A stretch of 64,000 bases of DNA, taken from the NCBI GenBank assembly GCA_963833985.1, contig CAWIAD010000001.1, positions 1,664,001-1,728,000 of the forward strand. The letters run 5' to 3'. Position numbers and translations under genes: made by a program. Each line of letters opens with the position of its first letter. Positions within the stretch are counted from its first letter, which is position 1. This document shows positions 1-64,000 of this stretch, one piece after another. This DNA is from an uncultured Planctomycetaceae bacterium (GTDB lineage: Bacteria; Planctomycetota; Planctomycetia; Isosphaerales; Isosphaeraceae). The notes beneath the pieces are model-generated. The model saw only the letters and a program-made list of their open reading frames with translations, was not told the DNA's origin and ran no database searches.

Positions 1-2
1 GC

Positions 3-518
3 GGGCTCTACCGCTATAACATCCACGACCTGGTGCGCTGCGTGGGCTTCCATGGCCGTGCGCCACTGCTGGAGTTCCTCAACAAGGGGTCGCACTTCTC
101 CAGCCTCAACGGCGAGAAGCTCTCGGAGCACCAGGTCATCGCCGCGGTGGAGGAAGCCCAGCGGGTCACCGCCCAGCGGTTGCGGTCTTACCTGCTGTTG
201 CCGGCGTGGAGCGAGCCACCCTATTACTGTTTGCTGGTCGAGAGTGCCGACCTGGCGGACCCGGCTGCTCCGGCAAAACTCGCCCAGGCCGTGGACGAGC
301 AGTTGCGCACGCAGAACATCGAATACGCCAACCGGCGCGACACCCGCAGACTTGACCCAGTCCGCACCATCCGACTGCCAGACGGATCCTGGCTGGAATT
401 CCAGAGGCGCCGGTTAGCGCGAAGCGGGGGAACCGTCGAACAGTATAAGCAACCGCACCTGATCCCCGACCTCGACGCGATCCACACGTTCGAGCATTGC
501 GAACCTTCGGGCTCGTGA
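3..518 (+). CDS. GH3 family acyl-adenylate/amido synthetase, C-terminal part (truncated by window start)
   Basis: Frame from base 3 reads GLYRYNIHDLVRCVGFHGRAP...LNGEKLSEHQV and ends with a QYKQPHL motif, typical of GH3 proteins. Confidence 0.85.
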   Translation, partial: GLYRYNIHDLVRCVGFHGRAPLLEFLNKGSHFSSLNGEKLSEHQVIAAVEEAQRVTAQRLRSYLLLPAWSEPPYYCLLVESADLADPAAPAKLAQAVDEQLRTQNIEYANRRDTRRLDPVRTIRLPDGSWLEFQRRRLARSGGTVEQYKQPHLIPDLDAIHTFEHCEPSGS

Positions 519-861
519 ACGTGGCGACGCAAGCGGGTCAGGCTTGCCAGGCTCGCCTCGGCGACGTGGCAGAAGGGAGCCAGCCCTGCCGGCACACGAG
601 CCGGGCAGATGCCTTGACCAGGTTCCACTTGCGGTGATCGGCGTGTTGTGGTAACCGGGCGATCGCGGGAGTGTCGCGACCAGTCCACGTGATGGCCCAC
701 TCTGCTTGCTTGGGCCGTTGCTTGCAAGTCGTGGCGGCTTCTCTCCCGGTGCTGACCTGCCTGGCCGCGGAAGAGGCTCGCGGTAGGCGGGGAAAGGCCA
801 CGGCGTGAGGCCCACCCGGTCGGCTGACCGGTGTATCCCCAGTGAGGGGGAACCCATCTCC

Positions 862-2223
862 ATGAAAACGGCGACAGAACTCAGCAATCGCACAGCATGC
901 TGCCGACGAATGATCGCGCTCGGGCTGTCGATGTTGCCCCTGGGCCTGGTCGCCGGCTGTGCCGGCTGGAGCAGCCTGGGCCAGGCCGGAACCAGCCTCT
1001 CCAGCGCCTTGTGGAAGCGGTCTGGACCGGCGACCACGACGCCGGGATATGACCTCTATGCCGATACGGGCACGGCCGCACGGGCCCAGCTCGAAAGCGA
1101 CGAGCAGCTTGCCGACAACCAGGCAAAATCGCGCCGTACACAAGCGGTCGCCGAGGATCCCGCCGCCGACCTGGTGGCCCAGCGCGAGTCCGAACAGGAA
1201 AAAGCCGCCACGACCCGGAGGAACCGTGCACGTACGGGCGACACCAGCATCCGGGTGACGCTGGGACGGCCGGAAAGCTTGCCCACGCTGAAGGATCCCG
1301 TCGACACCGCCGGGCCGATGCTCGCATCCACCTCCACGGGCAACTGGAAACGTGGCGCGTCCGGGTCGGGCGAGCGAGCCGCCAGACCTGCCCGGCCTGC
1401 ACCGCCGCGCGCAGCCGGCGAGGCTCGCGAGCGTGTCGATCTCGCTGCGGCACAACGCTCGACCGACCGGGAACGGCAGCTCCAGGAAGTTTTGACCACG
1501 GCCCGGGAGCGGCTCGATGCGCTCTCCACTTACCGCGTGAACATCACGCGGGTGGAACGCGTCGGCGCAACACTCCAACCCGAAGAAGACGTGGTCCTGA
1601 ACATCCGCCGCAAGCCCAAGGCGGTCCTCCTGCAATGGACCAAGGGCCCAAGCCAGGGACGTGAGGTCATCTACTCGGCCGCGATCAACAACCGCATGAT
1701 GTACGTGAACTCCGGCAATTCCGCCTTGCCGATCCCGCGCATGACGCTGCCTGTGGATAGCCCGCTGGTTCTCAAGAGCAGCCGCCATCCGATCACCGAG
1801 GCTGGATTCGATACCATATTTGAGAACCTGTTCAAGTTCCTTGAGCCGAGGAATACACCCGACGCCGCGGACGGCAAGCTTGTCTACAAGGGCCTTGAGC
1901 GTCCTCCGGGGCTGAGCGAGCCTTGCCACCTGGTGGAACGGGTCACACCGAAGGGCGAGACCTGGAAGGTGTACCTGGACGACCGCACGTTCATGCCGGC
2001 CCTTGTCTCGGCGGCGAACACGAAGACCGGTGAACTGATTGAGCGCTACATCTACCGCGACCTGAATCCGAACCCCGCGGAACTGGCCGCCGCCGACACG
2101 TTCGATCCCGACAGGCGCTGGGGCGCTCCCAAAGGACTGCTCTCACGGCTCGCACGCGCGGCAGGCGCAGCCCCGGGCACGGCGGCCGCCCAGGCCGGTT
2201 CCCGCCAGACGACGACTCGCTGA
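862..2223 (+). CDS. DUF1571-domain lipoprotein
   Basis: Lipobox-like LVAGC after a hydrophobic stretch; C-terminal RxERVG..LQPEE..RRKPKAV..GREVIY..SRHPITEAG motifs. Confidence 0.8.
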   Translation: MKTATELSNRTACCRRMIALGLSMLPLGLVAGCAGWSSLGQAGTSLSSALWKRSGPATTTPGYDLYADTGTAARAQLESDEQLADNQAKSRRTQAVAEDPAADLVAQRESEQEKAATTRRNRARTGDTSIRVTLGRPESLPTLKDPVDTAGPMLASTSTGNWKRGASGSGERAARPARPAPPRAAGEARERVDLAAAQRSTDRERQLQEVLTTARERLDALSTYRVNITRVERVGATLQPEEDVVLNIRRKPKAVLLQWTKGPSQGREVIYSAAINNRMMYVNSGNSALPIPRMTLPVDSPLVLKSSRHPITEAGFDTIFENLFKFLEPRNTPDAADGKLVYKGLERPPGLSEPCHLVERVTPKGETWKVYLDDRTFMPALVSAANTKTGELIERYIYRDLNPNPAELAAADTFDPDRRWGAPKGLLSRLARAAGAAPGTAAAQAGSRQTTTR

Positions 2224-2513
2224 CTGCCAATGTGACGCGAAAGCGTGCAGTGCACCGGGTGGGCCAGCGTCGAAACCGATCTCGATGTTTCGCTTTAACA
2301 ACAAACCTAGCAATGAGATGCTACGATTGATACGAGTGGTAAGCAAGCTGCGATAAAGTTCGGCCCAAGGGTTGCATGCCAGCTTCTTTGTACGAGTCAA
2401 TAAAGCGATCCGTGAAATGAGCAGTTTTGCCGTGGCGGGTCGTGTCAGCCCCGCACAGGATGGTCCTGCCCCGGATCGCTGAACCTGATCGACCAGGTGT
2501 GAGTGTGCCTGCC

Positions 2514-2897
2514 ATGCCTGAGCTTCAGCCATACTCCATTCTCATCACCGACGACGACCCGGCCGCGCGTGAGACGCTGCGCGACGTCTTCGAGCCGGAA
2601 GGCTTTCGCACGCTCCTTGCCGAGAGTGGAGAGGAAGCGATCGATATCGTCCAGGACCACGAGGTTCATCTCGCGCTCATGGACATGCACCTGCCGCGTC
2701 TCTCCGGTCTTGAGACCATCGCCATCGTCCGCCAGATCAAGGGCGTGATTCCCGCCATCCTGATCTCCGCCGACCTTGACGACAACTTGCTGCGGCGCGC
2801 CCTGTCCGAGCATGCCTTCTGTGTCCTGGCCAAGCCGGTGAGCAAGAGCGTGGTGATCTACGTGGTAACCAAGGCGCTTCAGAAGTATTACAATTGA
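2514..2897 (+). CDS. Stand-alone response regulator receiver protein
   Basis: ILITDDD, LMDMHLPRLSG (phospho-acceptor Asp) and KP motifs; no output domain. Confidence 0.9.
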   Translation: MPELQPYSILITDDDPAARETLRDVFEPEGFRTLLAESGEEAIDIVQDHEVHLALMDMHLPRLSGLETIAIVRQIKGVIPAILISADLDDNLLRRALSEHAFCVLAKPVSKSVVIYVVTKALQKYYN

Positions 2898-2946
2898 GCT
2901 TCCGACCCCCCTGGCCCCAGACCCGCCGCCAGCGGCTCGCCTTGCC

Positions 2947-4314
2947 GTGATCATGGTGCTGATGTCTGGCGGTGTCTGCCCTCGGGCGTGGCCCCACGAC
3001 ATCCCGAACCAGCGGGTGGACCGATCGACCCAGGTGACTGTTCGCCCTGGTGTCCTGGAGATCGATTACGAGGTGAGCCTCACGGAGCTCACGCTCACGC
3101 AGGACCTGCGCACCCTGATCGGGCCCATGCCGGGCGCCGAACGCTCGCAGTGGCTGGCTCGTTACGGCCAGGTGACCGGTCCGCTCGACGCCAAGGGTTT
3201 CCTGGTCCGCTGTGCTGGTGAGCCGCTCGATCTGTCCGTGCGCGGGTACGACCTCGTCGTCGAGGAGCATCCGCGATACACCTTTCACTTCCAGGCAAGC
3301 CTGCCCCGGCGCGGCCGGCTGTCTGTGCACGACACCAACTACGCCTCGAGCGAGGGAACCAGCCGGCTCGCGGTTCGCGGCCGTGACGGCGTGCGGATTC
3401 ATGGCGATGCACTGCCGGAGAACGTGGAGGAGATTGCCATTCAGCCCCTCTGGCAGCTGGGCGACGAGGAGGAGCGCAGAACGCGGCAGGTGCAGGTCCG
3501 GTTCGAAGCGACCGGGAACGACGACTCCGGATCGCCTGCGGCCGTGGCCGCGCCGGTCGTTACTCCTCTGGAGGAAGACGCCAGTACCCCCACCAGTGTC
3601 GAGAGCGGGCAAGCGCCTGTCGGTTCCAGCTGGTCTTCCCGGCTCCCGCTGCTGCTGGACGGAGCGACCCGCCAGTCCTGGATCAGCCTGCTGCTCGTGG
3701 CCGCGGGTCTGGGTGCGCTGCATTCGCTGCAACCCGGCCACGGCAAGACCCTGGTCTCGGCGGTGAGCCTCCAGCCGCAGGCGTACTGGTATCAACCCGC
3801 GCTCCTGGGACTGGTGACGACCATGGCTCACACGGGAAGCGTGCTGGTGATTGCCGCGGTCCTCTGGGTGACCGGTGCCTCGCGGGTTGCCGCGCTGCAC
3901 CGGCAGCTCATGCAAATCGCCGGGTTCGTGATAGCGGCCGGCGGGTTCTGGAGAATCGGACGCCATCTGGGTGGCTGGGAAGATCATCACGGCCAGGACT
4001 CGCGTGTCGGGGGCCCGATCTCTGCGATGAGCCTGGTGGCGCTCGGGCTGGCCGGCGGGATGGTACCTTGCTGGGATGCCGTCGGGCTGCTGGTGCTCTC
4101 CGCGGCGATCGGCCGGCTGGCCGCCGGCGTTGCCCTGGTGGTGGCGTTTGGCGCAGGCATGGCCGTGGTGCTCGTGGGCGCGGGGCTGCTGGCCTCCCGG
4201 CTGAAATCGACGTTGCTCTCCGCCAGGTCGTGGTCGTGGTCGTGGGAGCCGGCGCTCGGACTCCTGAGCGGCCTGATCCTGGCGGCGATTGGCCTTCTGT
4301 TCTTTCTGGCGTGA
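2947..4314 (+). CDS. RcnA/NicO-type Ni/Co transporter with an N-terminal extracytoplasmic domain
   Basis: HSLQPGHGKT, TTMAHTGSV and GMVPCWDA motifs; about six TM helices in the C-terminal half. Confidence 0.8.
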   Translation: MIMVLMSGGVCPRAWPHDIPNQRVDRSTQVTVRPGVLEIDYEVSLTELTLTQDLRTLIGPMPGAERSQWLARYGQVTGPLDAKGFLVRCAGEPLDLSVRGYDLVVEEHPRYTFHFQASLPRRGRLSVHDTNYASSEGTSRLAVRGRDGVRIHGDALPENVEEIAIQPLWQLGDEEERRTRQVQVRFEATGNDDSGSPAAVAAPVVTPLEEDASTPTSVESGQAPVGSSWSSRLPLLLDGATRQSWISLLLVAAGLGALHSLQPGHGKTLVSAVSLQPQAYWYQPALLGLVTTMAHTGSVLVIAAVLWVTGASRVAALHRQLMQIAGFVIAAGGFWRIGRHLGGWEDHHGQDSRVGGPISAMSLVALGLAGGMVPCWDAVGLLVLSAAIGRLAAGVALVVAFGAGMAVVLVGAGLLASRLKSTLLSARSWSWSWEPALGLLSGLILAAIGLLFFLA

Positions 4315-4427
4315 GCTTTGAACGAACGGTTCAACTAATGCCGCGGCTCACGTTCACGCTGGAGTCACGTGCTGGCAAGATGCGCTCAAGGATGGAGGAT
4401 TCGCGATTGAAGATCCTGTCAAAGGTG

Positions 4428-5643
4428 ATGCCGTCGGTGCCAACCCTGGCTGGCTCGTCGCCCCGTATCCGGCGGATTGATCTGCTGGGCGTCCACGTGC
4501 CGCTCAAGAAAGTGGTCAAGCACGCCTCGCACAGCCGCAGCGACAGCGAGAACCTGGTGGTGCGGGTGGAGTTGGCCGGGGGGCAAGAGGGCTATGGCGA
4601 GGGTGTTCCTCGCAGCTACGTGACCGGCGAGACCATCGAATCCACGTTCGCCACGCTGAGCGGCCAGGACTGGGCGCGCAGGATCGGCCGCCCTGGGAAT
4701 TTCGCCGAGGTTGTGGACCGCCTGAAGACGCTGACGGTTCCTGAGAACGATGCCGATTCCCGCGGCATGGCCGGCAACGCGGCGCACTGCGCACTGGAGC
4801 TGGCGGTGCTGGACGCCTATGGACGCCACTTTGGCGAGCCCGTGGGACGCGCCGTGGAACTGGCCGATGTGCCCGGCCTGGTTTCCTTCCCCAGACCCCG
4901 GAAAGTCCGCTACGGCACGGCGATCACGGCCGATACGCGGTTTCAGGAGCTGCGCTCGGCATTCAAGTTTTATGTCTACGCTTTTGGCAACGTGAAGGCG
5001 AAGGTCGGTGTGGCGGGGCAGGATGACGTCAGGCGAGTGCGCTGGTTTCGCTGGATGCTGGGTCCGAAAGTGGACCTCGTGCTGGACGCCAACGAGGCCT
5101 GGAGCGCCGAGGAACTGCTGGAGCGGGTGCGGCCGCTGGCGCGGTACTCCATCGAGGCCATCGAGCAGCCCGTGCCGCATGCCGAGGTCCAGAAGCTCGC
5201 CGCGCTGCGACGCCGGCTCGGTGTGCCCGTCATGCTCGACGAATCGCTCTGCGGCTATCCGGACGCGGTCGCCGCGGTGCGAGAAGGCACAGCCGACCTG
5301 TTCAACGTCCGGTTGTCGAAGTGCGGAGGCATCCTTCCCAGTCTGCGGATCATCGGCCTGGCCCGGCGACTCCGGGCTGGGCGTGCAGCTTGGCTGCCAT
5401 CCCGGAGAGACGGCCATCCTCTCCGCCGCGGGCCGGCAAGTGGCCAGCCGCGTCAGCGGCCTGCGCTGGGTCGAAGGTTCGTATGACCGGCACATCCTAC
5501 GCAGCAACGTCACCCGCGAAGACCTGACCTTCGGCTACGGAGGCTATGCCTCGCCGCTCACGGGTCCCGGTCTTGGCGTCTCCATAGACACCCCGGCGCT
5601 GGAGCGGATGGTCACCAAGCGACATGAGATGATCTATGACTGA
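4428..5643 (+). CDS. Enolase superfamily enzyme (MLE / dipeptide-epimerase-like); frameshift near 5370
   Basis: KxK, DANEA, IEQP, LDES and SKCGG motifs in one frame; GCHPGE..GPGLG continues in another frame after one extra base; start uncertain (4392 or 4428). Confidence 0.8.
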
Positions 5644-6505
5644 AGCATGCATGGAATCGACATGGCAGTCCCGGACCTTTCAGGCCTCCGACGGCTACCC
5701 GTTCCACGTGGCGGTCTGGCCCCCGACGATTCCAGCTTGTGGAAGGATCGTGGTCCTCCATGGAGTGCAGAGCCACTCCGGCTGGTACCATTCCCTGGGC
5801 CGCAGCTTGGCGGCCGCGGGCTACCATGCCTCGTTTCCCGACCGCCGCGGTTCCGGACCGAACCAGCGCGATCGCGGCCATGCGCCGGGCGGAAGGCGGC
5901 TGGTCCAGGACATCACCGAGTGGCTCCACTCTCTGCGTGCCGAGCAGGCCGAGGTACCGATCGTGCTGGCGGGCATCAGCTGGGGGGCGAAGCTGGCGCT
6001 CATCGTGGCGGCCCGCCATCCCGAGCTGGTCGACGGCATGGCTCTGGTTTGCCCGGGGCTGACGCCGCGGGTGGGCGTCTCCACGCGAGAGAAGTTTCAG
6101 ATCGCCTGGTCGCTGCTGACCAATCGCCGCAAGCTGTTTCCGATTCCACTGTCCGACCCCGCCCTGTTCACGGCCAATCCCGATGCCCAGGCATTCATCG
6201 CGTCCGACCCTCTGAGCTTGCGCCAGGGCACCGCGGGGCTGCTTGCGGCCAGCTTCTTCATTGACAGGCAGCTCAGGCGGGTGACCCGGCGGGTGTCACA
6301 GCCGGCACTGCTGATGCTGGCCGGGCACGACCGCATCGTCGATAACGCACGCACGCTGGAGTACTTTCAGAAACTGGCAGCACACGACCGGCAGGTCATC
6401 GAGTATCCCGAGGGCCACCACACCCTGGAATTCGACCCTGATCCCACGCGCTACGCGCGCGACCTCATCTCGTGGGCAACCGAGCACGTCCCGCGACGCC
6501 GGTAA
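5636..6505 (+). CDS. Alpha/beta hydrolase (lysophospholipase / Hydrolase_4-like)
   Basis: LHGVQSH, DRRGSG, GISWG nucleophile elbow, D and HH catalytic positions. Confidence 0.88.
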   Translation: MTEACMESTWQSRTFQASDGYPFHVAVWPPTIPACGRIVVLHGVQSHSGWYHSLGRSLAAAGYHASFPDRRGSGPNQRDRGHAPGGRRLVQDITEWLHSLRAEQAEVPIVLAGISWGAKLALIVAARHPELVDGMALVCPGLTPRVGVSTREKFQIAWSLLTNRRKLFPIPLSDPALFTANPDAQAFIASDPLSLRQGTAGLLAASFFIDRQLRRVTRRVSQPALLMLAGHDRIVDNARTLEYFQKLAAHDRQVIEYPEGHHTLEFDPDPTRYARDLISWATEHVPRRR

Positions 6506-6546
6506 CCGGATGGAGCAGGAACCCGCGTGGCGCTCCGAGGCCGAGC

Positions 6547-7266
6547 TTACGACTTCGGTGTCGGCTGTTCCGCCGCTGGCCCCGTCTTTCGTGACACGCT
6601 GGCAGCCGGTTGCGGGCGGTTCCTGGACATCCTGGCGGACGCCGGGCGACTGGTCTTCGGCGCCGCGGCTGGCTTCTTGCCGTCTGTCTCCAGTGAAAGC
6701 GCCACCGAGTTCATGCAATAGCGCAGGCCCGTGGGTGGCGGGCCGTCCTGGAAGACGTGCCCGAGATGGGCCCCACAGCGTTTGCACATGACCTCGACAC
6801 GGGCTTCGGCGGGGTCGCTGTAATCCCAGGCGGTGACCACGGCCTTGTTGCTGACCGGACGCCAGAAGCTGGGCCACCCGGTACCCGAGTCGAACTTGTG
6901 CCGCGCGTCGAACAGCTTGGCCCCGCAGCAGACGCAGACGAAGGTTCCCTTGAAATGTCCGGTGGAGTACTTGCCCGAGAATGGCTGCTCGGTGTCCTTC
7001 ATCCGGGTGACCATGAACTGCTGCGGCGTGAGCAGCCTCTGCCATTCCTGGAGGCTTCGAACGACCTGCTCGGGCTCCTGCTTGCCGTCCGCGGCGAGTG
7101 ACTTGGAAGCGTCGGTCCTGGCGGCCGGGTCCCTGGCCGGGGCGCCCGTCTGCGGGGGCACACGGAAGGGATCGGAGCCCTGGGCCAGGGCTTCTCCGGC
7201 GCCCAGGATGCAGGTACTGGCCGCGAACAGCAGTACGGAGCGAACACGGAGCGATCGTCTCATCAT
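6547..7266 (-). CDS. msrB: Peptide-methionine (R)-S-oxide reductase with signal peptide
   Basis: TEQPFSG, KFDSGTGWPSF, HLGHVFQDGPPPTGLRYCMNS; two CxxC Zn-ligand pairs. Confidence 0.95.
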   Translation of the reverse strand: MMRRSLRVRSVLLFAASTCILGAGEALAQGSDPFRVPPQTGAPARDPAARTDASKSLAADGKQEPEQVVRSLQEWQRLLTPQQFMVTRMKDTEQPFSGKYSTGHFKGTFVCVCCGAKLFDARHKFDSGTGWPSFWRPVSNKAVVTAWDYSDPAEARVEVMCKRCGAHLGHVFQDGPPPTGLRYCMNSVALSLETDGKKPAAAPKTSRPASARMSRNRPQPAASVSRKTGPAAEQPTPKS

Positions 7267-7328
7267 TCCGGCTCCTGCAAGGAGGGTCCTGTCACCGACA
7301 TCAACACGAATCTGCATCTGACGAACGA

Positions 7329-8798
7329 TCACCTGGCTGCGGGCTTGTCGTTCTGATCTTTCTGAGCTGGAAGGCGGAACTCGCTCCTGGTGGCCTTGAA
7401 GGCACTCTCGAGCAGGCTCTCGGTCGCGGCAGGGGGGAAGCCCTCCACGACGGCCACGTCGCTGCCGCGCCGTTCCACGACCCGGCAGACGTTGTCGGTA
7501 CAGCGCCAGAGCGAGTCGGGAATCCGCTCCGGCTGGAATGCGGTCTTGCCCATCCGCCGGGTCTGGTAGCGGGTGTAGGACTCGGCGAACTCCCGGGCGT
7601 CTGCCTCACTGTCCCAGGTGGAAAGCCAGACCAGGCCGAGCTTCTTCTCGGGCGTCTCGAATACCGCGTAGCGATCACCGTCCCAGCCGGCGGCGGCCTT
7701 CGCGCCGGAGCGGCCCAGCAGCACCGAAGTCTGAAGCTCACCGAGCACGTTCCGTCCCAGCTCTTTCCAGGGCGCGCCGGGCGTCAGCTTGCCCAGGTCC
7801 AGTATCATGGGCAGATCCAGCTTGGCCAGGTACTTCTCGGGATGGATGATCTGCTCGGTGGAGACAGGGGGACGGCGATACGCCTCGTCCACGGATTTCC
7901 AACCGCCCCGGTTCGCCAGTGTGGCGCAGAAGACCATGCCGCGGAGGTAGGGGAAGATCATGCTCTCGGCGACGATCGGCGGCGCGGTCCGCATGGTCTT
8001 GCCCCCGCCGATGATCGACAGGAACGGGCTCATCAGGCTCAGGCCGCGGTCGAGGTCGGCGGCGGGCATCTGGACGATCTTGGAGCCGTCCCAGTCGTCC
8101 ATGCCCGCTCCCATCATGGCCAGGGTCGCCTCGCCCTCGATGAGCGCCGAGACCGCCAGCGCACGGTCATCGTCGTGCTTGGCGTCGTCCTGGAGCCGCT
8201 CCAGATCGTAGTGCTGGTCCGCAAGGGCGTGGGTCAGCTCATGGGCGATCACGGTCTTGTTCTCGTCCTTGTCGAATCCCTCGTGCTTGCCGAAGAGCCG
8301 CTCCAGAAGTGTGGGCTTTTCCTTGGTCTTCGACTCAGGCTCCTCGATCAGGTGCATCGTCTCGGTCTTGGGGTCGTAGAACGCGGCGATCTCCTCGGAG
8401 TAGACCTGTACCATGAGCGCTTTCAGGTCGAGCGAGCGCGGGATCAGGCCGAACGCCTTCATGGCCATCTCGTTGGCGTAGAACTCCTCGGGCGTCTGAT
8501 CCTCCTCGAATTCCTTGATGAGCATGGCCTTGAGCTGATCGCGCTTGGTGACGTCCCGCTTCACCTCGTGCTTGAACGGGATCTTGCGGAGCCGCGGCAA
8601 GAGCTGCTCGAAGGCGCTCTTGTAGCGCATGACTGCCTCGGCCGGCTTGCCGGCGTCGGCCAGCCGGTCACCCTCCGCCAGCAGCTTCGTCCCTATCTTC
8701 AAGGCGGCGTCAACCTCATCGCACCGCCCTGCCGTCACCGCCGTTGCCAGCCAGGTGATCGTCGCCAACAACGGGGCCAGGCATTGCACCAAACGCAT
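7329..8798 (-). CDS. Putative secreted zinc metallopeptidase (HExxH)
   Basis: Signal peptide; AAFYDP, AHELTHALADQH, LIEGEAT, FPYLRG, PPVSTEQIIHPEKY, GWDGDR motifs. Confidence 0.7.
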   Translation of the reverse strand: MRLVQCLAPLLATITWLATAVTAGRCDEVDAALKIGTKLLAEGDRLADAGKPAEAVMRYKSAFEQLLPRLRKIPFKHEVKRDVTKRDQLKAMLIKEFEEDQTPEEFYANEMAMKAFGLIPRSLDLKALMVQVYSEEIAAFYDPKTETMHLIEEPESKTKEKPTLLERLFGKHEGFDKDENKTVIAHELTHALADQHYDLERLQDDAKHDDDRALAVSALIEGEATLAMMGAGMDDWDGSKIVQMPAADLDRGLSLMSPFLSIIGGGKTMRTAPPIVAESMIFPYLRGMVFCATLANRGGWKSVDEAYRRPPVSTEQIIHPEKYLAKLDLPMILDLGKLTPGAPWKELGRNVLGELQTSVLLGRSGAKAAAGWDGDRYAVFETPEKKLGLVWLSTWDSEADAREFAESYTRYQTRRMGKTAFQPERIPDSLWRCTDNVCRVVERRGSDVAVVEGFPPAATESLLESAFKATRSEFRLPAQKDQNDKPAAR

Positions 8799-8875
8799 GA
8801 ATTCATCCCGATTCAAAAGTCCAGAGAAAAAAGGGGCGGCCGAAAGAGGGAACCGACCCGCGCGGTGAACCGTGC

Positions 8876-10188
8876 TCACCGGGCCCGATTGAGTCCTGGC
8901 GGCATGGCGGCCGCGGTGGATCCGGACGGCCGCACGCGCTGCGCGGGAAGTGCCTTGGACGCCACGGCGTTGTCCTTCACCAGCTTGATATTCAGAAGCT
9001 GTCTGGCCGCATCCACACGCACCTCGGAGGAGTCTCGCGGGCCGTTGCGGGAATTCACCGTGTGATAGTGAATCTCGTTGGCGATGAAGTCGAGAATGCC
9101 CGCCTCGGGTATGCCGTAGCGGCGCAGCAGCCGCACCTTGCCTTCACGTGTCATCTTGCCGCCGAAGTGGGACAGCAGATACTTGGCCTTGGAACGGAGG
9201 TCGTCGCTGTAGTTCCGGCCGTAGCGGTTGCACAGGCTTTCGATCTCCAGCGAAGCGGATCGCCCGCCGAGCCTGATCGCCTCGCGCAGCTCGCGGTGGA
9301 AAGCCGCCCGCTCGTCCTCGACGCGCGCCTGGGCCTGCGCATCGAGTGCCTCGCGGGCGTGGTCCTTGATGCTCCGGAGCTGGCTCAGCTCGGCTTTCTT
9401 GCCGGCCGCCTCGGCCTGGATGTCGCGGATGAGCTCCTCACGCGTTGGTTCCTGCCTGAGATCCGGCGTCATCTCTCCGCCGGCCGGTTCGCTACCCGCG
9501 ACGGCCTCCGCGCTTTCCGCGATCCCGGTCAGCGGCGCCCGCGAAACCGGCAGCTCGTCGAATGGACTTGCATCGGAGGCAGGAATGGAGAAGCCGACCG
9601 TCACCGCCGGCCTGGCGGCTGGCCGGCTCGTGGTCGCGGCCACGAGTTCCGTCTTGCCGGGCTCCGCCGCCGGGGCTGGCCCGGCAGTCGCTGGAAGGGA
9701 GGAGGAGGATGCGGCCGTTCCGGGATTCACCGCGGATTCCAGGGCCGCTGCTGGTGAGCCGGCCGGTTTCCCGGCGGATGCCAGCGCGGCAGGAAGCCCG
9801 GTGCCAGGCGTGTCGAGCGACAGGAAGTCCGCCGATCTTGGCAGTGAGTTGAGGGCCAGCGGCATGCCACCGTCCGTGGGCTTGCTCGCGCCCGGGTTTC
9901 CGGCGGTCGAAACGACCAGGGCGGTTTCCACCGGCGTGGCCTCCACCTGGCTGGCCGCCGCCGGCCTGGAGACGACGGGCGGAGGCAGCGCGCGACGGGC
10001 CCGGGCGGTGCCCCGGTAATACATCGCCAGCGACCCCAGGGGGACCAGGACAACCACCGGCAAGACCAGGTACCAGGGAATGCCGCGCGAGCGGTAGTGG
10101 ATCACGACGACCGGCTGTGTCGGCGGCGGCGATTCGATCACCTCCTCGAGATGAGCGGTCTCCAGGTTGATCTCCTCGTTCTCCTCGA

Positions 10189-10192
<4 letters not shown>
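8876..10192 (-). CDS. Hypothetical membrane-anchored protein
   Basis: 438-aa ORF overlapping the fumC stop; one TM helix, Pro/Ala-rich linker, helical C-terminal domain. Confidence 0.7.
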
Positions 10193-11727
<1,535 letters not shown>

Positions 11728-11911
11728 GAGCGCTGCCTCCCTGGGTTCACGAGGCCGAAAGCCAGCGACCGGCATTCGACGCATGGCACGCACGCCGGCT
11801 CGCATCCGCCGGCCCCGGAAATGCGGCAATTCCCGGGCCAGACCCACGCGCCTGGCGGCCGGAGCGGGACACGGGCCGTGTGCGGCAGCCCGGAGGACCG
11901 AGCCGGCGCGG

Positions 11912-12715
11912 TCAGTTCAGGGCCGGCAATGCCGGCGGAGCGGGCTCGGGCGCCGGCAGGGCCGCCCCCACCTCTTCGCCCTCCGCCAGGTGCGGCAGCG
12001 GCCATTCCTCGAGCCGGACCTGGCCGCCCTGCACGACGACGAAAGGGCAGGGGGGCGACTCGATCCAGCTGCCGCTGTTGAGATAGAGAACGCCCTCGTG
12101 TTCGGCGGCCAGCGGCAGATGGGTATGGCCGCAGGTCACGTACTGGAAGCCCCGGCCGGCGGCGTATTCCGAGGCGCGCCGCATGATCAGCTCGCTGTTC
12201 CGCTGAAACCGCTTGGTGATCCTGCGAATCCACCGTGCCGCGCGGTGCGGCATGGACTTCTGGATGAAATAGAAGATCCCGCAGGCAATCTCCGTCAGCC
12301 AGGGATAGTCGGTGATGATCGTGTCAAACTGGTCGCCGTGGAGGATCAGCAGCCGGACCTCGCCGTTATCATAGACGTATTCATCGAGGATATCAACGCC
12401 CACGATATGGCTGATCGTATCGGCCGGGCCGTCATGGTTGCCGCGCACCCAGACCAGGCGAATATCGTCGCGGTCGGTGTTGCGGCGGATGACCTTCAGG
12501 CAGGCGAAATGGCGCTTCGTGAGCCGCTTGAAATTGAGGTCGTCGAAGATGTCGCCGTTGATGACCAGCTCGCGGCAATGGTCGACGGCCCAGGTGAGGA
12601 ATTCCTCGAGCAGTCTGGCCTGGCAGACGTCGCTGCCCAGGTGCAGATCGCTGATCACGATGCAGTCGTACCTCCGGCTCTCGTCGTAGCCGTTGGCGTT
12701 CGCAGCGGTCTCCAT
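11912..12715 (-). CDS. Calcineurin-like metallophosphoesterase (LpxH-like)
   Basis: SDLHLG, GDIFD, GNHD, HGD, CGHTH and NSGSW motifs. Confidence 0.88.
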   Translation of the reverse strand: METAANANGYDESRRYDCIVISDLHLGSDVCQARLLEEFLTWAVDHCRELVINGDIFDDLNFKRLTKRHFACLKVIRRNTDRDDIRLVWVRGNHDGPADTISHIVGVDILDEYVYDNGEVRLLILHGDQFDTIITDYPWLTEIACGIFYFIQKSMPHRAARWIRRITKRFQRNSELIMRRASEYAAGRGFQYVTCGHTHLPLAAEHEGVLYLNSGSWIESPPCPFVVVQGGQVRLEEWPLPHLAEGEEVGAALPAPEPAPPALPALN

Positions 12716-13052
12716 CACGCGACTCCCGCGGTCATCCCAGGCTCGCCCGGCGGTGCCTTCCCCCGGCGGCTTTCTCGAGGCAGTTCCAGGAGCCGTGTCA
12801 AACCGATGAACGTGGCACATACGCCCGCAGCCCCTGGCGGCCTTTCCCGGAGGCAGCACGATCCGTTTCAGCTCAGCTTATCCCAGATGCCAGAACCAAA
12901 TTCATTGTGCATCCTATCTTAAAGCAACGTCTCCGGTCTGTCACCCTGATACATCAAATCTTCAAGATGTGGAGAAAGGCGCCGGGAACCTCGACAGGGA
13001 CGCGCCTCGGCGTGGTTGCCCCTGGCACAGGTTCCCGGCGGTGGCTTCGATC

Positions 13053-13955
13053 TCAGCCCTTGAAGTCGTTATATCCGGGCGTGACCTGCTTGATGTTGGG
13101 CTCGATGTTGGCGTCCACCTTGCCGGTCGCCCAGCCCAGGGCGCCAAGCAGCAGGCCCTGGTACTTGGGGTTTTCCCAGACGTCCTCGCGGTGGCCCATC
13201 GAGGTGTAGAAGACGCGGCCCTTGCCGAACGACCGCGCCCAGGTCATGGGGTAATTGGGCCGCTGGTACATGCGGCCCTGCATTCCGCTGGTCACCTGGA
13301 CGAGGATCACGTGCAGGTCATCCGGCAGGTTCCGCAGCGAGTACCATTCGTCGTTGAGCGTGAACTGGCCCGATTCGCCAAAGCCCTTCTCCAGGCCGGG
13401 GAAGTGCGGATCCGCCACCTCGATCGTCACCTTCTGCTGGGCGCCATGGCCCGCGAACTCTCCGCCGATCATCTGCACGAACGGATCTTCGCCGCCCTTG
13501 TTGCGCGGCGGGTGATGGCCGAACGAGTCCGTCGCGGAGTGCATGCTGATGAACCCCTTGCCCCCGCGGATGGCGTCATAAAGCGCCTTCTCGCCGTCGC
13601 TGGAGAGGGGCGGGGTGCCATCGGTGCCCGGCCGGTTCAGGTTCCCGGTGGTGTAAAAGGCGAACGCGTCCCACTCGCCGATCTTGTCCGGCTCGAAGAG
13701 GGTCCCATCCTTCGAGGCCACCACCTCGAAGCCGTGCTCCTTGCCGATTTCCGTGAGTGTGCGCTCCGCCAGAGCAGGGTGCCCCTGCTTGTCACGGGTC
13801 ACCACGGAATGAGGAAAGCCGGAGCTCTTGGTGAAGAACAAGACCTTCTTGGTGCTTCCCTGGGATGCCCCCAGAGCGCGCCCGAACGCACCGGCACCCA
13901 GCCAGAGGGCGCCGCCGGCCAGCAGCAGCTCGCGACGGTTCAGATCACTCTTCAT
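13053..13955 (-). CDS. ThuA-domain protein with Tat signal
   Basis: LNRRELL Tat motif; FFTKSSGFPH, HSATD, GRVFYTSMGH motifs. Confidence 0.88.
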   Translation of the reverse strand: MKSDLNRRELLLAGGALWLGAGAFGRALGASQGSTKKVLFFTKSSGFPHSVVTRDKQGHPALAERTLTEIGKEHGFEVVASKDGTLFEPDKIGEWDAFAFYTTGNLNRPGTDGTPPLSSDGEKALYDAIRGGKGFISMHSATDSFGHHPPRNKGGEDPFVQMIGGEFAGHGAQQKVTIEVADPHFPGLEKGFGESGQFTLNDEWYSLRNLPDDLHVILVQVTSGMQGRMYQRPNYPMTWARSFGKGRVFYTSMGHREDVWENPKYQGLLLGALGWATGKVDANIEPNIKQVTPGYNDFKG

Positions 13956-14532
13956 GATTCAGTTCTCCTCGGGAAGATCGATCGCTCGGGGCGGTCCCGC
14001 GGGAGAAGGCCGTGACGGCAGACGACCTGGACCTCGATGGACGGGGCGCGCTGCCCCTTGCTCGGGGGTCCGTGTCTGCCGCTCTCCGAACTGGCCAACG
14101 CCCGCGCAGCGCGACCGGTCAGGCGGGGAACTCCCCCGCGAGGCAGCGATCGCCACGCCTCTTCTGTCCCTTGTACCGCACGCCGGAACCGAAAGATACC
14201 AGTCAGGGCGCGAACGCGGCGCTCGCATGGCCGCCGCCGGGAACCCGTCCAGATTCACCTTCGCTCAGGCGGCTCACAGTCGGCCGCGCGGCCCGCGGCT
14301 CACCTTCCGGCCTTCCCGCCTTCCGCCCTCCCGGGCACTTCGCATTGAGGTTGCGTGAAGCGGAGCGGAGGAGTAATCTGTGGCTCGAATGCCAGGCTCG
14401 CCGCTGGCCGCTCGTGCCGGCATGCCCGTTCCGCCGGCGGCAAGTCCGAAGCTGCGTGCTGACCAACACCCTCGCACGGACGCTGACGCTCGGCTCAGGT
14501 GTCCGGCCCCATGGTCCGGAGACGTGATCAGG

Positions 14533-14838
14533 ATGCCTCAACTCACCGCAGCAGCGGAATCCACGGACCGCTCACGACTTGCTCGACTCTCGACGACCAT
14601 CCGCGGCCAGCTCCAGTTCATGGACTACCTCGTGCGCGCCGCCGTCGCCGATGTGGAGCGGTTCCACGACGAGACCGACCCGGGCACGCGCATCTTCATC
14701 AAGCAACTGGTCGAGATGCACACCGCCAGCCTGCGGCATGAAAGTCAGAATGCTCGCATGATGACCGAGCTGTGCGCCCTGCTGGAGGAGATCGTCAGCA
14801 CGCCCGTGTCCGCGAGCGGCTCCGGAGAAAACGAATGA
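14533..14838 (+). CDS. Small helical hypothetical protein (paralogue A)
   Basis: GC3-rich ORF; ATGA overlap with next gene; gap-free similarity to it. Confidence 0.7.
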   Translation: MPQLTAAAESTDRSRLARLSTTIRGQLQFMDYLVRAAVADVERFHDETDPGTRIFIKQLVEMHTASLRHESQNARMMTELCALLEEIVSTPVSASGSGENE

Positions 14839-15194
14839 CCGCGTCCAACAATGGCATGCTCGACGACGTTTCCCTGCGGGACGACGATGACCCGGCCGAC
14901 GACTTCGACGAGGGGCTCGAATCCGCGCCCCGCTTCATCGTATCCTCCGAGCTCAGGCGATCGCTGGCCGAGGTCAAGGGACAGGCCCAGTTCCTGCTCT
15001 ACCTGGCCGACCAGATCGAGGAGTCGATCGAGCAGTTGACCCACGAATCCGACCACTGCCACGGCGCCTTCCTGTGCAAGGTCCTGGGAATGTATTCCAG
15101 CCAGCTCGAGACCAAGCACCAGGGGCTGGGCGAGCGCATCGCCGAGACCTGCCAGGAAATCTACGTGACCGTCCGCGAGCAGGAGCCGGGCTAA
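14835..15194 (+). CDS. Small helical hypothetical protein (paralogue B)
   Basis: GGAG RBS, translational coupling, GQxQFxxYL motif shared with upstream ORF. Confidence 0.7.
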   Translation: MTASNNGMLDDVSLRDDDDPADDFDEGLESAPRFIVSSELRRSLAEVKGQAQFLLYLADQIEESIEQLTHESDHCHGAFLCKVLGMYSSQLETKHQGLGERIAETCQEIYVTVREQEPG

Positions 15195-15325
15195 TAGATC
15201 CTCGCCTCCTGGAATGTGGTCCAGCCGCCCTCGGCTGGCTCGGTACGGCCGCGGGCGACCGTCCCACACTGGCACCATCACTCTGCCACCGGCCGCGGCG
15301 CACGAGCACCAGCACGACGCCACCC

Positions 15326-16066
15326 CTACCCGCGGACCCGGCTCACCCCCAGCCTGAGCAGGATCCAGAGCGCCAGGGCCGCCTCGCGTGAGTTGATCTT
15401 CGAGGTGCCGGAGCGGCGGTTCTCGAAGAGGATCGGGGTCTCACCGATCCGGCATCCGACCCGCTTGCACCAGTAGAGAATCTCCTCCTGGAACGAGTAC
15501 CCGCGCGACCGCACCCGGGTCAGGTCGATCTCCGCCAGCTTGCTCACGCGATAGCAGCGGAAGGCGCCGCTGTTGTCCTTGCTGTTCAGTCCCAGCAGCA
15601 GCCGGGCGTACCAGTTGATGCCCGAGCTCATGAACTTGCGCTTGAACGTGAAACCGCCCTCGACTCCACCTCCGGGCACGTAGCGTGAGCCGATCATCAC
15701 GTCGTACTCGCGCATGCCGTCCACCAGGGCCGGAATGAACCGGGGAGGATGGCTGAAGTCGGCGTCGAGGTTCAGCAGGTAGTCGAACTGGTTGCGAACC
15801 GCATAGCCGACCGCCTCGAGCATCGCCGTGCCCAGGCCCAGCTTGCCCGGCCGGTGCAGCACCTGAATCGACGACAGCGCGCCGGCCAGCTCGTCGGCAA
15901 TCCGACCCGTGCCGTCGGGTGAGTTGTCATCGATCACCAGGATCGAACACTCCGGAGCGAACTCGCGAATCGACTGCACGAGCGGCCTGAGATTGCCGGC
16001 TTCGTTGTAGGTGGCCAGTGAGACCAGCAGCCTGGGCCTGGCGGGAGAAGCAGGAGAGTCTGACAC
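15326..16066 (-). CDS. Polyprenol monophosphomannose synthase-like GT2
   Basis: TYNEAGN, DDNSPDGTG, KLGLGTA, LDADFSHPP, GSRYVPGG, GYSFQEE motifs. Confidence 0.9.
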   Translation of the reverse strand: MSDSPASPARPRLLVSLATYNEAGNLRPLVQSIREFAPECSILVIDDNSPDGTGRIADELAGALSSIQVLHRPGKLGLGTAMLEAVGYAVRNQFDYLLNLDADFSHPPRFIPALVDGMREYDVMIGSRYVPGGGVEGGFTFKRKFMSSGINWYARLLLGLNSKDNSGAFRCYRVSKLAEIDLTRVRSRGYSFQEEILYWCKRVGCRIGETPILFENRRSGTSKINSREAALALWILLRLGVSRVRG

Positions 16067-16939
16067 TTGAGATCATCCAGTCAATCAGTGCAGCCTGTTC
16101 CCGGTGAACTCGGCGGCGGGGCGAAACTCCATCCTGACCCTGCCGCGGGATCGGTGGAAGCGGGGTCCGTCCTGAAGTCCGTGGCCGCTCGCCGACGCCG
16201 CGGATACGGCGCAACGGGTGCGGGTCAGTTCCTTTGGTTCGCCAGATTATCGCCGGAACAGAGGATGCGCCAAGCCGAGTCACCCCGGCGCGGGCGTTTT
16301 GCCACACACCCCCGGCGCTGCCGACGTCCCGACGCGGCGTTTGCCAGGACCTGCCGCCGGACCCATGAGGGAACGAAATCGCGGAAAGTCCAGATAGGCA
16401 GGATATGCCCAGCGGAGCGCCGACGCACCGAGTTGACGGCCTTGGCCATCCTGGGCATCTTGGGTATCTTGGCATGCATGCCACGGCGGCCACGGTTGCG
16501 CTTCGGTGGGTTGTGCGACGGCGGGCTCGGGGACGGGAACGGTCTCGGCGGGCTCAAAGCTGGCGTGCGAAGAGAAGCAGGTGCCACCTCAACTCCGATC
16601 GATCCCTGGGTGCGACGACACGACATCGTTTCGCTGCGGCGGGTCATCGATGCCAGCCCTCCCGGGAAGAGGGTGGCGCGGAAGCACCGGGGTGAACCGA
16701 AGTGGCGACACCTGCTTTTCGAAGGGCACGTATGACGGACCCGCACGTCGAATAACGGCGTGCCCGGACCGTTATGAAACCTTTCGGTCCTTGCTCGTGC
16801 ATTTCATCAATGGAACCCTGCGTTTCATTGGCCCGGCAGGAAGCTTCTCAGCGCGATGCCGCATGGACGCACGCCGCTCCGCCACGGCCTGGCACGGCCC
16901 GGCGCGGCCCGGATAAGACAAGCCGCCCGGTGCTGCTGC

Positions 16940-18333
16940 TCACCGCGACTGCCTGAGACGCGTGAAGAGCTGGCTATACGGTGCGTGATCGTGCGGGGTC
17001 TCCGCCCTCAGTCCCAGGATCTGGGCCGGCGGCGTCTCCTGGGAGGACTCGTCCTCATCCGGCCCGGCAGGCGTTGACGGCCGGGCGTGCGCTGCTCGGT
17101 CCGCGGCCGCTGTGGGTGGAGTCAGACGGTCGCGGTTCCGCGCCCACTCCGTCCAGGCCTGAAGGGCCGCATAATGGTCCTCGATCATCTCCTCGCTGGG
17201 GAGCTCGCTCGCCGGATCCTCGGCGTCGAGGTCGACGGGTTCGACCGCGCGACCCGCGCCGGCCTCAGCGACCAGGGCAGGGGGCGGTGCGCTCGGTTCC
17301 CCCCGGCCTCAGGCGGTTCGGGGAATGCTTCATCCTCGGCCTCGAGGTTACCCTCCCAGCCCACCTCGATCAGCCCGTCCTCAACCCGGAGCGGCGGCCT
17401 GCTTGGAACCAGCGACAGCGTCGATGCCGGTGCCGGTGTCGAGGTCGGCCCTTGCGGTGCCGTGCGGGAATCGTCCGCCAGCGGCAACGTGTGCGGCTTG
17501 CGCGGACGGTCCAGCCCGGGCGCCGCTTCGGCAGGCGGTGCGGGCGCCGCCGCAGCCGCGCCGGGCAAGGCGGTGGGAGCTCGCTCCCTGAGCGCCTGGC
17601 GTGCCAGGTTCAGGAGCACCCGGGGGTTGCCCCGGGCATCGCGGTGCAGGCCGTCCAGCGTTTCGCGGTCGACCGGGATCTGGCCGCCCAGGCCGCGCAT
17701 CAAGGCGACCGACTCGTCAAGATCCAGGGGCAGCAGGTGCACGTGCTTCTGGATCCGGGTGGCCAGGCCGCCGTGCCTGCGATCCATGAGTTTCCGGGAA
17801 AGCTCGGTCGGCCCGACCAGGATCATGGCGCCGAAGCCGTAGCCGAAGCCGGAGCCCTGCACGGATTCCATGGCGTGAGCCAGCGCCAGTAGCTCATCGA
17901 GCACCGGCGGCGGGGCGTTCTGGGCGTTTTCGATGACCAGCAGACAGTGCCGTCCCGACCTGGCATCATCCTGGAGCTCTCGTGCCACAGCGATCCGCGC
18001 TTCGGCCAGGCGGCCCCTGGGCTCGATTTCCAGTCCTTCACAGACCAGGTACAGGAAGCCGGTCGCATCGAGTTCTCCGGCCATGTCCACGGAGACCCAG
18101 CGCCAGTTTTTCGGCAGCTCCTCCACGAGCCCGCGCCAGACCCAGGACTTGCCCGATCCCGATTCGCCGGTCAGCAGCACCAGGGAAGGCTCGCCCTGCT
18201 CCAGGACGGCATGCAGTTGCGCAATCGCCAGACTGCGGCTGGAGACGGCAAGATCGCGCGCCCTGGCGCCTGGCCCTCGGTATGTGGGCCCTCGGTATGT
18301 GTCGTTCCGCCCGGCATCCCGGAATCCGTTCAT
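16940..18333 (-). CDS. ExeA-like AAA ATPase; frameshift near 17300
   Basis: Walker A GESGSGKS and degenerate Walker B (IENAQ); likely C-terminus (EEMIEDHYAALQAWTEW..YSQLFTRLRQ) lies in another frame after a G6 run. Confidence 0.7.
18272..18301. repeat. Perfect 15-bp tandem duplication
   Basis: GGCCCTCGGTATGTG x2, encoding TYRGP-TYRGP in the ExeA-like N-terminus. Confidence 0.9.
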
Positions 18334-18606
18334 CGCTGTCCACGTCCTTTCCCTATCCATCCGGTGGAGGGGGCGCACCCGTTCCTCTCTTCTCTTAGTT
18401 CGGTGACCGGAGGGCACAGGCTTGAGCACGCTTGCAGGGGGACTTTCGGCCTGGCGCGCTGCGGCTCATCCCCAAATTGCCGTGCCCCTTCGGTTTTTGT
18501 TAGAATGGCGGTCCTGTGGAAACGAACGGATCGTAGGAAATGCCAGGGGCAATGCCCCGGGGACGGCCGGCGGGTGAACCCCCGGTCTCAGGGCGAAAGG
18601 TGAACC

Positions 18607-19500
18607 GTGGCAACCGATTCCGGTACCATCAACGACGACAAGATCGGGAGCTACCGGCTGGTCCGGGTGATTCACCCCGGCGCCACTTCCATGGTCATCG
18701 AGGTCGTCCAGGAGGCCAGCCAGAAGCGATTCGCGCTGAAGCAATTGCTGGCGTCTCGCGCGGCGGATCGTGAGGAGCGGAGGACCTTCGAGAACGAGGC
18801 CCGAATCGGCATGGAGCTGCGGCATCCAAACCTTGTCCGGGTCCACGAATATGTCAAGGACCCGGAGCAGCCCTACTTCGTGATGGACTTTTTTCCAGGC
18901 TACCACCTGAAGCTTCCCATTGCCCGCCCCTCCGTCTATCCCCTGCCCAAAACGCAGCTACACCGCATCCTGGAACAGGCGGCCGCGGCGATTGCTTACA
19001 TGCATGATAAGGGCTGGACACACCGCGACGTGAAGCCTGAAAACATCCTGGCGAACAAGTCCGGGGAGGCACGCGTGATTGATTACGCGCTTGCCATGAG
19101 GCCGTTTTCCGGTTTCCGCAAGCTCTTTGGCGGCAAGATCCCGCGCCAGGGCACTCCGAGCTATATCTCCCCCGAACAGATTCGTTGTGAGCCGCCCACG
19201 CCGCTCGCCGATATTTACAGCTTCGGTATCACCTGTTATGAACTAGCGTGCGGTCGTCCACCGTTCCGGGCCAATTCCCTGCAAGAGCTGCTGAACAAGC
19301 ACTTACAGGAACGGCCGGTGGCGCTGACCATGCATAACAATCTGGTCACCCCCGAATTCTCGGACCTGGTTCTGAAGATGATCACGAAGCGGCCGGCGGA
19401 CCGGCTGGCCAGCCTGCACGAGTTCTTGACACGATTCCGGTCGGTTCGGATCTTCCAGGATGACGCGGCCGCCAGCCCGCCCGGAAATGGACTGTTCTGA
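18607..19500 (+). CDS. Hanks-type Ser/Thr protein kinase (kinase domain only)
   Basis: ALK, HPNLV, HRDVKPEN, DYA (DFG position), GTPSYISPEQ, DIYSFG motifs. Confidence 0.92.
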   Translation: MATDSGTINDDKIGSYRLVRVIHPGATSMVIEVVQEASQKRFALKQLLASRAADREERRTFENEARIGMELRHPNLVRVHEYVKDPEQPYFVMDFFPGYHLKLPIARPSVYPLPKTQLHRILEQAAAAIAYMHDKGWTHRDVKPENILANKSGEARVIDYALAMRPFSGFRKLFGGKIPRQGTPSYISPEQIRCEPPTPLADIYSFGITCYELACGRPPFRANSLQELLNKHLQERPVALTMHNNLVTPEFSDLVLKMITKRPADRLASLHEFLTRFRSVRIFQDDAAASPPGNGLF

Positions 19501-19632
19501 AGCGTCTGATCTCAGGGTGAAGCTCTCCGGACCGTGGTGAGCCCATGCCCGAGGCGGACCGAACTCCCGACTCGCTCACGATCTGCGAACGGATTATCCC
19601 GCGATCCGGCCCTGGCCGAGGATCCCCCTTTC

Positions 19633-20676
19633 ATGCCGAGCCCCAGCGATCATCGGTTGCCCTTCGAGGCGCCCATCTACGAGATGGAAACGCGCCTGGG
19701 CGAGATGGAAACCCAGTACTCCAAGAGCCGCGGCGCGGGCGATACCTCCAGGATCGGCGAGCAGATCCGCCGGCTGCGCCGCGAGCTGGCCGCCCTCAAG
19801 CGCGAGATCTATTCCCATCTCGACGCGTGGCAGACCGTCCAGGTCTCACGGCACCCGCAACGGCCCCAGACACGCGATTACCTCGGCCTGCTTTTCGAGC
19901 AATTCCTGGAGCTGCATGGCGACCGCGCCATCGGCGACGACAAGGCCATCGTGACCGGCCTGGCTCACATTGACGACCTGAAGGTCATGTTCGTCGGCCA
20001 CCAGAAAGGCAAGAACCTCGCCGAGCGCACCGCCTGCCACTTCGGCTGCGCCCATCCCGAGGGCTATCGCAAGGCCCTGCTGAAGATGCGCCTGGCCGCC
20101 AAGCTCGGCCTGCCGGTGATCTCGTTCATCGACACCCCCGGGGCTTACCCGGGAGTCTCCGCCGAGGAGCGGGGACAGGCGGCCATCATCGCCGAGAGCC
20201 TCATGGAGATGAGCCAGATCCGCACGCCGATCGTCTGCGTGGTAATTGGCGAGGGAGGGTCCGGCGGAGCGCTCGGGATCGGCGTGGGCGATCGGCTGGG
20301 CATGCTTCAGCACACCTATTATTCGGTCATCAGCCCGGAAGGATGCGCGTCGATCCTCTGGAAAGGGAGCGAGCACGCCCCCAAGGCGGCCGCCGCGCTC
20401 AAGTTTACCAGCCGCGACCTGCTGCGCTTTGGCATCGCCGACGAGATCATCCCGGAACCCCCCGGCGGCGCTCACCGCGACCATCGCCTGGCCACTTCCA
20501 ATCTGAAGTCGTTCCTGCTCCGCCACCTCAGGGAGCTCAAGACCACCCACCTCGACGACCTGCTCGAAAACCGTTACCAGAAGTACCGCAAGATCGGCGT
20601 CTTCAGCGAATCCGTCGCACCGACGGAAGGCCTGCACGACCAAGCCGTCAACGGCAAGGCCGAGGCTACGGTCTGA
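19633..20676 (+). CDS. accA: Acetyl-CoA carboxylase carboxyltransferase alpha subunit
   Basis: RHPQRP, ELHGDR, PEGYRKA, IDTPGAYPG, GEGGSGGAL, YSVISPEGCA motifs. Confidence 0.97.
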   Translation: MPSPSDHRLPFEAPIYEMETRLGEMETQYSKSRGAGDTSRIGEQIRRLRRELAALKREIYSHLDAWQTVQVSRHPQRPQTRDYLGLLFEQFLELHGDRAIGDDKAIVTGLAHIDDLKVMFVGHQKGKNLAERTACHFGCAHPEGYRKALLKMRLAAKLGLPVISFIDTPGAYPGVSAEERGQAAIIAESLMEMSQIRTPIVCVVIGEGGSGGALGIGVGDRLGMLQHTYYSVISPEGCASILWKGSEHAPKAAAALKFTSRDLLRFGIADEIIPEPPGGAHRDHRLATSNLKSFLLRHLRELKTTHLDDLLENRYQKYRKIGVFSESVAPTEGLHDQAVNGKAEATV

Positions 20677-20784
20677 GCGTCGCGCTCCAGAGAGCGGTGC
20701 GCGAATTGTCTTTCCTTGCGGCGAGTACCAGTCGTCGCTCGCTGGCGATACTCTCCCAGCAACCCCGGTCGGTCGGGTCCCGGC

Positions 20785-23336
20785 TCACGGCCGGGCATAC
20801 CAGAGGGACTGCCAGTATTTTCGCTCCGTGGCATAGACGTCGATCGGATCGCTTGCGGTCACCGCGGCGTCGAGGATGCCGAAACGCTTCATCTCGCGCA
20901 CCCAGTCAACGCGGGGACGGAAGCCCGGCATGTCGAACCGCGTGACCTGCTCCAGGTAGGTCTTGCCCGCCGCGATCATGACCAGCAGTTTCTGGTAATC
21001 CGGGTCGGCCGTTGTGGCGAAGGCCGGCGCGGGTTTCCCGGACCTGGGGTCGCGGCAGAGCTCCCACCCGCCGCCGGAGCCGGCAAGGGGGGAGAGCAGC
21101 ATGAGCGACTTCTGGGGCCGGGAGAGGTTGAAGACGATGTGCCGGCTGGTGTTCAGCCGCCGGTCGCCCATCCTGGGCTGCCAGAAAGAGACGCCCGTCT
21201 CATCGCAAAGGCTTCTCGGCAGCGAGCGGCCGCGATGGTCATGGCAGACTGCGCACCGCTTCTGGAACACCGGCGCCGCGGCAAGCGTTGCGGGCCAGTC
21301 CGTATCGACATTGACCATGCTGTTCTCGGCATAGTTGCCGATCATGCCGGTGCCCAGCGCGGCGTAGGTACCGGGATAGGCGGCTCCCGAGTCGATCCAG
21401 AGCCGGAGCAACGTCTTCTGCTGCGGCGTGGCCGAGACACCGTGGTGAGTTCCTCCCAGCAACGTGAGCAGCCGGCTAGCCGATGATCCGAGATGCCGCG
21501 GCGGGTAGTTGCTCCGGGGCATGTTCCGGCCGTCGGAGAACAGCCTGGCGATCGTCATCATGTAGTAGCTCTGACTGTACAGCGGACCGTGATCGCCGCT
21601 GAGAATGAGCCCCCCGGCCGCGGGCCTCCCGCCGGGGTGGGCTCATAACCATGGCAGCGCACGCAGAGGGCGTCGAGAACCGGCTGCACGTCGCGCGGGT
21701 AGTCGATCACCTCGGGCACGCCGGCAACCGGCTCGATCTTGCTGGCAGGCCGGCGCACGGCCAGCGAGGCCAACGCAGCGTACGAGTTGTCGGGCGTGCG
21801 CGTGCGTTGCTCGTGACAACCGACACAGCTCGAAGTCTCGCCCGGCTGAACCGTGAGAAAGCTCTGCATCCGCTTGACCGAGAGCTGGTTCCTGTCCAGC
21901 GCGACGAAGAAGAAGCTGCGCAGGGCGGGCAATTCCAGATAGGCCGATCCGTCCGGTTCCACGGGGACCGTACCCACGATGCGCTCGAGCGTGAAGGTGC
22001 CGCCATAGCTGATCGGCTCCATGCCTCCGGTGTAATGGATGGGCATGGGGAGCGATTCCAGGACCAGCAGCGACCTGATGTCTCCGGGCTGAACACCCTC
22101 CATGTTGCGGCCCTGGTAGATGTTCGCCAGGGCCAGCCGCCCGGTTGCCGCCCCTGGCTCGACCCGGTCCGCGATGACCACATCGCGGCGCCGTGGTGCC
22201 AGGGGACGCGGTTCGTACAGATGCATGCCGGCTTTCGCGTCCTGATCGGGAAGGCGAAAGAGCGTTTGTTGTTCGCCCTTGCCGTTCATGACCACGAGTT
22301 CCGTTCCGAGCGCGGCCATGAAGCAGTTTTCCGAGAACGCCCAGGGGTCGCAGTACTGATCGCCTCGGCTCACTCGCCGCACCGCGGCCGGCTGGTCGGG
22401 CCCGGACCGGGGATCGACCACGCAGATGGCCCCGGCATGTTCGGGCTGGCCGTGGCCGGGAGAGAAGCTCGCCACCACCTTGTCGCAGCCGGGAATGGGC
22501 TTGGCGTCAATCATCACGGTTCCCGGGTGCTGGTTGCCGAACCAGACCATCTGGGCAGTGCCGTCCGGATTCGCCGTCCAGAGGTGGTGGTAGTCCACCT
22601 GGCTGCGATCCACGTATTCCCAGCGGGTGTAGAGAACTCGCCCGTCGGCAAGCGGCCAGGGTGTGTTGTCCTGTTCGTTGTTGCTGGAGATGGGACGGAT
22701 GTTGCGGCCCTTGCGATCGCAACGGTGCATGATCGCCACCTGTGTCAGCCAGCAGTTGACCCAGCGCTTGCAGCGGGTCGATATGAAGACGATGTCGCCT
22801 CCGGGCAGGTAAGTCGGCTCGAAGTCGTCGAAGTCGCCCTCGGTGAGCTGGCGCAGGCCCTTGCCATCGGCGCCGATCTCGAACAGGTGGTACGTTTCGG
22901 TTCCCCCACGGCGGTAACTGAAGAGGATGGTCGTGCCATCGTAGCTGACCTGAGGGTCGCGCACTCCGCCCCGCGGGTCGTCAAGCAGCGTGCTGAGCTG
23001 GCCCGTCGCCAGGCTCCACTTGTAAAGCCTCGCTCCCTCACGCCAGGCCTTGCGCGCGGGGTCGTGCGCGTAGTAACCGATGTTGGCGTACCAGTGCCCG
23101 TCGGTCTCGTTCATCCTCCGCGCGGCGAAGACGACGTCCGTCACTCCGCGCATCGGTCCGGCGCGGGACTGCTCGATCAGCGTCTTGCCGGCCGTGGTTG
23201 GCACGGCGGACCCCGCATCGCCCGCGGCCAGCACCACCGTGGAACCGAGGCACGCGAGGAAGCAGACGCAACCGCGCAGCATTTTCCGCGAACGGGTCCG
23301 CGGCCCACGAAAATGAGGAATCGAATAAGCTTTCAT
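20785..23336 (-). CDS. Hydrazine synthase alpha-subunit-like protein (TolB-like propeller, HZS middle domain, c-type hemes); frameshift near 21610
   Basis: Propeller repeats (FISTRC, YTRWEYVDR), GTVPVEPDGSA..PA..ALD..VKRMQSF middle-domain motif, three CxxCH (CVGCH, CVRCH, CAVCH); frame break in a C6 run. Confidence 0.78.
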
Positions 23337-23425
23337 AACGGCACCTTTTTCCAGACGGGTTGCGCCCGCAAGCGTGCGGGCCGAGGATGGCTCACCGGGT
23401 GGGGAGGGAGGGCCAGGTATCGTCT

Positions 23426-25336
23426 TCAGAGCGACAGCAGGTATGCGACAAGGTCGTCGATCTGGGGCTTGCTCAGGTGCGATGTCCGTCCATGCCGATC
23501 GGCGCTGTTGCGGCTGGTGAGCAGTTCTTGCAGGCTCACGCACGAGCCGTCGTGCAGGAACGGGGCGGTACGCCAGAGCTCCACGAGGGCCGGGGTGTCG
23601 AAGAGCGTGCGGCCCTGGTCGAAGGGCCCGGCGGTTCCAACGTCGTGAGCGTGCATGTCGGTCCGCAGGCCCCCGCTGTGGCAGCCCGCGCAGCCGGTTT
23701 CCGGGCTACGAAAGAGGGCTTCTCCCCGACGGGCCGCGGGGGAAAGCGCGCCATGAACCCGCGTCGGGCTTGGCAGCGGTTGCAGCGAGCGCAGGTAGGC
23801 ATCGAGGGCGGCCGGCACGTCCTCGCTCTGGACCGTGAACAGGATATGGCTCAATCCGGCACGCACGGCGGTCTCGGCGGTCTCGCGCACGCCACTGCTC
23901 ATCGCCGGCGGAGTGCGATGCGCCCAGAGCAAGCTTTTGGTGTTCCTGGGGTTGCCGATGCCGTCGTTGAGCAGGTCCCAGTTCAGGCCGTCGACCCGCG
24001 CGTCGTCCGAGTGGCAACTGGCACAGCTCTGCCAGCCCTGGAACGAGAGAGTGGCATCGTTGAAGAGCATCTCGCCGCGGCGGATCGGTGAGGCCGTTTG
24101 CGGAGGTCCCTGCGCCATCGTCACAGGCTCCAGCGGCCCATCGCGGAGGTCGACGCGCTCGACCGTATCGGAAAAATAACCCGCGGCGAAGAGCTGGGAA
24201 CCGGCGATTGCCAGCGAGCGCGGGCCGTTGCCCGCCAGGGGCACACGCCTGCGAATGCCCACCAGGAAGGCCAGGTCGCTGGGCACGTCGGCGGCCACGC
24301 GCGAGGCGGCCTGGAAGCTTTCGTGACGCGACGGTGCTGGTTTCACGGTCAGGCTCCGGAGCCTGGCCAGTAAGGCCGGCACGTCGATGACGCTCAGGTC
24401 GTGCGTTCCGGCGTGACTCACCGCGAGGATCTGGCTGTCGGCCGTCCAGGCGATCGCCCAGGGATTCGCGGCGCCACGGTCCACCTCGTCCAGCAGCACC
24501 GTATTGATGACCGCGCGTGCGGGTATGTCGATGAGTGTGAGCGCACCGGTGTTCATCCAGCCTCGATCGACCTGCGTCGTGGGCACCTTGAAGTGCGCCA
24601 GGTTGTGCGAAACGGCCGCGATCCGGCCATCGGGCGCGATGTTGATCTCGCGGAGCAGCCCGCTGCCGGCCGGCAATGCGAGGTGTGCGGCGACCTTGCG
24701 GGTCGCAAGATCGACCACGCTCACGCCCGCGGAGACCGGTCCTTGATCCGCACGCCCGTCCGGAAGGTGATGGGCAATGAGCAGGGTCTTGCCGTCGGTC
24801 GTGAGCGCCAGCGCGATGGGCTGGCGCGGCACGGCGATGTGCACGGGCTCGGACTTTTGCGACAGTTCGTGGACCGTCACGCAGTCGTCGAATCGGTCGC
24901 AGACGTAAAGCCGCTTGCCGTCCGGCGCGAGCACCGGGCTGCGCGTCGCATGACCGGCCGGCAAACAACTCGCCACGGTTCCCCGGGCTATATCGATGGA
25001 ACAGATGCGGCTCTCGGCGGCACCGCAGGTCACGAATAGCCTTGACCCGTCGGCGCTCAGGGCCAGGCCCGATGGGGCGTCAGGCAACTCGATACGCTGC
25101 ACCCATTTCCCGGTATCCCGGTCCAGGACCAGCACGGCCCGGGCTGTGGCGCAGGCGACGAACAGCCTGTGACTGTTCGCCGCGGGCACCATCGCCACGG
25201 GCGCAAGGCCGGCCTCGCGCGGCCGGGCTTCAGAGGCCGGCCCCTCCGGGTCCGCGGCGCATGCTGCCGAAGCGAGAATGGCCATGACGAAAGTGCCGCG
25301 CAGCAGGATCGACAATCCATCGGTTGATCTTTTCAT
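23426..25336 (-). CDS. YVTN beta-propeller fused to a di-heme cytochrome c (CcP/MauG-like)
   Basis: Signal peptide; ALSADG/PDGKRLYV repeats; CASCH, RNTKSL, CAGCH, TPAL..WRTAPFLHDGS, DDLVAYL motifs. Confidence 0.85.
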   Translation of the reverse strand: MKRSTDGLSILLRGTFVMAILASAACAADPEGPASEARPREAGLAPVAMVPAANSHRLFVACATARAVLVLDRDTGKWVQRIELPDAPSGLALSADGSRLFVTCGAAESRICSIDIARGTVASCLPAGHATRSPVLAPDGKRLYVCDRFDDCVTVHELSQKSEPVHIAVPRQPIALALTTDGKTLLIAHHLPDGRADQGPVSAGVSVVDLATRKVAAHLALPAGSGLLREINIAPDGRIAAVSHNLAHFKVPTTQVDRGWMNTGALTLIDIPARAVINTVLLDEVDRGAANPWAIAWTADSQILAVSHAGTHDLSVIDVPALLARLRSLTVKPAPSRHESFQAASRVAADVPSDLAFLVGIRRRVPLAGNGPRSLAIAGSQLFAAGYFSDTVERVDLRDGPLEPVTMAQGPPQTASPIRRGEMLFNDATLSFQGWQSCASCHSDDARVDGLNWDLLNDGIGNPRNTKSLLWAHRTPPAMSSGVRETAETAVRAGLSHILFTVQSEDVPAALDAYLRSLQPLPSPTRVHGALSPAARRGEALFRSPETGCAGCHSGGLRTDMHAHDVGTAGPFDQGRTLFDTPALVELWRTAPFLHDGSCVSLQELLTSRNSADRHGRTSHLSKPQIDDLVAYLLSL

Positions 25337-25848
25337 GACCTTGCTTGGCCTCAGGGTGAGCGCCGCTGGCCAGGCCGATTGCGACACGGCCGTCACCGGC
25401 GGACGGCAGGTGCGAACCAAGGCCGGCCGGCCGGCCGATCGGTTGAGACGGACAGGTGCTCCGTGCCCGGCGTGCGGCAAGCCAAAGATCCTCTCGGCAA
25501 GATCCCAGTGCTCTGCGGGGTCTCTGTGCAGCAAGCGAGCCCGGCGCGGGCGTTCTCCGCGCTCATCACGGCTCAGGTTCAGTCTCAGGCAATTTTGATC
25601 GAGGCTGCGTTTGAAGTCGCTGCCGTGTACCCAGCGGTACTACGGCCGTCGCGGTAGGAGGGAAAACAGAAACCTGACGCACGCAGCCTAGCACGGAACA
25701 AGGCACATGGCAACCCGGAAGCCGGGAGGGTTGGGGGCGTAAGATAGACTCCCTGGATCAACGTCAGACAGGTTCCGGTCCAGGCGTCGCGGCAGCGGAC
25801 CGGTTCGCCTTGCTCAGCGTGCGGGCGCCGGTGGTTCGCGCCGGGGCG

Positions 25849-25879
25849 CCGTCGTCGACGATCTGCGGGTCGACGACGG
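25849..25879 (-). terminator. Perfect 11-bp stem hairpin downstream of the sulfotransferase gene
   Basis: CCGTCGTCGAC-N9-GTCGACGACGG, 15 nt after the stop; no clear U-tract. Confidence 0.45.
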
Positions 25880-25894
25880 AGACCCGGGGACGGC

Positions 25895-27688
25895 TCACGA
25901 GTAAAGGCTGCTCTCGAGGTACGAGCGGTATTCGTAGCCTTTCATCTTTTGCACATACGTTTGTGTGCCATCGGGGAGCACCTCGATGGTCTGCCCGAAG
26001 AGATTACCATTCGACCCTTGGCCCCCGGACGTGAAGGCAAGGTTCCCATTGGGGAGTAGTTGAGCACTCCCGAGGAAGGCGGAGTAGTTGCCCAGGTCGG
26101 CATTCACCACCAGGGTCGCCTTCATCGTTTGCTCGTTGAGCACCAGCTCCTGCCCGCGGCTATGCGCGTTATGGTTCGACTTGTGACGGGTGTTCCCGTC
26201 GTCGAAGAGCACGATGGTCGTATCGTTGATGTAACTCACGTCGTGCTGGTGAGAGAACCAGGAGTCCGGGCCCGTGCCCCTGAGGTCAAAATTGCCGCCC
26301 TTGCCCAGCTTCCAGACGACGTGGCCGTCACCCGTGCCGTTGCTGTAGTCGATCTTGATCACCCAGTCCTGGGCGCGCAGGAAGACGATGAGGTTTCCAT
26401 CGGCGGGCGACCAGCTCACGGAGTTGCCGTGCAGCCAGTCTCCCGGTCCCTCGCCATCCGTGCCCAGACGGCTGGTCTTCAGCCAGTTAAAGGAGTTCCA
26501 GACCCACGATACCTGAAAGTTCTGGTCCAGCACGAGCACCATGTCGCCGGTGAACTTCGTGCGATGCCCCTTGTAAAGGACCTTCTTCTGAGTGCTTGCC
26601 AGGACGGCCGTGTCGCCATTGGGCAACAACTTGACCTCGTGGTCGAAATCAATGATCGACGGCTGCCCCATCGCGGCTAACTCGGCGTTGACGGCGGAGA
26701 TGTTCGTCTCGTGCAGGGTATCGCCGGCCAGGTCGGCCACCCGCACCGTGTCAAAGCCGCCGGCAACACCAACGGCCGTGCCTCCGAGCATCATCACCCT
26801 GCCCCCCGGCGCAAGGCTCGTGGAATAGCCGGGGAAGTTACTGGCCAGCGGGTCATAATACCAGATCACGTTACCGTTCAGGTCTGTCGCCAGTGTTGTG
26901 ACGTTGTGCATCGTCGTGTACTGGTTCGCGACCGCAGCGTGGAAGACCATGTTCTGACTCGGGTCCGCACCGGCGGTCGGTGGCAACTGCTCGGTGAAGG
27001 TTGGGAAGGTCAAGCCCGCTGGCAAGCTCCCGGTGGTGAACGTAATAGGAGTGGACGTGGTCCCATCGGCCAGGACGTGCCTCATGAGGTACGTCGTATT
27101 GGGCAGCATACCGGCGACGATGAAGTTGGTGCTCTCCCCGGGTACGATCGCTTGCGAGGAGGTGCTTTGCCAGACTGGCGACGTGCTTTGCTGGGCGAAC
27201 TGAACGTACATGGTGGCACCGGAGGAGGGCGGGGCACTGTACAGGGCAACCAGCGGGTTCGCCATCGGTGTGATCACCGCGCTGTTGCCCACGATACGGG
27301 TCTGCGCCGTGTACTTCGCACTGCCGGGATCGGCGGTGGACGCGCCGTAGCTCGCCTTGACGACCACCTGGATGTGATAGGTGCCTTCTTGCAAGGGGTT
27401 CCAGGTGAAGCTACTGGTGGGGCTGAAGTCGCGGACCACGTGAGAGACCCCACCGGCCTGCCCGACGCTGAACTGGTAAACGGGCGATGTCCCGTCGCCG
27501 CTGGCCGCGGCCGTCCAGATCACCGGCGATCCCACCAGCGGAACAGGCGGCCCGCTCGCCGACAGGGTGACGGACATGAGTGAGCGCTCCTCAAGGGGAG
27601 TGCACCGCGGCCGGTGACATCGGCAACGTCGAACTGCCGTTGGTTTCGTCCGAACTTGCCTGCGGAAGGGGCTCAGGAGATGCCACAT
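25895..27688 (-). CDS. Aryl-sulfate sulfotransferase with planctomycete-type N-terminal motif
   Basis: ANPLVALY, FDHE, DWLHGNS, HQHD, FDDGN motifs; N-terminal RRCRCHRPRCTPLEERSLMS. Confidence 0.85.
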   Translation of the reverse strand: MWHLLSPFRRQVRTKPTAVRRCRCHRPRCTPLEERSLMSVTLSASGPPVPLVGSPVIWTAAASGDGTSPVYQFSVGQAGGVSHVVRDFSPTSSFTWNPLQEGTYHIQVVVKASYGASTADPGSAKYTAQTRIVGNSAVITPMANPLVALYSAPPSSGATMYVQFAQQSTSPVWQSTSSQAIVPGESTNFIVAGMLPNTTYLMRHVLADGTTSTPITFTTGSLPAGLTFPTFTEQLPPTAGADPSQNMVFHAAVANQYTTMHNVTTLATDLNGNVIWYYDPLASNFPGYSTSLAPGGRVMMLGGTAVGVAGGFDTVRVADLAGDTLHETNISAVNAELAAMGQPSIIDFDHEVKLLPNGDTAVLASTQKKVLYKGHRTKFTGDMVLVLDQNFQVSWVWNSFNWLKTSRLGTDGEGPGDWLHGNSVSWSPADGNLIVFLRAQDWVIKIDYSNGTGDGHVVWKLGKGGNFDLRGTGPDSWFSHQHDVSYINDTTIVLFDDGNTRHKSNHNAHSRGQELVLNEQTMKATLVVNADLGNYSAFLGSAQLLPNGNLAFTSGGQGSNGNLFGQTIEVLPDGTQTYVQKMKGYEYRSYLESSLYS

Positions 27689-28217
27689 CGAAAAAAACCC
27701 TCCAAAGCAAGCGATGACGGAGCGGGGACTGTCACGAGTCCTCGGTCCCGGATGGCTGTCTCCGGGGCTCGGCAACCACTCGCATGTCAGGCAGGCGGAT
27801 CACGGAACCGCTCAGGGCGCGGAGCCTCACTTTCATCCATGGGGCCTGCGCAGCGGGCTGCGCGCACCAACCCGGTTCGCTCCGGACATGGCCCATGCCA
27901 GGGAGATGAGAGCTGGTTGCCCCGCCCGTCGCTCGTGCGGCTATTTCCACCGCTCGGAGTTCGCTCGGATCATCCCAACCGGCCGTGTGCTCGCTACGCG
28001 TACGCCCCATCCCGTTGCACGTCAATATGATGTGCTGGCAGTCAGGACTTGCAGATGGCTAAAGCACGGCACACCGGGTTCACAAGACAAAGAATGTACG
28101 CGTCTTCGACAGACTCGGCCGAACGGTGTACGGACATAAGTAAACAGGTAGGGATCGCTATTGCAAGAAAAAAGAGAACAAAAGGTTGTTTAATTTTCTT
28201 TAGTGCAAGAAGCGAGT

Positions 28218-28254
28218 GAAAGGGGGGCGTACGAATGTGTACTCGCCCCCCCCC
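28218..28254 (-). terminator. Possible intrinsic terminator
   Basis: G-run/C-run imperfect hairpin followed on the minus strand by TTT, downstream of the methyltransferase, in an AT-rich spacer. Confidence 0.35.
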
Positions 28255-28390
28255 GAACAGTCAAATAATATTACATATCTCTGATATATAAATCCAGAAG
28301 GCCCATGGTCGACCGGAGCTTGTGGATCCGGCTGGAGTGAGGCCTCCGTCCCCGACTTCGATCACGGCGATGGGGAATTCAATGCGGTGC

Positions 28391-29128
28391 TCAACGCGAC
28401 GGAGGAACGGGAGCCTTTTCGAACACCGCGAAGAAGTTCTCCTTCAGGGCCACGGCGTCATTCGTCTTTGGCGGGCCGAAGCCCGCGGCCTGGACCTCGC
28501 GGAAGTAGACTTCCTTCTCGGCCCGGGCGCGGTGGCCGCCGTGCGAACCGCTTTCCTTGTGAAGATCGAAGTCGATGAGCACCAGGCGGCCGCCCGGGCG
28601 AAGCGCTTGATGGATGGACGAGAGAATCTTCTGGGGATGCTCGAAGTGATGATAGGTCGCACAGATGAAGGCCACGTCGATCGAGGCCGGAGGCAGGTTC
28701 GTGGTGCCGTCCGCGCCGCGGGTCGGTTTGACCACACCCTCCAGACCACGCTCCTTCACCTGTTTCCGGATGTAACCCAGGAAGGCAGGAGAGATGTCCA
28801 CGGCATAGACCTGGCCCTTCGGGCCGACCTGCTCGGCGAATAGAAACGTGTACAGCCCCGTCCCCGCGCCGATGTCGGCAACGCCCATGCCGGGACGCAG
28901 GCCGATCGCCGAGACGATCTGCTTGCGCTGCGCGTAAATATCCCGCGTATCGTTCTCGAAACGCGCGACGAACGCCTTGACATCCAGGTCCTCCTTCTGG
29001 AACTGCTTGTTCATCTCGCGTGGCGTATGCTTCATCGCATCGTGCTCCTGGGCCAACACCCGCACCGGGAACCGTACCGTAACGGCAACCAGAGCCACCA
29101 GGAACAACCGCCAGGTTCGTCCGTCCAT
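28391..29128 (-). CDS. Class I SAM-dependent methyltransferase with signal-peptide-like N-terminus
   Basis: VADIGAGTG, YAVDI, YHHF, LRPGGRL motifs. Confidence 0.9.
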   Translation of the reverse strand: MDGRTWRLFLVALVAVTVRFPVRVLAQEHDAMKHTPREMNKQFQKEDLDVKAFVARFENDTRDIYAQRKQIVSAIGLRPGMGVADIGAGTGLYTFLFAEQVGPKGQVYAVDISPAFLGYIRKQVKERGLEGVVKPTRGADGTTNLPPASIDVAFICATYHHFEHPQKILSSIHQALRPGGRLVLIDFDLHKESGSHGGHRARAEKEVYFREVQAAGFGPPKTNDAVALKENFFAVFEKAPVPPSR

Positions 29129-29264
29129 CCGCGCGCCCCTTGATGCCTGGAGTATCGGGTCATGACCTTTGATTCTGACCCATCCCGAGGTGCGCGGGAA
29201 TAGCCTGGCGAGTTAAACCCAGGAGGTTGACGGCCAAGGCGGACAGGTGTTCCGAAAGGCCGCA

Positions 29265-29876
29265 TTACCGGGTGCGTTTCTCGGCCAGGGCATGCAGATC
29301 GAGGTCCGTCGAGGGCCGGGTCTCGGCCTTCAGCACTTTCCGCATCTGCTCGAGTGCAGCGCGGTTCTCCTCGGCGGTGTTCGACGCCACGCAATCCGCC
29401 GGCACGAAGAGGCGGAAGTCCCTCATGTAGGCGTCATTCGCGGTGAACAGCACGCAGTTGTTGCCCGCGATGCCGGTGATGATGAGGGTCCGTGCGCCCA
29501 GGTATTCCAGCAGGATGTCCAGGCTTGTCGAGAAGAACCCCGAGTGCTTGGGCTTGAGGACGAAGTAATCTTCAGACCCGGGCATGAGCATCCTCGCCAG
29601 GGGCTGGCCGCGCACGCCGTCTTGCAGGCAGTGTTCCACCTGGGCGTTGAAGTTGGACCGCCAGCGTCCGAAGTTGTCATTGACGTACACAACCGGGACT
29701 TCCGCCTCCCTGGCCTGCCGCTTGAGCTCAACCAGGCGGCGGGCCATCGGCAAGGCCTGCTGGAGCATCTGCTCGCCCTCCGGAAAATCCAGGTCATTGA
29801 TCACGTCGATGAGCAAGAGCGCCAGGGCCGCCTTGTCCGGCGCATTGCCATGCAGATCCTCGTTTCCGAAACCCAT
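29265..29876 (-). CDS. Isochorismatase-family cysteine hydrolase
   Basis: LLLIDVIND, KPKHSGF, GIAGNNCV motifs. Confidence 0.9.
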   Translation of the reverse strand: MGFGNEDLHGNAPDKAALALLLIDVINDLDFPEGEQMLQQALPMARRLVELKRQAREAEVPVVYVNDNFGRWRSNFNAQVEHCLQDGVRGQPLARMLMPGSEDYFVLKPKHSGFFSTSLDILLEYLGARTLIITGIAGNNCVLFTANDAYMRDFRLFVPADCVASNTAEENRAALEQMRKVLKAETRPSTDLDLHALAEKRTR

Positions 29877-30120
29877 GGGGTGGATCTCCGCTGCTGGGCT
29901 CGACCTCCGCTGCTGATGGAAAATGCCCTGCTTTCCATCCGCGTGCAGAACGGATGCCGGACGGCGGATCAGGTCCAGAGTGCACGCGTGCATTTCTCCC
30001 GGTCTTGCCGGAATCAGGGGAAGACGTGTAGAATTCGATCGCTGCAAACGTGTTGGTATACCGCACTCGATTCCGTCCGGGAGCAAGGCCTTCCCGCGTA
30101 CCGGGAGGGGTTGGAGATTC

Positions 30121-31947
30121 ATGAAGCGACGCGATGACATCCGCAACGTGGCCATCATTGCCCACGTGGACCATGGGAAGACGACGCTGGTCGATGCGAT
30201 GCTTCGCCAGTCCGGGCAGTTCCGGGCCTCTCAGCTTCAAGGTGAGCGGATCCTGGACTCGAACGACCTCGAGCGCGAGCGCGGGATCACGATCCTGGCG
30301 AAGAACATCGCCATCCAGTACCACGAGACGAAGATCAACCTCATCGACACGCCGGGGCACGCCGATTTTGGCGGCGAGGTCGAGCGGACGCTGCAAATGG
30401 CCGACGGTGCGCTGGTGCTCGTGGACGCGTTCGAGGGGCCGATGCCGCAGACGAAGTTCGTGCTGCGCAAGGCGTTTGGCTGCCACATCCGGCCCATAGT
30501 GGTGATCAACAAGGTGGACCGGCCGGACGCCCGGCCCAACGAGGTGCTCAACGAGGTCTTCGACACCTTCGTGGAGCTGGGTGCCAGCGAGGAGCAGCTC
30601 GATTTCGCGTACATCTTCGCTTCGGGCAAGGCTGGCTTCGCCTCGCACGACCCGGCGGCGACCTCCGGTGACGTCCGGCCCCTCTTCGACCTGATCGTGG
30701 AGCGGGTGCCCGGCCCGGTGGTCGAACCCGATGCGCCTTTCTCGGTGCTCTGCACGACACTCGACTTCTCCGAGTACGTGGGCCGGATCGCCATTGGCCG
30801 GATCGTCTCGGGGCGCGTCCAGCGCGGGCAAAAGGCCGCCCTGCTGAAGGCCAACGGCGTGAGCGTCTCGGGCTCGATCGACAGCGTGCTGCTCTTCGAC
30901 AAGCTCGGCCGCGTGGAGGTGCAGGAGGCCGAGGCGGGCGACATCGTGGCCATCGTCGGCCTCTCGACCGTCGAGATTGGCGACACCATCGCCGCGCCGG
31001 AACATACCGTGGCACTGCCGCGGATCGAGGTGGGCGAGCCCACCCTGAGCATGCTCTTCACCGTGAATAACTCGCCCTTAGCCGGCGAGGGGCAGTACCT
31101 CACCTCGCGGCACATCCACGACCGGCTCATGCGCGAGCTGGAGTCGAATGTGGCGCTGAAGGTCGAGGTGACCGAGGACGGCGATGCGTTCCAGGTCTCC
31201 GGGCGCGGGCTGCTGCACCTCTCGGTGCTCATCGAGACGATGCGCCGCGAGGGCTACGAGCTGTCCGTGGGCAAGCCGGAGGTCATCGTCAAGCGGATCG
31301 GCGGGGTCGATCACGAACCCTACGAGTTCTTGGTGGTCGACGTCCCGCACAGCCACATCGGACCGGTGATGGAACTGGTGGGCGCCCGCCGGGGCGAGAT
31401 GAGCAAGATGGACGGCAAGGGCGCGTACGCGCACCTGGAGTTCCTCATCCCGGCGCGCGGCCTGATCGGACTGCGCAACCGGCTCATGAGCGCCACGCAG
31501 GGCGAGGCCATCATGCACCACAACTTTCATGACTACCGGCCGCTCAAGGGAGACATTCCCAGCCGGGGCAACGGCGTCATGGTAAGCATGGTGAGCGGCC
31601 CGGCCGTGGCCTTCTCTCTGGACAACCTTCAGCAGCGCGGCACCATGTTCGTGCAGCCCGGCGATGCGATCTATGAGGGAATGATCATCGCGGAGAACGC
31701 CCGCAGCGACGACATGGTGGTCAACCCGTGCAAGGAGAAGAAGCTCACGAACATGCGGGCCTCCGGTTCGGACCGGAACATCCTGCTGAAACCTCCCCGC
31801 CTGCTCACCCTCGAGATCGCGCTGGAGTACATCGAGGACGACGAACTGGTGGAGATCACCCCCAGCAAGATCCGGCTCCGCAAGAAGGTGCTCAAGGAGG
31901 AGGGCCGCCGGCGCATCGAGCGCGGGGGCAAGAAGGTCGGCGTGTGA
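30121..31947 (+). CDS. typA: Translational GTPase TypA/BipA
   Basis: AHVDHGKTT, ERGITILAKN, DTPGHADFGGEVER, GRGLLHL, KKLTNMRASG motifs. Confidence 0.98.
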   Translation: MKRRDDIRNVAIIAHVDHGKTTLVDAMLRQSGQFRASQLQGERILDSNDLERERGITILAKNIAIQYHETKINLIDTPGHADFGGEVERTLQMADGALVLVDAFEGPMPQTKFVLRKAFGCHIRPIVVINKVDRPDARPNEVLNEVFDTFVELGASEEQLDFAYIFASGKAGFASHDPAATSGDVRPLFDLIVERVPGPVVEPDAPFSVLCTTLDFSEYVGRIAIGRIVSGRVQRGQKAALLKANGVSVSGSIDSVLLFDKLGRVEVQEAEAGDIVAIVGLSTVEIGDTIAAPEHTVALPRIEVGEPTLSMLFTVNNSPLAGEGQYLTSRHIHDRLMRELESNVALKVEVTEDGDAFQVSGRGLLHLSVLIETMRREGYELSVGKPEVIVKRIGGVDHEPYEFLVVDVPHSHIGPVMELVGARRGEMSKMDGKGAYAHLEFLIPARGLIGLRNRLMSATQGEAIMHHNFHDYRPLKGDIPSRGNGVMVSMVSGPAVAFSLDNLQQRGTMFVQPGDAIYEGMIIAENARSDDMVVNPCKEKKLTNMRASGSDRNILLKPPRLLTLEIALEYIEDDELVEITPSKIRLRKKVLKEEGRRRIERGGKKVGV

Positions 31948-31972
31948 GCCGCATGCGAGGCCTGCATCTAGT

Positions 31973-32470
31973 CTAACCGTTGCCGGCACGCCTGCGCCGT
32001 AGCTCGGCATAGAAGTTGATTTCCACCCGGTTGCCGCGCAGGGCGGCGTGTGCCTCGCGGGCCAGTTGCACGCTGGCCAGCAGCAGCAGGCTCACGCCGC
32101 AGACGGCCATGGCGGTGGGAACTGCCAGGACGTCGCTGCCAAAGAGCACATGGAACGCCGTGGTCAGGCTGGTGCCGACGAACATCGCCAGCGCCACGTA
32201 GAGCAGCGTGAGCGACTGGCGGATGCGGTCATTGCGCGCGATGAGGTGATCGAGCACTTCCGTGACGTGGTCAAGCCTCTCCGCCGGGAAGTCGAGATCG
32301 TGCTTGCCACGGCTCAGGGCGTCGCCCTCCATGTTGAGCTCGTGGATCCGATCAACGATGCGGGCCATGCGGTTTGACGTGGAGATGATCAGCGAGCCCG
32401 TGGCCGTCATGAACAGCGCGGGGGTGATCATGGCGGAGAGCGTCGAGTAATCGGGCAGAGTCACAGGCAT
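31973..32470 (-). CDS. DUF2721-type membrane protein
   Basis: AMITPA..STSNRMARIVDR motif plus TM helices. Confidence 0.8.
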   Translation of the reverse strand: MPVTLPDYSTLSAMITPALFMTATGSLIISTSNRMARIVDRIHELNMEGDALSRGKHDLDFPAERLDHVTEVLDHLIARNDRIRQSLTLLYVALAMFVGTSLTTAFHVLFGSDVLAVPTAMAVCGVSLLLLASVQLAREAHAALRGNRVEINFYAELRRRRAGNG

Positions 32471-32483
32471 GAGCCATTCCGAA

Positions 32484-33038
32484 TCAGAGTGCCGCTTCGC
32501 CGGCCGTCCAGTCCGTGCGCAGCAGACCGTACAGCCAGACGTCGTGCCACCGGTCCTCGCGCCAGACCATCTGCCGCGCGGTCCCCTCGAACTGGTAGCC
32601 GCACTTCTCGTACACCCGCTTCATGGCCGGATTGAACGTGTGCCCGTTTACCCGGTGCAGCCCGAGCTGGGAGAAGGCGAAGCGGCTGCGCACCTGCACT
32701 GCGTCGCTGGCGTGGCCGTGCCCCCAGACCGAGCGTTCGCCGATCACGAGGCCCCCCGTGGCCGACCGGTTCTTCCAGTGAATCGCGTGCAGGCCGACGA
32801 AGCCGATGTGCCGGCTGTCCGCATCGAGGATGGCCCAGGTGAAGTCCGTGTCGCTCCAGCCTTCGATCCGGTCGAAGAACACCTCCTCCTGCTTGCGGCT
32901 GATCCCCAGGTTGAGCTCGAGGTTCGCGGTGATCTCGGGGTCGTTCATCCACCGCAGTGCATTTTCGAGATGGAGAGTGCGATCGGGAGGCACCAGACGT
33001 ACCAACTTGCCTTTCCACCCCACGATGGCGTCGGACAC
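32484..33038 (-). CDS. GNAT acetyltransferase (RimJ/RimL-like)
   Basis: WGHGHASDA, LGLHRV, YEKCGYQFEG motifs. Confidence 0.88.
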   Translation of the reverse strand: MSDAIVGWKGKLVRLVPPDRTLHLENALRWMNDPEITANLELNLGISRKQEEVFFDRIEGWSDTDFTWAILDADSRHIGFVGLHAIHWKNRSATGGLVIGERSVWGHGHASDAVQVRSRFAFSQLGLHRVNGHTFNPAMKRVYEKCGYQFEGTARQMVWREDRWHDVWLYGLLRTDWTAGEAAL

Positions 33039-33147
33039 CGGGCATGCTCCAGGAAGAGGTATCAGGGTCTGTGACTCGCTTCCAGGATGACGCGTTCATC
33101 GCCGGGGAGGTTCGTTTGCAAGCTGAATTTTCGGGGCGGACGCGGAG

Positions 33148-33901
33148 TCACTCCAGCGGCCGGACGCGGATGTTGCGGAAGGCGACGGGGCCGTGATCGG
33201 CTTGCAGCAGAATCGGGCCTTTGCGCACCTCGGGCAGCTTCCAGGCGTGGCCGGTGGGAGTCTTCAGCTCCAGGTCTTCCTGCACGACCTGCCCGTTCAG
33301 GACCACTTTCACGAACCGGGCGTTGGCCGTCTTCTTCTTGCCCGAGGCGTCAAACCGCGGGGCCTTGAATGTGATGTCCAGCGTCTGCCACTCGCCGGCC
33401 GGCCGTGCCGCGTTCACGCGGGGAGCCGCGCCGTCGTCCAGGTAACGGTAGCGTGGCAACAGCTCTGCGCGTGGGTAGACGCCCCCACAATCGCGTCCGG
33501 TGAGCTTGGTAGCGGCCTGGCTATCCACGATCTGGATCTCGTACAGCCCTTCAAGCTTCACACCCGAGTTCGACCGGCGGGGAATGAGGAACTCGAAATG
33601 TGCCTCGACATCTCCGAAATCCTGCTTCGAGAGCAAGTTCCGGGTGCGGCCATTCGCTCCATTGATGATCACCCCGTGGCCGCTGACCGGTAACAGTCGG
33701 GTCGGATCTTGCGGATTGATGCGGGCGTCGCCGGCAAGGATCCAGGCGGCCGCGGGACCTTGCCACGCCGCCAGTTCCTGATCGCTCACGAGCGCGATCC
33801 AGCCGGGCTCCTGCGCCCGCCGGTGGCCAGGCCGCGAGCGTCAGGAGCAGAGCCGAGAAGAGCAATAAACCAGGGACGGTTGTGCGCACGTGCTGGCTCA
33901 T
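33148..33901 (-). CDS. DUF1080 / 3-keto-disaccharide hydrolase; frameshift near 33815
   Basis: SNSGV, YEIQIVDS, GEWQT, LNG, LQADHGPVAFRNI; signal peptide in the adjacent frame. Confidence 0.85.
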
Positions 33902-33924
33902 TTCGATCATCCCCCGCAAGAACG

Positions 33925-35377
33925 TCATGCCTCGGCTTTCATGTGGACCGGGTCCCAGCTCATCACCTTGCCGGTGCGGAGGCTGTCGTTGCAGAGCAGC
34001 GCCGGGGCGGCGGCGCGAAGGCCGAAGGTGGCGTTCTCGTAGACCGGTTTCTTCTCGCGCAGGGCCGTGAAGAAGTGGACGAAGTGGTCGTACCGCTCGT
34101 CGTAGCCGGGCGGAACGGTGAACTTCTCGGGCCAGCTCATGTGCGAGGCCGTGTTCCGTGGCGGGGGCGGCTCCAGCCGTAGCGTCTGCTCGAGTTGCTT
34201 CTGCATGGCGTTCGAGAACGTGGTGACGGAGTTATACCCCTTGAGCACGGCCTCGCGAGTGGGCTGGGTGATGCCGGTCCGCCGCAGCGTGAGCTCGGTG
34301 AAGTTGACGTGAATCACGCCTTCGCTGCCCACGAAGCGGAAGAGCGTGTCGCCGCCCCCGCCGTCCTCGAAATTGCACTGAAGAGCCAGCGTGAAGGCCG
34401 GATGGCGCTCGGTTTCGGGATAGTCCAGCAGCCCCATGATCAGGTCGTAGACGTCGCGGCCGTCCTTCCAGTAGCGCTGGCCGCCGGCGCCAAAGATCCT
34501 GGTCGGCCCCAGCGCCGGTGGCATGGTGGATGCCGGTGAGCAAATGCACGAACAGGTCGCCGGCCACCGCCGTGCCGTAGTCCTGGTAATTGCGCCAGCG
34601 GAAGAACCGCACGGCGTCGAACGGGCGTTTCGGGGCGGAGCCGAGGAAGCGGTCCCAGTCGACGGTCTGGGGCGAGGCGTCCGGCGGAATCGTGTACTGC
34701 CAGGCTCCGATCGCGGAGTTGCGGTTGTAGCGTGCCTCCACCGAGTTGATGGCCCCGATCGCGCCTGACCGGATCAGCTCGCGGGCTTTCTCGTAGATGA
34801 GCGAGCTGGCGAACTGGCTGCCGACCTGGAAGGTGGCGCGGGTCTGCTGCTCGGCGGCGATGATCTCCGCACCCTCGGCGATGAGCCGCACCATGGGCTT
34901 CTCGCAGTAGACGGCCTTGCCGGCCTGCATGGCGTCGATCGCGATACGCGCGTGCCAGTGATCGGGAACGCACACGAGCACAGCGTCCACATCGGGCCGC
35001 GCGAGGATCTCGCGATAGTCGACGTACGCGGTGACCTGGTCACCGAAGACCTCGCGCGCATGCACGCGCCGGCCCTCGTAGAGGTCGGCCACGGCGACAA
35101 GCTCCGTGCCCGGCACCTTGAGCGCCGTCTTCGTGTCGATGAAGCCGATGATGCCCATGCCAATGGTGGCAATCCGCACCCGGTCGTTGGGCCCGGGCGC
35201 CGCGGCCGCGGGGCCGGGGGCTGCACGCGACCAGCCCAGCTCGAAGCTGTTGCCCCCGCGGGCCGTGGTCGCGACGGCCGGCAAGCCGGAGGCCACGGCG
35301 GCTGATTTCAGAAACGCCCGCCGCGAACCACCTGGCTGCCGGGCGGGCTGATCGTGGGACTGATCCGGCGTCGACAT
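33925..35377 (-). CDS. Gfo/Idh/MocA oxidoreductase with Tat signal; frameshift near 34513
   Basis: SRRAFLK, PDHWH, YCEKP, RFFRWR, GDLFVH; C-terminal half in another frame (apparent loss of a GC dinucleotide). Confidence 0.88.
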
Positions 35378-35623
35378 GGCCTGCTCCCAGTTAGAGAATG
35401 GTGAACTCGAGCGATCCCGGCGTTGCCCGGTCACGGTCCAGGATACCTGACCGGCCCGGCTCCGGGGAGCAGCGACTCCGAAGACCCGCACCGGGAAGTT
35501 CGGGCCTCGACTGGCGCCTGACCGCATCCGCTCGATTGTAGAAGCTGCGGCCCGGTGTGCGTGCAAGTGATCTGAACGGGCGCCTTCCCCGGCCCCGGCC
35601 GTGAGGCTGACCATGATGCCGCG

Positions 35624-38422
35624 TCATCGGCCTGGCGGCTCCGGCAGCGGGTCGCCTTGCGAGTCGAGCAGGATGATGGAACTGGCGTAGCGAGAGCGGC
35701 GAAGCTGGGGCTCGATCCAGGCCCGATCGCCGACGATCAGGACCTTCGTTTTCAGGGGAGCGAGGTATCGCCCGGCCACCCGGAGGGCTCCGTCCTCGGT
35801 CACTGCGGCGAACGAGCGCAGGTCCCTGGCCCACTGACGGCCCGGCATGCCGTGAGCCACCAGTTCGGCAGCCTCCGTGGCGACGTCGCTGCTACACTCG
35901 AAGCGAAAGAACCAGTCGGGTACCATGTTTTCATTGATTGCTTGAATGGATTGGTCGGTGATCGGATCGGGGCCCGTCATACCGTCCATCACTTCGAAGA
36001 TGATATCCAGCGCGGCCGTGGTATCGAGCTTGTGAACCGGGCTCCTGAGGATCCATGGGGCGTTGTCGTTACGCCGCAGCAGGAAGGCATCGAGATCGTA
36101 CGAAGTGCCCTTCTTGTCGCGAAGCTGGGTGGCAAGCCGGCCCTCCAGCTCCTTGAGCAGGATCTCCAGGCCGTAACGCGCACTTCCCGTCACGGCCGGA
36201 CCAAGCCGCCCGACGGCCACGACAGACTGTTCCGCGCCCGGCGAGTCGATCAGGTAGATCGCCCGGCCGACGGTCGCGGGAGGAACCAGGAGAGGCACCG
36301 GCGCCTTGGGAATCGGGCCCTGCGCCGACTTGCCGAATCGCGTCTCGAGCGCCTTCACAATTGCGTCCGCCGACACATCGCCCACGACCACCAGGGCCGC
36401 GTTGCCGGGTACAAGATGCTGGCGGTAAAACGAGATGACATCCTGGCGGGTCACCGATCGGACCGAGTCCGGTGTTCCGAGATACGGCCGAGCATAGGGA
36501 TGTTCGGAATGATAGAGCAAACGAGAGAAGACATCCTGAGAAACATCCTTGGGATCGAGGCTCCGCGTTTCCTGCAAGGCGCGCGAATCCTGCTTGAGCC
36601 GTTGCAATTCCTTGTCGGGGAACGACGGGTTGAGGATCACGTCCGCGTACACGTCGAGTGCCTCCTCGAGGCGCCTGGTCGCGGTGGTCAGAGTGACGCT
36701 GCTCGACTCCAGCAGTCCTTGCCAGCTCAAGGTCGAGCCTGTCTTGAGCAGGTCAGTGTCGAGTTGCAGGGGGCTCCGCGACGTTGTGCCGCGTGTGAGC
36801 AGGCCCATGGCGAATGAATCGAGGCCTTCCTTGCCCCGGGGCGTGGAGGTCTCGCCGGACCTGACCACCAGCTTCAAGACCACCTGAGGCAGATCGTGCC
36901 GCTCGATGATGCGCACTTCCAGCCCGTTGCTGAGCCGGCGCGTCTGCGTCACGGGCGGAACGAAGGGAGGCGTTGGCGGGCAGTCGGGCGGGATCGAGCG
37001 GTCGAAGGGCTCGTGGCGTGGGACTGGCCGGGGAGCAGCCGGATGATCGGGCTGGCGGGGATCCCGGTCGTCGTCGTACGGGGTCATCGTGCGCTCGCCC
37101 GGCAAGACGTCCAGCTCGATCCGCGCGTTGTTGAGATACTGCCGCGCGACCCGCACGACATCGGCCGGTGTGACCGCGAAGACCTTCCGCAGCACCGAGC
37201 GGTAGGCGAGAGGATCTCCGCACGCGGCGACGTAGTCGTTGAGATCACGGGCTCTCGCGGTGAGCGGCTCCAGGTGCTGCATCAGAAAATTGCGCCGCTC
37301 GAGCCTGGCTATGCGGACTTCGTCCTCGGTGGGGCCCTCCTTCTTGAGCCGCTCGATCTCCGCATCCACGACCCGCACCAGCTCGTCGAGCTTCCCGCCA
37401 CCTCCCGCGGTCGCGGTGATGTCGATCTCGAACCTCCCGGCCAGCATCCGGGTGGGATGCGATGCGCTGACTTCCGTGGCGATCTGCCGGTCGTCCATCA
37501 GCGCGCGGAAGAGGCGGCTTCCGTGCGACCATCCGCCCAGCACTGAGCTCAGCACGTCGATGGCCGGCTCGTCGGGATGGTAAGCGGGCACGGTTTGCCA
37601 GACCAGGTACACGCGCGGCAGGTAGATCCGGTCCCTGAGAGTGATGCGGCAAGGCTGAATGGGAGCAGAAATGTGCGAGGTTGGCTTCGCGGGCGCATCG
37701 GCCGGGCTCAACCCGCCGAAGTATTTCTGGATCCAGCGCCTGGTGAGAGCGGGCCGGAAGTTGCCGGCAATGCACAGAAATGCGTGATTCGGCGCATAAA
37801 ACCTTCGATAGAACGCGGAGATGTCTTCAAGCCGGGCCGCTGACAGGTCCTCGGCCGATCCGATGGCCATATGGTGGTAGGGATGTCCTGCTGGATAGAG
37901 CGCCCGGTTGAGCGTCTCCTCGACCATGCTGAGAGACGGATCAACCCAGTTTTGCCGGCGCTCCATCATCACCACGCTGCGCACGTTGGCGAGCTTATCC
38001 TCCGTGACGGCCGGCAGAAGGAACCCCATCCGATCGGCCTCGAGCCAGAGGACCCTCTCCAGGGCGTTGCTCGTGACGGTCGTGCGGTAGATGGTGTGAT
38101 CGTTCTCGGTTGTCGCCCGGCCCCAGGCAAGATAGGGATAAATTGGCCATTCATAGGGCTGGTCACTGTGCTGACTCCCCTTGTACATCAGGTGCTCAAA
38201 CAGGTGAGCGAACCCGGTTCGTCCGGGAGGGTCGTCTTTCGAGCCGACGTTGTAGGTGACGTTCACGGCCACCAGTGGCGTCTTGTGGTCCTCTTGCAGC
38301 ACGACCGTGAGGCCGTTCCGGAGCCGGTATTTCTCCACCTTGAACTCGGGAACCCACGGGTCTTCCGCCAGCGCCGCTGTCGCCCCGAAGGCACGGAGGG
38401 CAAGCACCAGCGCAATCAACAT
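35624..38422 (-). CDS. M16 family zinc peptidase (four-domain)
   Basis: LRNGL, GFAHLFEH inverted zinc motif, LEADRM, second LSNGL; start uncertain (ORF open to 38578). Confidence 0.9.
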   Translation of the reverse strand: MLIALVLALRAFGATAALAEDPWVPEFKVEKYRLRNGLTVVLQEDHKTPLVAVNVTYNVGSKDDPPGRTGFAHLFEHLMYKGSQHSDQPYEWPIYPYLAWGRATTENDHTIYRTTVTSNALERVLWLEADRMGFLLPAVTEDKLANVRSVVMMERRQNWVDPSLSMVEETLNRALYPAGHPYHHMAIGSAEDLSAARLEDISAFYRRFYAPNHAFLCIAGNFRPALTRRWIQKYFGGLSPADAPAKPTSHISAPIQPCRITLRDRIYLPRVYLVWQTVPAYHPDEPAIDVLSSVLGGWSHGSRLFRALMDDRQIATEVSASHPTRMLAGRFEIDITATAGGGGKLDELVRVVDAEIERLKKEGPTEDEVRIARLERRNFLMQHLEPLTARARDLNDYVAACGDPLAYRSVLRKVFAVTPADVVRVARQYLNNARIELDVLPGERTMTPYDDDRDPRQPDHPAAPRPVPRHEPFDRSIPPDCPPTPPFVPPVTQTRRLSNGLEVRIIERHDLPQVVLKLVVRSGETSTPRGKEGLDSFAMGLLTRGTTSRSPLQLDTDLLKTGSTLSWQGLLESSSVTLTTATRRLEEALDVYADVILNPSFPDKELQRLKQDSRALQETRSLDPKDVSQDVFSRLLYHSEHPYARPYLGTPDSVRSVTRQDVISFYRQHLVPGNAALVVVGDVSADAIVKALETRFGKSAQGPIPKAPVPLLVPPATVGRAIYLIDSPGAEQSVVAVGRLGPAVTGSARYGLEILLKELEGRLATQLRDKKGTSYDLDAFLLRRNDNAPWILRSPVHKLDTTAALDIIFEVMDGMTGPDPITDQSIQAINENMVPDWFFRFECSSDVATEAAELVAHGMPGRQWARDLRSFAAVTEDGALRVAGRYLAPLKTKVLIVGDRAWIEPQLRRSRYASSIILLDSQGDPLPEPPGR

Positions 38423-39241
38423 CAGCGACGTCCGATACGGCCCGAGCCGACGAAGTGGTGCCGGTATCAAGGCTGCCCCCCTCGATTCCTGACTGCGACG
38501 CGTTCGACACATGAGGCGTCGATGGAATGGAATGATGCCAGCCAGAAGACGCGCGTGCAAGCATCGATTAGAGGACAAGGCTCAAATCGAAAGCCCCGGC
38601 TCTGGAGGGAAGGCCACGCCGGTGCTGAAGGGCATGCGGTGGCTCTCGGCGGTTCACGAATGAAGGGTGACGGCGACGCCTCCTGAAATGCCGGTCGCTG
38701 TCGCGTCGGCTTGCTCCGTGGCCCTGGAAGGCCTGGTCCCTGCTGAGAGTTGCTCGCAGTTGCCTTGGGCATCGGGGGGTTCTATGGTTACCTTGTAAGG
38801 TCACATGCGGCCGGCGTGCGAAGGTGCACCACAGGCCATCGTACACCGACGACGATTCGCCGTATGGAACGACTCATCCCGGTGCGGGTCGAGCCCGGCC
38901 AGTCCCACCCTTGACGCTGCAAGAACGTCGGGCGGGCGGCCCGGCACCACGCACACCTGCCCAGAGCGATCGTGCGCGCCAGGGACCCGGTGCCAGGGAT
39001 GGGGTTTATCCAGGGCGATGGAACTCGGCTGTCTGCGCGGCACCGAGGGCGGTGGGAGCGGCCTTCCCGCAGGCGATCACACACGACTGAAAGTCGTACC
39101 GGCTGGTTTCCGGCTCGAAGGCGCTGCCGGGCCATCCGATCGCTCCGCGGCTGGAGGCGGATCGAGGATATGCGGCGTTTCCCCGCCACTTGAAGGTGGT
39201 GCGCCGGTTTCTTCATTTTGGATGAGCTCGAGGCGAGACCC

Positions 39242-42200
39242 ATGTTCCACAGGCAACCTATCGCTCAGCGCACTGGTACGGAACTGATTCGACGACGCCG
39301 GTCCGGACGTCAAGCCCGGCATCGGAACACACTGCACCCGTACCTCGAAGCGCTGGAGCCCAAGATTGCTCCGGCAACGTTCACGTGGACCGGGCTGGGT
39401 GCCACCAGCAACTGGAGCGTGAGTCAGAACTGGACCCGCGTCGGCACGCCAACCAACCCGGTGCCTACCAATTCCAGCGATGTCATCATCTTCCCGGCCG
39501 GGGCTGCGCAAGACGAACGTGAACGATTTGTCTTCCGAGGGTTTGACATTTTCGAGTATCGCCATCCAGGACTCAGGCTACACGATCTCGGGGAACGCGC
39601 TGACCTTGACGAATGGCCTGACTTACAGCGGCAGCGGATCGTCCAGCTATCTTGTCAGTACGACGTACACGGGATCGAGCGCCATCACCGTCAGCAACGG
39701 GCAGCTCTTGCACAGCGGCAGGGTCCGCCTGGGCGTGGACGCCACCATCACGGTCAGCGCCGGATCCCAGATCACCCTGTCGGGCGGCTTGACACAGAGC
39801 AATACGCGGAACCTGCAAATCGCCGGTGCGGGGCTGTTGATCCTCAATTCCACCGCCAGCATCAGCGGTACGACCACCGTCAGCGGGGGTGTGTACCAGG
39901 TGGACGGCAGCTCCACGTCCAGTTCAGTCATTCTCCAGGCCGGCGCGACCCTGTGCGGCACGGGGAGTGTCGGGAACGTCAGCTCGAGCGGAGGCACAAT
40001 CACGGCCGGCGACCAGCCGGGCGGCATCGGCACGCTGCTCGTGCATAGCCTCGCGCTCGATTCCTCATCGACGCTGAGCGCGCAGATCGTCTCGGCGTCG
40101 TCGTACGACCAGGTGCAGTGCGCCGGTGCCGTCTCGCTGGGCGGCGCGACGCTCAACCTCTCCGGCGGCTACAGCACAAGCACGGCTGACCACCTCGAGC
40201 TCATCAAGAATTCCGCGGGCTCGTCCGTGTCCAACACGTTCGGCGGTCTCCCGCAGGACGCCGCGGTCAGCGTGGGGGCCGGATCGTTCCACATCTCCTA
40301 CCAGTACAACGATGGCAGCACCGCCAACAACGTCGTCCTGAGCGGGGTCGCGGCGACGACGACGACGCTGAACGTTCCCGCGAGCAACCCGACCTACGGG
40401 CAGGTGATCAGCTTCACGACAAATGTCATGGCGGCCGGCTCCGTGCCGACGCCCGGTTCTTCAATCCAGCTCTACATCGACTCGGCCCTGGTGCAGACCA
40501 CGACCATCGACGCGTCTGGCAACGCCACGTTCGTCGTCTCGCGGCTGAGCGCCGGCAGCCATACGGTTTATGCCAGCTATCTCGGCAACAGTTCTTACGC
40601 GCCCAGCCAGTCGGACACGAAGTCCGTGACGGTCAACCAGGCCGGACTCACGGTGACCGGAGTGATCGCAACCAGCCGGCCATACAACGCAACCACCACG
40701 GCCTCGCTGGGAACCGCGTCCGCCGCCCTGAGCGGCGTCGTGGGCAGCGATCAGGTCACGCTCGTCACGGCCAGCGCAGCAGGCAGCTTCGATACCAAGA
40801 ACGTCGGCACGGGAAAGACCGTGCACGTTTCCGGGCTCTCGATCAGCGGGGCGGACGCCGCCAACTACGTGCTCACGCAACCCACGGTGACCGCCAACAT
40901 CACGCAGGCGACCCTCACTGTCACAGGCGTGACCGCCTCGAACAAGACCTACGACGGTACCGTGAACGCCACGATCCACACGGACAGTGCGGCCCTCGCG
41001 GGCAAGTTCACTGGAGACACGGTGGTCCTGAACACCAGCGGCGCGATCGGCACGTTTGCCAGCAAGGGGGTCGGCACCTCCACGACCGTGTCGATCGCGG
41101 GCCTGAGCATCTCCGGCCTTGATGCGAGCAACTACGTCCTCACGCAGCCCACGACGACCGCGAACATCCTCGCGAAGACACTGACAGGCTCGATCCTGGC
41201 CGCCGACAAGGTCTACGACGAAACAACGGCAGCGACGATCTCCAGCCGCACGCTCTCGGGCGTTGTCGCGGGCGACGATGTGTCCTACGTCGGTGGCACG
41301 GCGGCGTTCGCCACCGAACACATCGGAACCGGGATCCAGGTGACGGCCAGTGGACTCAGCCTCAGCGGAAGCGACGCAGGGAATTACACGGTCAACTCGA
41401 TTGCAGAGACGACCGCCAGCATTGTCGCCGCCCCCCTGACCATCACGCCCTGGAACCAGGAGAAGACTTACGGAAACCTGTTCACATTCACGGGAACCGA
41501 GTTCGACGTGACCGGATTGATCGGCGAGGACACGGTCACGAGCGTCACGCTTACTTCCGAGGCAACTCCCGCGAATGCTCATGTTTCCGCCTCTCCCTAT
41601 GCCATCCTCGCCAGCGACCCCGTCGGCTCCGGCCTCGAAGACTACCGGATCACGCTGGTTCAGGGGCAGTTCACGATCGATCCCAGGGTCCTGACCGTCA
41701 CGGCCGCCGGGCAGGACAAGGTCTACGACACCACCACCGCGGCGACGGTCACGCTCTCCAGCAACCACCTGGACGGAGACAGCGTCACCGTCGCCGACAC
41801 CTCCTCCACCTTCGCTGACAAGAATGCCGGTACCGGCAAGCTCATCACGGTAACTGGCATCACGATCGGCGGCGCCGACGCGGGGAACTACGAGCTGCTC
41901 TCGACGTCCACCACAGCGACGGCGAGCATCACGGCGGCGGGGCTCACCGTCACGGCCACCGGCATCGATCGTACCTACGACGGCACGACGGCGGCCGCGG
42001 TCACCCTGGCGGATAACCACCTTGGAGCGGATGTGGTGAATCTCCACGACACGTCCGCCAGTTTCTCCAGCAAGAATGTCGGCATCGTCAAGCCGATCAT
42101 CGTGAGCGGCATCAGCATCGACGGCCCCGACGCAGGCAATTACGTGCTGCGCGACACCTCGACAACCGCGACGGCCACGGTCTCGGCCAGGGAGCTCACG

Positions 42201-45200
42201 GGCAGCATCACCGCGCAGAACAAGCCGTACGATGAGACCGATGCCGCAACCATCGCCACGCGCACGCTGCAAGGCGCCGTCCCCGGCGACGACGTGAGTT
42301 ACGTCGGCGGCACGGCCACGTTCGATTCCATTCACGTCGGCACCGGCATTCCCGTGACCGCGACGGGACTGAGCCTTACCGGAGCCGACGCGGGGAACTA
42401 CTCGGTCAACACCACCGCGGCAACCACGGCGGACATCACCCTGCGCCCCTTGACGATCACGCCCAATCCGGTCGTCAAGGTCTACGGCAATACCGTGACC
42501 TTCGCCGGCACCGAGTTCTCGGTGGAGGGACTGCTCTCCGACGACACCGTCACGAGCGTGACGCTCACGAGCAATGGAGCGGGCCCCGCAGCGACGGTCC
42601 TGGGCTCGCCGTACGCAATCAACGCCATCGATGCCCAGGGCACCGGACTGGAGGACTATGACATCCAGTACGTTGACGGGTCCCTCACCGTCAGCCCGAT
42701 CTCGCTCACCGTGACGTCCGTCACCGCCCAGGACAGGGAGTACGACGGCACCACGACCGCGACGATCAACGCCGGCGCGGCAAACCTCGTGGGCGTACTC
42801 GAGGGCGACAACGTCACGCTCGTGACGAGCGAGGTCGCAGGCCAGTTCGCTGACAAGAACGTCGGCGTGGACAAGCCCGTGTCCGTCTCCGGGCTGGCAC
42901 TCGCCGGCGATAGTGCGAGCAACTACGTGCTCGTGCAGCCCGGGGCGACGGCGAGCATCACGGCGAAGGCGCTGACCGGCAGTATCACGGTTCTGCCCAA
43001 GACCTGGGACGGGACCACGGACGCCACCATCGCCACCCGGACTCTGAGCGGCGTCTGTGCGGGCGATACCGTGTCCTACGTCGGCGGAGTGGCGAGTTTC
43101 GAGTCGCCCAACGTGGGGACCAACATACCCGTGACGGCCACCGGCCTCAGCCTCGATGGTCCCGACGCGACGAATTACACGGTCAACAGCACGGCCACGA
43201 CGACCGGGACCATCAGCTCACAGTATGTCCTGGTGCTCACGGCGCTTGCTCAGACCAAGACGTACGGGCAGACCTTCGTTTTCGACGATACGATGTTCTC
43301 CGCGCAGGGCCTCCTGGAAGGCGACTCGGTCACCGTGACACTCGGCAGCGACGGTGCAGTGTCGACCGCCAATGTCGGCTCCTCGCCGTACACGATCACG
43401 ATCTCGGACGCCGTGGTCACTGGCCCGCACTCGGGCGCGTACGACTTCGACTATGTGAGCGGAGCGCTGGGCGTGACTCCTCAATCGGTCGAGGTGACCG
43501 ACGTCTCGGCGGCGAACAAGGTCTACGACGGCACCATGAGCGCGACGCTCGACACGGAATCTGCACAACTGGTCGGAGTGATCAATGACGATCAGGTCAC
43601 CCTGGACACCACGGGGGCAGTCGGCCAATTCGCGGACGCGAACGCGGGCCCGGACAAGGTCGTGACCGTTTCAGGCCTGACGCTTGGCGGCCCGGATGCC
43701 GTCAATTACGCGCCTGCGCAGCCGACCACGACTGCACAGATCAGCACCAAGGAACTCACGATCGACGGCGCTACCGCTCAGGACAAGGTGTACGACCGCA
43801 GCACGCAGGCCACGATTGACACCGGGTCCGCGGTTCTTGTGGGGGTGGTCCCCGACGATGACGTGTCGCTGATCAGTGCGGAGGTGACCGGCGCTTTCGC
43901 CGACTGGAACGTCGGGACGGCCAAGCCGGTGACCATCACCGGGTTCCAGATCAGCGGCGCGGAGCAGTCGAACTATACACTGGCGGAGCCGAGCTCGAGC
44001 GCGAACATCACGGCCAGGGAGTTGCTCGCCACCGCGCAGGGCCAGAGCAAGCCGTATGATGGTACGACCTCCGCGACCGTCACACTCCAGATCACACCCC
44101 TCGCGGGCGACATCGTCGAAGCGAACTACGCGCTCGCGGCGTTCACCAATGGGAACGCCGGTACGGGCAAGGCCGTCTATGTCTCGGGCATCACGCTCGA
44201 CGGACCGGACGCTTCCAACTATGCCCTGCTGAATTCAACTGGCGCGACGACGGCGGACATCACGACCCGGGAACTGACCGGAGGCGTCACTGTCATGGAG
44301 AAGGTCTATGACGAAACGGACACCGCGACGATCGCGACGCGGACGCTCGCCGGCGTCGTTCCGGGGGATGATGTCTCCCTCGTCGGCGGCACGGCCACAT
44401 TCACTTCTATTCACGTCGGCACGGGCATTCCCGTCTCCGTCACCGGGCTCAGCCTTGCCGGCAGCGAGGCCCTGAACTACACGGTTCTCGACACGGCCTC
44501 CACGACCGCCGACATCAACCCGGCCGCACTGACCATCACTCCATCAAGCCAGACCAAGACCTACGGGAACGCTTTCTCGTTCACCGGCACCGAGTTCACC
44601 GTGCAGGGACTTTTCCCCGACGACACCGTCACGAGCGTGGCGCTGGCCTCGAGCGCCACCCCGGCCAGTGCTCCAGCAAGCGTCACGCCCTATGCGATCA
44701 TCGCCAGCGCGGCGCAGGGAAGCGGGCTCGACGACTACACCATTTCCTACGTCGATGGCCAGTTCACGGTCACGGCCCGGCCCTTGACCGTGGTGGCCGC
44801 GGCTCAGAACAAGGAATACGACGGGACAGCCGCGGCCACAGTCAATCTCACGGGCGATCCGCTTTCGGGAGACCTGGTGACCATCAACTACGATACGGCC
44901 ACCTTTGACGACAAGACCGCCAGCAGCGACAAGACTGTCACGGTCACGGGTATCACGATCTCCGGTCCGGATGCGGGGAACTATGAAGTTGTGGATCCCA
45001 CCGCCACGACGACCGCCAGCATCACCCCCAGAACAGTGACAGCCACCGCTACGGGGATCGACCGTGATTACAATGGCACCACATCCGCCACCGTCAATCT
45101 GTCCGCAAACACCCTCGGCGACGACCAGGTCACGGTCACCTACGTGGCAGCGAGCTTTGCTGACAAGAACGTGGGCACCGACAAGGCAGTCGTGGTGACG

Positions 45201-47795
45201 GGCCTGGCGCTCGTGGGCCCCGATGCGGGCAACTATGTACTGAGCGCCACCTCGACAACCGCGACGGCCACGGTCTCGGCCAGGGAGCTCACGGGCAGCA
45301 TCACCGCGCAGAACAAGCCGTACGATGAGACCGATGCCGCGACCATCGCCACGCGCACGCTGGAAGGAGCCGTCCCCGGCGACGACGTGAGTTACGCCGG
45401 CGGCACGGCCACGTTCGATTCCATCCACGTCGGCACCGGCATTCCCGTGACCGCGACGGGACTGAGCCTTGCCGGAGCGGACGCGGGGAACTACTCGGTC
45501 AACACCACCGCGGCAACCACGGCGGACATCACCCTGCGCACCTTGACGATCACGCCCAACGCGGTCGTCAAGGTCTACGGCAATACCGTGACCTTCGCCG
45601 GCACCGAGTTCTCGGTGGAGGGACTGCTCTCCGACGACACCGTCACGAGCGTGACGCTCACGAGCAATGGAGCGGGCCCCGCAGCGACGGTCCTGGGCTC
45701 GCCGTACGCAATCAACTCCAGCGATGCCCAGGGCACCGGACTGGATGACTACGACATCCAGTACCTCGCTGGCACTCTCAATGTCACTCCCCGGACGCTG
45801 GCGGTCACAGCCACCGGGATCGACCGGGTGTACGACGGTACGGTCAACGCGGCCGTCATCTTGACCGGCAACCCGATCAGCGGCGACGACGTCACCGTGG
45901 CATGTACTTCGTCATCGTTTGCCGACAAGAACGTCGGCACAGGCAAGGAGATCACGGTCCAGGGACTCTCGCTGCTGGGCACCGCAGCGCCGAACTATGT
46001 CCTGCTGTCGCAGACCGCAGTCGGCAGCGCGACCATCACGCCGCGGACGATGCAAGTCACAGCGACGGGAGAGAACAAGGTCTACGACGGTTCGATGACC
46101 GCATCCGTGAGCCTGATAGGTGATCCTCTCGAGGGCGACGCCGTTACACTTGGCTATGGCCTGGCCAGCTTCGACAGCAAGGACGTCGGCAACGACCGGC
46201 AGGTTGTCGTCGCGGATATCGCCATGGGAGGCGCGGACGCGGGGAACTACAGCCTCGAGTCGACCGAGGCCACGACGACGGCGTCCATCACGGCTCGCCC
46301 GGTGACCGTGTCGGCTCTGCCCGAAACCAAGGTGTACGGAACGCCTGATCCCACGCTCGCCTATGATGTTACCAGTGGCTCGGTGGTTGCCGGCGACACG
46401 TTCAGCGGCGCGCTCACACGCACGCCAGGTGAAAGCGTTGGCGTCTATCCCATTCTGGTCGGTTCGCTCACTCTTGGTGCCAACTACGACATGGGATACG
46501 TCGGGGCTCTGTTCACGATCACTGCCTCGACCACTGGCCAGGTCACGACGTCTCACTCACAGTCCTACTTCGGCCAGCAGGTTGCCTTCACCGCGCAGTT
46601 CACCGCTCCTCAGAACGCATCCTTTTCCATGACAGGTACGGTGGCCTTTTACGATGGCCTGACCTACCTGGGGACGTCGACGCTGATCAGCAACGGCAAC
46701 CCGCTCGCGGCAAGCCTTCCTGGGGCAGCCACGCCGGACAACTTCACCACCATGGCGTCGGGAACCGCCCTGCTGCCGACCAGCGATCTTGCTGTCGGCG
46801 GCCACATCATCCGGGCTGTCTATTCCGGTGACACACACTACTCAGGGGCCGTGTCGGAGACCCCGGTCAACGTCCAGGTGATTGCCGCAACCACCACAAC
46901 GGGACTCACCGCGGTTCCCTCGGCGCAGGGGACATTCCTGAACGCCAGCGTGGTCGTGACGTCCCCCGGCAACCCGGCGCTCACGGGACTGGTAGCGTTC
47001 TACGAGGGGACCACACTCCTCGGCACCGCGCCTCTCGTCAATGGCATGGCCAGCCTGAGGGTCACCGGACTCACTCCCGGCACGCATTCCTTCGCCGCCG
47101 TCTACTCGGGCAGTGAGTCCTCGTCGTCGAGCACGACGAGCACCCAGGTCTCGACGGACGGACCCAGGGTGATCGGTGTGAGCCGTTACGGCATCCATAC
47201 CAGCCCCACGGTCCTGTTGCTGACCTTCGACGGAGCACTCGATCCTGCCAGGGCGCAAAACCCCGCGAATTACCAGATTGTCGACAGCCAGGGGGCACGC
47301 ATCCCGGTGACGAGTGCTGTCTACGATCCGCTGACCAGGAGCGTGCAACTCCACCTTGCGAGGCAGTTATGCCTGTATCGGACCTACACTCTCAGAGTGA
47401 ACGGTTCGTCCGCGGGCGGCCTGACCGGGAGCACGGGCATCCCTCTGGACGGGACCGGGCAGAATCAGCCTGGCACTGATTTCGTCACGCACATCAACTG
47501 GCGCTGCCTGAGCCTGCCGGGACAGGCGCCTGCGGTTACCTTTACCAACGGGGTTCCGCAAACTTACGCTGGCCGGTTCAAAGTGTATGTCGGCTCGATC
47601 CTCCGGGCCATGCGGGGAACCGCGTCGCGCGTCGTGGTGAAGCCTTCAGCGGCACCCAGGCCGCTCGCCCGCCCCGTCGCCCTGGCGAAGCCGTCCGCTC
47701 GCCCGAAGCTGAGCCCGCGCCCGCTCCGCGCCGGCGATGAACAAGGCTTCAAGGGCCGCGCTGCGACGTTGCTGGCTCAATCGTTGAAGCTCTGA
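39242..47795 (+). CDS. Giant repeat surface protein (beta-strand repeats, Ig-like domains, ~17 YDG and 6 MBG repeats); frameshift near 39508
   Basis: N-terminal RRRR..YLEALEPKIAPA motif; repeated KxYDGT..GxDAGNY and KTYG units; C-terminal GPRV..LTFDGALDP domain. Confidence 0.88.
42155..42671 (+). repeat. Internal direct repeat, copy 1 (~517 bp)
   Basis: Near-identical to 45248-45764 (offset 3093, in frame). Confidence 0.92.
45248..45764 (+). repeat. Internal direct repeat, copy 2 (~517 bp)
   Basis: Near-identical to 42155-42671. Confidence 0.92.
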
Positions 47796-48577
47796 ACTTC
47801 AAAATATGTGAACCCAAAGTCACCATGGGTATCGCCGACACCGTAGTTGAAGCCCATGCCCGGATTGCCCTCGGCATACGTCTCGTCCCGGGCCGAGATG
47901 ACCTCCACGCCGTTGATGTACCCCTTGATCACAGGCCCAACCACGGTTGCCCTGACCAGATCCCCATCCTTCACACCGTACTGCGTACCGGTCAGCTTCT
48001 TCAGAGAGGTCCAGTCGCCGACCTTCCCGTTCCATCGGACGATCTGTGCGTACGCGTTTGAGGTCTTCAAACACCGCCAGAACACCTCGTACCCGGTGCA
48101 GCGATGCGGCGCGATCTTGCTGCGCAGGCGGATCTCAACCTCCTGGTAGTACTTCTCTGTCTGGTTCTTGCTGAAGACACGCGCGGAGACTGTTTGATTC
48201 TTGCCCCAGGTGCCTGCCAGCAGGGCGGTCGGATCGGTGTAGTCGCCCGTGCTGACGGCTCCGTGAGCCAGTCCTTTGCGGGTGACGACGTTGAACCAGT
48301 CGGTTCCGTCGCTGCCGCCGTTGATCCACTGGCCTCCCTCCGAGATCGGATCCTCGTCATGCCGGAAGGTGGTCGCGTACGACCGAACCGGGCCTCGTGT
48401 CCTTGCTTGCTGGGCAGTCATCTCCGTCGGAGCCAGCAGCATGAGCAGCACGGCGCAGAGGCGAAGCCGCCGGGCGAGACGGAGAGCCGTGAGCGCTGCG
48501 CGGGTACTGGACGGCGGCTGCATGCTGGACGACCCCCTCGGAACGTTGTACCCGGCTGGACCATTGTCATACGTCAT
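47777..48577 (-). CDS. Secreted hypothetical beta-rich protein
   Basis: Signal-like hydrophobic segment; aromatic beta-rich domain; starts just after the restored hydrolase stop. Confidence 0.7.
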   Translation of the reverse strand: MTYDNGPAGYNVPRGSSSMQPPSSTRAALTALRLARRLRLCAVLLMLLAPTEMTAQQARTRGPVRSYATTFRHDEDPISEGGQWINGGSDGTDWFNVVTRKGLAHGAVSTGDYTDPTALLAGTWGKNQTVSARVFSKNQTEKYYQEVEIRLRSKIAPHRCTGYEVFWRCLKTSNAYAQIVRWNGKVGDWTSLKKLTGTQYGVKDGDLVRATVVGPVIKGYINGVEVISARDETYAEGNPGMGFNYGVGDTHGDFGFTYFEVQSFND

Positions 48578-48578
48578 G

Positions 48579-49257
48579 TTACTTCAGCCTGGATGCCCAC
48601 TCTCGAACCACGCGCGCCATCTCATCGAAGACGTCCTCATCGCTGCTGCGCAGTCCGTTTCAGGATGTGAAATCCGTGATCGGCCGTGTCCAGGATGTGC
48701 AGCGTCGCACCTTTGCCGAGCTTCCGGCAAACGGGCTCGAGCCGCTCGAGCGTGGCAAGCTCATCGCGACTGCCGCTCAGAAAGAGCATCGGTACCGTGA
48801 CGTCTGCAAGATGCTCCGCGCGCTTCGTGTCTGGCTTCCTGGGTTGATGCAGGGGGAAGGAGAAGAAGACCAGGCCGCGGACGCATTCCAGCGGAGACTC
48901 CGCGGCTGCCGTGGATGTCATCCGCCCGCCGAACGAGTGCCCTCCGGCAAGGAGCGGCAGGTCCATGGCCGCGCTGTGCGCTGCGGCCACCGCGGACCGT
49001 ACCGTCGCGGTGCAGACGTCCCTGGAATCACGCCCTCTCCCGTGCTCCATGTAGGGAAAGTTGTAACGAAAGGTCGCGATACCCACCTCGGCCAGCCTCG
49101 CGGCGATCGTCTCGAGGGTTGCATGCCGCATGTTGGTGCTGGCCCCATGGCCGAGCACCAGCAGATGGCTGGATCCATCCGGCCGCAGCAGCAGAGCGGA
49201 CACTTCGCCCTTTTCCGGCGCGGCGAGGAACTTCATCTCCCTGGGTTGACTGGCCAT
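48579..49257 (-). CDS. Alpha/beta hydrolase (KANL3/Tex30-like); frameshift near 48652
   Basis: LGHGA, RYNFPY, GGHSFGGR, FPLH, GSRD, ADHGF; removing one G restores the tail RSSDEDVFDEMARVVREWASRLK*. Confidence 0.85.
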
Positions 49258-49411
49258 TGTGACGCGATCCCCGAGCCAAGCCGTTCGTGTCTGCCGGTAC
49301 GTTGGACGCTCCCAGCCCATGCCCGCAAGGTGCCTACCCTGGAGCTCGACCGCGGACGCGTTGCCAGCGGTCCGGTCAGTCTCATTTTCAGTCTCATCCT
49401 CGGTCTCAGTC

Positions 49412-50653
49412 TCAGGGGGCGACCCGGGAAGTTTCCGGGCGCTCCTCGGTCAGTGCAATGTGTTGCTCGCTCGCGCTGGCCGCAGAGTAGCTGGTCCCGC
49501 GCCAGGTCACACGGCCGGTCAGGCACATCCAGGCGGCACGAACCAGGATGTAATCGATCACCACGTTACCCACGGGGAACCAGGCTGTGTAGCGGGAGCG
49601 GGGCACGGACGTATGGTAGACCATGCGGAAGACCGGGTACATCAGGACGTGATGCAGAACGGAGAGCCCCAGCAGCCAGCGGGGGAACGGGCCGGGGGAG
49701 CCGGAGAGCAGAAGCACGATCGCAACCACCAGCGCCACCTGGCCGCTCTGACAGAAGATGATCGGGTCGAGCAACCGGCCGGCCAGCCGCCAGGCCTTGC
49801 GGTCGAGGGCATCGAAGAGGATGCGGCTCCAGCCGCGCGTGAGCTGCCCCAGCGAGGCGTACATCCGGCAGGTGACCAGGTCGCGGACCAGCACAGTGCG
49901 GATCGGCAGGCCGAGCGCCTTGACCTTGGTGGCCATGCCGATGTCTTCGACGAACCGGTCGCGGACCGCGGAATGGCCCCCGGCCGATTCGTAGGCGGCC
50001 CTCTGGACGACAATCGTCTGGCCGTTGGCGAAGGCCAGCTTGCATCCGTCGTTGTTCACCCGGTGCAGGGGGAACGACTGCATGAGCACGATCCCGCCCA
50101 GTGGCTGCACGACCTGCTCCCAGAAAGTCTCGCAGCGCAGTTCCGGCAAGAGGCTCACCAGGGAAGCCGGCTGGGAGCGGGCGTATTCCATGATCACGCT
50201 CAAGAACTCCGGAGCGTAGGCGGTGTCCGCGTCAAGGAACCAGAACCACTCCCCAGATGCCTGGTTCGCCGCCTGCTGCAAGACGTAGGTCTTGCCCGTC
50301 CAGCCGGGCGGCAGATGGTCGTTGGAGAGCACGCGAACGCGCGGGTCGTGGTCGGCGAAGTCCTGCGCGATCTGCGGGGTCCGGTCCTGGCTGCGGTCGT
50401 CGATGACCAGGATCTCCAGGTTGGGATAGTTCTGGCGGCACACTGAACCAAGGCACTCCGCCAGCGAGGCTTCCTCGTCCTTGGCCGGGATGATGGCCGA
50501 CACCCGCGGGGGATCGGCCGCGTTCAGCCGGGGTGAGCGCGACGAGAGCACTGGCGAGAGACCCAGGATATACCGCAGTATCAAGTAACGGGCCGGCCAG
50601 AGGGCGACAATCGCGGCGTAGATGAGCAGGATCGTGGTCTGCGCGTGGGTCAT
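49412..50653 (-). CDS. Membrane glycosyltransferase family 2
   Basis: IIPAKDEE, DDRSQDRT, PGWTGK, FLDAD, ANGQ, VEDI, CRMY motifs. Confidence 0.9.
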   Translation of the reverse strand: MTHAQTTILLIYAAIVALWPARYLILRYILGLSPVLSSRSPRLNAADPPRVSAIIPAKDEEASLAECLGSVCRQNYPNLEILVIDDRSQDRTPQIAQDFADHDPRVRVLSNDHLPPGWTGKTYVLQQAANQASGEWFWFLDADTAYAPEFLSVIMEYARSQPASLVSLLPELRCETFWEQVVQPLGGIVLMQSFPLHRVNNDGCKLAFANGQTIVVQRAAYESAGGHSAVRDRFVEDIGMATKVKALGLPIRTVLVRDLVTCRMYASLGQLTRGWSRILFDALDRKAWRLAGRLLDPIIFCQSGQVALVVAIVLLLSGSPGPFPRWLLGLSVLHHVLMYPVFRMVYHTSVPRSRYTAWFPVGNVVIDYILVRAAWMCLTGRVTWRGTSYSAASASEQHIALTEERPETSRVAP

Positions 50654-51150
50654 GGCGTGAGCTTTCCGTGCAAGGCCATGGGTGGTCCGAGATCCTCGAG
50701 CTCGCGACCGCGCGGATAGGCCAGGATGCCCAGCACCAGCGCGGCGAGCCAGAACGGCAGGATGGCCTCGAGCCGGGGAGAAACGACCCAGCCGTAGACC
50801 AGCCCCAGGGGTGCGGCGACTGCGCCGATCGCCGCGGGAATGACGTGCCCCCAGAAGAACCGGGGGCCGCGAGCAAGGGGGTCGCGCAGCCGCGACCGCC
50901 GACCGAGCACGCGGCGCGTCAACGTGCTGGCCACGAAGATCACGAACAGGCCCAGCAGCAGCCCCTGCTTCCACGCATCCGGAGCCGGTACGACGGCCCC
51001 GGCCATTCTGCGCCGCAGCAAAGCGCCCGAGAGCGCGACCACCGCGCCGACGCCCAGCAGGATGTTGAGCACCGCCGACCTGGTCCTCCGCAAGCAGTTC
51101 AGCGCCGCCGGATCCAGGGTCTCCTCGGCTGTTTCATCGGGGCTGGGCAT
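50650..51150 (-). CDS. Hypothetical four-TM membrane protein
   Basis: Four hydrophobic segments; overlaps both neighbours. Confidence 0.7.
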   Translation of the reverse strand: MPSPDETAEETLDPAALNCLRRTRSAVLNILLGVGAVVALSGALLRRRMAGAVVPAPDAWKQGLLLGLFVIFVASTLTRRVLGRRSRLRDPLARGPRFFWGHVIPAAIGAVAAPLGLVYGWVVSPRLEAILPFWLAALVLGILAYPRGRELEDLGPPMALHGKLTP

Positions 51151-51703
51151 CCGCGATGGGCCCTCGCGTGGAATGGAGCCGGCGGTAGAGTCCGACGATC
51201 AGCTCGGCCTGGCCGATGGGCTGGCCGGTCCGGTTCGCAATCTCTTCCGGAGGCGCGCCGGCGGCCGCCAGCGTCCAGGCGAGCCCGTGCCGTTCACCCA
51301 GCGCGGACTCGGCTGCCTCGCCGGGCGGCTCCAGGTCGGTGCCCATGTCCGGAACGGTGATGAGCGTGACCCTCTCCGCAACAGTTCGCTGGCCGCCGGC
51401 AGCCACAGCCGCGGCCGCGCGCTCCGCCGGATCACGTCGAATCCTTCTCGGCTCCAGCTTTTCAGGCGGTGTCAGACGGGGAGAAGGCGTCGCGCCGGCT
51501 TCGCGCTCGCGCTCGGCCATGCGCGTCTCGATCTTCAGGAGGCGGCTGCCGAGAGCCTCGATCTGCTGGCCGAGTTCCCGTCGCAATCGGCTCTGCTGGC
51601 GGTGCATCCGCGTGAGCACCGCGGCGATGCCCGCGAGCCCCGCGCCGCCGAGCAGGACCACGACGAGGCTGGCAAGCCAATAGGACTGCGGTTCCGCTGG
51701 CAT
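51134..51703 (-). CDS. Membrane-anchored protein with coiled coil and C-terminal HTH-like (DUF2802-like) end
   Basis: N-terminal TM; GAPPEEIANRTGQPIGQAELIVGL. Confidence 0.65.
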   Translation of the reverse strand: MPAEPQSYWLASLVVVLLGGAGLAGIAAVLTRMHRQQSRLRRELGQQIEALGSRLLKIETRMAEREREAGATPSPRLTPPEKLEPRRIRRDPAERAAAAVAAGGQRTVAERVTLITVPDMGTDLEPPGEAAESALGERHGLAWTLAAAGAPPEEIANRTGQPIGQAELIVGLYRRLHSTRGPIADAQPR

Positions 51704-51795
51704 TCTCAGGTTCCCTTCCCTGGTCGTTCGGCCCGATCGTCTGGCGTTCGAGGCTCGTCAGGCTGCCGGCGCTCCGACCGGCGCCAGGAGTCTCC

Positions 51796-53037
51796 CTAAT
51801 GCGTATGGGGGTGATGAGAATGCGGCTCGGCCACGGCCTGCGGCTCGCTGGCCTGCGGCTGCGTCGTCTTTCCCACCTGCTCCGCGTAGGCCGCATGGGC
51901 CGCGTCGTAGACCTCGCGCAGGGCTACGCCCTGGGTCGAGGCCATTCGTGCGCAGTCGTCGAATTCAGGGCTGAAAGTCGGCGGTCGATTCTCCAGCCAG
52001 CCCAGCTTGCCCCGAACCGTTCCGAAGCGGGTCTGGACCTCGGTGCCTTGCCGCTTCAGCTTGTGCCGGCTCACCGGGTAGCGCCGGATGCCCAGCGTGC
52101 CGGTCTCGCGGAAGATGATCTCTTCCAGCGCGGGGATCATGGCCTCGTCGCAGAGGGCACTGATGATCACGCCGGGCCGGTTCTTCTTCATCTGGATGGG
52201 CGTGACGAAGGCGTCGAGGGCGCCGGCTTCCATCAGCTTGATCATCGTGTAGCCAACGACCTCGCCGGGCAGGTCATCGAGGTTGGTCTCCAGCACCCAC
52301 ACCCGGTCGCTGGCGGGGGGCAGCTCGGCCGACCCCACGAAGAGCCGCAGGATGTTGGCCTGCTCCGGCAGGTCGCGTGATCCTGCGCCCAGTCCGATGC
52401 TGTCGATGGTGAGGGCCGGCAGCGGGCCGAACTTCTCCACCACGGTGGTGAGGATGGCCGCTCCGGTGGGCGTGGTCAGCTCCATCTCGACCATCGACTC
52501 GGCCAGTGGCACGCCCCTGAGGATCTCGGCAGTGGCGGGGGCGGGCAGGGGCATGCGGCCGTGCGCCGCCTTGATCCAACCCTTCCCCGGCGGCACCGGG
52601 CTGGCCTCGAAACGGTCCGCGCCCAGCAGATCAAGACCCACGGCCGAGCCGACGATGTCGATGATCGAATCGACCGCGCCGACTTCGTGAAAATGGATCC
52701 TGGAAATGTCGACGCCGTGCACCCGCGCCTCGGCCTCCCCCAGCCGCAGGAAGATGCGCCGGGCGAGCTCTTTTTGCCTGGCGGTCAGGTTACCGGTATC
52801 GATGATGGCCTCGATATGGTGCCAGTGCCGGTGCGCATGCTCATGCGGGGCGTGGACTTTCGCCTGGGTGGCGCGAAAGCCTCCCTTCTTCACCGTCTCG
52901 AAGCTCACATGCCCGGGCAGCCCAAGGCTGGAGACGGCCTCCTGGATGGCCCGGGGATCGACCCCGGCGTCGACCAGGGCGCCAAGCGTCATATCGCCCG
53001 AGATCCCGCTGAAACAATCGAAGTAGGCGATGCGCAC
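51796..53037 (-). CDS. larC: Nickel pincer cofactor biosynthesis protein LarC
   Basis: YFDCFSGISGDM, HFHEVGAVDSI, HGRMPLPAPAT, ETNLDD, MKKNRPG; His-rich tail. Confidence 0.95.
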   Translation of the reverse strand: MRIAYFDCFSGISGDMTLGALVDAGVDPRAIQEAVSSLGLPGHVSFETVKKGGFRATQAKVHAPHEHAHRHWHHIEAIIDTGNLTARQKELARRIFLRLGEAEARVHGVDISRIHFHEVGAVDSIIDIVGSAVGLDLLGADRFEASPVPPGKGWIKAAHGRMPLPAPATAEILRGVPLAESMVEMELTTPTGAAILTTVVEKFGPLPALTIDSIGLGAGSRDLPEQANILRLFVGSAELPPASDRVWVLETNLDDLPGEVVGYTMIKLMEAGALDAFVTPIQMKKNRPGVIISALCDEAMIPALEEIIFRETGTLGIRRYPVSRHKLKRQGTEVQTRFGTVRGKLGWLENRPPTFSPEFDDCARMASTQGVALREVYDAAHAAYAEQVGKTTQPQASEPQAVAEPHSHHPHTH

Positions 53038-53289
53038 TCCTGAACCCCTTGCGCGGAGGCCACAATGGCGACACGAGCCCATTCTAACCAACCTGGCCGC
53101 CCGGGCAAAGGCGGGGTGAGCGGCCATCCCTGCGTGCGCTTCTCCGGTGGGTCGCGCCGCCGGCCGCCAGCACAGCGCTCGTCCGAGATTGCGGACGAAC
53201 CGTCAGGGACCATCGTCACATCCCTGTCCTCTTTCAGTTTACGGCCCTATCGGCGGACGTCCCGGTTCCTAAATAGAAGCTTGGAAACG

Positions 53290-53352
53290 GGAAAGTGTGG
53301 CCCAGCCGCCCTCGGCTGGGAACGACAGCCGAGGGCGGCTGCCCCACTTTCC
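53290..53352. repeat. REP-like long inverted repeat
   Basis: Perfect 16-bp arms CAGCCGCCCTCGGCTG (53303-18) / CAGCCGAGGGCGGCTG (53326-41) plus outer GGAAAGTG/CACTTTCC. Confidence 0.85.
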
Positions 53353-53584
53353 AGGTGGTGTGGACCGATTTAGACGGCCAGGACTCCCCGCATCCCCGCG
53401 AACACGAGCGGGAGAGCCGGATCGGAACCAGAGCGGCTCGGGAATTCCTTTCACGAGCCATTGGACCCTCGGTCGGCACGACTTTAGAATAGTCCGCGGT
53501 AGCTTGCACTCATCATGGCGGCTCGGCTGGCTCAGGCTTCTCGTCAGGCCATTGAGAAGTGGCGTGGACCTCGGGTTCCAAGTA

Positions 53585-56426
53585 ATGACCCCCGAAGATC
53601 TCGCTCGAAAAAACATCGATCGCCAGCTCGCGCAGTGCGGCTGGCTCGTGCAGAATCGCGATGCGATGAACATCTCCGCTGCGCTTGGGGTGGCCGTGCG
53701 CGAGTTTGTCATGCGGACCGGCGAGGTCGATTATCTGCTGTACGCGGGCGGGAAGGCCGTCGGGGTCGTGGAGGCCAAGCCAGGGGGGCATACGCTCACC
53801 GGGGTGGAGGGGCAGTCGTCCAAGTACTCCGGCGCGCTGCCCTCTGGCGTGCCCAACTGGGGAGCGCCTCTGCCGTTCGCTTACGAGAGCACCGGCACCG
53901 TCACCCAGGTCACGAAGCTGCTGGAGCCCGACGCCCGCAGCCGGGAGGTCTTCACGTTCCACCGACCCGATGAGCTGCTCCGGCTGGTGAAGCTTGACGC
54001 CCAGGTGCGGGGCAGACTCAAGGCCCTGGCGCCGATCGACGCCGCGAATCTCTGGAACGTTCAGCGCCAGGCGATCGAGAACCTGGAGCAGTCGCTCGCC
54101 CGGAACCGCCCGCGCTCGCTCATCCAGATGGCCACCGGGTCGGGCAAGACCTTCACAGCCGTCAACACCGCCTACCGGCTCATCAAGTTCGGCGGGGCGA
54201 AGCGAGTGCTCTTCCTCGTCGATCGCAGCAACCTCGGGCGCCAGACCTACCGCGAATTCCAGCAATTCGTGAGCCCGGTGAACGCCTACAAGTTCACCGA
54301 CGAGTACCACGTTCAACTGCTGAACTCGAACACGATCGCCCCGACGAGCAAGGTCGTCATCACCACGATCCAGCGCCTTTACTCGACCCTCAAGGGCGAG
54401 GAGTCGTTCGACGAGGCCGCCGACGAGCAATCTCAATTCGAGCTCGCCACCAGCCTGGTCAAGGAACCGCTGCCGGTCGTCTACAACGAGCGAATCCCGA
54501 TCGAGACCTTTGATTTCGTCATCGTCGATGAGTGCCACCGCTCGATTTACAACCTCTGGCGCCAGGTGCTCGACTACTTCGACAGCTTCCTGATCGGCCT
54601 GACCGCCACGCCGACAAGGCAGACCATCGGCTACTTCAACAACAACCTCGTGATGGAATACGGCCACGAACAGGCCGTCGCGGACGGCGTGAACGTCGGC
54701 TTCGATGTCTACCGCATCCGCACCCAGATCACCGAGCAGGGGGCGACCCTTGAGAGCGAACCCGGAAAGTTCATCCCGCGCCGCGATCGACGCACCCGCG
54801 CGAAGCGTTACGCGGAGCTGGATGACGACTTGACCTACACGGCCGGCCAGCTCGACCGGGACGTGGTTGCCGAGGACCAGATCCGCCTCGTGGTTCGCAC
54901 GTTCAAGCAGCGCCTGTTTACCGAGATCTTTCCCGGCCGTACCGAGGTGCCGAAGACGCTCGTCTTCGCCAAGGATGACAGCCATGCCGACGACCTCACC
55001 CGCATCTTCCGGGAAGAGTTCGGCAAGGGGAACGAGTTCGTCCAGAAGATCACCTACCGCACCGGCTTCATTCCGGTCGAGCGCGAGGTCAAGAAGGCCG
55101 ACGGGACGACCGTGAAGGTGAAGGACTGGAAGAAGGTCTCCGACGCCAAGCCCGAGGAGATTCTCCAGGGGTTCCGGAACTCGTACAATCCCCGGATCGC
55201 CGTCACGGTGGATATGATCGCTACCGGCACGGACGTGAAGCCGCTGGAATGCCTGGTCTTCATGAGGAACATCAAGAGCGCTGCGTATTTCGAGCAGATG
55301 AAGGGCCGGGGCGTGCGGGTGGTCGACGTGAACTCGCTGCGGAGCGTCACGCCCGACTCGACCGCCAAGACGCACTTCGTCATCGTCGACGCGGTGGGCG
55401 TTTCCGAGCAGGGCAAGTCCGAGACGAAGCCGCTCGACCGCCAGCCTTCGGTGCCGCTCGACAAGGTTCTTGGCCTGGTTGCCTCGGGCGTCGCATCGCC
55501 CGAGGTCGTCTCGACCCTCGCCGCCCGGCTGACCCGCCTGGATCGCCAGTTGAACGACGGTGAACGCGAGCTGCTTGGTCAGCAGGCAGGCGGCCAGGCA
55601 CCGGCCCAGCTCGCCGCGAACCTGCTGCGCAGCCTTGACCCCGATGCCCAGGCGGCAAAGGCAAGCGAGGTCTTCGCGCTGGCCCCGGGTCAGGAGCCAA
55701 CCGAGGGGCAGCTCGACGACGTGCAGGAGACGATGACCGCCGAGGCGTTGAAGCCGTTCCACAACCCGAAGCTGCGCGAGCTGCTCCTCAACCTCAAGCG
55801 AAACCACGAGCAGGTCATCGACGAGATCTCGCAAGATGCGCTGCTCCAGGCAGGGTTTGATGCGGCCGCCCTGGAAAAAGCGCAGGCGCTCATCAAGAGC
55901 TTCAAGGACTTCATCGAGGGCCACAAGGACGAGCTTGAAGCCATCCAGATCCTCTACAGCCGCCCGCACCGCGAGGGTCTTCGGTTCCGCCACGTCAAGG
56001 ACCTTGCCGCGGCGCTCAAGAACCCACCCCTGGCGGCGACACCGGAGCGGGTCTGGCAAGCCTACGAGGCAACAGAGCCTCAGGCGGTGAAGGCGAAGGG
56101 CGGCAAAGACGTGGTGGACCTGATCGCCCTGGTGCGCCACGCCCTCGACCCGCAGGAGCCCCTTGTCCCCCTACTCCAGCACGGTGCAGGAGCGTTACGA
56201 TCAGTGGCTCGCCGAGCAGGCACGGAAGGGCACCGTCTTCACCGAAGAGCAGCGCCACTGGCTTGACGCCATCAAGGATCACATCGCCAAGAGCCTGCGC
56301 ATCGACGAGGACGATTTCGACGAGGTCCCCTTCAACACGATCGGCGGCCTGGGTCGGGTCCACGACCTTTTCGGGGAGCGCTTGCCGGTGATCCTTGACG
56401 AGCTGAATAGGAGGCTGGCGGCGTGA
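53585..56426 (+). CDS. hsdR: Type I restriction enzyme R subunit (EcoEI-type); frameshift near 56170
   Basis: DYLL..VEAK nuclease, MATGSGKT, DECHRS, GLTATP, TGTDV, QMKGRG; C-terminal FTEEQ..WL..IKDHI in the next frame after a C5 run. Confidence 0.92.
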
Positions 56427-58105
56427 ACGACGGGCCGGAGGAAGAGAAAAAACGGATGCAGGGCGAGAGCCAACCCGACTTGCCACCGCTTCCAAAGGGA
56501 TGGATCTGGGAGAGTCTCGAAACCATCTCACAAATCGACGGCGGCATTACAAAAGACCAGAAGCGCCGTTCGGCGGCTACAGCCAGGGAAGTTCCGTACC
56601 TCCGGGTGGCAAACGTGCAGCGCGGCTTCCTCGACCTGCGCGAGATCAAGACAATCGTGGCCGATGAGAAGGAGATTTAAACGCTCCGCCTCCGGTAAGG
56701 GGATGTCTTGTTCACTGAGGGGGGCGACCGAGACAAGTTGGGACGAGGGTGGGTCTGGAACGCGGAGATCAGCGAGTGCATACACCAAAATCACATTTTT
56801 CGTGCGCGTCCAGATGATAAGAGAATCGATCCGAGGTTTCTATCCTATCACGGCAATCACTTCGGACAGGTCTGGTTTACTCGAACCGGCAAGCAAACGA
56901 CGAACCTCGCATCAATTAACAAAAGTGTGTTACGTCGATTTCCAGTTCCCGTTCCCCCCTTGAACGAGCAGCGCCGCATCGACGCCAAGATCGAAGAGCT
57001 TTTCTCCGACCTCGATGCCGGGGTCGCCGCGCTGGAACGGGTGCGAGCGAACCTGAAGCGGTATCGAGCCGCCGTGCTCAAGGCAGCGGTGGAGGGCAAG
57101 CTCACCGAGGAATGGCGGGCGCAGCACCCCGACACCGAACCCGCCTCCGTCCTCCTCGACCGCATCCTCACCGAGCGCCGCCGCCAATGGGAGCAAGCCC
57201 AACTCGCCAAATTCGCCCACGCTGGCAAACAGCCCCCGAAGGGGTGGCAAGCGAAATATGAGGAACCGGACCCGCCGGATGCTCGTGGCCTTCCCTCGTT
57301 GCCAGGGGTATGGCGATGGATGAGGCTCGATTCGCTCGCCTCAATAGAGGGAGGGACCACGAAGGATCAAAAGCGGGCTCGCACTCCGACTACCTGAGAA
57401 GTGCCCTACCTGCGAGTCGCGAATGTCGAGCGTGGGCGATTGGAGCTTGGTGAGATCAAGACAATTCTTGCTGATCAGAAGGAGATTGAGGCTTTGCGAC
57501 TTATGAAGGGCGATGTCTTATTCACCGAAGGCGGAGACCGAGACAAACTTGGAAGAGGCTGGGTTTGGAACGAGGAAATCCCTGAGTGTATTCACCAGAA
57601 CCACGTCTTCAGGGCAAGGCTCATCGATGGGTCAGCAGAGCCGAAGCTCGTCTCTTATCACGGGAACTCTTTCGGACAGGAGTGGTTCACGAAAAACGGA
57701 AAACAAACGACCAACCTGGCCTCGATCAACAAGGGCATCTTGAGCCGTTTCCCCATCCCAGTTCCTCCAGCCCAGGAACAAGCACAGATCGTTGCCGAGG
57801 TTGAGCGCCGCTTATCAATCGTTGACAGGATCGAAGCCCAGGTGAACGCCAACTTGAAGCGTGCCGCTCGACTGCGCCAGGGCATCCTGAAACGAGCCTT
57901 CGAGGGCCGCCTTGTGCCGCAAGACCCGACCGACGAGCCCGCCGACAAGCTCCTGGAACGCATCCGTCAACAGAGACACACGCCGAAAGCTGCCACAAAG
58001 AGCCGCGCGGACTCACGTCGTCGGCGCTCGCCCGTCGATGTACAATCGGAGATGCCATTTTTCGACGAAGGAACTCGAGCCATCCGGAAAGGGGGAACAC
58101 CATGA
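56423..58105 (+). pseudogene. hsdS: Type I RM specificity subunit with three in-frame stops
   Basis: LPKGWIW, PPLNEQRRI, PPAQEQAQIV, LKRAFEGRLVPQDP; stops TAA 56678, TAA 56696 and TGA 57395 all lie in one continuous frame. Confidence 0.9.
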
Positions 58106-59052
58106 GCAATCGCATCGAGAAGGTTGTGCTCTCCAGCCCCCATCCGCATGGGGATCGACTGCCCCCCCACGCCGTGGGCCAGGCGCTGGTGTTGGTCCCT
58201 GAGCTAGTGCGGCAGTCGGTCGACATGGTGTTCCGGGGACAGAGCGCTCCCAGGGGCAGACGCCCCCACTGGCTCAAGGCTGCCGCGGATATCGCGCTCG
58301 TGGATGTGTCGGGAGGCGAGACCTCGGTCCTCACTTTCGAAGCCCCGACCTTGGGCGAGGCCGCGCCGGAGTTGTACTGGCAGGGGGAATTCCCGTGGAC
58401 CGACCAGCCGGATGCAGCGGACACCGGCTTCGACCTCCTCGGAGACGTTCTGACGGACGTAGCCCGCGAGAATGCCGAGAGCGATCGCTTCGATGCGCCG
58501 CTTTTGGAGAGACTGGGCGAGACGCGCAGGATTTTCAACGGTGCCTATTCCGAGCTCGCGATCATCAGCCACCGCCACGGAGTCGATGACCCCGCCTTGC
58601 TGAATCCCGCCAACCTCGAAATCGCCCGGCAGCTTCACGACCGCACGCCCCGCCCGCAGGCCGCCATCATCGTCGGCAAGCTCGACATGATGCGCCAGAG
58701 CACGCAGACGTTCGCGCTGATCATGGACGATGGTCAGGAAGTGCGTTGCGTGCTGCTGGATGACGATGTCGAGATGTTGAAGCCGCTATTCAATCAGCGC
58801 GTCGCCGTCTCAGGCCGCGTCGTTTTCCGCGTCTCGGGCCGAATCCTGCGGATGGAGGCGGAATCCGTTCGACTTGCCGTGCCTACAGACGCTTTCTTCG
58901 CCCGTCTGCCCCGCCCCAACGCCCAGAGATTCGACCTCCGGCGCATGGTCCGCGAACAAGGCTCCAAGCGCGGCCTCGCCGCGATCATGGGGAAGTGGCC
59001 GGGTGACGAGACCGACGAGGAGATCGACCAGTGGCTCCGGGAAATCAGTTGA
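58102..59052 (+). CDS. Uncharacterised 316-aa protein; probable OB-fold-like domain and antitoxin-like acidic C-terminus
   Basis: Intact ORF coupled to the hsdS stop; beta-rich IVGKLD..VRC..VAVSGRV region; tail GKWPGDETDEEIDQWL directly before the PIN gene. Confidence 0.75.
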   Translation: MSNRIEKVVLSSPHPHGDRLPPHAVGQALVLVPELVRQSVDMVFRGQSAPRGRRPHWLKAAADIALVDVSGGETSVLTFEAPTLGEAAPELYWQGEFPWTDQPDAADTGFDLLGDVLTDVARENAESDRFDAPLLERLGETRRIFNGAYSELAIISHRHGVDDPALLNPANLEIARQLHDRTPRPQAAIIVGKLDMMRQSTQTFALIMDDGQEVRCVLLDDDVEMLKPLFNQRVAVSGRVVFRVSGRILRMEAESVRLAVPTDAFFARLPRPNAQRFDLRRMVREQGSKRGLAAIMGKWPGDETDEEIDQWLREIS

Positions 59053-59062
59053 TGGCCGTCCC

Positions 59063-59497
59063 GTGACCTACCTTCTCGACACGAACATCATCATTCACCT
59101 GATACGTAAGTCGACCCTCGGGCTCGATGTCGATCGCGCTTACAGTCTCACGGCCTCGAGAACGAGAAACCTCATCAGCGTGGTCTCCGTGGGGGAACTG
59201 CTTTCGTTCGCCACGCGGCGGAACTGGGGAGCCGGGAAGATTTCAGCCCTGGAGGATGCCCTGGGGGAGCTTCTTTGGATTGACATCAACGACCGGGCCG
59301 TTCTTGAGTCCTATGCCCAGATCGAAGCGTTTACCCTGTCAAGCGGACGGAAGCTGGGGCAGAACGACCTATGGATCGCAGCATCCACGGCCGTCACTGG
59401 ATCGACCTTGTTGACGACCGACCGTGACTTCGACCACTTGAATGATTCGAAACTGCAACGAATCTGGATCGATCCGAACCAAGGCAAGACGCCATGA
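59063..59497 (+). CDS. PIN-domain (VapC-like) ribonuclease
   Basis: YLLDTNII, SVVSVGEL, NDLWIAA, LLTTDRDF: all four conserved acidic positions present. Confidence 0.92.
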   Translation: MTYLLDTNIIIHLIRKSTLGLDVDRAYSLTASRTRNLISVVSVGELLSFATRRNWGAGKISALEDALGELLWIDINDRAVLESYAQIEAFTLSSGRKLGQNDLWIAASTAVTGSTLLTTDRDFDHLNDSKLQRIWIDPNQGKTP

Positions 59498-59662
59498 GCA
59501 CCGACACCCAGCAAGTCGTCAGCAAAGTCTGGAACTTCGCCCACGTGCTCCGGGACGAGGGCTTGAGCGACATGGCCTACGTCGAGCAGATCACCTTTCT
59601 GCTGTTCCTCAAGATGGCGGACGAGCAGACGAAGCCGCCCTATCATCGCAAGCCGATCGTGC
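59494..59662 (+). pseudogene. hsdM: N-terminal stub of type I RM methyltransferase
   Basis: VVSKVWNFAHVLRDEGLS...YVEQITFLLFLKMADE is the EcoEI-type HsdM N-terminus; it breaks after about 56 codons. Confidence 0.88.
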
Positions 59663-59879
59663 TGCCCGGCTGCGCCAGGGCATCCTGAAACGGGACTTCG
59701 AGGGCCGCCTCGTGCCTCAAGACCCCACCGACGAGTCCGCCGATAAGCTCCTGGATCGCATCCAGCTCCGGGGAGCGGGAGCACTCCCTGTCACGATCGG
59801 TCGTCAGAAGCGATCGCGGAGCCCGTTGCGAAACAGTTCCAAGGGTCACGCACTCCGGCCTCGGGGTGAGGACAAATGA
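59658..59879 (+). pseudogene. hsdS: C-terminal remnant of a second hsdS
   Basis: RAARLRQGILKRDFEGRLVPQDPTDESADKLLDRI, a diverged copy of 57860-57965. Confidence 0.85.
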
Positions 59880-59920
59880 TGAGTCATGAGGTCGAAATTG
59901 AGTGCGGCGATGTTCCGCGA

Positions 59921-60118
59921 TCAGGACGACCTTCCTTCCGGGGTCATCTGTCCCTGGAATTGACTGGGGTTGGCCCGCGGAACTCCCTTGACCTCCTCGA
60001 CGATGAGCTGGGCGACCGGCATCCCGGGCCGAAGCAGGATGTTGGTCGGGCCCAGGTTGATCATCTCCAGTGTAAGCGTCCCTGCGAATCCAGGGTGGAC
60101 CGTCGGGGCGGTGAAGTG
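59921..60118 (-). pseudogene. dcd: dCTP deaminase C-terminal fragment
   Basis: Manual translation: HFTAPTVHPGFAGTLTLEMINLGPTNILLRPGMPVAQLIVEEVKG...FQGQ..*; the N-terminal part is missing. Confidence 0.8.
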
Positions 60119-60272
60119 GTGTGCGTGAGCAGGCTAAGCGACGCGAAATCAGCGATTCCTGAGCAACATCGCTGAGGGTACCAACAAAATTCCCCTCGAA
60201 GAGCCTGGTCACTTGATCAAGCTTCCCGAGGGGTGTACTCCGTGGTTTACCACAACAGCGGAGTACTCGACC

Positions 60273-60857
60273 ATGTATCATGATTTACCCCGGACCGCCA
60301 GGCTCTGGTCGTTTCTTTGGGCTGTCGACCAGCATCTCGCAGAGGAAACCCGCAAGCAAGCATGTTCATGTGGCGGCCGCCTGCACGCCGCCAACTATCT
60401 CCGCAAGCCACGCGGCACTGCCGTCCAGCTACCCGAGCAAGAATGCCTCAGACTGAGCTTCTGCTGCGATCGCGAGGGCTGCAGGAAGAGAGTCACACCG
60501 CCGTCGGTGCGCTTCCTGGGCCGCAAGGTCTACCTGGGCGCGATCGTGATCCTCATCAGCGCCATGCGGCAGGGACCCTCGCCACGCCGCGTCCGCGAGC
60601 TTTCCACACGCTTCGGCGCCGACCGCCGGACCATCGCCCGCTGGCAGGTCTTCTGGCGCGAACGCTTTCCTCAGACACCATTCTGGAAGGTTGCAGGCGC
60701 CCGGTTGGTGCCGGTCCTGGAGATCCTCTCCCTTCCCTACTCACTTGTCGACGCCTTCCTCTCCCGCCATCGCATCTGCAAAGGGTGGACGCTCCTGCTG
60801 CGGTTTCTCGCACCGATCACGATCCCCGGCGGCCTGCGAATCGAGGTCTCGCGATGA
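60273..60857 (+). CDS. Transposon-associated Cys-rich (Zn-binding) / HTH-like protein
   Basis: CSCGGRLH..SFCCDREGCRKR; GADRRTIARW HTH-like segment; GGAG RBS. Confidence 0.75.
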   Translation: MYHDLPRTARLWSFLWAVDQHLAEETRKQACSCGGRLHAANYLRKPRGTAVQLPEQECLRLSFCCDREGCRKRVTPPSVRFLGRKVYLGAIVILISAMRQGPSPRRVRELSTRFGADRRTIARWQVFWRERFPQTPFWKVAGARLVPVLEILSLPYSLVDAFLSRHRICKGWTLLLRFLAPITIPGGLRIEVSR

Positions 60858-60953
60858 TCGCTTTCCACCCGCAGAAGATGCTCGTCGCCGATTTTGATCC
60901 GCCGATTTATAGAGGTTGTCACGGTCCCTTCACCCGACTTGTGAGGAGATGTG

Positions 60954-62427
60954 ATGACTCAAAGACACCCCTGTTCAACCGCTGCCTTGTGGGCACGGTT
61001 TCGGTTCTCCGTGGTGGGCTCGCTCCTGAGCTCTCCCCCTGCGCGGATCGCTTCAGACAGCGATCTGCTCCCTTGCCGAAAAGACCTGGTCGCATCCTGT
61101 GACGGGGCGCGATGTCCGCGTCGCGGCCGCCACCATCGCGCGCTGGTACTACACGGCGCTCCACCAGCCTGACGACCCGGTCGCCGCCTTGCGTCGTGCC
61201 GTGCGGAAAGACTGCGGAAAGATCTCGCTGGCGGCGACCCTCGCCGAGCGACTCCATCTCCAGTATCGCGATCACACGGACTGGAGCTATCAACTGCACT
61301 ACGACAACCTCGCCGCGCTCTTGAAGGCCGATCCCTCACTGGGGCGGCTCCCCTCCTATTCCACGATCAAGCGTTTCATGCAGGCTCACGGCCTGGTGCG
61401 CAGACCGAGGCTCCGGCCCGGCGGACGCCCTGGCGAAGTCCGCGCCCAAGAGAGGCGTCAGACACGGGAAATCCGCAGCTACGAAGCCACCCATGTCGGA
61501 GCGCTCTGGCATCTCGATTTCCACCACGGATCGCTCAAGGTGCTCACTCCCGGCGGCCAGTGGCTGCGGCCAATCGCGCTGGGCATCCTCGATGACCACT
61601 CACGACTGTGCTGCCACGTTCAGTGGTATCTCTCGGAGACCGCCGAGGACCTGGTGCACGGACTCTCCCAGGCGATCCAGAAACGGGGCCTGCCGCGTGC
61701 GCTGTTGACCGATAACGGCTCCGCGATGGTGGCCGAGGAAGTCACCGAAGGGCTCTTGCGTCTGGGCATCGTCGCAGAGCGAACGCTCCCTTATAGCCCG
61801 TATCAAAACGGCAAGCAGGAGGCGTTCTGGGGCACGCTCGAGGGGCGGCTCATGAAGATGCTCGATGGTGTCAGGGAATTGACCCTGGAATTGCTCAATG
61901 AGGCAACCCAGGCCTGGATGGAAATTGAGTACAACCGCGCCGTGCACCGCGAGACCGGCAGCTCGCCGGTCGACCGCTTCGCCAAGGCCCCCGATGTGCT
62001 TCGCTCGAGCCCTTCGAGTGTAGCGCTGCGTGCGGCATTCCGCCTGGAGACCAAGAGGAGCCAGCGTCAAAGCGACGGCACCATCTCACTGGAGGGGAGG
62101 CGCTTCGAGATTCCGGCAAGGTACCGTCACTTCCGCGCAGTGACCGTCCGTTACGCCCGCTGGGACCTCGGCCGGATCGATCTGGTCGACGAGCAAAGTG
62201 GAACCGTCCTGGCTCCCATTTATCCCCTCGACAAAGCCGCCAACGCCGACGGCCGCCGGGCCGTAACCGGGTCCGGTGGCACCGAGGTGCCGTCCCCAGA
62301 GCAGCGGCGCGACGCCGGCGAACTGCCACCCCTCCTGAAAAGGATCCTCCAGGAGTACTCGGCCACGGGCATGCCGCCGGCCTATTTGCCCAGGACATCC
62401 CCGAAAGACAACGGAGAACCCTCATGA
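60954..62427 (+). CDS. DDE transposase/integrase (rve core, Mu/TnsB-like C-terminus); frameshift near 61045
   Basis: WHLDFHH, ILDDHSR, LTDNGS, PYQNGKQE, EYNRAVH, DGTISLEG; N-terminus WARFRFSVVGSLL in the adjacent frame. Confidence 0.9.
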
Positions 62428-63269
62428 ATAGCAAGAAACTGCTGGCACTCTATGGGCTGAAATGGAACCCGTTTTCACCCGAGCTTCCTCCCGAAGCACT
62501 GCTGGCGCCCCCCAGGATCGAGCAATTTGCCTGGCGCGTGGAACAGCTGGTCCAGGAAGGAGGCTTCGCGCTGATCACGGGTGAGTCGGGCACCGGCAAA
62601 TCGGTGGCGCTGCGGATTGTGGCCGGGCGGCTGGCGGCGCTGCGGGATGTCACCGTCGGTGTGATCGAGCGACCCCAGTCGAAGAGCCCCGACTTCTATC
62701 GGGAGCTGGGGGACATCTTCGCGGTGAAGCTGGCACCGCACAATCGCTGGTGCGGGTTCAAGGCGCTCCGCGAGCGGTGGAAAGCCCACGTGGCCTCCTC
62801 GCGGATCCGCCCGGTGCTGCTGATCGACGAAGCCCAGGAGATGAGCCCTGAGGTCCTCTGCGAGCTGCGTATTCTCTCCAGCGCCGACTTCGATGCCACG
62901 TCGCTTTTGACCGTGATCCTCTCGGGAGATGAACGACTGCTGGAACTGTTGCGGCACGAAGATCTGGTGCCCCTGGGCACCCGGATTCGCACGCGACTGG
63001 TCACCGAGCCCGCCACCCGCGAAGAGCTCCTGGAGTTGCTTCAACACGCGCTGGCCAAGGCCGGCAATGCCGCGCTCATGACGCCCCAGCTCGCAGAGAC
63101 ACTGGTCGACCACAGCGCGGGGAACTACCGTTTGCTCATGATTATGGGAGGTGAGCTCTTGGCCCATGGCATGGCGCACGAAATCGGGCAGCTTGACGAG
63201 AAGTGCTACCTCGAGGTCTATCAGCCGCGAGGCCCGCGCCCCGCGCTGAAGAAGAAAGCGAAGGTGTGA
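62424..63269 (+). CDS. ExeA-family AAA+ ATPase (transposition helper)
   Basis: YGLKWNPF, GESGTGKS, LIDEAQ; ATGA overlap with the transposase. Confidence 0.9.
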   Translation: MNSKKLLALYGLKWNPFSPELPPEALLAPPRIEQFAWRVEQLVQEGGFALITGESGTGKSVALRIVAGRLAALRDVTVGVIERPQSKSPDFYRELGDIFAVKLAPHNRWCGFKALRERWKAHVASSRIRPVLLIDEAQEMSPEVLCELRILSSADFDATSLLTVILSGDERLLELLRHEDLVPLGTRIRTRLVTEPATREELLELLQHALAKAGNAALMTPQLAETLVDHSAGNYRLLMIMGGELLAHGMAHEIGQLDEKCYLEVYQPRGPRPALKKKAKV

Positions 63270-63271
63270 CG

Positions 63272-64000
63272 ATGGCGACCAGTGGCGAGCAAGTGCTTCC
63301 GGTGGTGCGTGTGGCCGAGCTTCCCAGCGATGAGCTCGCGGAGCGATGGCTGGTGGAGCAGCTCTGGTGTGCCCACGCGGTGGGCGTCATCGGCGGCGCT
63401 CCGAAGTGCGCCAAGACGTGGCTGGGGCTGGACATGGCCCTCTCCGTAGCCACGGGCACACCATGCCTGGGCAAGTATGCCGTACCGGAGCCGGGACCGG
63501 TTCTGGTTTACCTGGCTGAGGATGCGCTGCGGGCTGTGCGCGAACGTATCGAGGGAATGGCCCGGCATCGCGGTCTGGATCTCGACGAGGTGTCGATCCA
63601 CGTGATCACGGTCCCGGTGCTCCGGCTCGATCACGATCGAGACCGCACGCGGCTGTGGGAGACAGTGCGGGGGCTTCGGCCTCGGCTGCTGGTGCTGGAT
63701 CCCCTGGTGCGACTTCACGGCATCGACGAGAATCATGCTGGCGACGTCGCCGAATTACTCGGGTATCTGCGGTCGTTGCAGCGTCAGCTTGGCCTGGCGG
63801 TTCTGCTGGTGCATCACACGCGGAAGAACGCCGCGGACGGTGTTGCCGCCGGTCAGGGCCTGCGTGGGTCGGGTGACATACATGCCTTCGGCGACTCGAA
63901 CCTGTATCTCCAGCGCACGAAGGAGCACCTGATCCTCTCCAGCGAGCACCGGTCGGCGCCGGCAGTAGCGCCTGTTTATCTGGAGCTGGTCGCCACCGAC
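63272..64000 (+). CDS. AAA_25 / RepA-like RecA-fold ATPase (partial; not in ORF track)
   Basis: Manual translation: WLVEQLW, GGAPKCAKT, VYLAED, LVLDPL..DEN, LVHHTRK, LRGSG; open to the window end. Confidence 0.85.
   Translation, partial: MATSGEQVLPVVRVAELPSDELAERWLVEQLWCAHAVGVIGGAPKCAKTWLGLDMALSVATGTPCLGKYAVPEPGPVLVYLAEDALRAVRERIEGMARHRGLDLDEVSIHVITVPVLRLDHDRDRTRLWETVRGLRPRLLVLDPLVRLHGIDENHAGDVAELLGYLRSLQRQLGLAVLLVHHTRKNAADGVAAGQGLRGSGDIHAFGDSNLYLQRTKEHLILSSEHRSAPAVAPVYLELVATD

Follow-up and report, generated by a model that had tools for sequence, protein, structure and literature searches.

VapB tails cover the active site of the toxin in VapBC toxin–antitoxin (TA) pairs. Panacea (PanA) antitoxins are described, in the available portion of the source, as hyperpromiscuous, with one scaffold serving different toxins, an appended domain that neutralises and a scaffold proposed to act as sensor (PMC10440598). 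PD-T4-10 is, by the available portion of its report, a validated anti-T4 TA system in which PD-T4-10B is the toxin (PMC9519451). Phages can answer TA-type defences with neutralisers, and the accessible parts of two papers name AdfN/DarG-like proteins, ICP1 Gp145 and T4 TifA (PMC13728456; PMC11825919). The locus described here pairs a VapC-like PIN nuclease with an unusually built large partner.

Locus architecture

The pair lies on the forward strand of the window (the whole 64,000-nucleotide stretch of DNA that was analysed), inside a damaged type I restriction–modification (RM) operon. Upstream are an EcoAI/EcoEI-like hsdR (53585..56426, +) with a frameshift near 56170 and an hsdS pseudogene (56423..58105, +). 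The large partner gene (58102..59052, +) and the PIN gene (59063..59497, +) follow, and ATGA overlaps do occur at both outer ends, as initially reported: the hsdS stop overlaps the partner start at 58102–58105 and the PIN end overlaps the hsdM start at 59494–59497. Both flanking genes had been described as destroyed. This applies to hsdS, which has three in-frame stops (56678, 56696 and 57395), but was not confirmed for hsdM, whose 59-codon 5′ piece (59494..59670, +; HsdM_N) is the left side of a cassette junction. The right side is the 3′ end of a second hsdS (59671..59879, +), which contains a 106-nt direct repeat (D2) 90% like 57860–57965; the junction sequences place the fusion point at about 59671. 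The piece shows 88% likeness to a full-length hsdM at C1:1729249, which lies about 5.7 kb further on, outside the window, and has one TAG at codon 121 of 496. Beyond the junction, a multi-copy transposon encoding an rve integrase and an AAA ATPase (60119..64000, +) splits a minus-strand dCTP deaminase cargo. Many unrelated cargos occupy hsdS–hsdM gaps (HEPN, GmrSD, DUF5131, AlbA, DUF3800 and dCTP deaminase), and the DUF3800 gene at the window locus is likewise an open frame. Three DNA sequencing runs covered scraps of the region, the hsdS stops lying outside their coverage, and no RNA sequencing runs with the locus were listed.

The large partner protein

An open frame across 58102–59052 confirms that the 316-aa protein is intact. 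Its AF2 model (mean pLDDT 87) comprises an alpha/beta N-domain (residues 1–183; 58102..58650, +; pLDDT 94.6), an RPA/SSB/PriB-like OB fold (residues 184–262; 58651..58887, +) and an acidic, antitoxin-like tail with a G-x-WPGDETDEEI helix (residues 289–316; 58966..59049, +), the predicted PIN-binding element. The OB-like part anticipated from the sequence was recovered both by VIA (Z 8.8, rmsd 2.9, 71 residues aligned to 8aaj_C, with SSB and PriB rows tying) and by Foldseek (RPA14 and LysRS), and an OB fold by itself reveals no function. Foldseek returned nothing at E ≤ 0.001 for the N-domain, and VIA gave only weak ferredoxin-like rows, the best at Z 4.7 and rmsd 3.6 over 94 aligned residues; the modelled N-domain has no clear solved relative, which is evidence neither for nor against a new fold.

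Searches of Pfam, NCBIfam, PADLOC and PHROG gave no match to the large partner, a PDB sequence search nothing better than E ≥ 0.35, a Pfam scan of 73 members no AbrB, RHH, HTH or Phd DNA-binding domain, and a plasmid search no match to the module. There were 267 homologues among 5188 candidates, and matches fell into 1261 clusters at 50% identity (E ≤ 0.001), a figure in which fragments and tail-only matches are counted; a genome-collection scan with the single partner protein as query found 1 locus. The tail is the most conserved region, and dN/dS against the closest locus (L017) was 0.12–0.20 per region. Decay of the partner gene was considered and rejected, with 5 departures at 85 conserved columns inside the homologue range of 0–15. 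The tail also occurs in small bacterial proteins without the N-domain and OB fold (together N+OB), such as G275 and G073; one tail-only protein is DUF2281-like.

The PIN gene and its start

The second gene encodes, from a GTG, a 144-aa VapC-like PIN nuclease that forms its own subfamily. It matches the Pfam PIN domain (PF01850) at E 6.8e-13, above the cut-off, and falls far below every cut-off of the NCBIfam VapC models; PADLOC did not match the PIN proteins. The first-pass annotation correctly noted that all catalytic acids are there (D6, E45, D102 and D120), and these are conserved, with 0 departures at 26 conserved columns. Its description of the PIN gene as intact does not hold at the start. 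The normally coupled ATG (59052), which overlaps the partner stop, is off the PIN frame and opens only a 4-codon frame (59052..59066, +) whose stop overlaps the PIN GTG, whereas, among 28 homologous loci that have an ATG at the partner stop, 27 have it in the PIN frame. The closest locus has one extra base in the partner–PIN junction stretch compared with the window. On this reading of the frames, PIN protein could be made here only through a restart at the GTG that overlaps the mini-frame stop. The out-of-frame coupled start has probably weakened the window copy and may have crippled it. The proposal that addiction kept the pair intact is weakened by the out-of-frame start and by the open DUF3800 cargo. 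A single 151-nt contig from run X1 matches 58914–59064 with 0 differences and 0 gaps, a weak hint against assembly error from a contig that stops 2 bases past the junction site and may stem from the same sample.

Linkage and genomic settings

A survey of homologues for linkage to PIN and defence genes, proposed at the first pass, found a VapC-like PIN gene after the large partner in 87 of the 90 related loci that could be evaluated (excluding tail-only L109 and L110 and the short duplicates L002–L016), with enrichment at RM/defence loci. The three exceptions are truncated or rearranged, and PIN starts at −4 to +7 relative to the partner end in most loci. In a sample of 401 genomes, 13 carried the full-length partner, and the same 13 carried a PIN of the subfamily next to it (subfamily members at E ≤ 2.2e-37, next match at 3.5e-19; 10 of the 13 PINs were already in the profile). 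As far as sequence comparison can tell, the two genes form a conserved, coupled and mobile module. PIN was broken in 10 of 72 evaluable loci (after 14 loci were set aside as too short and 7 for partners that are truncated or shifted), a level expected if the toxin is lost first and one biased by the partner-first search.

A type I RM setting was found in 29 of 81 clusters, a raw count uncorrected for the background of TA pairs beside hsd genes; about two thirds of loci have no hsd genes. hsdM came right after PIN in 21 of 60 evaluable clusters and not in the other 39, and 9 of the 13 genome loci had no hsd gene in their flanks; the pair also sits between hsdS and hsdM in a Spirochaetales genome. 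Other defence neighbours were BREX, Eco57I-like, HEC-05, HEC-08 and PD-T4-4A-like systems and a DRT reverse transcriptase. Many copies stand alone among housekeeping genes, with 70–700 nt of upstream space and some of them divergent. The module favours RM operons as landing sites without depending on them. The housekeeping settings of many loci resemble those of ordinary TA pairs. Upstream of 33 non-hsd loci, a search for a shared operator gave no k-mer excess, and inverted repeats were present at 7 of 33, against 7.6 in shuffled sequence.

The tail is predicted to cover the PIN active site

Complex prediction for the partner and PIN gave a score of 0.85, against 0.01 for the best control, which may reflect resemblance to solved VapBC structures; 116 of 157 solved pairs and 2 of 215 mismatched pairs scored at or above the mark. 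Contacts agreed to at least 92% across runs, with partner pLDDT at least 73. The predicted interface, formed by partner residues 289–301, 303, 305 and 308–312 and by PIN residues including 7–8, 45, 101, 119–120 and 122, lays the tail across the modelled PIN active site, in support of the earlier suggestion that the tail neutralises PIN.

The tail motif in viral contigs

New here is the presence of the tail motif alone in viral proteins. It was found in 17 viral contigs, and the 12 distinct carriers belong to 10 unrelated protein families; ten viral loci match only partner residues 258–316. One pattern scan of viral contigs gave 8 matches, against 0 for the permuted pattern, and a second gave 17 against 1 for the control, whose match lacks the flanks. 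Outside the searched pattern, the viral matches share G at −2 (17/17), I, L or V at −4 (16/17) and a hydrophobic residue at +13 (17/17), positions that coincide with those of the predicted interface. The motif spans about 25 residues and lies at the N terminus, in the middle or at the C terminus of its carriers. Terminase, helicase, recombinase or similar PHROG neighbours were present at 10 of 12 viral loci, and the fetched 2.5–5 kb flanks contained neither N+OB nor a PIN of the module subfamily. The tail was absent from 50,697 GenBank phage records, in which only 2 matches at E 8 appeared. The viral copies are likely to be a stolen antidote, a form of antitoxin mimicry, and their presence in phage proteins suggests an anti-phage role more strongly than any other circumstantial evidence for it. 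Tail-only proteins also exist in bacteria, and the toxins targeted by the phage peptides may therefore be other PINs.

Relatives of the scaffold

N+OB is reused elsewhere, with different tails and partners, in the settings of two further PIN types, PDC-M32A and DUF6575 proteins. In hhalign comparisons, it ends in a DHYLYG-type tail ahead of another PIN (L153, 93%) and in a third tail ahead of a third PIN group (L189, 96%; L180, 87%). In PDC-M32A, a different C-domain takes the place of the WPGDETDE tail; PDC-M32A was matched by 26 of 115 members, weakly and over the N+OB part only (best E 1.9e-6). The window proteins match neither the PDC-M32A nor the PDC-M32B PADLOC model (large partner, nothing at E ≤ 0.1), and direct hhalign against one PDC-M32A was not significant (E 0.063). 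In DUF6575 proteins, N+OB sits behind the DUF6575 domain (hhalign 96%, E 2.7e-9, 245 columns; also a BFVD match at E 1.9e-7 and an Atlas lead at 0.78), a match seen profile to profile only, as a shallow profile against single DUF6575 proteins gave none. The DUF6575 domain itself (PF20215) was found in neither the window protein nor the 73 members. The tie between DUF6575 and PD-T4-10B is one weak PADLOC match (E 8e-4), and DUF6575 is absent from two supplementary files of the PD-T4-10 report (PMC9519451). The DUF6575-linked component of PD-T4-10 is toxic in the available part of that report (PMC9519451), which leaves room for the scaffold to be more than a passive sensor.

Proposed mechanism and alternatives

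We favour, with a probability of about 60%, a mobile module in which a tail-held PIN RNase is released during phage infection and countered by phage copies of the tail. The large partner would use its C-terminal WPGDETDEEI tail to keep the VapC-like PIN ribonuclease inactive, as the predicted complex suggests, and N+OB would sense infection through single-stranded nucleic acid or a phage protein. Infection would probably release PIN, which would be toxic once free and might cleave tRNA or rRNA, leading to abortive infection; phage-borne tail peptides would then act as decoy antitoxins. A broader version, to which we give somewhat less than even odds, is that N+OB serves as an undescribed, promiscuous antitoxin scaffold that senses infection and arms toxins of several families, and that phages overcome the PIN version by means of a portable peptide of about 25 residues, which has repeatedly and independently been grafted to accessory proteins of unrelated kinds.

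The strongest competitor, which we nevertheless regard as unlikely, is a VapBC-like type II TA pair of the ordinary kind, selfish or stress-related, with an oversized antitoxin, for which RM operons are neutral insertion sites and the phage tail is either a neutral capture or a means of keeping host translation running when shut-off frees the toxin. The many housekeeping settings with their upstream space and divergent genes, the patchy spread (13/401 genomes) and the broken PIN genes are all consistent with such a pair. Addiction would not need a 260-residue scaffold, yet this is under purifying selection (dN/dS 0.12–0.19), its kin are defence candidates, a common upstream operator is absent and the predicted interface is kept in 10 unrelated viral carriers.

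We give little credence to a two-component nuclease in which the tail straps PIN to the partner instead of inhibiting it, N+OB takes an active part, as cofactor or effector, by bringing nucleic acid to PIN once this is docked, and phage peptides displace the partner. The OB fold does resemble ssDNA-binding proteins, and the available parts of two reports offer precedents in the toxic, DUF6575-linked PD-T4-10B (PMC9519451) and in DS-5, whose two genes, one of them for a PIN protein, serve in defence without forming a TA pair (PMC13092281). Against this, the predicted interface covers catalytic-site residues (7–8, 45, 101, 120 and 122), tail-only small proteins exist, including the DUF2281-like one, and the gene order is antitoxin-first with coupling.

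Least probable is the dedicated, PrrC-like type I RM guard raised at the first pass, in which the partner would dock on the RM complex and let PIN go once a phage inhibits that complex: the window pair is translationally coupled to both hsd genes and the hsdS–pair–hsdM order recurs even in a Spirochaetales genome, but hsdM follows PIN in just the 21 of 60 clusters, nine genome loci have no flanking hsd gene, many copies lie between housekeeping genes and the hsdS–hsdM gap hosts many unrelated cargos.

If the module reading is right, it describes an uncatalogued TA scaffold of more than 1000 clusters at 50% identity (fragments included) that links PIN, PDC-M32 and DUF6575-type systems and allows direct tests for VapC-type toxins in phage defence. 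It would also imply counter-defence by a short linear motif instead of a dedicated gene, with an antitoxin motif inside hypervariable phage proteins as a kind of anti-defence missed by gene-level searches. Searches for antitoxin tails across phage proteomes could point to the TA families that are truly anti-phage.

Comparison with known systems

The first-pass annotation left room for a match to an already described system, and no exact match was found. The literature searched, which covered few subscription papers, does not describe the pair, a function for PDC-M32 or PIN-antitoxin peptides in phages, and the bioRxiv guilt-by-embedding supplement (3,568 cassettes) may list the cassette. The module resembles VapBC in its antitoxin-first coupled operon, its PIN toxin with four acidic residues and an acidic C-terminal segment predicted to lie over the active site. 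It differs in a 316-aa partner built of an N-domain and OB fold instead of a short AbrB, RHH, HTH or Phd domain, in a PIN below all NCBIfam VapC cut-offs and in having no common upstream palindrome.

As in Panacea, one scaffold occurs with different tails and toxins, but the N+OB fold is different, and the available portion of the Panacea paper does not mention an OB fold (PMC10440598); Pfam scans of the window protein and 73 members found no Panacea (DUF4065) domain. PDC-M32, a PADLOC defence candidate, shares the N+OB part and the order of a large then a small gene, but PDC-M32A ends in a different domain of about 115 aa and PDC-M32B is not a PIN. PD-T4-10 has no PIN in the accessible part of its description (PMC9519451), and the module itself has no DUF6575 domain. 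PrrC and HEC-03, the latter with a PIN as HEC-03B, are likewise nucleases housed within operons for RM or other defences; the available text reports that both use an ABC ATPase and that PrrC is almost exclusively RM-embedded (10.1101/2024.01.29.577857), whereas Pfam, NCBIfam and PADLOC found no ATPase family in the module proteins and the module is not confined to RM operons. Finally, AdfN/DarG-like proteins, Gp145 and TifA are, in the portions available, whole dedicated proteins directed against DarT or ToxN (PMC13728456; PMC11825919), whereas the putative neutraliser here is a motif of about 25 residues grafted onto unrelated proteins, whose target would be a PIN RNase.

A proposed partner-held PIN nuclease

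We favour, at a probability of about 60%, a reading in which a partner-held nuclease is released by infection and phages fight back with pieces of the partner. The 316-aa partner (58102–59052) would keep the VapC-like PIN encoded after it in check via its C-terminal tail (residues 289–316, G-x-WPGDETDEEI); infection would be sensed by its N-domain and OB fold (N+OB), or would bring loss of the partner; the freed PIN would abort the infection by cleaving tRNA or rRNA, the chemistry of VapC-type PINs; and phages would respond with grafted copies of the tail. That the two genes form an ordinary selfish toxin–antitoxin (TA) pair is rather unlikely.

The partner has 267 homologues among 5,188 candidates and 1,261 clusters at 50% identity (fragments counted in), nearly all of about 315 aa, and matched no family in Pfam, NCBIfam, PADLOC, PHROGs or a PDB sequence search. 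Named homologues are mostly planctomycete, and Atlas clusters add Actinomycetota and Myxococcota. Across 93 loci, which group into 81 clusters at 90% DNA identity, PIN was the next gene in 87 of the 90 with sequence past the partner gene, the remaining three being truncated or rearranged. Among 401 sampled genomes, the full-length partner and this PIN subfamily, set off from other PINs (its weakest match at E 2e-37, the next PIN at 4e-19), occurred side by side in the same 13, 10 of whose PINs were already in the search profile. Relative to the closest homologous locus (L017), all regions are under purifying selection (dN/dS 0.12–0.20; PIN 0.14); 10 of the 72 loci that could be evaluated have a broken PIN.

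An AF2 model of the partner comprises an ordered N-domain (1–183), an OB fold (184–262) and a low-confidence tail. The N-domain folded alone at pLDDT 94.6, and structure comparison returned no clear solved relative for it; the OB-like part described in the first-pass annotation was borne out by alignment of residues 184–262 with RPA, SSB and PriB (Z 8.8, rmsd 2.9, 71 aligned). The accompanying proposal that the tail neutralizes PIN fits a predicted complex, in which residues 258–316 co-folded with PIN scored 0.85 (best control, 0.01), a score that may owe something to likeness to solved VapBC complexes; 116 of 157 solved pairs reached the mark applied, as did 2 of 215 mismatched ones. Separate runs had at least 92% of contacts in common, with partner pLDDT of at least 73. 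W299 and its neighbours form the predicted core contact, and the interface extends to PIN residues 7–8, 45, 101, 119–120 and 122, around the active site, which argues against a two-component nuclease with the tail as docking element, an improbable alternative.

The tail motif in bacteria and viruses

Bacterial tail-only proteins (66–78 aa) have the tail at their end, one with a DUF2281-like start; two of 71 aa were found in genomes, inside hsd loci (L015:874–1650, G275; L016:1405–1620, G073). The gene preceding the former encodes 162 aa, PIN-like by eye and without a Pfam match. An IMG/VR profile search yielded ten loci, every match confined to residues 258–316. The exact tail pattern had 8 matches in viral contigs versus 0 for a permuted control, and a relaxed pattern 17 versus 1, the control match being without the flanking residues. 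Outside the searched pattern, viral motifs had G at −2 (17/17), I, L or V at −4 (16/17) and a hydrophobic residue at +13 (17/17), positions coinciding with the predicted tail–PIN interface. The 12 distinct viral carriers (50–360 aa) represent ten families unrelated outside the motif, which lies near the N terminus, internally or at the C terminus; a protein search added two further unrelated carriers. Phage neighbours (terminase, DnaB, Erf, RusA, Gam and similar) were present at 10 of the 12 loci. Fetched flanks of viral loci contained neither N+OB nor a PIN of the module's subfamily (best E 6.8), and the motif was not found in cultured phages (50,697 GenBank phage records). The strongest dedicated-mimic candidate is a 50-aa protein with little beyond the motif, on a 193-kb viral contig (L114:3928–5111). 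Its gene directly follows AIR carboxylase (purE), near ribonucleotide reductase.

Genomic context and the window locus

Of the 60 clusters that could be evaluated, 21 have hsdM directly after PIN; some hsd gene lies near the module in 29 of 81 clusters (4 of 13 genome loci). Some modules sit inside BREX, flanked by an Eco57I/MmeI-type methylase and pglZ. Elsewhere the module follows an Eco57I-like enzyme or has RhuM, Mrr, a PD-T4-4A-like ATPase or a DRT reverse transcriptase as a neighbour, and many copies lie between housekeeping genes with 70–700 nt of upstream space. The module is thus self-contained and mobile; on hsd counts taken without a baseline for ordinary TA pairs, it favours RM operons, though it can do without them. 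Given that limited hsdM linkage and the many copies outside RM operons, the dedicated RM guard envisaged earlier is very improbable. A search upstream of 33 non-hsd loci turned up no operator-like repeat, which weakly fits a putative N+OB role other than autoregulation. In a single case (L082:8419–10974), the module has a Pnkp-type RNA repair gene next to it, a noteworthy neighbour for an RNase toxin.

In the window, hsdR (about 53585–56426) has a frameshift near 56170 and hsdS (56423–58105) has stops at 56678, 56696 and 57395; the PIN frame (GTG 59063–59497) is directly followed by 59 codons of hsdM, its 5′ end only. The ATGA overlaps at both outer ends of the pair are present in the sequence. 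The first-pass annotation's description of the pair as intact holds in part: the partner ORF is open and PIN retains D6, E45, D102 and D120, with 0 departures at 26 conserved columns, but the ATG overlapping the partner's stop opens four codons only. Where homologous loci have an ATG there, it is in frame with PIN in 27 of 28, and L017 has one extra base at this junction relative to the window. Translation of PIN could restart at a GTG that overlaps the stop of the mini-frame, so that the toxin of this copy is doubtful rather than dead. A short contig from one DNA sequencing run (X1) matches the window up to 59064, a weak hint against assembly error at the PIN start.

Rather than being destroyed, as first described, the hsdM piece is joined to a second hsdS 3′ end at a cassette junction. 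Sequence past the window's end contains a dCTP deaminase interrupted by an IS, a complete hsdM bearing one TAG, a DUF3800 gene, and the third copies of the hsdS 3′ end and of the hsdM 5′ end. In all, three cargo cassettes are stacked in what is now a dead RM system. These hsdS-3′/cargo/hsdM-5′ units (window 59494–59879; L111:2250–7460, contig positions 1729249–1734460) contain partner and PIN, dCTP deaminase and a 98-aa gene, and DUF3800. Two hsdS 3′ fragments start at the identical base (TGCGCCAGG) despite being joined to different partners (hsdM in one case, the start of another gene in the other), a possible sign of a recombination hot spot for cargo exchange. An extra hsdS 3′ piece also occurs in two other loci (L028 and L109). 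A second IS (L111:3886–6128), presumably IS1634-like, encodes a 580-aa transposase, has a 6-bp target duplication (TTTCGT) and splits the first codons of a gene after hsdM. The transposon at 60119–64000 (rve integrase and AAA ATPase) has five more near-identical genome copies, two themselves interrupted; just upstream of hsdR (53260–53378), a short repeat whose core is a 22-nt inverted repeat has dozens of genome copies (74–97% identity).

Scaffold reuse and known systems

An hhalign comparison matched N+OB to the C-terminal region of DUF6575 proteins (96%, E 2.7e-9, 245 columns). DUF6575 is tied weakly (E 8e-4) to PD-T4-10B, described as the toxic component of a validated anti-T4 TA system (PMC9519451), a tie that counts against a purely passive N+OB role. 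PDC-M32A, a PADLOC candidate, was matched by 26 of 115 family members; direct hhalign to one PDC-M32A protein was not significant, and L153 links to that family at E 2.7e-51. L153 combines N+OB (93%) with a different tail and a downstream PF01850 gene, and in L189 (96%) and L180 (87%) N+OB heads proteins with other tails before different PINs. Network members with other tails and partners lie at L153:1486–2813, L189:527–1908, L180:353–1914, L150:1498–2993 and L149:1042–2589; two further PIN pairings of this network appear uncatalogued.

Neither the partner–PIN pair nor phage-borne peptides acting as PIN antitoxins turned up in a literature search; the embedding study's supplement may list the cassette. 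Known phage antitoxin mimics are described as whole proteins acting against DarT or ToxN (PMC13728456), and the PIN defence systems DS-3 and DS-5 (PMC13092281) and HEC-03 (bioRxiv 2024.01.29.577857) have other partners. On the tested features, the module falls outside canonical VapB, Panacea, PDC-M32, PD-T4-10 and PrrC/HEC-03. Its N+OB scaffold, reused with changing tails and partners, recalls Panacea, which has been proposed to act as a sensor, with neutralization by appended domains (PMC10440598), and in its probable way of working the module resembles both VapBC and Panacea TAs.

Follow-up and report, generated by a model that had tools for sequence, protein, structure and literature searches.

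A Tn6049-type transposon of an uncultured planctomycete with a RepA-like helicase gene and a candidate origin in an exchangeable fourth slot

This study focused on a putative transposon at the right edge of a 64,000-nucleotide stretch of DNA (the window) from an uncultured Planctomycetaceae bacterium. It is a real, recently active element of the Tn6049 type, a type that has been named but is unstudied, and it is 4,226 bp long (window 60120-64345, contig 1724120-1728345), with a right end that lies outside the window. Its fourth gene specifies a helicase-like protein of the RepA type, and an inverted, iteron-like repeat follows this gene directly. From these sequence features we consider it plausible, if somewhat short of evenly balanced, that the helicase loads at the iteron site and helps to replicate the element during replicative transposition. 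The preliminary description of this DNA had listed four open reading frames with the last three tightly coupled, and all four were found where it placed them, with the 4-bp overlap between the transposase and ATPase genes and the 2-bp gap between the ATPase and AAA_25 genes (Table 1).

Table 1. Features of the element, in window coordinates.
Feature	Position	Strand	Remarks
Left target duplication	60115..60119	+	AGTGG, 5 bp; right copy at 64346-64350, outside window
Element, in-window part	60120..64000	+	right end at 64345 on the window scale
Left end	60120..60175	+	begins TGTGCGTGAGCA
ORF1, Cys-rich with HTH	60273..60857	+	194 aa; DUF6431-like
DDE transposase (rve), TnsB/MuA type	60954..62427	+	~491 aa in relatives
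ExeA-type (AAA_22) ATPase	62424..63269	+	281 aa; 4-bp ATGA overlap with transposase gene
RepA-type SF4 helicase-like ATPase (AAA_25)	63272..64225	+	317 aa; extends 225 bp beyond the window end (64000)
Right end	64297-64345, outside window		pair of repeats (core CGATTATC), 24 bp apart; terminal CTCTCA

Six full copies, more than 99.7% identical, are present in the genome and define the ends of the element. Its termini are TG...CA, the left end at 60120 is exact, and the right end and target duplication, which the preliminary description had left to be found, were recovered at 64345 and as AGTGG on both sides. The insertion has split a minus-strand dCTP-deaminase-like gene. Target duplications of 5-7 bp flank four of the six copies, and one of them was verified against an empty allele. 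Copy 6 shares its left flank with copy 4, while new DNA adjoins its right end; this is the structure that replicative or intramolecular events would produce, although gene conversion between repeats is an alternative explanation. The lack of a duplication was considered as a mark of replicative movement and discarded as not discriminating, since helicase-less elements (such as L201) may also be without one, in a comparison where ends could not be called for several groups of elements. Shallow contigs of four sequencing runs contained no circular joints, which is evidence neither way, and GC skew was too weak for a strand-bias test. No gene for TnsA or a resolvase was found within the ends, the four genes filling the 4,226 bp with no match to either family.

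The catalytic D, D and E residues of the transposase are invariant across 36 aligned homologues, and the best solved structure in a profile search was ShTnsB (E 1e-12). All six assembled copies have a break in the reading frame of this gene near 61041, a feature that the preliminary description does not mention. The gene is in frame at 112 of 122 other loci, and the 10 exceptions all come from a single collection of long-contig MAG records (10 of its 17 loci, against 0 of 36 others), with the breaks spelled differently between copies of one genome. Because of this confinement and these differing spellings, the frameshift is probably an assembly artefact arising from systematic sequencing error; programmed recoding or real inactivation are unlikely causes, given the many in-frame loci and the record-specific exceptions. 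The two extra bases also occur in one short-read contig each of two runs (X3 and X4), a weak signal that possibly stems from relatives. An intact helper transposase was not found in the source genome. Mobilisation of the frameshifted copies in trans is still conceivable, because two copies with the same transposase insertion occupy different sites.

The ATPase gave distant profile matches to MuB (E 4e-5) and ShTnsC (E 2e-4), and all 51 of its homologues carried the AAA_22 domain, while none of the 51 matched the IstB family at E 0.001. The N-terminal part of ORF1 is zinc-ribbon-like, with conserved cysteines at C31, C33, C64/65 and C70. A TniQ-like role in target selection had been suggested for this protein and, though not refuted, is unsupported: there were no Pfam matches to TniQ among 70 ORF1 homologues, the top structural match was the N-terminus of ISCth4 (Z 4.7) in a list from which TniQ was absent, and Foldseek returned no match.

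The earlier assignment of the fourth gene product as a RepA-like SF4 protein was borne out by its sequence match to RepA, the only PDB match obtained (1g8y, E 8e-11), and by its intact motifs. Invariant in 25 of 25 sequences are K48 (Walker A), E83, D143 (Walker B), H181-H182-K185, L197-R198-G199-S200 and R227, a set that we take to represent Walker A, the catalytic Glu, Walker B, H3, H4 and the Arg finger. Over 16 relatives, dN/dS was 0.177 for the helicase gene and 0.170 for the transposase gene; by these estimates the former is under purifying selection as strong as that on the latter. A C-terminal winged helix is probable, judging from weak matches (E 0.009), scattered Pfam hits and an Atlas score of 0.81. 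A single-sequence structure prediction of the protein did not succeed (pLDDT 36). The nearest relatives outside transposons (30-35%) were fused to Prim-Pol, DnaB-N or NrS-1-type domains in all three cases scanned, and our own reading of their neighborhoods revealed integrase-like ORFs nearby.

The inverted repeat occupies positions 64241-64275, outside the window and just past the helicase stop codon (64225), and consists of two TTCC-core units, a spacer and two GGAA-core units, with perfect arms of 14 bp. It is a candidate origin or helicase-loading site. A repeat of this pattern follows the helicase gene at 78 of 91 non-redundant loci; none of 17 helicase-less elements has it, and among 5000 random windows it occurred in 8. 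The pattern was designed on these same loci, 13 of which it misses, and the figures should be read accordingly. It had no matches in viral contigs. The spacer is often AT-richer, but is not AT-rich in this copy, and CTA/TAG occurs within the site at 50 of the 78 loci. SaPI origins are found directly after rep, with two or more opposed iterons on each flank, and a C-terminal winged helix binds them (PMC9371898); the helicase with its downstream opposed iterons (at least two on each side of the spacer) has the same layout. With an origin-like site beside the helicase gene, the idea that the protein aids replication is strengthened; the preliminary description had put this idea forward, and the intact helicase and adjoining site speak for it, while replicative transposition itself is a step that we infer.

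A stand-alone CHC2 zinc-finger gene (PF01807, E 1e-9) lies beyond the site at 58 of 108 loci that were long enough, duplicates included. Its product is a 104-aa primase zinc-binding domain, with a dN/dS of 0.16. Many sister elements carry this gene but the present one does not, and a primase catalytic domain was found in none of the elements examined. Tentatively, the ancestral form of the module included the stand-alone zinc finger, which has been lost here. The site is 70 bp from the right end in this element and several hundred bp from it in elements with the zinc finger, and thus lies at no constant distance from the predicted fork.

In 40 of 49 informative genomes the fourth position is taken by the helicase gene, and this gene stands directly behind the ATPase gene at 78 of 80 metagenome loci and in 12 of the 13 closer hits in a phylum sample. 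The fourth slot otherwise holds an ORF of 60-78 aa. The helicase is also found behind distant transposase clades, which indicates that it is a swapped module. On the transposase tree, the content of the slot changes 14 times where three changes would be the minimum possible, and the helicase tree also shows exchange. The direction of gain and loss is tentative, because the trees (72 and 60 hand-picked rows) came from quick searches with SH-aLRT support only and midpoint rooting. The family comprises thousands of protein clusters from many phyla. Helicase-less members, such as Tn6049 and a second element present in four or more copies in a single genome, are active, which shows that transposition does not generally require the helicase. 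The four-gene core proposed earlier is thus accepted in part: the AAA_25 gene lies inside the ends of the element and travels with the transposase, but it belongs to an exchangeable module and is not a fixed core gene.

The closest known relative is Tn6049 (Cupriavidus metallidurans CH34; plasmid pHS87a), which shares with the present element its first three genes and their order (36% identity for ORF1, 54-55% for the transposase and 57% for the ATPase), the 4-bp overlap between transposase and ATPase genes, TG...CA ends and short duplications, and is nested within the same transposase clade with 100% support. One of its two published 12-bp ends is identical to the left end described here, while the right end of the present element (TGAGAGTG...) has diverged from the 12-bp TGTGC... 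ends of the type. Tn6049 is shorter (3.5 kb), and its fourth ORF, of 71 aa, is unrelated to the helicase and is not accompanied by an iteron repeat. With the ORF of about 70 aa replaced by a 317-aa helicase and the repeat, the present element is a variant and not Tn6049 itself. Twelve copies of Tn6049 are present in CH34 (PMC2864759), its module has been described as uncategorised (PMC6210171), and no mechanistic study of it was found in the literature. The core, being of the Tn6049 type, is not new, which qualifies the earlier suggestion of a poorly described class.

Likenesses to other systems are more distant. Tn5053/Tn402 (tniA-tniB-tniQ-tniR) is likewise a four-gene, TnsA-less DDE element with an ATPase, but the present element has no TniQ match and no resolvase. 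The IS21 group is characterized by a DDE transposase and an ATPase, TG...CA ends, end repeats and duplications of variable length. IS21 (IstA/IstB) shares these traits with the present element, but the transposase scored 54.9 bits against the IstA model NF033546 (cut-off 160; query lacking its first ~28 residues), the ATPase is not of the IstB family, and there are two extra genes. Mu transposition depends on host replication proteins. Phage Mu (MuA/MuB) and type V-K CAST (TnsB/TnsC) resemble the element in the distant profile matches, in having binding sites in end repeats and in lacking TnsA; the element differs from them in the absence of TniQ, Cas or phage genes and in its variable duplications (4-7 bp, compared with 5 bp). 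It also has its own helicase and origin-like site, where Mu and V-K CAST use host replication proteins. TnsA-less elements make cointegrates by replication (PMC11406308). The helicase itself matches RSF1010 RepA in sequence, and its layout, a probable C-terminal DNA-binding domain with opposed iterons directly after the gene, is that of SaPI and SCCmec. SaPI Rep, however, is of a different helicase superfamily, and SaPI and SCCmec rely on integrases or recombinases and have a primase gene, whereas here the module is found within a DDE transposon and without a primase catalytic domain.

In the reading that we prefer, the transposase would bind the repeats at both ends, and the MuB/TnsC-type ATPase on target DNA would help it to join the 3' ends to the target. 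Strand transfer would leave a branched (Shapiro) intermediate, to be replicated or trimmed; such an intermediate is expected by analogy with known TnsA-less systems, since the element has neither TnsA nor a resolvase. The exchangeable slot after the ATPase gene would have been filled by a replication-initiation module from satellite-like integrative elements, the helicase of which may load itself on the internal iteron site and open the duplex, with host primase and polymerase copying the element. Self-loading would make the element less reliant on host restart proteins across many phyla. What we infer here is that the protein acts as a helicase and binds the site, that transposition is replicative, and that these are linked. 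Set against this reading are the active helicase-less members and the nine of 49 informative genomes without the helicase, the absence of a primase catalytic domain and here also of the zinc finger, the varying distance between site and end, and the four of six copies that are simple insertions with duplications.

Helicase and iterons might instead form a true origin, with an excised circle or in-place over-replication raising the donor number independently of strand transfer. The gene-plus-site layout of satellite origins, the primase-helicases of integrative elements as closest relatives, and the often AT-richer spacer with its CTA/TAG all fit, but we regard this as unlikely: the element has no primase catalytic domain or recombinase, the helicase had no match in 72,556 plasmids at E 1e-20, and among viral contigs only three loci were found, two distant and one a short match. 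To our knowledge, enzymes of the TnsB/MuA type do not form circles, which also counts against it. Somewhat less probable still is that the fourth slot holds a target selector comparable to TniQ, TnsD or TnsE, with a helicase-fold protein that directs the ATPase towards forks or single-stranded DNA, while the repeat serves as a regulatory operator. This would suit a slot that begins 2 bp after a TnsC/MuB-type gene and is filled by either a helicase or a short ORF, and the several copies that lie in or beside other mobile DNA; it leaves the co-travelling primase zinc finger and the origin-like site unexplained, and the duplications show no evident common target.

Slightly lower again we would rate the module as a passenger with no role in transposition, retained because it benefits itself or the host, for instance by interfering with phage or plasmid replication. 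The constant place of the gene and its close linkage to the ATPase gene, even in clades far apart, the absence of other cargo here and a selection equal to that on the transposase argue against this, even though the slot content has been gained, lost and exchanged repeatedly (the 14 changes) and helicase-less members spread well. It is very improbable that the AAA_25 protein is an ATP-driven remodeller, acting for instance in removal of the transpososome, and that the repeat is a terminator. Helicase-less elements too have a hairpin after the fourth gene, but all SF4 motifs are invariant, the DNA-binding H4 included, the repeat arms keep their sequence over distant clades with no T run after them, and a terminator scan omits the site.

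No description of the helicase form was found in the openly accessible literature, as judged from titles and the openings of abstracts. What is known of how TnsA-less systems hand a branched intermediate over to replication comes mainly from Mu and a few others, where the hand-over proceeds via host proteins. A compact 4.2-kb element with its own helicase and origin-like site makes this question directly testable, as natural variants exist without the zinc finger (this element) and without any of the module (Tn6049, which is present in a cultured strain). It is possible, though we would hold it with some reserve, that widespread bacterial DDE transposons have repeatedly acquired three parts from satellite-like elements, namely a self-loading helicase, the origin that goes with it and a detached primase zinc finger, such that replication starts inside the transposon, which then either resolves its own intermediate without host restart proteins or persists as a replicating circle. 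If so, it would be a partly self-replicating transposon.

All four reading frames of the transposon proposed from sequence alone were present at the positions given, and the boundaries of the element could be fixed because six full copies (>99.7% identity) in the source genome (G000; 10.2 Mb, 2 contigs) define both ends. The right end, left for retrieval by the preliminary description, lies beyond the window, and target duplications of 5, 6, 5, and 7 bp were found at four of the six copies, with an empty allele elsewhere in G000 confirming the 7-bp duplication. The AAA_25 gene ends 120 bp inward of the right end, and the concern that it might lie outside the element therefore does not hold. 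The insertion seen in the window interrupts a dCTP-deaminase-like gene. Besides the full copies, G000 contains three fragments of the left end and a single diverged remnant. Two copies are interrupted by the same insertion sequence (10 copies in G000) at an identical position in the transposase gene, yet differ in their flanks and target duplications, which suggests movement in trans. The element lies within a type I restriction-modification island, several broken frames of which may be assembly errors.

Coordinates of the element and of features connected with it (C1 and C2, contigs of G000; L numbers, compared loci)
Feature	Location	Description
Transposon	window 60120-64345	4,226 bp; termini TGTG... 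/ ...CTCA
Short loss in transposase gene	window 60930-61110; loci L168-L209	in GC dinucleotide run after CCCCCT
Restriction-modification island	window 53297-59900; L001 9117-14620	HsdR, split HsdS, HsdM, two additional HsdM N-terminal fragments
PIN-domain gene of island	window 59066-59497	
Partner of PIN-domain gene	window 58102-59052	316 aa, unassigned family
Diverged remnant of the same family (L002)	G000:C2, about 4486190-4495870	both ends, part of ORF1, helicase tail, and iteron repeat flank about 9 kb of other DNA
Insertion sequence in two copies	G000:C1:286876-288232; C2:1409372-1410728	1,357 bp
Copy 6	G000:C2:5875174-5882080	no target duplication
ORF at or after fourth slot, L149	8924-9208	94 aa

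The transposase was 53.7% identical to that of Tn6049, a transposon of Cupriavidus metallidurans CH34, over 96% of the query, while ORF1 and the ATPase were 36% and 57% identical to their counterparts. Gene order is the same in both, and one 12-bp Tn6049 end, as given in PMC4739549, is identical to the left end of this element. On sequence grounds, its core places the element in the Tn6049 type. In a quick tree, Tn6049 fell within a helicase-less subclade of 9 rows (98%), nested in a mostly helicase-bearing clade of 59 rows. Strain CH34 carries 12 copies of Tn6049 (PMC2864759), the module of which is described as one that 'could not be categorized' (PMC6210171); a passage on Tn6049 in PMC13192273 gave nothing more. 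The idea of a poorly described class survives in part: the core is already known, whereas no description of the form with helicase and candidate origin was found in the article passages searched, including those of two Tn7 surveys (PMC8649781, PMC10293859).

The catalytic D, D, and E of the transposase were invariant in 36 aligned homologues, and the best solved-structure match of its profile was ShTnsB (E 1e-12); the ATPase profile matched MuB and ShTnsC, and neither protein matched the IS21 models at the cut-offs applied. The element is predicted to work like a Mu/TnsB-TnsC element and, by the membership tests applied, is not IS21, Tn7, or Tn5053. ORF1 resembles DUF6431 clusters and has a confident predicted fold (pLDDT 82), with a weak best structural match to the ISCth4 transposase N-terminus (Z 4.7, rmsd 4.2, 108 residues). 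None of 70 ORF1 homologues matched TniQ in Pfam. We read ORF1 as a zinc-ribbon/HTH protein that binds DNA and assists the transposition core, and it may still have a part in targeting.

Conservation of the helicase with the transposase was borne out from two directions. Among 80 helicase-seeded metagenome loci, the ATPase lay directly upstream in 78, the other two contigs starting at the helicase gene, and all four genes were visible in 38. In the transposase-seeded set (the best 79 loci among at least 575 stretches, drawn from 60 named genomes across many phyla), 40 genomes had the helicase in the slot after the ATPase and 5 had a small ORF there; 4 had something else or nothing, and 11 were too short to score. 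Helicases of the same subfamily (47-55% identity) are also found behind ATPases whose partner transposases share only 27-30% identity with that of the window, and in a quick tree the transposon helicases formed one clade (97%; for two of its rows no transposase was detected) within which helicases of near and distant transposase clades intermingle; for these reasons the helicase appears to be an old, exchangeable module of the fourth slot. The helicase and transposase have similar dN/dS values (0.177 and 0.170, 16 relatives) and all SF4 motifs are invariant (25 sequences), by which measures the helicase is not decaying. In helicase-less members (L112-L116, L210, L213, L233, L238, L241) the fourth ORF is 60-78 aa, mostly with a DEAA-like motif and a C-terminus of D-x-F or PF; ORFs of this kind appear in two transposase clades that lie far apart, and the six scanned had no Pfam match. 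Other ORFs fill or follow the slot at L227 (167 aa, after the ATPase) and L149, likewise with no Pfam match.

An inverted repeat with 14-bp arms and TTCC/GGAA units begins 16 bases 3' of the helicase stop, with no T run after it. Its pattern, derived from the very sequences in which it was counted, matched 78 of 91 non-redundant loci with the helicase; none of the 17 elements that lack the helicase contained it, and of 5000 random windows 8 did. This layout closely matches that of SaPI origins, which, according to PMC9371898, have at least two opposed iterons per side immediately 3' of rep, bound by a C-terminal winged helix (an assignment that is weak for the present helicase); the arrangement in SCCmec is similar (PMC7581432). 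Downstream of the helicase, 58 of the 108 loci that extend far enough (counting duplicates) encode a stand-alone CHC2 primase zinc finger, which is 104 aa in close sisters; a further 64 loci were too short to score, and right-end repeats came after the zinc-finger gene at loci where they could be read. Within the subclade of this element, 14 of 22 rows carry the zinc finger, deep rows included, and so it has probably been lost in this lineage. No primase catalytic domain was seen in the elements examined. Outside transposons, the nearest relatives carry the helicase domain as part of a fusion, with either a primase-polymerase or a DnaB-N domain. Between helicase and right end, distant clades (L149, L151, L153, L177, L186, L194, L214, L226) share a non-coding GGATAG-core block with several hairpins, possibly a structured RNA or second replication signal. 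At L069, L084, L096, L108, L180, L198, and L225, the interval from zinc-finger gene to right-end repeats holds a conserved motif, about 20 bp long with the core GAAGAGGCCAC; no such block precedes the right end of the window's element, which has no zinc finger.

Both TnsA and a resolvase are missing from this element. In TnsA-less elements, the branched intermediate becomes a cointegrate by host replication (PMC11406308). This step is where a helicase able to load itself at a site within the element would be of use, a reading we favor tentatively, at somewhat under even probability. Against it, helicase-less members transpose well, the majority of copies are simple insertions, and the distance of the repeat from the element end varies. 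Copy 6, in which the left flank of copy 4 is kept and the right junction is new, fits the replicative reading, but gene conversion can also produce it. The shared flank (2,664 bp) consists of a DUF4277 transposase element, presumably IS1634-like, plus about 417 bp. On the right, copy 6 abuts the terminal 17 bp of another end of that DUF4277 element; copy 6 is a rearrangement product.

Helicase and site might instead constitute an autonomous origin, which we consider unlikely, and a role of the slot in target selection seems less likely again. That the module is a passenger is slightly more doubtful still, and a non-helicase role of the AAA_25 protein is very improbable.

Returning to the transposase, the GC run near 61041 is two bases short in all six assembled copies, and G000 yielded no other transposase belonging to the family. 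The gene was in frame in 112 of 122 other loci having both parts; the ten exceptions all came from one long-contig MAG record set (10/17, versus 0/36 others), with spellings that differ between copies within one genome. Since the exceptions are confined to one record set and variably spelled, the frameshift is very probably a systematic consensus error. Recurrent assembly error can make active transposases look dead.
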